From Anolis carolinensis (lineage: Eukaryota), in contig NC_085841.1 of assembly GCF_035594765.1 (NCBI RefSeq), forward strand, positions 47,351,636 to 47,415,635: 64,000 nt of DNA. Direction: 5' to 3'. Under the pieces are notes generated by a model, which had not been told where the DNA came from, did not search any database, and was given only the letters and a program-made list of their open reading frames with translations. Shown here one piece after another: positions 1 through 64,000 of this stretch. Within the stretch, counting starts at the first letter, position 1. Each line of letters begins with the position of its first letter. A program made the translations under genes and the position numbers.

Positions 1-3000
1 CTAAGGCAATTATGCAACTAGGGAAACAAGTCAATGCTATAGAAACAATAGCCCCAAGAGCAATTGAAATGAAGGGGGAGGGCAGGAGCAGGAAACCACA
101 GATGCTACAACTATGAGGAACGGAAAGAAGGCACTGTTGGCATATTGAGCTGCTTGTCTAGCAGATGAGTCTTATGAGCTTATGTGCCTGAAGGAAGTAT
201 AGAGGGAATGCTTCCAACATATGGAAGACAGTGGTGGAGCACATCCTCCTCGTTCAGTATTTTCAAACTCCGTTTAAAAGGCTCACGCTGCAAAAGAAAA
301 TATCTCTGTGTGAGAACAGGGATGTGTTAGAAGTTTGTTCAGTTTGCATTTCAGTACAAAATTACCAAATGTGCACAACTTGAATTTGCTGGAACTTATT
401 CTCTGTGTCCTCCTTTTAAAGCTAACTTTACAGTATTAAACATTGAGAGACTCCTTTATTAGGCTGGGCTGCTAAAGTCTGCATCATGCTGGTCACCACT
501 GGGAGATTGGTTATATTTTGGCATCATTCATGCCAACCCCTTTCCCATTGCGAGGTAGATTTAGAATGCTTTACCACAAGCAAGTCCAACAGTGCAGCCT
601 CCTTACAGTGACGCTGGTATCAGAGCTCATAACTTGGGCTGAAGCCATCTATTTCAGGAGGCAGTTTCTCTCCAACAAAGCAGCAAGCTGGGGCCTCTGA
701 ACATCCAGCAGCATTACAGCAAACAGGCCATCTGCTGACTCTGTAGTGGGGCTGGGTAAGTAGCAAAGCATCAAGTTCCATATGGATCAAGGATGCCAAC
801 TGTGAAGGCGTACTTCCAGGTGTCATGGTAAAAATATCGTGGTTGGCAGAAAATGACTACAATTTACCCTCAGATTATAAATAAGAATATCACATTAGAA
901 ATAGAGTAATGGAACGGAACGAGAGTTAAATTAGTGCTACACTAAATGTTGTAAGATCGGATCAGTATAAAAGTTGCCATTGAGAGAGTATGTTGGGGCC
1001 AATCTAACTAGTAAGCAGAGTGAGGCAACTACTTTTAATGGCAGATGCTGGTAAAGACATTACAGTGGTAGCTCTTTGCCATTCCACATGTATGTCCCAG
1101 TCTGCCCTTCACCCCAAAATACCCTGATACTTCAGGCAATTGGTGAAGGACCCAATACTATTTCCATTGTTGAAATAAAATTCAGTTCTTAATCCATTGG
1201 ATGTTGGTATATGGAATGAAACTTAGATGCCATTGTTTGTATCAGGTAAGAAAATGCCCTAAGATGGCTGTGGCCCAAATGCCCACTTTCATTTATGTTA
1301 AGGACATATATCAATCCTTTTGTTAGCTTTCTTGAGCAAAGGAGATGAAAATGCAACTTGTATGTTACCGATTAAATGATGTTCCAGAAGGATTTGTGTA
1401 CTGAATCATGACATATTATGTGGTAAATATGGTGATGTCACAGCACCCACATGGCCAGCCCTACTTGACCAACTAATAGTGACACTGACAGCAAATGAAA
1501 TCTTTGATGTACTGCATGTGGTAAAAATAATACATATACTCCCTTTCTTGCCATGATGAAGTCTCAGTTCCATGTGATCATGAGTAGTAACAAATACCTA
1601 TAATGTTTTTGAAGGACATTTTAATCATGCTTTAAATGTTTAAAAAAAATCAAAGGAGCTTACAGTGAAAACAGATACAAGAAAAGCAATAATTAAAAAT
1701 ATAAAATGATATAAATTAAAAGCAGTTTATTAAAACCAGAGGTAACTGAAAGCTAATGCTTGAATGGAATGGCTAGGTGAACAATACTTCAATGTAGCTG
1801 TGGAGCAAATGCTGTTTTTTTAAAACAGAAGGGATTGATCTGCATACAAAACAATATTTTGTGCTCAGAAAGCACATTTTCTGCCTAGGACTTAATATTT
1901 CTGTCTTGAAATACTATTTTCCATGCAGAAGATGTCATTTCGTGTGAAAAATAAGGGGTTTTTTTAATTCTAAACAACCATATCTGAATTATGTTCAGAA
2001 CAAATCTGCAATTACAGCTGGTCTTGGTAAAGCAATTAATACCTCTGTAATGAAATATTATTTTTTCAAAAAAAATGCATTTCTTATGCAAAAATAACCT
2101 TATGTGAATTTTGCACAGAATAAGGCCTGAATTGCACATAACCTTCAGAAATTACATGGTTTTCAATGGTTATTTGCAATTCATAGCTTTTGTGCAAAAT
2201 TCACATATGGCTGTTTTTGCACAGAAAACTGCATGGTTTTCAAAGGCCTCTTTGTAGTAGCAAGAAAATTGCTGAAATTACTCATTGCTAATTTCAAGGA
2301 GAAACTTAGTGAAGAAATATATTCCCAATTGAAAGCAGAAACACCCAACCCTGGGAGCAAACCTCCTTTCAGCATGAGAAGTAGTAAATAACTAGGGTGG
2401 AAACCCAAAATAGGTTCTTGGTTTATTTTAATAATGAACACAGTTTGATAAAGGGAATTAATCAAAGGGAAAGAAAGTATAGATGAGATGCCTAGGAAGT
2501 ACAGATGTTGCAATATCTTTGTGAAGGAAAACAGTGCCATATGTTCTTCCAAGATAGCAAGGTGGGAACTTGTGGGACATGCCTTGCTCTCAGTTTTATA
2601 CTCCGTCACCACCCTTCACTAAGAGCAGCATGTAGAGAAGAGAACAGCCAACAACCAACCTGGTTTTCAAAGAGCAAGATATTCTAGCACTGTGTGAAGT
2701 CATTTCATGGAAAAAATAATCTGAAAGTCTGCATAGCAAATATATTTCTTTTGCAACAAACAGTATTTTCTGTGCGTACGAGTGGCATACTGTTCTTATC
2801 AGCTTGCAATTCACTTTTTAAATATACGAACATAGGACAAACTGGTCAGCTCTGACTTGAGGGAATAATAAAAGGACATAAATTTGACATTAAGAAAGAA
2901 TACACAGAAAAGCCTATAGGGGGAACACTTTAACCTTATTGGCATTAAGCTCTGACTGTTTTGTTTCTGCTTCATTCAAAAGGATGGCTAACAATAGGAA

Positions 3001-4202
3001 ACTGACTAAATTATATTTGATTAAGGCATGGTCATAATCTCTGAGCCAATGCAGAGTGAAAAACAGTTGCTCAGTTTCTAAGCAACACACAGAGTCAAAG
3101 TAGTGACAATATTATTTTTTAACATCACATAAGTATCCTAGCAGTGAGAACAAGATTTGGTGGCACTTCTTAACAAGTGTGAATTTCTATAGCTTGAATT
3201 GTGAGATTTTATGATCTTACTTTTCTAAGATGCTGCTTTAAAATATAATTATAAAATCACAGTCATCCCAAACAATGTAGTAATAAAAAAAACTGGTAAT
3301 TAAATTTACAGAACATGACCACAATCCCATGCATAGTAACCTGGGAGTAAGCACAAGTAAGCTGTTTTTCATTATTATTATTTTGGTGCTCTACAGGTTT
3401 AACTTGTAAAATACATTTGGTATCATGGTACTATTATTCTGCTTCTTCTTTCTAATTTCTGAAGCCTCTTTCTCTCATTTATTTTCTTGTCAAGGTGGAA
3501 GTAATGGAGGCTCTCCCTGACCATGCATTTATTGTCGCAGGATGTTGTCGATGTATTTTCACAAGTAGAAGCATGAACCTCAGGATGGACTTTTTGTTTT
3601 CTGATAACAAATCTTTCCATGGTGAATTGGAAACAATTATAACTGAGAAAAATTCAAAGCAAATTGAGCAAAATTCAAAGATATAAAGACGGGCATGGCA
3701 AATCATTGTTGAAAGCATTCTACAGCCCAGTATAGTGGCTTAATTTAGACATCTGACATTTTAACGCTAGCTCATATTGGTTCAGCTCTCCAGATATACC
3801 TGTTACATGTGTTGTTCAGCTTCAAACTTACCTAATCACCTCTGAGCATGGCAGTAGTTGAACGTCCTTTAGGTTTAGTTGCATCATAACATACAATATT
3901 ACTCCTACCTCTTCTCCTCCCCAGCTAACATACAATTTATTTTGGCTCATGAGGTATATAAAATTTGTGAAGGCAGTTCTCTCTATTCCTGGCATTGAAA
4001 TGCAACCTAAAAAATAAAGAACTAAAGGTGTTCTGCCTTTTTATAGTATCCAAGCTCTGTTGCTTGAGTTAGATCCCTGGCTTTTACCAAACTAGAGGAG
4101 CCCCTAGGAATTTTTATTGACTTTGGCTTTTTTTCCTTACATCCAATTGTGCAATTGTTAGGCTTCTCACACCTTCCTATCATGTCAGCTCACTGTCGTA
4201 CT

Positions 4203-5110
4203 CTTTATTTATTTCATGTCAAAAGCATTGCACAATAAATAAGTTTAAAACTGATAAAATAATGGAATCACAAGCAGCTAAATAGTTTTAGACCAAAAGC
4301 GGGCAACAGCAACCACGTTGTCCATAGCTTTAAACAGCAACTCCTCTGTACATGAGGCAGGACATTGTGGGCAAGCATACCTATGTGGAGTTGTTTGTTG
4401 TGCTCCACAGTCACACAAGGTGGAGGATTCCTCCAAGTAGTGCCATCTTGCCAGGTTGTCTTTTGATCTGCCCACTCCGCTTCTGAGTCTGTTCAGGGAC
4501 TTCCAAGTTGTCCATTTCTGATTTGCCCCTGGAGAGACCCTGATGGGGGGCATCCTGTTGGGATGGCCTGGTTTAGCTGCCCAGAGGGATACTCTTGCTG
4601 TTGCTGGAGGAAAATTTAGAGGACTGGTGAAGCTTTTCCTTGATGTGAGTCTAAAGGAAGGAGGCTGATAGCCATGTAGTGGATGGCTTTCACAATTATC
4701 AACCTTATTTCTCTCACAGTTAGCAGCAACTTCCCGTCACACATCGGGGGAGCAATGCCAGCTAGCTTGTAAAGTTTCTCAACAGGTTTAGGTTTAAGGC
4801 ATCCTGTGATTATTCTGCACGTTTCATTCAGTGCTATGTTCACTTGCATCACATGGACAGACATGTGACAGACAGGACAGGCATAGTCAGCAGTTGAGTA
4901 AGACAAGGCCAGGGCTGATGTTCTTATTAATTTTGGGTCTGCACCCTATGCACTGCCTGTAAGTTTCTGCAGGATGTTATTGCTTGCAACAACTTTGCGC
5001 TTGGTATTCATGCAGCGTTTCCTAAATGTTAATGTTCAATCTAAAGTGACACCAAGATATTTAAGATGGAAACAGTGTTCGAGTTCTTAGCCTTTCAGTT
5101 TCCTGTTGGC
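4203..5110 (-). mobile_element. 5'-truncated Vingi/Ingi-type non-LTR retrotransposon (RT C-terminus, Cys-rich C-terminal domain, 3' UTR and tail), frameshifted
   Basis: Minus-strand ORFs 4616-4906 (YSTADYACPV...LNETCRIITGCLKP...LAGIAPP) and 4278-4553 (WKSLNRLRSGVGR...CDCGAQQT...CPQCP) match the Vingi/Ingi C-terminus. (TAAA)n-like tail at ~4203-4215. Confidence 0.8.
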
Positions 5111-6309
5111 GTGGATTCATACAAGTATCTATAGTGTCACAGTTGTACTGTGACACTATAGATACTTGTATAAATTCACACCATGTACACACCCTTCCCC
5201 TTCCTCATCTTCCACTCTGGTGTTGAATGTTCCTCTTTCATTTGAATTGTGTTTTGGGTTTGCACCCATATGAAGAATGCAGAAGGAGACAAAGGCTATC
5301 AGACTTAGGAGCCACCTGATAGAATCTTGGGAATTATGCTGAGAGGGGACTATACAAGTGACAGGTGATGGAAATGTCAGATGAAGAGATGACTTGGGCA
5401 TACAGATAACAGCTTCATTCAACTGTCACCGAGAAAGGAAGAGAATGATGGAGTGCCCCAGGTTATAGCTGGGAAACATCAGCACAAGAAAATTAATAGT
5501 ATAGTAACCAGACCTTGGCACCCTCCTGTTCATCAGCTGTCTTTTACTTGGTGACAATGTGGAAAAATAATATATATAATATTGTGGGTATGAACGATTT
5601 TTTTCCTCATGGAACATTTGTTCCTGAGACTATTTGTGTAAGAATGTATTGGTATTTATTTGTAGATTTAAAAAAAAAACAGGTGTATTTTAACCAAACA
5701 AATATAAGCACTGATTTCTGATGGGAAGGTTGGGTAGGATGTGTTTTTTATATACAAATTAGTGACAGGAGAGAATATAACCTTTTTTTAGTTTACAACC
5801 TGTGAAAGCAGGAGAATAATGATTTCTTTAAACTATATATGTGTCAGAAAATAATGCAGGGAAATTTATATGAAATATCTCATTTTGAAACAGGAAGACA
5901 GAGATAGTATTTAACAAGTGCTACAAAGTGAGAGACCAGAGCAAATAATTCATAGCTTACTTACTAGCAAATTGAGTCATTTTTACATCTCTCCAAATAT
6001 CTGCAAACAGACCGGTGCCTTGTACATTTTTATTATTTCATTACTGTTTGGAGAAAATGTACAGGTATTATGAACAGTACACTCTATGCGATTTTTAGGG
6101 GACATTGTGCAGTCATAAAGAATCATGTCCACATGATATTTCTATTTCCTTCAAAATGATTATACAGATATCTCTGGCTCAAATATTCATGTGTTTTACT
6201 ATAAAAGTTTGGTTGCTCTAGTGCCTATAGCCTTTAAATTCCCCTTTCCATGTGTCCAAAACACATGGGTATTTATGAAGTGACATATAGAAGCTTCCAA
6301 AACAAATTA

Positions 6310-6860
6310 TCGTATTTACTCTAATCTAATGCTCACCTTTGGGGCTAAATTACCAACCCAAAATTAGGATGCACATTAGATTTGTATAATAGATTTTAGT
6401 GCCAAGCCAAAGCAAAAGGGGAAGATACTTTAAGGAGCACATGAAGTTCCTATTTGAGGGATGTCATCTCTAATTTAATTGCAATTGCTCAATGCTGTGC
6501 ACTTCTGGAATTTGTAGTTTGGTGGGGCATCACATTTTTGGCAGCTCCCATGATCCCAAACTACAGCCCCCATAACCCCATAGCATTGAGTCCGATCAGT
6601 TAAAGTGAATTCATTCTACAGCGTCAACGCATCCCAAGGTTTTCCTTTTCATAGCTGAAAGCTTTCGTGTTCTAACACTTTTGTTTTTAAAGAAGGAATA
6701 ATGAACATGCAGCCATTGTAATGTGTACCTTTTTTGGCTAAATGACAGAATGCAATTTTTGCCATTACACATTACATTTGCCAGCAAATATTTTTGGTTT
6801 CAGGGTTTTGAAAATTGTGCATTAGATTCAATGGCACATTAGACTCAAATAAATACGGGT
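6310..6860. mobile_element. Degraded Tc1/mariner-pogo-type MITE with a nested palindromic Harbinger-like MITE (~6470-6635)
   Basis: Inverted ends tatcgtatttactctaatctaatg ... cattagactcaaataaatacgggta. The internal segment matches the gctcaatgct...tgtagttt...aaactaca...catagcattgag family. Confidence 0.55.
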
Positions 6861-7677
6861 ACAGTACTTTTAAAATACCTCAATTAACATTGGTATATTT
6901 ACGCCTTTCACATAATTCACCCAGGTCCATAACTTATCCAAAGCAGCAGGGCTGTAGATAGGAATAATAAGGAAAAGACCAGAGACAATACTTTAAATAG
7001 AGTAAAAATGGTATAATTTATTCAATTGGAACTTTAAAATAGTTCCTATGTTATTAATAGCAACCAGATTTACCAAGTCATGCTCTCTGTATCCCAAGTA
7101 CCATTTTTAAAGCTAGAAAGATATGTTTCAACATAAAAAATTCTAATGCTTTGTGTCATATTCCCTTTTTGGACTTCACTAGGTTTTACACAACTCTGTG
7201 ATATATTCAATTTTTTTCTTCCTTTTTCTCGTATTTAGCATATGGCTGTCCTGATTTTTTAGTTTCATGTGGGCATGGAAGGGCTGATCCTACTATTAGA
7301 TAGAGTGAGGCATGTGCATCAGGCATCTGATGCTGGGTTGCTGGTTGGGGGGGGGGGGCAGACTTTTGGATGTTCCTCCTGAACTTACCATCTGCTGAGG
7401 GTCAAAACACTGTATGCCATACATCCTGTCCTTCAACTCTTAGATTGGTGCAGGATTCTGAAATAAGATAAGTCAGTTTCTGGTGTGGATGGAGAAGAGT
7501 TCTTAGCCTTGGGCAGCAAATGTACTGGGGCATTCTCTAATTTGGACTCAAACCCAAGACTCACTTGCTACTCTCTCTAATGGACCAAGTTAGTGTGTGG
7601 TGTATTTCCTGCTAGGCTAGTGTGTCACAAAATATGATGATTTGTTGCCAGTGAAGGCAGATACAATAGTGTTCCAT

Positions 7678-7830
7678 TTTATTTATTTATTTATTTATTA
7701 TTCAAACTTATATGCCGCCACTCCCCTAGGGCTTGGGGTGGCTTACAAGAACTGGCTAAAATCTAACAATTTAAAAACATCTTTTAAAAAAATCTTAAAA
7801 CATCCTAAAAGCATCTTTTAAAAACATCAA
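7678..7830 (-). mobile_element. L2-type LINE 3' end with (TAAA)n tail
   Basis: (ttta)n followed by gccgccactcccctagggcttggggtggcttaca, the reverse of the gtaagccgccc.gagtccc...ggcgg...aataaa 3' end seen elsewhere in the window. Confidence 0.6.
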
Positions 7831-8613
7831 TAACAGAAATTAAAATTTTGTGACGATGAGGCTGAAATCATAGGAAGACATGTATGTCTTACTTCTTTAT
7901 ATATAGGTATATATAATATTGGGCATACATCGAAAGAGTGAGAACAATATTTGTTGAGAAAATGAGGAAAGTTAAAGGTATAGTTGAAGGGAGGGAAAAG
8001 GAGCAGGGGAAAAAGGAAGGGGGGGAATAGAAAAAAGAGAAAAAAGAAGAAAAAGAGAGCAAAAAACAACAACTACCAATCCAAGTTACAAATATATGTA
8101 TTTATTAGGCTTGAGCGATCCATGAAAAAATTGATTCTAAACTCGTTTCAAAAGTAGGGAGCGCCAGCGTTTCATTTCTGATGTCATTTCCGAATTTTGC
8201 CCCCCAAAAAATTCAAAATTAACGAAAATTCGTTAGTTTCAAAAGTAATTCGTTAATGGCGGACGCGCATGCGCAGTGGCAAAAAAAAACAGCACGAGGG
8301 GAGATTTTACAGGACTCTCCCACCCTCATTTTTGAGTGATCTTCTTCAAACTTGGTACAGTGGTAGAACACATTTAACACTGATAGCTCACCAAAATTTG
8401 GAACGTTTCCCTTATCCTCTGATTTTTGGCGAATTTTCATAGCTTTTATAATAAACCATTTTTTAATAATTGCAGAAATCTGTTCCTGGTTTGAAAGTCT
8501 TATTTCCTGTTAAATTGGGTTGTCTTTACTGTGAAAGTCATTGTTCTACTTCAGAAACTTTGTTTTTGTGGCTGAAACTTTGTTAAATTGGTGTGTGTGT
8601 GATATATACCGTA

Positions 8614-8672
8614 ATATATATATATATATATATATATATAGAGTCCCTGCATATGTGTGTGTGTGTGTGTGT
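8614..8672. repeat. (TA)n and (TG)n microsatellites
   Basis: Read directly from the sequence. Confidence 0.95.
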
Positions 8673-8675
8673 ATA

Positions 8676-9004
8676 GGTAAAGGTAAAGGTATCCCTTGAC
8701 GTTAAGTTCAGTCATGTCTGACTCTGGGGGTTGGTGCTCATCTCCATTTCTAAGCCCAAGAGCCAGTGTTGTCCATAGACACCTCCAAGGTCATGTGGCC
8801 GGCATGACTACATGAAGTGCCATTACCTTCCCGCCAGAGCGGTACCTATTGATCTACTCACATTGGCATGTTTTCAAGCTGCTAGGTTGGCAGAAGCTGG
8901 AGCTAACAGCGGGCACTCACTCTGCTCCCGGGATTTGAACCTGGGACCTTTCGGTCTGCAAGTTCAGCAGCTCAGTGCTTTAACACACTTCGCCATCGGG
9001 GCTC
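8676..9004 (-). mobile_element. Sauria SINE, full length
   Basis: Reverse strand starts GAGCCCCGATGGCGAAGTGTGTTAAAGCACTGAGCTGCTGAAC (tRNA-like head) and ends in (ACCTTT)n. Confidence 0.9.
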
Positions 9005-9110
9005 ATGTATATATAATATACATACACATACACACAATGTGGAGAATATGTGGAAAGGTAGACAGATAAGTTGGGAGCCACAGCGAAGGCACCTTCCTGG
9101 GAGCAAGGTC

Positions 9111-9152
<42 letters not shown>

Positions 9153-9164
9153 TAATAATAATAA
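9111..9164. repeat. (TAA)n microsatellite
   Basis: Read directly from the sequence. Confidence 0.95.
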
Positions 9165-9324
9165 ATCCCTTACAATATCCAAGATGGCTCACTGCTACAG
9201 AATCTTGGGAGCTTTAGTTTGGTATGGTACCATTATTGGCAGAGAAAGCTAAGCTGTAGGAGTTGAAATCCAATCATTTATCCTCCCTATAGAATCAATT
9301 TTATATGCATTTTTAGCTACAGAA

Positions 9325-9678
9325 AAGCTAAAATCAGGACAGTAAAAGAACAACACCCAGAAAATGGGAATTCCAGACAGGGCCAGCTAATACCTCCCAA
9401 CAAAGGATTCCCCCAGGTAGGAAGCAGCCAGGCTTTGAAGCTGCAAGGCTATTCAATGCTAATCAAGGTGACCAATTGCAACATTCACACTTGCCTCCCA
9501 CAGACAAGAGTTCTTTCTCCCACCCTGGACCTTCCACAGATATATAAACCCCACTTGCCTAGCTTCGCACAGATGTCAAAACCTCTGAGTATGTCTGCCA
9601 CAGATGTGGGTGAAACGTCAGGAGAGAATGCTTCTTGCACATGGCCATAGAGCCCGGAAAACTCATAGCAACCCAGCC
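9325..9678 (+). mobile_element. Penelope-like element pLTR/3' fragment with a mutated hammerhead motif (9582-9622)
   Basis: Homologous to the 3' part of the GIY-YIG-bearing copy at 16410-17280. The core reads CTGAGTA instead of CTGANGA. Confidence 0.85.
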
Positions 9679-10184
9679 AGTAGGCTGTTGCTGAACAACC
9701 TATGAACTTTTAGCATTAAAGGAAAAAATGCCCAAGATTTTATCACTTAATACTGTTGGCATGTCTGGAGAAGAAGAATAGAATGCTTCTATACCAGGCA
9801 AGGGCAAAATTGTAGGAGTTGAAATCCAAAACAATTTGACAGAAAACTGGGAGTTGTAGTTTGGCATGGTACTGGCTCTCTTCTGCAGGGAAGGCTAGGG
9901 ACTTTGTAAAACTACAGCTCACATGATTACATGGCACTGAATCTGTTGCAATTGAGCTGGTGCCATAATCCTTTCCGGGAGATCTCCTCAGTGGAGATAT
10001 CTCTTAAAGGGATATCCTCTGGCTCTAAGGACTCCGTTTAGGAAGGCTTGCCTGGCTCTGGTATTCCCCTTTAAGCCAGTGGCTGGAAAGTCTGGAAAGA
10101 AGCAAAACCAAACACGCGGCTCCAGAGGAGAAGGCCAAGCGCAGGCAGGCATGTCTCTTCTCTCTTCTCTTCCCTCCCTCCCTG

Positions 10185-10218
<34 letters not shown>

Positions 10219-12823
10219 AGAAGGGAAGCGAGAGCAATGCAGAAGGCTTCTACTGAGCCGGTGGTGGTGGGGGGGGGGGGGCGCGTCTCAATGGCATTTT
10301 TAAAATGCTAGCAGATCGATGGCCATGCCTCTCCCTCCCTCCCTCTTCCGCTTTGATTGGCTGAGAGGCATGCCAACATGGCTTCTCCTCTCAGAGGGTC
10401 TACAGCTACATCCGAAGACATCAGAAACAAACGAAAAAAAGGTACTTTTATTATTCAAATTCGTAATATTTGTAAGGCAGTGAGCAGATGGTTCAATATC
10501 AATTCAAAAGTAATTATGAAACGAATTTTAAACTAATTTAGCGAACTAACGAAAAATTTGCTCAAGCCTAGTATTTATATGTGACTTCCATCTTAGCCTT
10601 TGCATTTCCAGTTCTTAAAAAAAAAAAGAATATCTTTATCAGGAATAGAGAAAACAAAAATATTGTCATTGGCATAAGATAAGTCAGTAATTCTTTACTT
10701 CTTCATTCTGAAGGCGTAAAAAAAAACCCACAAGAAAGATAGGGTGAGAAGCACAGAGAAATCAACCTTTGTCTTTTGGTTTAATGCTATTCATCTTCTT
10801 TTCCTTTCTTATTCCTCTACTTTGGACCAGTCCGTGTATTTTATCGGATTTCCTGTGTTTTTCTTTCGTAACAAGGTTAGTTTATCCATGTCTTTAATCT
10901 CTCTTACTTTCTGGATCCATTCTTCTATGTTTGGTATTTTCTTTTTGCTTCCACTGTTTTGCAAAACTAATTCTGGTGGCTGTGGTCAAATATGTGAACA
11001 AGATATCGTCGTTGGTGTCTAGGTGAATATCCAAATCAGTTATACCCAATAGGTAGTATTCCAGTTTCCTGGGAAATTTTATCTTAAGAATTTGTTGGCA
11101 TGCTGCATGGATTTTCTCCCAGATTTTTTTTTTGTTTCTTTACATGTCCACCACATGTGAAAGAAACTGCCCTCTTGATCCTCTGCATGTCTTACTTCTG
11201 AATTATCATCATTATAACAAGTTGGAAGGATATTTTGCTATAGAAATCTGTTTAAGGTAGGACCAGTAAGTGAGTAAGTGACCTCCCTTGCCAACAAGGG
11301 ACATTGTATCTAATGCCAACCAAGTGAATTTGGCACATGAGGCAAAAATCCTACAAGCAATTCTCCCTGGCAGTAAAACTATAATAACGAATTAAATAAT
11401 TTGCTGTCTCTTCATAATACCCAAAATCTCCTGCTTGCAGCAGTCACCACATTCTGCCTAATATTAGTGCTGGCTCTAATTTTTATGGGTTCATAAGAAT
11501 TCATGATCATCTCTCCCTGATGAAAAGATCACTATCTTTTATTGAAAAATACCTGCACACTTAATACATTAAATATCTTAAGGCAATTTTGTTTTGGTGT
11601 GAATTGTTTTAGCCCTCTGACAGCTTTGTTTATAAAAGGATAGGAGCCCAATTTCAAGCTCCCTCTGCTCTACCTCCTACACTGATGGGAAATTGGTCAT
11701 TTTGAGAAAGCTGTTCTGTCAGCTCATGCTTCCCCCCCAGCTGCTGATGTAAGCTAACTGCTCTTTTCCATGGCTGAATGCCATTTATAATAGAAATAAC
11801 TGCTTACTAATTAGCAGCTATATCTGTTAACTGCTTATTTGTTAGAGCATGAATTAGTAACCAGCCCTTTGTTGGGTTATAACTCTTCACAACTCTGGAA
11901 ATGATTCTTGTTCATATAGTAGATCAATACCTGCCAACCTACCCTTTACAAATACATTTCTCCCTCCCCTGGATATCGTATCTCCTTTACACCGCGCTTT
12001 CTGATTCCAGTGAGATGAAGCAGGGAGACGGATGGTGGTGACACCTCATAGCAGGTGGTCCATTGTGTACTATGATGTATTAATGGGTGTGATTGTTAAG
12101 GCAGTTACATTCTTTAATGACATAGTGCAATGCCTTTTAGAAAATTGCTGATAACTATATAACGCAGCTGCTGCTGCTATATGCATGCGACTAAGAAAAA
12201 GGCTATACAGCAATTATCCAATAAACAGCATGGAGTAAGGTCTTGCAGCAACTTGTACTCCAGCATGTCTTTTCATAGTTCTGTAAACTAAGATTTCATA
12301 TTCACAGAGAGATTATGGGAGATATAATTTCTTCTGTTGTTGCTATAACTCAAAAGGCAATGTGTTTTAATAGAGATCAGGAGACAGCCAATCAAGTCAG
12401 TAGCTGGCCTACAAAAACATTGTAATGTCTTCTTCTAAATGGATGACTGTGAGAATAAGACAAGGACTGTAACGTGTAGGAGACAGAGATGGGCAACTTC
12501 TAAGAGCATGATATCTGGGAGGCTAGCTCTCTCTGCTTCCAATTCCTCTGGTCCAAAATTGACCAACCGCATCTCTAGGTTCTGGGCAAGGGCAGGTATA
12601 GCCCTCCAGGGCTCTTACTTTTATAGATAGGGAGGTAGATAGACAAAAAGATAATATGCACATTTTTGCTGCCCAATGCCCCCTGGAGGACATGAGGGAA
12701 ATTTCACCATTTAAAACATTTTAAAAGTTGATTTACTTGTGTTGTCGAAGGCTTTCATGGTCGGGATTGCAGGGTTGTTGTATGTCTTTCGGGCTGTGTG
12801 GCCATGTTCCAGAAGTATTCTCT

Positions 12824-12864
12824 CCTGACGTTTCGCCCACATCTATGGCAGGCATCCTCAGAGG
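12824..12864 (-). ncRNA. Minimal type I hammerhead ribozyme motif (intact)
   Basis: Reverse strand reads cct-CTGAGGA-t-gcctgc-catagat-gtgggc-GAAAC-GTC-agg. Confidence 0.8.
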
Positions 12865-12884
12865 CTGTGAGGCATGAATCACAG

Positions 12885-12925
12885 CCTCTGAGGATGCCTG
12901 CCATAGATGTGGGCGAAACGTCAGG
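12885..12925 (+). ncRNA. Minimal type I hammerhead ribozyme motif (intact)
   Basis: CTGAGGA at 12888-12894, helix II gcctgc/gtgggc, GAAAC at 12915-12919, GTC at 12920-12922, helix I cct/agg. Confidence 0.8.
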
Positions 12926-13029
12926 AGAGAATACTTCTGGAACATGGCCACACAGCCCGAAAGACATACAACAACCCCTTGATTTACTTGCTCTTCCAGG
13001 CTGCTTATGGCAAAAGGAACCTTTGTATG

Positions 13030-13192
13030 TTTTTATTGCTGTGTTTCTCAAGTGTTTTATAATGATTGTGATTTTTAATGCCTTTTAAATTTATTTGTGT
13101 GTTTTTGTATTTGATATTATTGTATGTTGGTTTTATATCTGTAAGCCGCCCTGAGTCCCTCTGGGGAGATGGTGGCGGGGTACAAAAATAAA

Positions 13193-13246
<54 letters not shown>
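13030..13246 (+). mobile_element. L2-type LINE 3' end with (TTA)n tail
   Basis: tgtaagccgccctgagtccctctggggagatggtggcggggtacaaaaataaa then (tta)n at 13194-13246. Similar ends at ~14447-14510 (+), 21830-21890 (-), 27930-27985 (+), 40460-40510 (+), 53890-53960 (+), 57150-57210 (-). Confidence 0.7.
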
Positions 13247-13247
<1 letters not shown>

Positions 13248-15716
13248 TAACAAGAAATGAACAAGAGGTTGGCTCCCACTAACTTCCTGTTATAAAAGCA
13301 GACCCTCCTGGTCCTAAAGCATCCTGGAGTGGAATATATAACTAATTGTCTGGACATCTACTAGAGGTCTTTCGGGATAGATTTCATTTTTCTTATCTTT
13401 TTTTGCATAGGCGAGCTTTCTGGGAAGTAATGCAGCACCCTAATTCTTGACAGTTGCCCATTTTAGGAGGGCGAAAATGGATAATTTGGGTTATCTCCCC
13501 ATCCGGTTTTAGACTAGGGAGGTCTTCCCTCCCCCCAATAAAGTCAAACCAGATGTAATTTCAACTTTTATTTAAAAAGGAAGTCAAGATGTCAACCCTT
13601 CCCTGTCCCATGCATTTAAATCTGCTGGATTGACACTTTCGCCTCACTTTAGCACTGATGATGGCACATAGCAGTACAAATGAAGCATCAAGCCACCATT
13701 TGGGAATGCCACAAAAAGGTATGTAACAGAGAACAGCAGTGGCATCCAGGAGTATTAGCCAGGAAGCTCCCTTGCTGCCCACTCCAAACATTTGAGAGGT
13801 CTGCCTCATTCAGCTTCCTGGAAGAGCTGGCATTGTTTTTAGTGCTGGCAGTTTTGGAACTGCCATTTTGGAGGGAGACCTTCTGTGCTTAAACTATAAG
13901 CCACCCAGTTTAGTTTGGAAATCATCTGGAGCCTGCCACAAAAGAAAGCTTGGATATAAAAGGAAAGTAGAAATAATTCCGAAGTCCTATAAACATTTTT
14001 TAAGCCTGTGTTCCTTCAATCTATTGCGCAATTTTTTACTTCCCCAACTAATAGGGACTTTTGGTGCAGCGTCACTGAAAGCAAATATCCCCTGCAAACT
14101 AATATGCATTATCACCCTGCAAGGCCAGCTCAAATGATTTTGACATTCAAGGCAGAAAATCGAGATGAGCTTAAGAGACATTTGGCACATTACAATTTGA
14201 TGCCCTTGAATGACACTCAATAACCAATGTATGATGTAACCATTTCACTCAGCTTCCTGGTAGGACCAAGGTATGCCTGCCACTCTGGAGAACTAGTAAC
14301 TCCAGATGTTGGCTCCAAAAACCCTACTAAAAGATGACAGCTTTCTTATGGCATCTGGATAGCTGACCTCTCTCCTGACGAAATGATATGTGAAATTATG
14401 AAGGTGTGACCAAGAAGAAGAAATGATGCCCATCAACATTTAGAATGTAAGCCACCCCAAGTCCCTTTGGAGAGATGGTGGTAGGGTATAAAAATTAAGT
14501 TATTATTATTAAATGTAGGCAAGAGACCAGGCTATAGTCTGGTTCTACCATTAGGGAAAGGGAGGCATTGGAATAAAAAGCTATGAATGCTAATGCACTA
14601 GCCTTGCCTTTGCTAAGATGTGTCCAGATATGGCATAGTATTTCACTGGCAGTGTGGTAAGATGTAATTCTCACTCTAGTCCTGTTCTATATGTGGAGTT
14701 GCTTGGGGCATTTTGTCTACTTCAGGCAGCAACTAGCAGAGCTTGGCCTTAAGCAGGAAAATTCAACCCTGCCAAGATGCCCTTTAAGAGGAGGCCATCC
14801 CCTCTGTAAGGATCTCATTGCTGGAAAAAAAAACCTTTCACATTTATAGATGGCTACAAAATAGAGACAGAGACAGATATGCAGGAAGAGTCCAAGGGGG
14901 TTAATACAGGCTCTAATCTGACCTCAAACAGTTTGTGACTTTGTGTAGAAAGGAAGATCAACTGCAGCTTGCAGTAGAGCTACATTTTTTCTTCTTAAAT
15001 AAGGAAAATTCTGTCTATAACACCCCCAGCGACTCAGCTGTACAGTGATCAAAACAGCAATCAATTCCTTCAATGCTAAGACTTCAGTGCAAAGAATAAA
15101 CACTCTTAATAACAGACTCATTTCCCACCACCCGGTTCCCATGCCGCTGAAATGTATATTCCCCATTACCTCCAGGTAGCTCGAATCTGTTTCAAGCACT
15201 GGGAGAAAAATGTTTTACTGCGCTATTTTAAGACAGGGACTGGCTGATGGGAGTTCAATTATTTCAGGAAATGTATTTGGGTTGGGTAGGGAGAGTCGAA
15301 ACTTAACTGAACTATTCTGCTTCATCGGTTTCTGTAAGGTAAGGCACTTCTTGATTAATATTTTAACAGCCTTGGTTACATTGTCTGCATATCTTTGCCT
15401 TTTCTTTCTTTCTTTTCTTAAAAAGGGAGCTTTATGAATATCTCAGTGCAAATGGGGAAATTAAGCATTTGTTTCTGAAAGACATTTTGATTTAATACGG
15501 CTTCCTTCCCCAATTCGAATGTGGAATAGAAAATGTAAGTGCATGGGAAGAGGAAAAGAGAGTTGTCCAAGGAAAGCGCATTCTCTTGATCTGTGGAAAA
15601 CAAATAGAAGATCTGACGGACTGCTGGATAGTAGGATGCTTCCACTCAGGACGACAGACAAAAACAATCTGGCATCCATATCTTGAGGATTTAAGTCTCT
15701 AGGCAACATTCAGAAA

Positions 15717-15910
15717 AAATATAAGGCAAACTTTGAACCTCCAGGTGTTTTGGACTTCAACACCCACAATCCCTAACAGCCTCAGGCCCCTTCCTTTCCC
15801 CTCTCAGCAGCTTAAGCAGCTGAGGGGGGAAAGGAAGGGGTCTGAGGCTGTTAGGGATTGTGGGAGTTGAAGACCAAAACACCTGGAGGGCCAAAGTTTG
15901 CCCATGTGTG
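15717..15910. mobile_element. Fully palindromic hAT/Charlie-like MITE
   Basis: Imperfect ~95-bp arms centred on CTTAAG (15811-15816). Ends ggcaaacttt ... aaagtttgcccatg. Confidence 0.75.
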
Positions 15911-16409
15911 ATCTAAACCATCTTGGGAAAGTTCATTTTTGGTCTACAGTTTTTCAGATCTTCAGCCAGCATGGCCAGTGCTGTGGTTCTGGTGGTTGTG
16001 GGATTTGGAGAGTCGCAGTCCAGGAAATGAACTTTTTCAAGCTCACAAAGCAAATGAGCAGCCCAGAGTTCAGACACCGAGGACAATAAACCATGTAGGT
16101 CCCTCCCATGGAGACCTGGGCCACCTTGCTTCTTCTTCTGTGGGCTGGATGTGGTGATTCTCCAGAATTGCCTCCTCGACATTGGCCTCTGAAGGAAGAA
16201 CTAGCTGAAGCAAAAGAGAATAGGACAAAGCAGGTGCTTGACGTTTGCCTTTTCACCAGTAGCCAAGGATGAGAATGCAGGGGCTTGAAGACACACACCA
16301 ACAGTGCTGCAAAAGCGTGGCAAGACACGTGTGTGAATGCGTCCACACATGCAGGTGCAGAACCAGCCACAGTTCAGAACCAGCGTGGAAAACAGACCTG
16401 ACCTGTGTC

Positions 16410-17280
16410 TTCAAGGCCAAGAACAAGCCATGAGAGTAAAGACAAAGATTTACCCAGCGGAAAAGTGTTCTTACCATACATCAAGGGAACCACTGGTCAC
16501 ATAGGGAAGTTGATGAAGAAACACAACGTCTACAGTACCTACAGATCCATTAAGAAAATCCAACACATGCTATGTTCAGCAAAGGACAAGAGGGTCCCTC
16601 TCACCTCTGCAGGAGACTACCGTATACCATGCAGCTGCGTACTAGTCTATATAGGAACCAACAAAAGCAGCATTAACGAATCAAGGAACATGAAAGGCAC
16701 TGCAGACTAAATCAACTAAAGAAGTCAGCCATAGCAGAGCACTTGATGGACCAACCTGGACACAGCATATTATTTGAGAACACAGAAATGCTAACAACCA
16801 CCATATGGCAGACTACACAGATAAGCTACTGAAATCCACAAGCATGTGGACAATTTCAACAGAAAGGAGGAAACCATAAACATGAACAAAATCTGACTAC
16901 AAGTATTAAAAAATTAAAATCAGGGAAGTAAATAATGAACAATTAGAAAACAAAGGAATTGCAGGCATGAAGCAATCAGGGTCAGCCAACACCGCTCAAC
17001 AAAGGATTCCCCCACGCAGTAAGGAGCCACATCTTGAAGGTGAAAGGCTATTCAAAGCTAATCAAGGTGGCCAATTGCAACACCTGCCTCAAACAGACAG
17101 AGTTCTTTTTCCCACCCTGGACTTTTTGCAGATATATAAACTCCACTTGCCTAGTTTCCAACAGATTTCACAACCTCTGAAGATGCCTGCCATATATGCG
17201 GGCGAAACGTCGGGAGAGAATGCTCCTGGAATATGGACATACAGCCCGGAAAACTCGGAGTATCCCAGCGATTCCGGCCT
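16410..17280 (+). mobile_element. Penelope-like element 3' fragment: decayed GIY-YIG endonuclease plus pLTR
   Basis: ORF 16405-16710 has VFLPYIKG...GDYRIPCSCVLVYIGT (GIY...YIG motif), with frameshifts, followed by the pLTR. Confidence 0.9.
17174..17214 (+). ncRNA. Minimal type I hammerhead ribozyme motif (intact)
   Basis: CTGAAGA at 17177-17183, helix II gcctgc/gcgggc, GAAAC at 17204-17208, GTC at 17209-17211, helix I cct/ggg. Confidence 0.75.
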
Positions 17281-18618
17281 GTTTGCTTCCTCGAACTGGT
17301 CCAGAGGGGAGACAGCCCTCCGGTCCAGAGCCCTCCATCTCATTGGCTCCTTTAAAAAACACCCACCCACCCTAACCGGGGCTGAGAGAGAGAAGTCGGG
17401 GGAAGGGTGTGGGCGCAGGCTGGGCTCGGCGACGAACTTCGGGGCCTTTGATTCAGGGAGAGAGAAAGAAGGACGGGCCATAAAGGGGGAAAGTTGCCGC
17501 GAGGCGGGAAAAGAGGGCGAATTCCTGAGGCGAGGGCTGAACTGCGTCCGCGGGGGCCAAGGAGGCCCTGACTCCGCCGCCTAAGTGGCAGGCAAGCGCG
17601 AGGGCTGGGCAGGTTTCTTGGCCCCGAGGGGGAGGCCCGAGGAGACCTTCCTCGAGGAAAAGGCGGAGCCCGGCCTGGCCCCGCCCCCCGCCAGCACCGT
17701 CCTTTGCTTTTCAAGTTAAAAGCGCCTTTCCTCCCACCGCCTCGCTCTCCTGCCTGCCTTCCTTCCTTCCCTCGAAGTTGGGGAGGCAGCGCCTGTTTGT
17801 TTTTCGCCCCACCTGCTGGGAAAAGAAGCCACACTCTTTTCTAAAGGGCTGGCGCGGGGCAGAGGCATCTTTCCTCGCCTCAACTTTGGGAGAGAAGAAG
17901 AGCCCAGAGGCGAAGGAGAGCAAGGGACTCCGGCGGGGAAGAGACTCGCCCTCGCTGTCGCCACGGAGTCTCCCCCTCGAAACCAGGAAGCGAAGGAGCC
18001 CCTCTGGCTGCCCCTCCGCCTCATCCGCACGCTCCCGCTTTCTCTCTCTCTCCTGACTCGCTCCTGGGGTTGCAGCCAGAGGCTCATTAGCAGCCGCGAA
18101 GGCCAGGACTCGCTCGCTCTCCAGCTCTCTCCGTGGCGTTTCTCCCCTCAAGTTGGGCACTTTGGGAAGCGGGAGAAAGACTTCAGGCGAGGACTTGACG
18201 TTTCCTCCGGAGTCAAGGCACGGAAGTTTCTCTCTGCCGGGTCGCTTCTACGTCCTCCTCTCGCAACACTCTCCGCTTTGGGGTCTCCATCCTCCTCGCT
18301 TTCCTCCTCCGCGGCGTGCGTGCTTTCTGCCTGCCTGGGCTGGTTTGTTTTCTTCCTGGAGAGGAGCCTGCGAAGCGCCAAAGAAGACGAGCAAGGGACC
18401 GAGACCCTCGGTTTGCCTGCCTTCCTTCCTTGCCCTCTTTCCCGTTTGGACCGCCTCGCTCCCCCTTCCGCTCCGGATCCCTCTTGGCTTTGTGGTCGCG
18501 CTCCTAGAGGCCTCCTTTTGCCTTTCCTTTGCCCCTTCCTCGCTGAAAAGAAATAAATACCTACATTGATTCCTTCCTGGTGGATTGGCTGCTCCGTCGT
18601 CCTCCTCCTCCGCCGGCG

Positions 18619-18636
18619 ATGAAGCTCTCGCCTTGA
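18619..18636 (+). promoter_or_regulatory. Upstream ORF (MKLSP*) ending 2 nt before the main ATG
   Basis: ATG AAG CTC TCG CCT TGA ag ATG. Confidence 0.7.
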
Positions 18637-18638
18637 AG

Positions 18639-18705
18639 ATGGAGACTCTCTGGGTGTTGCTTCTCTCCCTGGTCCCGGCGTGCGCCAAGGGCCAAGGGGT
18701 CTACG
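18639..18705 (+). CDS. MDGA1: First coding exon (signal peptide) of MAM domain-containing GPI-anchor protein 1
   Basis: Strong Kozak aagATGG. METLWVLLLSLVPACAKGQGVY plus 1 nt, then donor G|GTAAGA (phase 1). GQGVY(A) is the hallmark mature N-terminus of MDGA1/2. The 22-residue length and ME...LLL.L.P...GQGVY pattern fit MDGA1 better than MDGA2. Confidence 0.88.
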
Positions 18706-19307
18706 GTAAGAGGGCCAAGGGAAGGGCTTGTTTTCCGGGGAAAGAGAGACAGAGAGACGGGAGGAAAGGGCGGGTCGGGGTTCAGCCACCATCGGATCGG
18801 ATCAAAGTTTCTTTTTCAAAGCACCTGCAGCGGGGATGGGCAGCGGACACGGGACCAGGACCGAGCTCTTCCTGCTCGGCTCGGCTCTCTGTCCCTCCAC
18901 ACAAGGGTCCCCGAGAGCCAGCCTTGTAACCCTTTCCTCCCCTTGGCTCGGAGTCCTCCTCCCTCGCTCGCTTTCCCTGGGAGCAGCGGGTGCTTCGGGG
19001 CTCAGCTGCGGGCGAATAAATCAACCGGTTGTTTGCTTGGCGCGTGTGTGTGTGTTTGGGCGGCGGAGGGAGGGCGAGAGCTGCCTGGGAAAGTCCGCGG
19101 GAGGCAGGCGGCGCGTTTCCTCTCGGCTTCGCTTCTCGTTGAGCTTTGGGCCCCGTCCCCACTCCTCGAAACGGCGCTCAGTGGGCAGCGCGGACTTCTG
19201 TCAAGGTTTCTCGGTGTGTTGGCCAAGGCTTTCATGGCCGGAATCGCTGGGCTGCTGCGAGTATTCCCGGCTGTATGTTCCAGAAAAAAAAACATTCGCT
19301 CCTAACG

Positions 19308-19443
19308 CAGTGGGGTCTCAACTTGGGGTCCCCAGATGTTTTTGGCCTCCAGCTCTCCGAATTCCTAACAGCTGGTAAACTGGCTGGAATTTCTGGGAGT
19401 CGTAGGCCAAAATATCTGGGGACCCACAGGTTGAGAACCACTG
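19308..19443. mobile_element. hAT/Charlie (SPIN-like termini) palindromic MITE
   Basis: CAGTGG..CTCAAC ... GTTGAGAACCACTG. Degenerate TSD cctaacg/cctggcg. Confidence 0.85.
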
Positions 19444-19566
19444 CCTGGCGTTTCGCCCCTATCTATGGCAGGCATCCTCAGAGGTTGAGAGATCTGTTGT
19501 TGGAAGCTAGGCAAGTGGGGTTTACATATCTGTTGAAGGTCCAGGTGGGAGAAAGAACTCTTGTCA

Positions 19567-19715
19567 GGGCCCTTCCACGCAGCCCTATATCCCAGAATAT
19601 CAAGGCAGAAAATCCCACAATGTCTACTTTGAACTGGGTTACGTGAGTCCACACTCAGATAATGTGGGATTTTCTGTCTTGATATTCTGGGATATAGGGC
19701 TGTGTGGAAGGGCCC
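19567..19715. mobile_element. Harbinger-like palindromic MITE
   Basis: TIR GGGCCCTTCCAC ... GTGGAAGGGCCC with long inverted arms. Related pieces at ~39660-39730 and ~59360-59518. Confidence 0.75.
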
Positions 19716-20439
19716 TAGGTTAATGTTGCAATTAATCGTCTTATTAGTATTGAAAAGCCTACCAGCTTCAAAGCCTGAGTGTTTCCTGCTTAGGGGAATC
19801 CTTTGTTGGGAGGTGTTAGCTGATAGAGGTGATGGTTTCATGTCTGGAATCCCTGTTTCCAGAGTGTTGCTCGTTATTCACTGTCCTGATTTTAGAGGTT
19901 GATGGACCAACCTGGACACAGCATATTATTTGAGAACACAGAAATGCTGGACCACTCTAGCAACCACCATGTCGGACTACACAGAGAAGCCAATGAAATC
20001 CACAAGCATGTGGACAATTTCAACAGAAAGGAGGAAACCATGAACATGAACAAAATCTGGCTACCAGTATTTTAAAAAACCCCTCTATAATCAGGACAGT
20101 AAATAAAGAACAATGCTATGAAAACGGGAATTCCAGGCAGGAAACAATCAGGGTCAGCAAACACCTCCCAACGAAGGATTCCCCCTGGCAGGGAGCATCC
20201 AGATTTTGAAACTGCAAGGCTCTTTAATGCTAACCAAGATGATTAATTGCAACATTAACAGACAAGAGTTATTTTTTCCCACCCTGGACTTTCCACAGAT
20301 ACATAAACCTCACTTGCTTAGTTTCCAACAGACCTTACAACCTCTGATAATGCCTGCCATAGATGTGGATGAAAGTTCAGGAGAAAATGCTTCAGGAACA
20401 TGGCTATACAGCCCGGAAAACTGACAGCAACCCAATGCT

Positions 20440-21260
20440 GCTCGACTAGGCGGCGGTCTGGGTTTTTTGCTTGGGTCGCCTTTCCCTTGGGAAGAGGCTG
20501 ACTTGTTGCTGCGCCTTCCTCGCTTCCTTGACTCCTTTGGGTGCTTCCGGGACTGATGGCGAGCGACAGATCATCCCACCTTTGACAAGCCAACCCGCGC
20601 CAGGATTGGCCCCGAGGAGCGGGAACCGGCCTTGAAAGCAACCCGCTCTCTTGATAACATCTGGTCCTGGGAAGAGACAGGAGGGATTTCTTCTCGTATG
20701 AGTCGCTCTTTTTGATTATTATAACGATTATTATAATGACGGCACGGGGGCAAACAAGAAGGAAGGCCGACCCCCTCCCCTTCCCCGCAAACTCCACAGT
20801 CCCCGCTCCGCCTGTCCTCGGGTTGAGATTTTGAAATGAAGCGGGAGGCGGGCGAGCTCCGCAAAGTGGCACCGCGCATGCCCTCTTGGGTCCCTCTCTC
20901 TCTCTCTCGGGAGGCCTGGGGAGAGGGAGGGGAGGACTGCTGGGAGGACTGCTGGGGAGGGGGAGGCTTGGCGTGGCCCCCGCGCTGCCTTTTTAGGAAG
21001 GGAGGTGGGGAGCGGGATGAGCTGTACGAGTCGGCTGGGAAAACATACAGAGAAAGGCGGAAAGACAGACAGACAGACGTCCCTCCGTTTCAAAAGCACC
21101 CGTTTTGCTTGGGAAGCTGCTTTCAGGAGCCTGTCTATCGGACAAAGACTTGTCCCGTTCGGGCAAAGGAGAGCGGGGCAACTTTGGGCACCAACAACCC
21201 GCGGGCTGACTTGGTGACGTCTCGGGGAATGCCATCGTCCATACAATCTGGGTCTAGCCT
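20440..21260. promoter_or_regulatory. Second CpG-rich block in early intron 1
   Basis: High GC and CpG, ATTGG at ~20605, G-run cluster at 20918-21017, TGACGTCT at ~21215. Confidence 0.65.
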
Positions 21261-21469
21261 GGCACATAGTGCAGTTCGAACTACATCAGATGGTCATTGT
21301 AGACGCAGAGTCTGAAGAACAGAACGATACTAATAATTCTTTCAAAAAAAAATTCATGCCTCTCTTCAGAGCTGGAGGTGTTATATGGTTATAGACCCAT
21401 ATAGTGCAATGTGAACTGCATAATATTGTCATTGTAGATCCATAGTGTTTGAACTGCATAGTAGTAGTA

Positions 21470-21789
21470 GTCCTCAGTGACACAGCAGGTTAAACCACTG
21501 AGCTGCTGAACTTGCTGACCAAAAGGTTGGCAGTTCGAATTCAGGGAGTGGGGTGAGCTCCCGCTTTTAGCCCCAGCCTCTGCCAACCTAGCAGTTCGAA
21601 AACATGCAAATGTGAGTAGATCAATAGGTACTGTTCCAGTGGGAAGGTAACAGCACTCCATGCAGTCACGCTGGCCACATGTGTCTACGGACAACACTGG
21701 CTCTTTGGCTTAGAAATGGAGATGAGCACCAGCTCCCGGAGTCGGACACAACTAGACTTAATGTCAGGGGGAAACCTTTAATTTACCTA
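21470..21789 (+). mobile_element. Sauria SINE
   Basis: ggttaaaccactgagctgctgaac...gcagttcgaa head and acctttaatttacc tail. Homologous to 8676-9004. Confidence 0.9.
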
Positions 21790-22214
21790 GTAGTAATAAT
21801 TATCAACATCTTCTCACAGCTTGAAATAAATAATAAATTTTATTTATAGTCCCCCTTATTTCCCCAAAGGGACTCAGGGCAGTTTTCAAACATATGGCAA
21901 CTATTCAATGCCCAAAGAAAACCATACAAAACAGTTTACATCAAGACAACATCATAATAATAAGTCTTTAATTGTACCCTGCCACCATCTTGTGGGGGTG
22001 GGGTGGGGGACTTGGGGCAGCTCACAGAAGCACTATAGTGCCATATATAAACCACAATACACAGTACACAAATCTAAATATATGACATATGTATAAAAAC
22101 AACAATACATATAAAATCCCAATAAAATAGTAAGAATCATAAGATTTCCTAAAATGCAGCAGAACTTGCGAATAAGCTGGCTATCTGCAATAACAAAGTG
22201 AAGAGTGGCACAAT

Positions 22215-22390
22215 TGGGTGGGTCATGTTTTTAAACTCGTTTGAAGGTTGGGGGCTGGTCTAATTTCTTTAGGTAGGGTATTCCAGAGCCGGCAAGCCAC
22301 TACCAAGAAGGCCCTCTTGTTCACTCTCGTTGAGACAGTGATGGGACCAAGAGAAGGGCCTCCCCAGCAGATCTCAATGCCAGCGTAAAG
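22215..22390 (-). mobile_element. L2 LINE ORF2 C-terminal fragment
   Basis: RAFLVVACRLWNTLPKEIRPAPNLQTSLKT resembles the L2 RAFS..AP.LWNSLP motif. Confidence 0.7.
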
Positions 22391-23569
22391 CACATTAGGC
22401 AATATAAACAACCTAACTGTAAATTAATAAACAAAATGATGACCAACAGCATAAGACTAAAAACGAAAAAGAAATAAAAGTATTATAAAATACAAAACAA
22501 AATCCTGGTAAAACACACACACACATATAACTGAGTACATCAAAACTCCATCAGGTGAGGTTCAGGAGTCCAATGGTCAGGAATAATAGAAAGGACCTAA
22601 TCAACTATAAAAGGACTGAGGTGTAGTGCAAGCAGTGTATCATAGGGCCAGGGCAGTGAGTGAAGTGCAGGGCAGAATACGATCTGGCAATTAGGGACTG
22701 GGCTTGAGGTGTTATATGGTCATTGTAGATCCATATGGAAGAGTTTGAACCGCATGCTATGGTAATTGTAAATCCATATAGTTTGAACACCATCGTTTTA
22801 TTTGTTACCTGTGCTCACAGCTTAAGGTATTACATGGTCCCTGTAGACCTGTATAATTTGAACTGCATGATATGATCATTGTAGAGACCCAGCTAGTGGA
22901 GTTTGAACTGCATTGAACAGCATGGTATGGGTCCACACTGACTGTGTTATGCAGTTCAAATGGCATTATAGGGCAACATAGACCTATCCACACATACCTT
23001 GTGAGCAGGTTCCCCAGAAGTTGTGCCAGATGGAATGTTTACCTTCTGAGAAGCATGAAGCAAAGCCATAGACACATTTTTATTGACAATTTTGCTTTGG
23101 GGTGTCAGTCAGCATTTCAAACCCATTGTTTATTGTATTTAAAAAACCAAGAAGAACCCAACTTTGCCAGGACTGGATGTGCTATCCACTCCCACCCCCC
23201 GCCCCCAAATAATACCATCTTTGTGCATTGCTCTTAAATTCATTCTGAAAACATGGCTCTTCCGCCCAGGAAAAAAATGCCCTGAGCAAGGAGCACTTTT
23301 AACACACATTGTTTTGCACGGTTGCCAAATGGTGCTTGTCTGTTTATAGCATCTGTAGTGCTTCCGGGGCTCAGGGATGCTGCCTCAAAATACTGTAAGG
23401 CTCTGTTTAGTGGCTCTTTATTTAGATTGCAACTGCCATCAAAGCTGGGAAATGAAAAAGAATAAAGCCAATGGATGGGAATTAGGTTTTGCTGGAGGTT
23501 TATTTTAGGTAGAACTTTTTCCCGCGGGGAGGGGGGGGAAGGGGGTGGTATTGAAAGATGCTAACGGTT

Positions 23570-23790
23570 ATTGTTGTGTGTGTATGTTGTTCTATGTGTC
23601 AAGCTATGGCAACCCAATGGATTTCATAGGGTCTTCCTAGGAAAGGAATATTCAGAGGTAGCTTTGGCAGTTTCTTCCTCTGAAATATGGCTTACAGCAC
23701 CTGATATTCATTGGTGGTCTCCCATCTAGGCATGAAGCAGAGTTAGCCTCGCTTAGTTTCCAAGATCTGACAGGATCCAGTGTCTTTAGC
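23570..23790 (-). mobile_element. 5S rRNA-derived SINE
   Basis: Reverse strand reads gatcctgtcagatcttggaaactaagcgagg...gatgggagacc (5S head) with a CA/CAA tail. Homologous to 26335-26543. Confidence 0.7.
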
Positions 23791-26001
23791 GTATTTTTTG
23801 TTGTGCCTCACTGCAGATAGTATAAGCAACAAACACTGAGCCACCAGCCTTTTAGCGTTGCCTTCCTCTTGGTGTTCTGGGTGAGTCCCCAGCTCATCTG
23901 TTCTCATAAACAACCCTTTGCCACCTTACGAATGAGGAACTTGAAACGAGATCTCAAAGTGATTACATGTGAAGCAGTTTACAGCATTTTTAGAAATGAT
24001 TGTACATTCCAGCAGAGCTGTTTAGTTCACTTTGGTTTCCCTAAAATGGAAGCCTTTGTAGATCATGTTAGTTTGAATTTTTTAAAAAGAAATAGATTCT
24101 TCTCCTCTCGGTAGGCCAGAATTTAAAAAGTTGCATTGACTTTCATTTTTTCTGTTATTTTTTAATTTTAAAAAATGTACAACCCAACAGCTTTGAATGG
24201 ATGCCCTTTCGTTTTTGTGCACATACATTCCCCCCTTTCATTCCTGTCAAGGAGGGGGGGAGGAGAAAGGATAAGGGATTTAAAGTCTGAAGGGAAATTA
24301 AAAGGCATACCCAAGAGCAGTGAGATGGGATGTGTAATGTCTTTGTGCCATGAGAAACATTGTGTGCGCAGGTTTTTACATCCCCATGGGTATTTTATAT
24401 GCTCCTAGGCACACTTTTTACTTTTAATTAGCCTGACTGCTGCAGTCCAAGCAGAACTAGTGGAGAGTTTGTTTTCAAAGGCCTCTTCAGGCCCTCATAA
24501 GATAGTCAATTTCCTTAACCTCTTGGCTTCTTTTAATCCTTAGACCTTGGAGTTTTCGCCTTTCTCCCTCTTTTTCCTGTTCATTGATTCTTTCCTCCTT
24601 ACTTACTTTTTAACCTCCAGATGTTTATAATAGCGTCCCAATAGTTTTTCAGAAGGAAAAAATAGGAAAGGCCATGTAGAGAAAGAACACATAAAAACAA
24701 TATGTTTTTTAAAAGTATGCACAGTACAAAATTCCCAGTTTTAGCTGGAAAGGGTTTTCTGTTCATTTCTGCAGCTGTACAAACATCTGCTTTTTCTACT
24801 CATTTTTGTCAACCATCTACAGAGGGAATAACAGGTGTTAATATGGAACCATTTTTCTGTGTCTGGTTCCAACTACCAGTTATCTGTTCTCTACAAACTT
24901 TCCATTTGCTGCATTTGTCTATCCTTTCCATTCCCAAAAGGACACCAGTCAGAGCAGTTTGTTTTAGAAGGTGGAACAAGAGTTCTTAATGGCTTCTGCC
25001 ACATTGTTGCAAAGCATTTACAATAGCAAGACAATTGAAATCCAGATTAGAGAGTCCTCTCCACTCCCAGCCTTGATTCTTTCTTTCCTTTTACCCCAAA
25101 TGTTCGTCTTGAGCTGTAGCCCCAAGCTATAGATAGTAGAAGTATTTCATGTTTTGAATCTTTGTCTCTTGCTGCGCTTAACGTGGAAATGTTGGGAATT
25201 CACATGTTGTGTCTCATCCCACTCCTTTCCCCCCTCTTTTCTTTTAAATATTAGAGTAGCAAGGACAGGAGACAGCGGGAGAAAGGCAGCAGGAAGGATA
25301 TATTATACACACACACAGGCATGGGGGTTATAAATACATTTACCAATCTAAATCTAGTGAGATTAAATCAGATTAAGCTAGATGACATACCTTTTAAAAT
25401 AATAACCCATATGGACTTACATAAAAGGGCTTTGCCTTGGTTTCCAGAGATGGACAGAATAAATAAAACACATGTTAAAAGGAAACATTTGGACTGGGCT
25501 CACATTAATTGGGAGTCAATGTGCTTCTCTCATGCCTGCTACTTGAAAAGGCTTGTTAGACAAATTGGTGTTTGATACGAGTCCATCCATTCTGCCCTGT
25601 TTACTGAAAAGCCATGCTTAAGCTGGCTGCTGTGAATCCTCCCCTCCCTGTACACACCCAGCTGTCAAAAGAAGCAATGTAGCTGTTAAAAAGTGAAGTC
25701 TTGCTGGACTCTTAGTGAGCCCCTTGCCTACTCCCGCCATATAAAGTGGGTCACATTTCGCCTTAACAGATCTCCTACGCACAAACAAAACTCCCACTCT
25801 TTGTCACCATGGGCAGGTTTACATTTTGTAGAGGCCAATTAATATTGCTCCATGAGAAGCAGTAGACGTGACCATTTTCCAGAAGAAGAAAAATGCTGGC
25901 ATAGAAAAAAATCATTACCAGTCACAGAGCAGGTTGCTCTGAATGAATGACTTGTTCTTTCATAATGGTTCCTATGTGAACAGATATAAATGGCACAAAC
26001 A

Positions 26002-26298
26002 CACTATGTAACACAATTTGAAAAACATTCTGTTCCTAGTTTGAAAGTGTCGTTTCCTGTTTAATTACAACTTTACTTTGAAAGTTGTTGTTACACTTCA
26101 GAAATTTTGTTCTTGTGGCTGCCACAAAGTATGTTGAATTGGTTGAGATTCATTGAAAAACTATAGCAAAATGTGCTGAAGGATGTTCCACGAAAACAAA
26201 GGTTTTTGTAGTTTAGTACACCTCTTCCATGTTTTATAATAAAACGAATTAGGAAAATGACATTTATATCCCAGCAACAAGAACAGTGCTACATAGTG
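26002..26298. mobile_element. Tc1/mariner-type MITE
   Basis: TIR CACTATGTAACA ... TGCTACATAGTG followed by TA. Partial copy at ~8478-8590. Confidence 0.65.
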
Positions 26299-26334
26299 TA
26301 ATCAGGGGCATACCATTAGAGAGGGGGGCTAAAT

Positions 26335-26543
26335 ATTCTAAAGATACCAGATCCCATCTGATCTTGGAAGTTAAGCAAGGTTAGTACTTTGATGGAAGAC
26401 CACAAATGATTGCCAAATGATGTAGACCACGTTTCAGAGGAAGAAAGTAGCAAACCACCCTGAGTATTCCTTGCCTTTAAAATCATATGTAATTCATGGG
26501 ATCACCATAAGAGAACAATTGCTTTGAATGCATATACACACAG
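26335..26543 (+). mobile_element. 5S rRNA-derived SINE
   Basis: gatcccatctgatcttggaagttaagcaagg(del)ttagtactttgatggaagacc matches the 5S A/IE/C box region. (CA)n tail. Confidence 0.7.
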
Positions 26544-26759
26544 AGATCATTATGGAGACTTGGAGCCCTGTTTTTGGATGTCAACAAAGTACAGTAACAT
26601 CATCACCATCAATTTCTGTTAGAGCCGTCTTAAAATTCCTATTCTTAAAAAAGTTTCAATTCTAAAAGCCTGTTAGAATAAAAAAAGCAATTGCCAACTG
26701 ACAGAGGACAAACTAGAGAAAAAGTTTCAAAGTCTAGGGACAGTCAGTGAAAAGGTTCA

Positions 26760-26920
26760 GTCTTGTGCATCCACCAGCCATACTCATGAAGATGAACAGA
26801 ATGAAAGAAGGGCCTCTTTTGTTGATTTCAGGTTGCAGATACCCTGGACCTAAGCCAAATAAGGCTTTACAGGTCATGACCAGCACTTTGATTTGCTCCT
26901 GGAAACAAGCCAGCAGCCAG
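26760..26920 (-). mobile_element. L2 LINE ORF2 fragment
   Basis: IKVLVMTCKALFGLGPGYL resembles the L2 FKVL...YKAL.GLGPGYL motif. Confidence 0.7.
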
Positions 26921-27139
26921 TTTACTTTGGACCATTTGCTATTCCTCCCCAGAAAGCCATATGGGTTGAGCTGGCCCTGTGTGGTGGTTATAGAGAGGAA
27001 AGTTGGCAAGCAGATGAAAATTAGAAATGTTTGGCCTTCCTCGTTTACAAACCAGTCATAAAATCATTTAATATTATTTCTCCACTATAATTTCCATTAA
27101 AAAAGTAGGATGGGGAATTCAAGAATGTCTTCAATGAGT

Positions 27140-27330
27140 AGGATTTGCTAGCGCTGTGTGCTGTAACTTTGTATGTAGAACATTTCAGGTTTAATCCCTG
27201 TTTATATCAAAGTAAGGCTGAGAAAGACTTGTGTCTGGAACCCTCGAGAGCCACTGCTCATCTGTGTCAACAATACTGGGCTAGATTGACCAGTGATCTG
27301 ACTATATAAGTCAGCTTCTTGTGTACTCCT
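27140..27330 (+). mobile_element. tRNA-derived SINE with CR1-like tail (Squam3-like)
   Basis: caggtttaatccctg B-box, gagagccactgc body, tail gattgaccagtgatctgact.tataag.cagcttc. Confidence 0.6.
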
Positions 27331-27634
27331 TGCCTTTTCCCAGGAAAGCAACAGGGAGCTTAGAAACAGAGCTTGGCAGTTTCAAGATAAAGACTGTGTG
27401 GAGGAGGGGGAATCTTGTCTGTGCTGTCTCAGACATTTATTGAATTTTATAACTGGATAATACCAAAATATGGTAGTGTTGCTTGGAAAAATTAAAGAAC
27501 AGATGATTGCCAACCTGAATTCTTGGTGGGGTTTTACTTTTGTACATTAACAGGGTGAGATCAGGAAGAAGGGTGTTATTCCTGCTGTATGCTTTTTGTT
27601 GATGTGAATGTAACTAAAGTTTGTGAGTTTTTGA

Positions 27635-27790
27635 GTGCATCTACACTGTAGAATCCTGCAATTTGACACCACTTTAACTGCCATGGCTCAATGCTATGGA
27701 AGCCTAGGAGTTGGTATTTTCCAAGGTCCATAGCTTTGAGCCATGACAGTTAATACAACATCAAACTGCCAGAATTTTACAGTAGATGCT
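27635..27790. mobile_element. Palindromic Harbinger-like MITE family (gcatctacactgtagaa TIR)
   Basis: gtgcatctacactgtagaa ... tacagtagatgc. Further copies at ~36972-37170, 39950-40135, 44037-44222 and 58088-58292, with fragments at 9195-9260, 9840-9950 and 32800-32860. Confidence 0.7.
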
Positions 27791-28934
27791 TCTCAGCCCA
27801 GAAACTGTTTACTAGTTCAGGTCCCTGATTGTTGTTTTATGGCTGTTTTATATTGTGTCATGTTGCTTTATGATGCTGTTTGTGAATTTTAATGTGTTAC
27901 ATTTTAACTATGTTGTTCGGGTTTCTCCCCATGTAAGCCGCCCCGAGTCCCTTTGGGGAGATGGAGGCAGGATATAAAAATAAAGTGGTGGTTGTTGTTG
28001 TTCTCTAGAAAGTGTTTATTTAAAAGCTTTATAGATATTGGCTAATGTATGCATTATGACCACCTTCTCCATGGATTCGATATCAATGGTTTTGCTTACT
28101 TGTGCTCCAAAAATATCTCCCCTGGAAATATCTGTGGGCCTCTCTAGGTCATCCAGTGCAATTCTGTGGTATGTTTCCTGCTCAAGGACAGTTAAAATAT
28201 AGCCTTCATTACTATTCACAGTTTCAGATGTATGTGTGTTGGGGGGAATTCTTGGAACATATCCCTAGGGTTACTAGGGTCATGTTGTGTGTTGTTTTTA
28301 AATAAAATGTTAAGTAAAAGACTGCCCCACTTCTGAATGAAAAAAGGAAATATTGAGAGAAGGGAATGTTGTATTTTCTTTCAGTAATAGTTAGCTGCAG
28401 CCATATTTTTTCTCTCAATTATTTCAAAGTATGTATGTGCATGGAGAAAGAAACAGGGATTTTCTTTTCTTTCCTATTACTGATTTTAAAGCCCACCTTA
28501 TGGAGTCCTAAATCTTTTGAGAGCAGGCTTTTTGAAGCTTTGTCTTGAGCTGTGGATTCTGGGCTGCTGCTTTGTTTACTTGAGAAACAGGATTTAACAA
28601 GCCTTGATAGGAGTGTTTTATTGCTAACATGGAGCACCTGACAGCCCAACTTTCTCTGCTCATGCTGGGGAAAAGGCTGTGAGCTGGCAGCCTTCCCTCC
28701 CGCCCCCACCTCATCATTGTCTGCCGCTTGCAGAAAACAAATCAACACCTTCAAGGAATATCCCATTGTGGAAGATGGAAGGTGAAGTGAGGAGCCTCAG
28801 AAGAGCTTGTAGGCTGAATATCTGGGAAAATATTCACCCTGTGCAGTCAGATGGAAATTTTGCAGGGGAAATCTCCATCACTGCAAAAATAGTGCAAGGA
28901 GCAATTGTTCTGTCACTACCAAAAAAAGAGAAGT

Positions 28935-29175
28935 ACGGTTGACTTTCCATATTTATGGACTCGTAATCCGTGGATTCAACCAACCATAGTTTGAAAATAT
29001 CTAACTGCAACAGCAAAAATAACATTTCAAAAAAAAAGTTTTGCCATTTATATGAAAGACACTATTTGCCATTTTATTATTCCACTATATATAATAGGAC
29101 TTGAATATCCATAGATTTTTGCTATCCATGGGGAGTCTTGGAACCAAATCTTAGCAGATACAAATGGCCCAATGT
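28935..29175. mobile_element. Tigger/pogo-like MITE, degraded
   Basis: TA-flanked cggttgactttccatat...tccgtggattcaacc ... gatacaaatggcccaatg. Related element at ~37358-37638. Confidence 0.55.
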
Positions 29176-30859
29176 AAAGAAATTTTAAAAATCAGTTGAA
29201 TGGTTTCTCAATTTCTAAGAACATGAGAGTAACTCTATATTTCTGAAGCTGACAATAGTACTGTGGAACTGACAGTATCTTCTGTTTCTTACTTTACAGT
29301 TGTAATTGTGCAACTCCATTGTAGCAATCATTGTTCCATCTGGAATTTGTAGTTTTGGGAAGGGTATTTTAAAAAGAATTTTTAGTCAGAGAGCTCTAGT
29401 GATGCACCAAATTACCAACTGTAGGATTCCATCAGATGTCATAGCACTGTACAGTACACCCTAGTTAACTGTAGTTAACCATAATGTTACTTCTACCTGA
29501 GGGAAAATTAATGTGGAAATCACAAGGATAGATCCTATACCATTTCAACACATTTCAGCAAACTTTTCCACCAGAACTCATGCAGAATAACCAGATAGGC
29601 TAAGTATACAAAAACACCTTTCTAGAGATCACTTTAGGGCTTTTTTTTTTCAAAACGCATCCATGGTTGGCTTTTTCTTTTATCAGCCTTCACTTTTCTT
29701 ATGATTTGCATTTTGATGACCAAACTTATTGATCTATGCATTTTTAACATGCTGAGGGTAGCAGAGGAGGCAGGCCTGCCTTGTCTCCTCTTTTCTCTCT
29801 GTTTTACAAAGCTACTGGCTAAAGGACAATTTTTCCCAGCTTAAGATTTATTGAGTTGTGTATTTTAGCTGCTGCAACCTGACATCTGTATGTTTGTGTT
29901 TTTTTCATGTCCCTTTTACCATTCTCCCAATGCTCATGCTGCTAAAAAGTTTTCAATAGAATGAATCATAAAGTTGGAGGAGACCATAGGGCCATCTAGT
30001 CCAACCTGCTGTTGGACTAGTTGAGGAAGAAAGAGGCTTTTGTTGGAAAACATAGCTTGGTAAAAAGAAAAGTTCATGGCCAGAGGATTTATTAACTGAA
30101 GTATGCCTGTGATTGTGTAGTATGACAGGGTCCTTGATGTCATATTAACTCAGATGATGATGGGAAGAGATGTTAGGTTTGTTTTTATGCCTTCAGGTTT
30201 GAAACCCTCTTCTTTCTGAACATTGTCTCCACAACCATATGTGTTTGTCTTTTTAATGGCTTCACTCTCCTATATTTTTAACAGCACCTTGAACTCTATT
30301 CAGGACATTTCCTCATGTCTAAGCTGTATGTGGAAAGAGGGCTGTGGGATGAACTTGCTGGGTGTTTTTCTTCTTCCTCAGTTTTCATGTCACTTTCAGC
30401 ACATGGAAACTTTCTCTGATGTTCCATAAAAAATAAATCAGGATTCTGGCATGCATTTATAGAGGTGTTGTCTGAAAACAGAGACCCTCCATATGGGAAG
30501 ACTGACTTGCAAGGTTGAGGAAATCAAGCGTGCGTCCTCACATGCAGAACTCATGTGCAAGGACAATACCTGAATAGATGTGCAGGCATTAGTAGGTGAA
30601 AAAAACGCATAACTGCATGCTGTGAAAACTTCTTATTTCCATGTAAGAAGCTGATGACAAAGGGAAAAAGTAGAGGAAGCCAGGATTTTTCATGGAAGTT
30701 AACAGATCTACTCTTAACTGGAAAGAACGCTTGTATCTTAAAAGCACAGTATAATTTATTAAACTATGGGAGAAAGACAGAAAATGCTTGTTGTTCCCAC
30801 ATCTGTGAATATCTAGTGAATTGATCTAGTAGCCAATTTCACTTTTTCCATCATCAATA

Positions 30860-31050
30860 TGTTGTTGTTGTTGTTGATGTTGTGTTGTTGTTTTTTGCCT
30901 TCACATTGTTTCTAACTTTTGGTGATCCTTACATAAACCTATTATAGTGTTCTCTTAGCAAGATTTGTTCGGAGGGGGGTTGCCTTTGTCTTCCTTTGAA
31001 TCTGAAAGAGTATGACTTGCCCAGTGAATTTTCATGGCAGAGTGGCTCTT
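30860..31050 (-). mobile_element. SINE family with (CAA)n RTE-like tail and MIR/CORE-like tgacttgccca motif (Squam2-like)
   Basis: Four homologous copies at 30860-31050, 36248-36455, 50615-50825 and 51905-52095. Confidence 0.6.
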
Positions 31051-33674
31051 CTGGTACTACCAGAAAAATACATTACCAGGTACAGAGCTGAATTAAAATG
31101 TCTGCTCTGCACCTTATGCACCATTTTGTTAAGGGACGGGGAATATGTGCCCTTTCTGTTGTTTTTGTACATCAGTCATCGTGATCCTGTACCATAACCT
31201 TTGTTCACTAGTGCCAATGGGAGTTCAAGTCCAACACCATTTAGAGCCTGTGCCTCTAAAGCTTCTTTTATTTAGGTTGCTTCCATCTTCATCTTAGTTG
31301 AAATACTGTGTACATTTTATTTTTTTAATTTCGAGAAGCCTTATGGCTAGGTTTTGGAATCTACTCTGTAGTCAAATAAACATAATGTTCCTTATGGTAA
31401 TAGATAACTTTTATTTTTCCTGTGCTCAGTCAGCCTTCCTTGTCTGTTTAATATTTGCCATGCATCTTCACTGGATGCCATCCTTATCATACAGCAGAAA
31501 AAGCTCTATGTGAGCATCAGCACAGCATAAATGTATAATTTTCCCCAAGATCTTTTCTCACTCCTATCAGATTTTCATTTTCTGTGAGCCAAACATGCCT
31601 AGCATCAAAACATGGATTTTAGCCTTTGTAGTACTTCTGTGAATTACTAGTGCAGCCTGTTTGTTCTTGTCTGGCCTTATTGTCCCTGACCTTAGCAAAG
31701 CCTGAAACCCGTGCTAGGTCAGTAAAAATATATTCCAAACAACCCACAGCACTATCTTAATATGCACTACTTGGAAACTGACATTATCCACCTGACAGGT
31801 TGTTTGCAACTTACTGGTAGAAGTCAAAATATTTCACTTGAGGTGTCATCAGGAACCACTATCTTATGCTAATTTCTGTGGGAACATGAAGACAGATGTT
31901 GAATAATTTGACATGAGAAACGTAGCTTGGAAAATTATCACCATGTCAGGGTTTTTGTCAGATTTTTGAGGAAATACATATTTCAGACAACTTAAAAAGA
32001 CAGAGTTGAGTGAGGGTGTATTGACTGTGAGAGTGAATGAGTGAAAGAGAAACTGGGAGGGAGAGAGAGGACACAATAGTAGTAGCAAGGGTTGGCGGGG
32101 GAGGCATCCGGATTTAACAATTTGAACAATTCTCCTTTGAACTAGTCTTATATATAACTTTCCCATCTGGAATTAAGATTTATTTAGGCAACAGTAGATT
32201 GCCGGGGTTCCTTCAGAATTGTTATCCTGAGCCAACAAATCTAGCTGGCATTGTAGGATGTCCCTCGGCATCTTACCCGTGACCTCCTGCTTACTGTTTC
32301 AATTCATTCTTAGGTCATTGTGTTCCTTCATTGAGTCTGTTCTACCTGTGTGGTTAACATCAGTGTTCATGCTTGTGTTTATATGATAGTTTATCCTGAG
32401 GTAAAAACAGAGGCAAGCGGACATAATTATGCAGAAACTGTTGATTTCTCTTTCAGCCTTTAATGCCTTGCTCTCCTATATAAACAAGTAGGCTGAAGTG
32501 TATTCAAGAGTGGTTTTTGAAAAATGAACTATTTGTGCAAAGTAACCCCTAGGAAGCATTATTCTATATAGCAGATGTGGCTGAGATTCAATAGCTTAGC
32601 GATGATCACCTTGTAGAACAGCTTTCACTCCCTAGCCTTATACTCTTCAGTGTGTTCAATTACAACTTTGACCACCCCTAGCTGGCATCCACAGAATGTG
32701 CCAGAATCATATGTGCCATTTTCTAAATCAGAATTCACATATAAGTCCTGATGAAGTCTATAAAAGTAAAGCCTAAAAACCATATAAAACTTCAACTTCC
32801 ATTATTCCATAGCGATCAGCTATGGAAGTTAAAGTGCATTAATACTACAGTGCAGATGCATTCATGGTTGATTCACTAATTACTTCACTGTGAAAAAAGT
32901 GTCTATGGTTCATTCACTAAAGAATTTATTGTGAACAAAGCTGGCTTTTCCCAGTGACCTTATCTTTGCTTGCAGATAAAACTATCAGTAGTTTTGTATG
33001 TCGGAATTAACAAAGATTCATTTTGATAGTAATGAGTGTAGTCTCCCACCCCTCACTCATCTGCTCTCCTCTCACCCCCTAATAAGGAAAAGTTCAGAAA
33101 TATTTTCTTCTGGTTCTGATTAACTGCAGTTTGTCTGAACAAGGAAAAACTGTGGTCTATACAACTAAGACATAAATCACAATACAGATTAATCACAGTT
33201 TAGGGTTCAGAGTAATATCAAACCATGGCTAATCCACTGATCATCTCATGGTGACATAAGACGAGGAAATAGGGATACAGAGAAGGAGAGGGATGTCAAG
33301 CCTATATCTCCCTCTACAGATTTGTCATGATTTCTGAATGCCTTTACCAGTGTCATGCTTCTTGGCACTGTTTTGTGTTTATTATTTACTTTATTTTATT
33401 ATTTGTTTCATGTTGCCCTTCTCTCTTTATAGGGACTGTTTTATGGCAGTTCTGAAGCCCTGCCTTGAATTTGAAATGTGTTCAAAAGGGCTCCACTGAC
33501 ATGAGAATGCCTGCTGCCTTTGCTTCAGCCTCTAAAATCCTTCTGAGAAAGTTCAAACTGAAGATACCTGAGCAAAGTTACCAAACATGGGCGAAGAGGA
33601 CAAGTCCTCTTAGGTATTAGAAACAGTTTAAAGTACATGAAGAGGAAAGTAATAAATAATTCATTCTTATAGAG

Positions 33675-33807
33675 CAGTAGTCCTCAAGCTCTGGGTCCCC
33701 AGGTGTTTTGGCCTACAATTCCCAGAAATCCCAGCCAGTTTACCAGCATTTAGGATTTCTGGAAGTTGAAGCCAAAACATCTGGGGACTCCAGGTTTGGA
33801 ACCACTG
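33675..33807. mobile_element. hAT/Charlie (SPIN-like termini) MITE
   Basis: CAGTAGTCCTCAA ... GAACCACTG. 8-bp TSD TTATAGAG/TTATAAAG. Confidence 0.85.
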
Positions 33808-34094
33808 TTATAAAGACTGTGAGCCACAGGTCTGTATTGGGACTGGCGCTTTCTATATATTTTTTCACAAATACTTGAAAATTAGGGATGAACAGTGACA
33901 TGACCACATTTACTGGTGACAGAATGATTTAGGATGGCAGTAGGAATCTCAGACTAAGAACAAAAGAAGGACCCTGTTTAATTATTGTCTAGAAGAAGGA
34001 ATTCCAGTAAGTTCTACGTGTTAACTTGTTTGCATAACAAGCAACATCAATTGAAATTCCTTCTTCTGCAAAACCATCAATCTGGGAACCCTAG

Positions 34095-34595
34095 GAGGTA
34101 GTGAGAATAGCAATTCAACCTAGGGTAGACGGGGTTGCACCCCCCAACCCCCGAAAACGCAGGTTAATCATTTGGGGCACTTCTGGATTCAGCCCGAAGC
34201 ATAGAGGCCCAGATTCCAGCAATGAGGAGGAGTGTATTTGCATGATTGAAGCTAGTGTGCCAACTGGATGCATTTCTGGAGAAGTCAGATTTGGCCACAG
34301 TAATACATGTCTTGATCACATCCCATTTGAATTATTGTAATGCACTGCATATGGGACTACCTTTGAAAAGTGCTTGGAAATTTCTATTGGCCCCAAAAGC
34401 TTCTCAGTGGTTGCTCTCAGACATTAAATCTTTCTTGCTAGGGAGAGCTCTTGGCTCTCCTTCCACCAGTATGTTAACATTTTTATATTTCCTTTTAATT
34501 GATGTTTTTATATATACTTTAATCTGTGTTGTTTTTAGTGCTCTAAGATGGCTTGAGTCTGGTTGTTGGGAGAAAGGTGGGATATAAATGAATAA
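34095..34595 (+). mobile_element. Internally deleted L2 LINE fragment
   Basis: QP..DGVA.P, LEKSDLATVIHVLITSHLNYCNALHMGLPLKS and a degraded L2 3' end. Confidence 0.75.
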
Positions 34596-48729: not shown

Positions 48730-50831
48730 TACCTCATCTTTCTTGATGGCCCCTCTCTACATTCACACCTCTGTGTGACTCCATGGGAGTATCAAGGCAG
48801 TGGGAAATGTGTGATAGGAGAAACCTTGCACATTGCTGACTGTTTGCACCCATCATATTCCTAGTTCCCTTTTGCGGTGTTCAGAAAATTTGATTGTAAG
48901 TCTTTGAATCCCCCAACATGATCTGGCCTGAGAGATGCTAAGAGTTGTAGTCCCAAAAAGCTCTGATATTTCCCAGAATGTATTTGGTTCTATAGGTTTC
49001 ACTAGCCTAGAACAGATCCATTTATTAAACAAACAATTTTATCTTAACAGTGCATGTTAATTAATCTACTCTCAACAGATCAACTTCAAATTGGACAAGG
49101 GCAAGTGGAGAAGTCAATCAAATGCTATTGCTAGTTGCTCTGTTAGTGTAATTCTGATTTAATGCCAGTTGACAGACAGTGTTTTGCTCATCATACAGTT
49201 CAGAAGAGGAAATGGGCAACTGGAGATAGAATCGGGAGAGATATTTTCACACTATTGCTTCATAGAGAAAGATAGAAACTAACATTTTACTGAGTTTCAG
49301 TATTGTCATGTGAGATTTTAGACTAATCACAATGTATAATGAATACAAACTTGATATTATTCTTCCCTATAGGGTGCTTTGCTCCCTGAGAAATTATTGC
49401 ATAGAACTGTCCCCATAGTTTGTGCTTGGATTTAATATTGAGTAGGTGTATGTAGAATTGAGCTTGGCTTTACATTGTTGAAAGCTGTTGCAGTGAGGTT
49501 TGTTCCCAACTAATAAACCCATAGAATTTAACTGAGCTTTTTATGCTTCTCAGAAAAACATCCAAATTAGTAATACTCACATTGGATCTCCATTCACTTT
49601 GTTTTGACCCACCTGATGTTTCCCACTCCTGCCATGGCTATCAAGAGCTTACAACATAAAATATCATCTGCACTAAATGATGGTCATGCAAATGATGGAC
49701 TAGCAATTATGAGCCCATGCTGAGCTTGTTTTGGATGACTAGATATTTGCAGTAAAAATGGCAAAGAAATGATTCAATGTGAACTCAATAGCAGTTAATG
49801 AAATGCATCATCACTGAGGATATACTGATATTGCAACAAAACCTACTAATATGTACTTCTAATATTTTCTTTGCTTATTCCAGGTGGCCATGGCGAGCAT
49901 TAATACATACTTATATGCCAGCCCTTGAGCCGTTCATGCCATTGAGATATTGCAGACTATGCTGTCGCTTAAGAGATTACTTAGGATAACAGAAACTATA
50001 TAACTATACCAGTTGCTTATCTTTCCTTAGCATAGGACTACAGAAATGCATGCAAAAGTGGTGGCTCCAGAGAGAAAATGGTGCATAGGCATTAGGCTGT
50101 ACATGCTCTAGTAAACCTCCCTGCATATAGTTATTTTGCAGACTTTTGGCAGAGGTTCTTCAATTCTGAGCTGAAAGCCCCCATGCTCTGTGATCAAATC
50201 CAAATTCTGTGATGGGAAATATTTATATGCTCCATTTGATTAATGCAGCTCTCGATGTTTTGTTGCTCAGGAAATTGGACCCATGGAGAGAACTGAGATT
50301 GCATTAGATCTAGGAAATAATTTTATGGCCCTAGAGATGTTGTTGTTGAACTGCTGCCTCCAGCAGTTTTAACTAGCATATGCAGGGATGAAGAATGGTG
50401 TGGGTTGAAATCCAACAACATCTGGAAAGCCATTCCTGATGTAGTCCCTGTTAACTAGGTTAACTGAGTTTCTTGGTGAGTAGCTTTTTACTGAGTTATG
50501 TGAAATAACACAAACCAGCTAGAACAGGAACAGATGGGCTGAGAAATGGCAAACATGTTTTCCTTCAGTACAACGGAGTTACAAAAGGGCAAGGTTTGTA
50601 TGTGCAAATAGGGTTTGTTGTGTACCTTCAAGTCTTTTCTGACTTTGGGGAGCCTATCATGTTGTTTTTTTTTTTGGGGGGGGGGAATTTATTCAGAGTG
50701 GATTTACCTTTGCTATTCTTTGAGGACAAGGGAGTGGGACTTGTCCCAAAACACCTATGACTGAGTACGATTTGCACCCTTGGTCTCTAAAGTCATTATT
50801 CAAAGCTCAAATCACTACACCATGCTCCCCC

Positions 50832-50894
<63 letters not shown>

Positions 50895-51217
50895 CAGTAG
50901 AGTCTCGCTTATCCAACGTAAACGGGCCGGCAGAACGTTGGATAAGTGAATATGTTGGATAATAAGGAGAGATTAAGGAAAAGCCTATTAAACATTAAAT
51001 TAGGTTATGATTTTACAAATTAAGCATCAAAACATCATGTTATACAACAAATTTGACAGAAAAAGTAGTTCAATACACAGTAATGCTATGTAGTAATTAC
51101 TGTATTTACAAATTTAGCACCAAAATATCATGATGTATTGAAAGCATTGACTACAAAATTGCGTTGGATAATCCAGTATGTTGGATAAGTGAGTGTTGGA
51201 TAAGTGAGACTCTACTG
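50895..51217. mobile_element. Tc1/mariner-pogo MITE inserted in a (TA)n microsatellite
   Basis: TIR CAGTAGAGTCTC(G/A)CTTATCCAAC at both ends, TA TSD, internal ttggataa repeats. Flanked by (CT)n(TA)n and (CA)n. Confidence 0.92.
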
Positions 51218-54200
51218 TATACACACACACACACACACACACGTGAATGACTGACATTCCTTCCTATCAGAAAGAAATATCTAAGCACTTGTGGGACAGA
51301 TTATAGTGGGGGAAAACATGCCGTTGGCTATCTGACCTCCATTGACCTGGATCACATGGCTTAATGCTGAACACTGCAAGAATCAGACATGTAAGGATTT
51401 ATTTTTAATATACATACCTATCCTGTTCTAGCCTGGAGATAATACAGTGTATATTCCATTGTGACAGGTGTTTCAGTAGAATCTATATTAGTCACTGGCA
51501 ATATGCAATCCTCCAGATGTTGTGAGATTGTAATTCCCCCCAGACCTGTGTGGCATAACTAGCAGTAAGGAAATATGGGAATTGTGGTCTCCAAACATCT
51601 GGAAGGTTGCAAACTTCTTCCCCTGATTTTTATAAAAGCCCACTGTGTCATTATAGAATAGGAATGGATGGAGCCTTGTGAACAAAAGGCGTGGGAAAGC
51701 TTTTTATTAAAGTGCCGCTTTATTCTCACAAACAGGCTGATTGCTTTCTGGTTAGTAAGAACTGTATCATCACTGCTGAACAATGATTTCTGGGGAGGGG
51801 ATTTGATACCATCATCAGTGGTTACATGTCCCCAGAATCATGTCCGCTTAATGAGTGGTGCTTTTTTGCTGGCTATGACTCGTTGTGCGCTTTCAAGTCC
51901 TTTCAGTCCTAAGACAAACCATGGGGTTTTCTCTGCAAGATTTGACCAGAAGGAGATTTCCCCTTCCCTTCCTCTGAATTTCAGAGTTTGTGTTTGGCGT
52001 GCTCAAGATCACCCAGGGTTTTTCTTTGGCCAAGCAGAGATTCAGACCCTGGCCTCCAGAGTTATAGTCCAGCGCACAACCTACTTCACAATGCTGTGAT
52101 TTGCAAGATGCTAAATCTAGTGGTTCCTATGAATGTAAGTGTATTTATGGGCAGAAGCATGAACATTTCCTATTGGCAAAGGGATGGATGTAAAGCACAT
52201 TTAGCAAAATGTGGGGAAAATGGAGGAGTACAAAAATGTACAGTGGTTTCTTGTTACTGTTTAATTTAGATAAAACTAATAAATTTCTGGGCAGGAAGCC
52301 TCTAGGAGAAAGGGTTATAAGACAAGCACTTGGGCCAAAAGCACATCTCGAGAGGTAAATTGCAAAATGATGAAAGAATATCATCTAGCTGTTGTCATTA
52401 GACAGTGGCCTGGAAAAATAAATACGGAATTGATGGCAATAGTGTAATTACCAAGTGGGAATGTTTATCCTCTTTATGAGCTGAGTGGCAATATCCATGG
52501 CAGTGTTATGGTGGCAAATGAATTTGAAAATTAAGCAGCAGAGCAGCAAGCATTCTGCTTGGCAGGAATATTGCACCAAAACAATTCCAGGCTTCCATAC
52601 TTATACATCTATAACCTAAAAATGGCATGAGAGGAGTATGGTATATATGAGGACTGTGAAGGCCAGGTGTAATACTAGGGTATTTTATACAGCTGTACTA
52701 TTATGTGGCTGAGTTACAAGACTTGCAAGCTACAAGCGCCTTTGCTTAGATACAGCTGAGTGAGGCATCTGAGCTCAGAGAATAAGAAGAGTGCATTGAC
52801 TATAGATCGCAACCCACTTACTGTGCTAACTTGTCTTACTCTGTTCACTTGTGTTCTGATCCAATTAAGGTTACTCTAATTAGTTTGCAAGGCATATTTG
52901 ACTTATTGGATTTCCCAAGATATAATGGCTTGCTACTTGCAAGTCTTTAAGTTGCACCTGCTCACTTTAACTGACACAAACAAGGTTTTCCTTTTTTAAA
53001 AAAATAAAAAAAAATACAATCTAATTAGATTTGCAGAAGCTGAAAATAGCTACAGGTAAGGTCGGCATTGTGTAGGATTGGCCATTTTAAATGGAAAACA
53101 GCTTATGTGACGAGCTGTGATAGGAAGGGGCAGGGAATACATTTAGGCATACAGATCAGATCCTCGGTTGCTTTTTTAAAAAAAACTAATGAAGTTAAAA
53201 AAAAAAAAGAACACCCAAGGACAGATTCCAGAAGCACAGCAATGTCGTTCCCAATCAGATGAGAGAAAAGGAATTCTGTGACACCTTTAGAGAATAACTA
53301 ACTCATTAGTTGCAAGGTCTTGAAGGCAACAGTATATTCTTTTGACATTTGATGTAGATTGAAAAAGAAGTCGGTTAGTTGTGCATTCAGGTAAGTTGGA
53401 ATGTACTGTAGGGTAGGATAGCTAAAGCGAACAAGTAAGACCCAAACCAGTAATGGATGTTGCATTGAGTGACTTAAGACTAAGCTACACGCTATGTAAA
53501 ATATGGAGGGTGTACTTTAACAACTCCCCCCCATACCTTTAAAAAAAATGACCGACATGGAAGTGTATGAATAATTTTGAAATTATACCTAAATTCAAAG
53601 GTTTACAGATTTCTGTACCCAACTGATGGTTTCAGTCCATATTGGGCTGCATGTAGAAAGAAGTTGAAGACCTGGCTACGCGTGCAAGCATTTAATGAAT
53701 GAACTCAGCGTTGACATGGATTGGATTAAGGCTTTTGCACAAGGTCTGATGGATGATTGGCATATATATTCATTGTTGCACTGTGTTAAATCTTTTATAT
53801 ATTGTATTTTACTATGTTATTTAACTATTTTAACTGTTTTATTCTTATTTTATTGTATTATGATGTACTGGTAGTGATCCTGCCAGTTGTGTAAGCCGCC
53901 CTGAGTCCCCTCGGGGAGAAGGGCGGGGTAGAAATATTGGAAATAAAATAAATAAATAATGTGTTTACATGATGCCCAAAGAAGGGGATGCTCTTGAATT
54001 GCTTGCTGTTCACAGAATGTAGTTTAACTCCTAGGATATACAGTAATCCTATACCCACTTACTTTGGTGTGAGACCTACTCAGCTCACATAATACTGCAC
54101 TCTTGATCATTCTCCATCTGCTTACACTTTTGGTATGTGATACCCCAAGGTGGAAACCTAGGCATTTCTGTAGCAGCATAATCCATGAGTTTGACATAAA

Positions 54201-54531
54201 GATGCAGTCTATGCATCTCTAGAGGAACACATGTATGTTTTCCCTTGCAGAGAAAGCACAAACAAGATTTGAAGCTGCTTTTGAATCTACTATTGATATT
54301 TCACTGTAAACGCCCCAAGCCATTTCTGAAGACAGATGTGCCCTACTCCTGCTAAATATATGCTGTATAAATCTTGAAGGATTTATCACAAGGGCGCCGC
54401 AAGCATGTGAGAACACATAACCCCCTACTATGCAAAAACACAAAATAATGGGACTCATCCCCCTACTTTCCTATTTCATCAATGCCTCTCAAATATGTAA
54501 TACTCTTCTATTACTACAATCCAATTGCTGC

Positions 54532-54675
54532 CTCAGAGTGTGGTGGAGGCTCTTCCTTTGAAGGCTTTTAAACAGAGTCTGGATGGCCATCTGTCAGGGG
54601 TGCTTTGATTGTGCATTTCCTGTATAGCAGGACTGGATAGCCTATGTGATCTCTTCCAACTGTATGATTCTATGA
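54532..54675 (+). mobile_element. CR1 3' fragment
   Basis: Matches the 3' end of the long CR1 and ends gattctatga. Another remnant at ~29955-30010 (-). Confidence 0.85.
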
Positions 54676-55307
54676 ACCATTTAATCAGGTTTCAGTTATG
54701 TGCATTATATTTGCTTGTTAATTTCCAAATTCATATTGTTTATTATAATTTGCCCAGTATAACATTTGGACTATTATCTCCAACAGTTAATGAACGCTTG
54801 CCCTCAAGAATACTGTTCCACTCCCACATAACTCAGTTTAAAGCCTTTCTGATCACATTTGTGAGCCTCTTAGAAAAAGCGGCCCTGATAACCGTTGTGC
54901 TGTGTAAGCCATCACTTGTTAAAAGTTCATATTCATGAAACCACAGACCATAGTCTACAAGTTGAGGGCAGGTTTTGGTACCAAAATTATGGATTTTGAT
55001 ATGGATAAGTCAAGGGTCATTTTATGGAGAGGGAAAAACACCAGTGTTGCCTCAGTGGCCAGCTGCCACTATCATTTTCCCATATCACACAATCTATATT
55101 GGGGTCAGTCTGTAAGCCAGAAGTGATTTAGGTACTAGAGACAAGAAGGTATTTTGTATTTTGTCCAGTCTGAGACAGAAAATCTGCCTACAAAGACAGC
55201 ATTCAGTTAATAGAAGGCATTTCTAGGCCATGAAACACTGCAAATATTTGCAACTTTACTCAAAATTGAGACATTATAATGTTTCCTTTGGAATGTCATT
55301 TGGTTTT

Positions 55308-55763
55308 TGTGAGGATTTGTAAAAAGACACCATGATGGAATGGGTTGACTGGAAAGGCATGTGTTGACACCTGATTGGCTGAGCCACCCAGGAGCCAGAA
55401 TTCCAATTGGCTACTGTCTAGCTTGCTGCCGAGACAAATGGTTTTAACTGCCACTTTCACCTCAGAGAGTTAAGAGAGCGCTGAAGGAAGGAAATGGCTG
55501 CCAACTCTCTGAAACTTGGTTATTTATAAGGCAAATGAGGCATACTTAAAGACTGTAAAAAAAGGGACAGTTTATTCCCTCTGTTCTCTGTGTGAATTCA
55601 GAGAGACTACTGTATATATTGGTGCCCTGTTTGAACTTTTGAACAAAGTAAAGATACTGTTACTTGTTACACAAGCCTGAGTGACACTTTATTATACTGC
55701 AGGGTATATCTTGGTTCAGAAACTATGGTAAAGCATCTATTTATTTTTCTACAACCTGTAACA
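55308..55763 (+). mobile_element. Solo LTR, 456 bp
   Basis: TGT...ACA termini with 5-bp TSD GTTTT (55303-55307 and 55764-55768). Two ATTGG boxes (~55374, ~55406), AGTAAA polyA-like signal at ~55647. Confidence 0.7.
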
Positions 55764-56704
55764 GTTTTGTATGTCTTAAAAGAGTAGCAAATCTTTAGCT
55801 GTTTGTTTATTTTGTTGGTGTTGTATTTTCACTGACAGGGAGAGAGAAGGAGCACTTGTGGGATTTTGCCCCAGGTGCCAAAGAAACATGATATTTTGAT
55901 TAGGGTTGGAGGTGGGTAGACTGGGAAATGTCTTGGAACAGCCACTGTATCTTATGACATGTTCCTCTGCCGACTCAGACCTCTCTGAAAATCTCTGTTC
56001 ATCTTTATTTTGTACATTACATCCTCCAAATTTTTATAATTTAACCTATGAATTTACAACTGATTGCTGTGTGATATTGTGCCATAAAACCACCCTGTAT
56101 ATCATATCTGTTTCAGCCCACATGGATCTTCTGGTAACACATGACAGATTAGGATCTGTCATTATAATTGCTATTGATATTAAATTGATGTGTTGAAAAT
56201 CTGTTAGGGAATTATTCTTTCTTGGTTAATCTGGATCTGCATATCACTATGGCCTTTGAGACACTAATGCTACCAGAAAGTGTAATAAATACTTCGGAAA
56301 TATTACTCCTGTGGAGGGATGATGCCTTTTATGAGAAAAATAATGGGGAAGGGATAGAAAACAGCATTTATGCAGTTGCTCATGCAGTTTTCCTGCCCTG
56401 CCTCTTATGGGAAGGAGGAGAATATTGGAAAGGAGGTATGGCTTCTTTGGCTGGGAACCTGAACTGGATAATGTCCTGCTGCAACATTTTTGTTGCAAGT
56501 CCCACTTGTGAAAACCCAAAGTCCAGGAAGAGCTGCATTATTAAAATGTGAACTGTGTCTCTTACAATGTGAAGACATTTCCTCTGTCCTTTCTTAGAAC
56601 CAAAACTGTACCTCACTTAAACTGGCAAATCAGAATAATTAGTATGGACACATTGCATTGGCCAGTCAATTCCAAAAGGTGACTAGCAGAAATTGGTGAT
56701 CCAC

Positions 56705-57751
56705 TAGTGGTGTGTGAAATTCTGGTGGTCAATTCGAAATTTGGCCAAATTCAGCCATCCATAGATAAAAATGGCTGAAATAAAATGCTGGAAGCCCCCC
56801 CCCCCCCCATCCAAACAGAACAAAGCAGCCCCCTTCCCATGAAATTCCAGAAAAAGTCCATTTCCAAGTTGAAGCAGGCATTATGTCTCCATCGGGGTGA
56901 TGGGGCTGAGTGCAGATGTATTTTCTTCATCACATGGTCCTTTTCCCTGCAAGCCATTTCCTCCTCTCTTAGTAGGATAATTTTTTTTTAAATCCATGAA
57001 GTGTTCTGAAACTAGGGAGGAATGATGTCCTAAATATGTCATCTCATTGTCCAGAACTTCCAGGGGATCCCTCCTGTAGTTTTTTAAAAATGTGATTTGT
57101 AAAAACTTTTAAAAATTCCAAAAAAAATCAATGGATGAGTAAGTAAGTAAGTAACTTTATTTTTCTATCCCACCACCATCTCCTGTCAGGGACTCGGGGC
57201 GGCTAACACGGGACAAAAACCCGAAAATACAAACAGGTAAAACAGTTAAAACATGTTACGATAAAATACAGTAAAATCGACAATTATACAAACAGATCCC
57301 TTAAGCAAACAATGCAATAGACCATCAAAACTCGATTAACAATTAAAATCAAATCAAAATAACATAGAATAATGGATCAACCAGGTTGGTGGAGGGGATA
57401 GCATGGAGGGGCCACTTGACTAAAGTGCAAAAATATGGTTCGAAAGTACTTTGGGTCAAGGACAAAGTGCAAACGTTCTGAAACTTGGCAGGCTTTTGGT
57501 TGTAAATGTGTCCAACAAGTGTCCCAGATTTCATCTCAATAGCCATAAAATGACGGAGAAACACGCCTTTAAATGTCTCCCTTTGCCACCAACAGGACAA
57601 AACTAACGAAACAATAACAAAACTTCAGAAATTCGGATTTGAAATGACCCCCCCCCCCCCCCAGTTTTGAAAAATTTTCAAAATGAAACAAGGGCCATCC
57701 AAATTTCAAAACAAAATTTAAAACGGATTTCTGCCATTTTGCACACCCCTA
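56705..57751. mobile_element. Non-autonomous hAT element with nested L2 3' end (~57140-57460)
   Basis: TIR TAGTGGTGTGTG / TGCACACCCCTA. 8-bp TSD TGATCCAC/TGCACCAC (6 of 8 match). Confidence 0.7.
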
Positions 57752-59530
57752 TGCACCACCGATAATGATGCAGCACATAAGACCAATTCATATGTGACAC
57801 TGTTGAAGGGATGCCACATGAACACACTCTCCTCTGTAATGCTGTAAAGCTTCTAGGGGTGATGAGCTTTTTCCCATAGAGATCAAAGTGGGCAATCAGA
57901 TATTGAGACCCATCTTATTGCTTCATGAGCCATTTCTGGTAAGCTCATCTCAGTCACAGCTTCTTGCATGTTTTGCTTCAGCCCCTAGCAATGACAGCTA
58001 GTAGCTTCCATGTCAGTGTAGCAGTATTAGGCTAAACTTTAAATGTTCAGTCCAAGATGCTGAACCTATTTTAGAAGCAAGGGCACACCTACACAGTACA
58101 ATTAATGAAGTTTGATCCAACTTTAACTGCCATAGGTCAATGCTATGGATTAATTGAAGGTATAGTTTGGTGAGGCACCATTCTGGCAGAGAAGGCTAAA
58201 GACCTTATAAAACCATATCTGCTATGACCCCATAGTATTAAGTCATTGCAATTAAAGTGATGTCAATCTGCATTAATTCTACAGTGTAGACACATATGAA
58301 GATGATATACCTTAGATATTTATTTTAAAGCTTGGAGTAAAACTCAAGCGAATTTACTTTCCCACTGATGTGGAAGTCTCCAGCTGCCACATCTTGTAAG
58401 TTCGGGGGAGGGGGGTGCAATGGAAACTGATTTTAAAAAGTGATTCATAGTCAGAGAGAAATATGGATGAAAGACATGAGATGTAGGAATATCAGCTGCT
58501 TGCTTCAGTGAAAGATGCAGAGTTATCCCCACATGCATGCATGCATGCATGCATACAAGCATTTGGCTTTCTGACATAAATGACAAGATTGTGGCACCTC
58601 TAGGTCATGTACATAAGCCAATTTGACTTAGCAGGTGCATCTTCAACACTGCTAGTGGAATAATCACCTCTATCCTGACTTCAAGGAAGCCAATGGTTTA
58701 GATGCAGGACAGGTTGTGCAGCATGTACAGCTCTTTTGATCAAGAGAAGATAATAACACTGGTGTCATCCAGAATGTATGGTCTTCTTCTGCCTGATGGT
58801 AGGACTGGCCCTACATAGATGTCTTATTTACAGTCATACTGTTGTATGACTATAAGGCTTCATAAAACACTGTTTGTTTTGCTTGTGAGGATAAAGATTA
58901 GTTTTATTCATTACAAGAAACAATAAGTCTTGTTTCACGGCTGATGTTCGAGAGTTAAACATTGCCAGGGCAGAGATGGTTTGGTGCAAAGAATTGAAAA
59001 TATCAAGAGAATGCAGATACATAATGCTCATTCATGTAAGCATGACTCATAACCGGATTCATCAAAGCCATGGTGAATTTCAGAGTGATTGCCAGAATTT
59101 CTTGGCTCAGGATTTTGAAATGGCAATGCTATGCTATTCGAACCAAATTAAATTATACAAAATGGCAGAAAGTTAAACTTTAATGGGATGTTTAAATCTA
59201 TTCCATACCTCAATTAAAAAGTGAAGCATCGTGATCAGGGAGAACAATCTTACCACATACCTCAGCATCTCAGAATCTGTCAACTTTCAGGTGTGAGAAA
59301 AACACCACCTGTGATCTGATATATCTGTAATAAGGATATGTAACCAATTTTTTTTCAGACCTCACTGTGGCTGGATATGCAATGCCATATAATATGGTTT
59401 CCAAATGCAGATTATCTACTTTGAACTGGATTATATGAGTCTACACTGCCATGTAATCCAGTTCAAATAAAATAATCTGCATTCAGAAACTGGATTATAT
59501 GGCAGTGTAGATGGGGTCCGAGTTAACACT

Positions 59531-62500
59531 CATAGAATCATAGAATCATAGAATAGTAGAGTTGGAAGAGACCTCATGGGCCATCCAGTCCAACCCCCTG
59601 CTAAGAAGCAGGAAATCGCATTCAAAGCACCCCCGACAGATGGCCATCCAGCCTCTGCTTAAAAGCCTCCAAAGAAGGAGCCTCCACCACGGCCCGGGGG
59701 AGAGAGTTCCACTGTCAAACAGCTCTCACAGTGAGGAAGTTCTTCCTGATGTTCAGGTGGAATCTCCTTTCCTGTAGTTTGAAGCCATTGTTCCGTGTCC
59801 TAGTCTGCAGGGCAGCAGAAAACAAGCTTGCTCCCTCCTCCCTATGACTTCCCTTCACGTATTTGTACATGGCTATCATGTCTCCTCTCAGCCTTCTCTT
59901 CTGCAGGCTAAACATGCCCAGCTCTTTAAGCCGCTCCTCATAGGGCTTGTTCTCCAGACCCTTAATCATTTTAGTCGCCCTCCTCTGGACGCTTTCCAGC
60001 TTGTCAACATCTCCCTTCAACTGCGGTGCCCAAAGTTGGACACAGTATTCCAGGTGTGGTCTGACCAAGGCAGAATAGAGGGGGAGCATGACTTCCCTGG
60101 ATCTAGACACTATTCCCCTATTGATGCAGGCCAGAATCCCGTTGGCTTTTTTAGCTGCCACATCACATTGTTGGCTCATGTTTAACTTGTTGTCCATGAC
60201 GACTCCAAGGTCTTTTTCGCACACACTGCTGTCAAGCCAGGCGTCCCCCATTCTGTATCTTTGATTTCCATTTTTTCTGCCGAAGTGAAGTATCTTGCAT
60301 TCGTCCCCTGTTGAACTTCATTTTGTTAGTTTCGGCCCATCTCTCTAGTCTGTCAAGATCATTCTGAATTCTGCTCCTGTCTTCTGGATTGTTAGCTATC
60401 CCTCCCAGTATTGTGTCGTCTGCAAACTTGATGATTGTGCCTTCTAACCCTTCGTCTAAGTCGTTAATAAAGATGTTGAACAGAACCGGGCCCAGGACGG
60501 ACCCCTGCGGCACTCCACTTGTCACTTCTTTCCATGATGAAGACGATGCATTGGTGAGCACCCTTTCGGTTCGTTCACTTATCCAATTACAGATCCACCT
60601 AACCGTAGTTTTGTCTAGCCCACATTTTACTAGTTTGTTTGCCAGAAGGTCGTGGGGGACTTTGTCGAAGGCCTTACTGAAATCCAGGTACGCTACATCC
60701 ACAGCATTCCCTGTATCGACCCAACTCGTAACTCTATCGAAAAAAGAGATCAGATAAGTCTGGCATGACTTGTTTTTGGTAAATCCGTGTTGACAATTAG
60801 CAATGACCACATTTGTTTCTAAGTGTTCGCAGACCACTTCCTTAATGATCATTTCCAGAATCTTGCCTGGTATCGATGTGAGGCTGACTGGACGGTAATT
60901 GTTTGGGTCGTTCTTTTTTCCCTTCTTGAAGATAGGGACCACATTCGCCCTCCTCCAATCTGCTGGGACTTCTCCCGTTCTCCAAGAACTCTCAAAGATA
61001 ATTGTCAGTGGTTCTGAAATAACCTCAGCTAATTTCTTCAATACTCTTGGATGTAGCTGATCTGGCCCTGGGGACTTGAATTCGTTTAGAGCAGCCAGGT
61101 GTTCCTGGACAACTTGTTTCCCTATTTGGGGTTGGATTTCCCCCAATCCTTCGTCCATTCCATGTTGCTGAGGTTGAAGATGGCTTTCTTTTTGTGAGAA
61201 GACCGAGGCAAAGAAGGCATTAAGCAGTTCTGCCTTTTCCCTATCCCCTGTCGCCATCACCCCATCTTCTCCTTGCAGTGGCCCTATCGCCTCCTTTTTC
61301 TTCCTTTTTCTACCAACGTAAGCAAAAAAGCCTTTTTTGTTGTTTTTTATGTCCCTGGCAAGCCTGAGCTCATTTTGCGCTTTAGCCTTACGAACCTTTT
61401 CCCTACAGGAGTTGGCTATACGTTTGAATTCTTCTTTGGTGATTTCTCCCCTTTTCCACTTCTTGTGCATGTCACTTTTGAGCTTTAGCTCAGTTAGAAG
61501 TTCTTTGGACATCCATTCTGGCTTCTTTGCACTTGTCTTATTTTTCTTCTTTGTTGGCACTGTTTGCATTTGCGCCTTGAGTATTTCACTTTTGAAAAAC
61601 TCCCATCCATCCTTAACTCCCTTGTTTTTTAATATCGGCGTCCATGGAATGCTGCTCAGTAATTCCTTCATTTTTTGGAAGTCAGCTCTCTTAAAGTCTA
61701 GAATGCGTGTTTGACATGTCTTAGTTTCAGCATTCCTTTGTATTGAAAACTGCAAGAGCACATGGTCACTTGCCCCTAAGGATCCAACCACTTCAACTGT
61801 ATTGATCAGGTCTTCCACATTTGTTAAGATTAGATCAAGAGTTGCTGATCCCCTTATTGCCTCTTCTACCTTCTGGACCATAAAATTGTCTGCAAGGCAA
61901 GTGAGGAATTTGTTGGACTTTGTACCCTTGGCTGAGTTTGTTTTCCAGCAGATATCGGGATAACTGAAATTGCCCATGACTACTATATCTCTTCTTTGTG
62001 CCTGTTTGGTCAGCTGTTGACAGAAGGCTTCATCAAGTCCTTCATCCTGACTCGGAGGTCTGTAGTAGACACCCACGACAAGATCTTTTTGAGTCCCGGT
62101 TCCCTTGATTCTTATCCAGATGCTTTCAAGCTGGTTTCCCGGATTACAGTCTTGCATTTCTTCTGCAAGGTAACTGTTTTTGACATATAAAGCTACTCCC
62201 CCTCCTCTCCCCTTTGTTCTATTTCTGTGAAAGAGGTTATAGCCCTCAATGGCTACATTCCAGTGATGGGAGTCATCCCACCAGGTTTCAGTGATGCCTA
62301 TGACATCGTATGTGTGGTGCTGTGCTAAGAGTTGGAGTTCGTCTTGCTTATTTCCCATGCTCTGAGCATTGGTGTAAAGACATGTAAGCCCCTGTGGCCT
62401 CCCCTCGAGCTGTTTATTTGGGATTATTGTGCTCTCTGTACTTGGTCCTTGCTGTGTTTGTGCAGCCCTCCGTTTAGCCTTTTGGCGGTTCCCTGTGGTC

Positions 62501-62641
62501 GTGGGTAATATAGTGTTCGCCAGGCTGTTGTTCCCCTCCCCCAGTGGATCTAGTTTAAAGTGCGCCTGATGAGGTTTGTGAGTCTGTGTGCAAAAAGATG
62601 TTTTCCTACTTGTGTGAGATGCACCCCATCACTTGCCAGTA
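59531..62641 (-). mobile_element. Young 5'-truncated CR1 LINE: ORF1 3' end, ORF2 (APE endonuclease plus RT), 3' UTR and (GATTCTAT)n tail
   Basis: ORF1 end [29 protein letters not shown]2 motifs [31 protein letters not shown]. Three CATAGAAT repeats at 59531-59554. Confidence 0.97.
59715..62358 (-). pseudogene. CR1 ORF2 with one +1 frameshift (~60305-60308) and a late premature stop (59715-59717)
   Basis: The 708-aa and 178-aa ORFs join if one G is removed from AGGGGAC, giving [19 protein letters not shown] at the RAV-R codon position, after which the frame continues QWNSLPRAVVEAPSLEAFKQRLD. Confidence 0.9.
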
Positions 62642-64000
62642 AGTGATGGGTCTACACTACAGGACAGGCAAAAATATATGATGCAGAATCACATTTTAAT
62701 AGCTGTGGACAAATCTGGACACCCCCCCCCCCCCACCACCACCACCTTCAACAAAACTGTGCATTAGAAAGGTGCATGTAGTGCTACAAAAAGTGGAAAT
62801 AAAATGTTCAAGCAATTAATACTATTTAAAGCCTGCACACTAAAAATAATGGAATGTAAAAAAGAAAGAATGTTAAAACAGCCCTGGGCACTAGCTAGAT
62901 GTAGAGATGGGAAAGGGAAAATGTAAGCAGGGATCAGATGAGTTTACATCTGTAATCTGTAGAGTAGTAGGCTGGGATGAGATATCTGTTTTGAGACTGA
63001 GAGTTGTGGATATGTGCAACCATGTGTATTTTTTACATGTACCATTCATTACTGTTTCCACCAGGAATTCCTTTTGTAGATTCTGTTTTGACCAGTCCTT
63101 TTGCAACATGGGCTCTATTCTGCCAAAATGGTTGTTTTCATTTAAAATTCTCTAAATACACCCTCATCCTCTTTTTACTTTTTGTTATTTATTATTTATT
63201 TGATGAGATGTCTTTGGATTTTCTGATGAAAGAGAGAAATCCCTGCTTGAATGTATGAATAAATACCCATTTACAATAACTTTGTATGTGTACAGCTGTT
63301 AAGGGACGACATCTCTGTGGGAGGTGGATCCTATGGCTACTCAGCCTTCCTGCCTTTTGGGGATATGGCAGCTCTGCCATTTTGCCAGAAAATATTAATG
63401 TATGTAAACATTTTTCAAAGTGCATTACATCTTCCTATGAGCATTTTATTATACCTCCACAAATCTGACTGAGTTTGAAAGATTGGTGAACATGGAGCAA
63501 GGAGGGAACTGGAAAAAGAGAGGAGGGAGTGAAATAGGCTCACCAAGCTGCTGTAATTCAAAGCAAGGCAAAATCAGATTGTGTGCTTTGGCTAATTTTC
63601 TTATTCAGCTATTGATCCAATGGCTGCTCCAGAGTCTATTAGCAGTCAGCCAGTGAAAATATTTCCCATCGGGGGTTCTGACCTGAGACGGGGGTGAATC
63701 TATAGCAATTTGTTCAAACAGAGGAAAGCTTTTTCCTCTGATTTGTATTCCAATTTGCACTATGTACTGAGAGGGCATTTGCTGGGGGGTTTGCTGGGTG
63801 GTGCTTGTCATGCCTGAGCCAGGTAAACCAGTGGAACAAAGCCCAGTTAATTCTCAGAGCTTTGCACCCTCCATTCAACCCTCTTCATTACCAAGCCAGA
63901 AACAGCTATACGAAGGAGCGCATCAGAGCTCTTGGCCCTGAGCTTGCAGCAGGAAAAACAGTACTTTCTATCTAAAGATGCCAAGTGAGATGCCATTGCA

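What the first reader, a model, noticed from the sequence alone, without database searches (positions are those of the whole stretch)
12728..12990. A ~240-bp non-coding palindromic retroelement with an intact hammerhead ribozyme on each strand
Seen: two 99-bp arms with zero mismatches, an 8-nt loop, unmutated CpGs and a 10-12-bp TSD. Each arm holds CUGAGGA / helix II / GAAAC-GUC with a palindromic ACGU in place of helix III. Established: Penelope-like elements carry such minimal hammerheads, proposed to cleave as dimers, and often integrate with an inverted 5' segment. Inference: a very recent insertion reduced to little more than the ribozyme. A transcript from either strand must fold either as a ribozyme or as a 99-bp dsRNA (Dicer/ADAR substrate, possible siRNA source against the family). 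If it recurs with the same loop, it would be a non-autonomous retrozyme/MITE-like family of its own.
Basis: partly seen in the sequence, partly recalled or inferred. Interest (0 to 1): 0.8.

Follow-up and report, generated by a model that had tools for sequence, protein, structure and literature searches.

The report
Young head-to-head Poseidon retrotransposon mini-insertion
The perfect 99-bp palindrome is real, but it is an ordinary, young and dead-end insertion of the published green-anole Penelope-like retrotransposon Poseidon_Ac, carrying that element's standard hammerhead motif in an inverted-pair layout already described for this class.

Summary
There are two 99-nt arms (12772-12870 and 12879-12977) that are 100% complementary, an 8-nt spacer and an exact 12-bp target-site duplication. 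A complete minimal hammerhead motif lies in the sense arm of each strand.

The element is nt -23..+116 of Poseidon_Ac, counted from its ATG, with sense on the minus strand. Abutting it is an inverted copy of nt -15..+84. It differs from the published consensus at 7 of 139 positions.

- **Outer ends.** They fall at +84/85 and +116-118. These are the two internal reverse-transcription start sites mapped in vitro for this element. The 32-bp one-sided extension (12740-12771) is the published "tail".
- **The "loop".** It is probably not filler. It matches Poseidon_Ac -23..-16 at 6 of 8 positions.
- **A second pair.** An older head-to-head Poseidon pair in this window (19213-20433) has the same outer ends but a different inner junction.
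- **Ribozyme.** A transcript of either strand folds into the hairpin at about -215 to -222 kcal/mol. The hammerhead-like fold is worth about -9 kcal/mol. The two motifs are never on one RNA, so the dimer route is closed in cis.
- **Further mobility.** The copy lacks the TATA box and ORF nt 117-172, which the element's enzyme needs in vitro. It is most likely a dead end, not a family of its own.

The scan has already noted similar Penelope palindromes elsewhere in this genome. Interest is low.

The parts
12728..12739 (.). Left copy of the target-site duplication, TTGATTTACTTG
   Evidence: Exact 12-nt direct repeat flanking the insert. The target is AT-rich: flanks are 67% A+T and the TSD contains ATT.
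12740..12771 (-). The 'tail': Poseidon_Ac ORF nt +85..+116, present at this end only
   Evidence: Lies outside the palindrome. Matches consensus nt 85-116 with 3 transitions (compared by eye). The published tail spans about nt 85-119, between the two RT start sites.
12740..12878 (-). Long arm: Poseidon_Ac nt -23..+116, sense on the minus strand
   Evidence: Compared by eye with the consensus: 132 of 139 positions identical. The 28-mer -23..+5 hits only the minus strand at 12851-12878, with 3 mismatches.
12871..12878 (-). The 8-nt spacer of the palindrome, read as element nt -23..-16 of the long arm
   Evidence: TTCATGCC against consensus TCCATACC: 6 of 8 match and both differences are transitions. 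Chance of 6 or more matches out of 8 is about 0.004 per orientation (my calculation).
12879..12977 (+). Short inverted arm: Poseidon_Ac nt -15..+84, sense on the plus strand
   Evidence: 100% complementary to 12772-12870. It ends at the tail boundary, about +85.
12978..12978 (+). One extra C between the short arm and the TSD, either untemplated or a source variant
   Evidence: The consensus has T at +85. This base is not part of the palindrome.
12885..12937 (+). Minimal hammerhead motif (element nt -9..+44): core CTGAGGA 12888-12894, helix II 12896-12914, GAAACGTC 12915-12922
   Evidence: Read directly from the sequence. Matches the published features. Helix II pairs have probability 0.91-0.97; stem I has probability below 0.01.
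12812..12864 (-). Mirror hammerhead motif on the minus strand: CTGAGGA 12861->12855, GAAACGTC 12834->12827
   Evidence: The arms are identical.
12733..12855 (-). Stub of the element's ORF: 40 codons plus a stop in the flank
   Evidence: The translation matches the first 39 residues of Poseidon_Ac_1p at 36 of 39 positions.
12979..12990 (.). Right copy of the target-site duplication
19213..20433 (.). Second, older head-to-head Poseidon-type pair in the window, used as a comparison. The minus copy runs about 19213-19898 and ends at +118 with a tail. The plus copy runs about 19905-20433 and ends at +85/86 without a tail.

Best explanation
This is a young, non-autonomous, dead-end insertion of the green-anole Penelope-like retrotransposon Poseidon_Ac (PAc). 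It consists only of the pLTR/ORF junction piece in the class's known head-to-head layout.

Shown:
- The insert is PAc nt -23..+116 (sense on the minus strand) abutting an inverted PAc nt -15..+84.
- It is flanked by a 12-bp duplication of an AT-rich target.
- Its two outer ends coincide with the two internal RT start sites published for PAc.
- The one-sided 32 bp is the published 'tail'.
- Each sense arm carries the family's standard minimal hammerhead. This motif has been shown for the consensus to cleave only when PAc protein is present, and not to be needed for insertion.

Inferred mechanism, about 55% likely given the identity above:
1. The PAc enzyme cut both target strands 12 bp apart, as it does in vitro.
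2. Each 3' end primed reverse transcription of junction RNA, one from about +116-118 and the other from about +85.
3. Both cDNAs stopped close to the predicted pLTR transcription start. The TATA box lies at -51 and an Inr-like TCACA at -15.
4. One cDNA then jumped end-to-end onto the other, which supplied the second strand and created the palindrome.

Consequences, also inferred:
- Any RNA through the locus folds into a 99-bp hairpin that buries the ribozyme.
- No RNA carries two sense hammerheads.
- The copy lacks the promoter and ORF nt 117-172, so it cannot be copied again.
For: - **Palindrome and TSD:**
- **Identity to the Poseidon_Ac consensus (File S1 of PMC11167929):** 4 differences in +1..+116, 1 in -15..-1 and 2 in -23..-16, all transitions, compared by eye. 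The junction 28-mer matches the minus strand only. The ORF stub matches at 36 of 39 residues.
- **PAc landmarks that fit (PMC11167929):**
  - The ORF starts at stem II.
  - The cut site is 26 nt after the start codon. Here ATG is at 12894-12896 and the cut follows 12922.
  - The core lies at -6..+1.
  - RT starts in an AC-rich stem-loop at 111-118.
  - The tail spans about 85-119, between the two start sites.
  - Both strands are cut and extended.
  - The hammerhead is active only with protein.
  - No RNA-seq reads end at the cut site.
  - The RNA needs the first 172 nt of the ORF.
- **Known architecture (inverted 5'-truncated copy plus a 30-40-bp tail at one end):** PMC8557442 and PMC3846280.
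- **In-window replicate:** the pair at 19213-20433 has outer ends at +118 and +85/86 but a different inner junction.
- **Abundance:** seven junction copies in 64 kb.
- **Folding:** the hairpin is -221.5 and -214.6 kcal/mol. The hammerhead-like fold is -8.8 against an MFE of -14.4, with stem I probability below 0.01.
Against: - The consensus could only be compared by eye.
- Genome-wide recurrence of this exact junction was not testable. The metagenome collection holds no anole DNA.
- The transcription start of PAc is not mapped. The idea that the cDNAs ran off at the RNA 5' end rests on TATA spacing alone. The older pair has inner ends far upstream, so run-off at the start site is not general.
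- The extra C at 12978 and the 2 mismatches in the 8-nt spacer are unexplained.
- Nick positions do not sit exactly on an ATT.
- Perfect arm identity could also be kept by gene conversion within the palindrome, so 'young' is an upper-bound argument: below about 7-27 My for 0.5-2e-9 substitutions per site per year (assumed rates).
Confidence: 0.82

Rival explanations
1. Same element, different origin of the palindrome. A single cDNA was primed at +116-118 and ran to about -23. It then snapped back on itself with an 8-nt loop and copied itself out to +84 before joining the other target end. This is the self-priming proposed for Penelope inverted repeats.
For: Arkhipova et al. 2013 interpret palindromes at inverted PLE junctions as self-priming. 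The arms are identical, and the spacer is the continuation of the long arm. This is what a fold-back gives without needing a second RNA.
Against: A fold-back gives no reason for the second arm to stop exactly at the tail boundary (+84/85). The older pair in this window also ends at +85/86. The chance of landing within 1 nt of that site is about 2% per pair. The 3' end of the loop (AA) has no complementary bases to prime from.
Confidence: 0.3
2. One reading: the 239-bp palindrome is itself the unit of a non-autonomous, retrozyme- or MITE-like family that is copied as a whole.
For: Earlier unchecked notes of this scan list several Penelope palindromes of 200-260 bp in this genome, including one headed as a family of ~250-bp head-to-head mini-elements. 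Non-LTR retrozymes are reported to derive from PLE pLTRs.
Against: - There is no tandem repeat.
- The copy has no TATA box and lacks ORF nt 117-172, which PAc RT needs in vitro.
- An RNA of the whole unit would be a 99-bp hairpin, a poor RT template.
- The spacer is element sequence, so independent events could share it.
- The other pair in the window has a different junction.
- Palindromes with other arm lengths (94 and 553 bp) are also noted in the genome.
Confidence: 0.05
3. Assembly or library artefact: a fold-back chimera with no counterpart in the animal.
For: Perfect palindromes are a known product of chimeric reads, and PLE inverted structures are known to trouble assemblies.
Against: The palindrome is bounded by an exact 12-bp TSD. 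It has the biologically expected asymmetry, with a 32-bp tail at one end only, and its ends fall at the two published RT start sites. An artefact would not reproduce these features.
Confidence: 0.03
4. Exapted function: the locus is transcribed and serves as a hairpin-RNA source of small RNAs against Poseidon_Ac, or as a working ribozyme.
For: A perfect 99-bp hairpin would be a good Dicer or ADAR substrate. The Rfam model of a Nematostella miRNA that arose from an inverted duplication resembles these arms in sequence.
Against: There is no promoter in the insert. It lies about 5.7 kb upstream of MDGA1 exon 1, outside that transcript. There is no evidence of transcription, and too little time has passed for conservation to be tested. 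The ribozyme fold is not competitive, and only one sense motif is present per RNA.
Confidence: 0.05

Closest known systems
Poseidon_Ac (PAc), Penelope/Poseidon-clade PLE of Anolis carolinensis (Arkhipova 2006; Frangieh et al. 2024, PMC11167929)
   Same: About 95% identical over -23..+116. It has the same hammerhead, the same ATG inside stem II, the same cut position, the same two 3' boundaries and tail, and an AT-rich target.
   Different: Only 139 + 99 nt of a 2.7-kb unit are present. There is no RT/EN ORF and no TATA box. Seven transitions separate it from the consensus, so the source was a slightly diverged subfamily.
Head-to-head inverted pLTR insertions of PLEs (Pen2a_Av of Adineta vaga, PMC3846280; general scheme in Craig et al. 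2021, PMC8557442)
   Same: An inverted 5'-truncated copy abuts the direct copy. The inverted copy is shorter. There is a 30-40-bp tail at one end only and a TSD of about 8-12 bp.
   Different: Here there is no element body between the inverted pieces, so the whole insert is the inverted pair.
Metazoan PLE minimal hammerhead (Cervera and De la Pena 2014, PMC4209133; dimer cleavage, Lunse et al. 2016, cited in PMC6765202)
   Same: It has the CUGANGA and GAAA boxes, an extra base between positions 9 and 10.1, the G10.1-C11.1 pair, a 6-bp helix II, a short helix I and the palindromic ACGU instead of helix III.
   Different: The two motifs lie on opposite strands, so they cannot dimerise in cis. 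Stem I is only 3 bp in this truncated copy.
L1 twin-priming inversions
   Same: Both target 3' ends are used as primers, which gives a 5' inverted segment within one TSD-flanked insertion.
   Different: In L1 the two cDNAs copy different parts of one RNA. Here both copy the same part and start at element-specific internal sites.
Animal non-LTR retrozymes (PMC7229834; bioRxiv 10.64898/2026.07.22.740005)
   Same: They are short, non-coding, hammerhead-bearing and derived from PLE pLTRs.
   Different: Retrozymes are head-to-tail tandem repeats that yield circular RNAs. This insert is inverted, not tandem.

Membership tests
Poseidon_Ac / EN+ Penelope-like element insertion | Sequence match to the family consensus at the pLTR-ORF junction | tested here: met
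   132 of 139 positions identical to File S1 of PMC11167929 (compared by eye). The 28-mer -23..+5 is found with 3 mismatches. The ORF stub matches at 36 of 39 residues.
Poseidon_Ac / EN+ Penelope-like element insertion | 3' boundaries at the internal RT start sites, with a 30-40-bp tail at one end only | tested here: met
   The ends are at +84/85 and +116-118, and the tail is 12740-12771, 32 bp.
Poseidon_Ac / EN+ Penelope-like element insertion | Short TSD in an AT-rich target | tested here: met
   Exact 12-bp TSD. Flanks are 67% A+T and the TSD contains ATT.
Poseidon_Ac / EN+ Penelope-like element insertion | Adjacent inverted 5'-truncated copy | tested here: met
Poseidon_Ac / EN+ Penelope-like element insertion | RT plus GIY-YIG endonuclease ORF (autonomy) | tested here: not met
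   Only the first 39 codons are present. This is a fragment of the family, not an autonomous member.
Metazoan PLE minimal hammerhead | Core boxes C3-A9 and G12-A14, then A15.1...U16.1 H17 | tested here: met
   CUGAGGA ... GAA-ACGU-C is read directly from the sequence. The positions agree with the PAc core at -6..+1 and the cut after +29.
Metazoan PLE minimal hammerhead | Unpaired base between 9 and 10.1, the G10.1-C11.1 pair, and palindromic 15.2-16.2 | tested here: met
   There is a U after A9. The GCCUGC/GUGGGC helix opens with G-C. C15.2-G16.2 lies within ACGU.
Metazoan PLE minimal hammerhead | Helix II of 6-8 bp and helix I of 4-5 bp | tested here: inconclusive
   Helix II has 6 bp with pair probability 0.91-0.97. 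Helix I has only 3 bp (CCU/AGG) with probability below 0.01.
Metazoan PLE minimal hammerhead | Self-cleavage | not testable with these tools
   Published for the PAc consensus only in the presence of PAc protein. Single motifs of other PLEs are inactive.
Rfam hammerhead families | Covariance-model score at or above the gathering threshold | tested here: not met
   No hit in the window at gathering threshold, and none at E<=10 on a single arm. This is expected for a motif without helix III.
Non-LTR retrozyme | Head-to-tail tandem repeats, each with a hammerhead | tested here: not met
   The only direct repeat is the TSD, and the copies are inverted.
MITE | Symmetric terminal inverted repeats of a DNA transposon, with a TSD of that superfamily | tested here: not met
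   The termini are asymmetric, with 32 extra bases at one end. The sequence is that of a retroelement ending at RT start sites.
miRNA precursor mir-2041 (RF03760) | Score at or above the gathering threshold of 70 bits | tested here: not met
   62.1 bits.

The most novel reading that the evidence does not exclude
Such mini-palindromes may be natural footprints of a symmetric reaction. A dimeric PAc particle would prime reverse transcription on both target strands, one from each of its two internal start sites. Both cDNAs would run off at the still unmapped pLTR transcription start (about -15 to -23) and be joined by an end-to-end template jump. As a class, these hairpin loci might also feed small-RNA silencing of active Poseidon copies.
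Probability: 0.15. Interest if true: 0.5.

Novelty: already known. Interest (0 to 1): 0.18.

Why it matters
For annotation it matters little. It is one more Poseidon_Ac fragment in a genome full of them, and it lies outside the MDGA1 transcript. Its modest value is as a clean natural specimen. It is undecayed and shows, in one TSD-flanked insert, both published RT start sites, the one-sided tail and a junction without filler. A genome-wide tally of such pairs could test in vivo the both-strand priming that has so far been seen only in vitro for this element.

Tried and rejected
- **Rfam.** There was no hammerhead hit at gathering threshold in the window or at E<=10 on one arm. The miRNA hits on the full hairpin are all below threshold and mostly reflect the perfect stem.
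- **Recurrence of the junction.** A pattern for head-to-head junctions found nothing in metagenome contigs. A control 22-mer of the abundant family hammerhead also found nothing. That collection therefore holds no anole DNA, and the blank means nothing.
- **The look-up of encoding contigs with the 40-aa ORF stub.** Not on record.
- **Pfam on the decayed endonuclease fragment at 16405-16707.** No family. Its match to the PAc protein is by eye only.
- **A shared 5' end.** I considered that the 41-kb copy starts at the same base (-15), which would indicate a fixed RNA 5' end. I rejected this because its upstream sequence aligns weakly to the pLTR and it runs past +118.
- **Mutual priming through CATG.** I considered that two cDNAs primed each other through the self-complementary CATG in the spacer. 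I rejected this because it predicts CC where the sequence has AA.
- **Computed alignment to the consensus.** This step was left out. The consensus exists only as text in a paper supplement and has no reference, so I compared it by eye and typed only one 28-mer.
- **The large protein searches.** Not used, because no claim here depends on them.
Full report
**1. Observation**

- The repeat finder reports arms 12772-12870 and 12879-12977. They are 99 nt, 100% complementary and separated by 8 nt.
- It also reports an exact 12-nt direct repeat, TTGATTTACTTG, at 12728-12739 and 12979-12990.
- The insert is 12740-12978, 239 bp.
- Two details were not in the finding. The left side carries 32 bases (12740-12771) that are not part of the palindrome. 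A single C (12978) sits between the right arm and the TSD.

**2. What it is**

Other copies of the same repeat lie in the window near 9.6, 17.2, 19.2-19.5, 20.3 and 41.2 kb. It is therefore a member of an abundant family.

The literature search led to Frangieh et al. 2024 (PMC11167929). Their supplement holds the Repbase consensus of Poseidon_Ac (PAc), a Penelope-like element of Anolis carolinensis. I compared it by eye with the sense arm printed.
- The minus strand from 12878 to 12740 is PAc nt -23..+116, counted from the A of the start codon.
- The plus strand from 12879 to 12977 is PAc nt -15..+84.
- There are seven differences: -22, -18, -10, +40, +87, +88 and +95. All are transitions.
- The two differences inside the repeated part (-10 and +40) are present in both arms, so they predate the insertion.
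- A 28-mer of the consensus (-23..+5) matches with 3 mismatches on the minus strand only, at 12851-12878.
- The ORF stub translates to 40 residues, and 36 of the first 39 equal the PAc protein.

Earlier unchecked notes of this scan call the genome green anole. Earlier follow-ups reached the same family at other loci. The consensus match here agrees with them.

**3. Anatomy against the published biology of this element**

Frangieh et al. report the following:
- The PAc ORF begins at hammerhead stem II.
- The cut site lies 26 nt after the start codon.
- The catalytic core is nt -6..+1.
- Reverse transcription starts at two internal sites in an AC-rich stem-loop.
- The optional genomic "tail" of about 34 nt (roughly nt 85-119) is the sequence between those two sites.
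- The enzyme cuts and extends both target strands.

The insert fits each landmark:
- ATG is at 12894-12896, and GAAACGTC ends at 12922, which is 26 nt after the ATG.
- The long arm ends at +116. This could be read as +118, because the first two flank bases also match the consensus. That is why the TSD can be read as 10-12 bp.
- The short arm ends at +84/85.
- The one-sided 32 bp at 12740-12771 is therefore the tail.

Craig et al. [quoted passage not shown] Arkhipova et al. 2013 show the same layout for Pen2a_Av, with a 9-bp TSD and a 31-bp tail. The layout is thus a published hallmark of the class. The only unusual point here is that nothing lies between the inverted pieces.

**4. The "loop"**

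On the sense (minus) strand the spacer reads TTCATGCC. The consensus upstream of -15 reads TCCATACC. Six of eight positions match and both differences are transitions. I calculate the chance of six or more matches at about 0.004 per orientation.

The spacer is therefore best read as eight further element bases belonging to the long arm, not as filler.

The older pair in this window behaves the same way. The 183 nt between its matching arms is element sequence of the longer arm.

**5. An in-window replicate**

A minus-strand copy at about 19213-19898 and a plus-strand copy at about 19905-20433 form a second head-to-head Poseidon-type pair. The arms are 78-82% alike, and the minus copy is interrupted by later insertions.
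- Its outer ends are at +118 (with tail) and +85/86 (without tail).
- Its inner junction lies hundreds of bases upstream, in the 3' part of the ORF.
- I found no TSD for it.

Two of two pairs thus end at the same two positions, while their junctions differ.

**6. How the palindrome most likely arose (inference)**

Each outer end is a known RT start site. A fold-back of a single cDNA gives no reason for the second arm to stop at +84/85, and the chance of that is about 2% per pair.

I therefore favour priming on both target strands, which matches the in vitro behaviour. One cDNA would then jump end-to-end onto the other, supplying the second strand without filler. I give this about 55%.

The self-priming model proposed by Arkhipova et al. 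2013 remains a live rival at about 30%.

The inner ends (-23 and -15) lie where a TATA-directed start would be expected. The TATA box begins at -51 and an Inr-like TCACA at -15. A similar TATA plus Inr-like pair is described for the rotifer pLTR. The cDNAs may therefore have run to the 5' end of a pLTR-initiated RNA. This point is weak: the start site is unmapped, and the older pair shows that such run-off is not general.

**7. The ribozyme claim**

The motif meets the sequence features that Cervera and De la Pena list for metazoan PLE minimal hammerheads:
- both core boxes;
- a base between positions 9 and 10.1 (U here);
- the G10.1-C11.1 pair;
- the palindromic 15.2-16.2 pair;
- a 6-bp helix II.

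Within -9..+44 it differs from the PAc consensus only at +40. Helix I has only 3 bp.

In the isolated -15..+44 RNA, helix II is predicted with probability 0.91-0.97 and helix I with probability below 0.01. The hammerhead-like structure scores -8.8 kcal/mol against an MFE of -14.4. Rfam models do not detect it, as expected without helix III.

The published data say that single PLE motifs are inactive and dimers are weak. The PAc motif cleaves only with PAc protein, it is dispensable for insertion, and no RNA-seq reads end at its cut site.

In this locus the odds are worse, for three reasons:
- A transcript of either strand folds into the 99-bp hairpin at -221.5 or -214.6 kcal/mol.
- The antisense arm is always made first.
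- Each RNA holds one sense and one antisense motif, so no cis dimer is possible.

**8. A family of its own?**

- The insert has no tandem repeat.
- It lacks the TATA box, which lies upstream of -23.
- It lacks ORF nt 117-172. The in vitro work found the first 172 nt of the ORF to be required in the RNA template.
- Because the spacer is element sequence, a recurring "same loop" could arise from independent events.
- Earlier notes of this scan list several Penelope palindromes at other places in this genome, with arm lengths from about 94 to 553 bp. These are unchecked leads. They fit repeated independent formation better than a single propagating unit.
- I could not search the anole genome. The two metagenome scans were blank, and the control shows that the blank is uninformative.

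**9. Context and age**

MDGA1 exon 1 reads METLWVLLLSLVPACAKGQGVY and is followed by a GTAAGA donor. It lies at 18639-18705 on the plus strand. The palindrome is therefore about 5.7 kb upstream of that exon and outside that transcript.

There are no differences in 99 paired sites plus 12 TSD sites. This gives a 95% upper bound of roughly 7-27 My for assumed rates of 2e-9 to 0.5e-9 per site per year. Gene conversion within the palindrome could make the arms look younger, but the perfect TSD argues against great age.

**10. Verdict**

The thing itself is an ordinary copy of a published element in a published layout. Interest is low.

Noticed in passing
window 12806-12943 (Rfam RF03760): The Rfam model of mir-2041 scores 62 bits here, below its threshold of 70. 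Mir-2041 is a Nematostella miRNA said to derive from an inverted duplication of a coding gene (PMC7713132). The match includes real sequence similarity, about 21 of 32 arm positions, around GAAACGU..AG..AAUAC..CUGG. That miRNA may itself come from a head-to-head Penelope-like junction.
   Followed up: partly
window 19213-20433: An older head-to-head Poseidon-type pair lies just downstream of MDGA1 exon 1. Its outer ends are at +118 (with tail) and +85/86 (no tail), it has later insertions in one arm, and no TSD is recognisable.
   Followed up: partly
window 16405-17279 (+): A decayed 5'-truncated Poseidon copy abuts the MDGA1 CpG island. It comprises an endonuclease-domain ORF fragment, the pLTR with TATATAAA at about 17133, a hammerhead motif and an end near +98. 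Pfam gave no hit on the fragment, and its similarity to the PAc protein is by eye.
   Followed up: partly
window 18639-18705 (+): A signal-peptide exon (METLWVLLLSLVPACAKGQGVY) with a GTAAGA donor at 18706, inside a GC-rich island spanning 16-20 kb. This is probably MDGA1 exon 1.
   Followed up: partly
window 15725-15902: An unrelated palindromic element with 89-nt arms, 92% complementary, and no spacer. It looks like a MITE and is not Penelope-derived.
   Followed up: no
window 19566-19716 and 40993-41129: Two short palindromic elements, each with 60-nt arms (93% and 90% complementary within each element). The first lies inside the 19k Poseidon copy and the second beside the 41k copy. A repeat beginning ACAGTGGTTCTCAACCTGTGGG, as in the arm of the second element, also interrupts the 19k copy at about 19300-19444. 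The arms of the two elements differ in sequence, so they were not shown to belong to one family.
   Followed up: no
window 12740-12878: All seven differences from the Poseidon_Ac consensus are transitions. Five of them lie in the 40 single-copy bases (tail and spacer) and two in the 99 duplicated bases (one-sided hypergeometric p of about 0.02, or 0.09 without the spacer). Possible causes are subfamily variation in the tail, error-prone synthesis at the start and end of the cDNA, or conversion between the arms.
   Followed up: no
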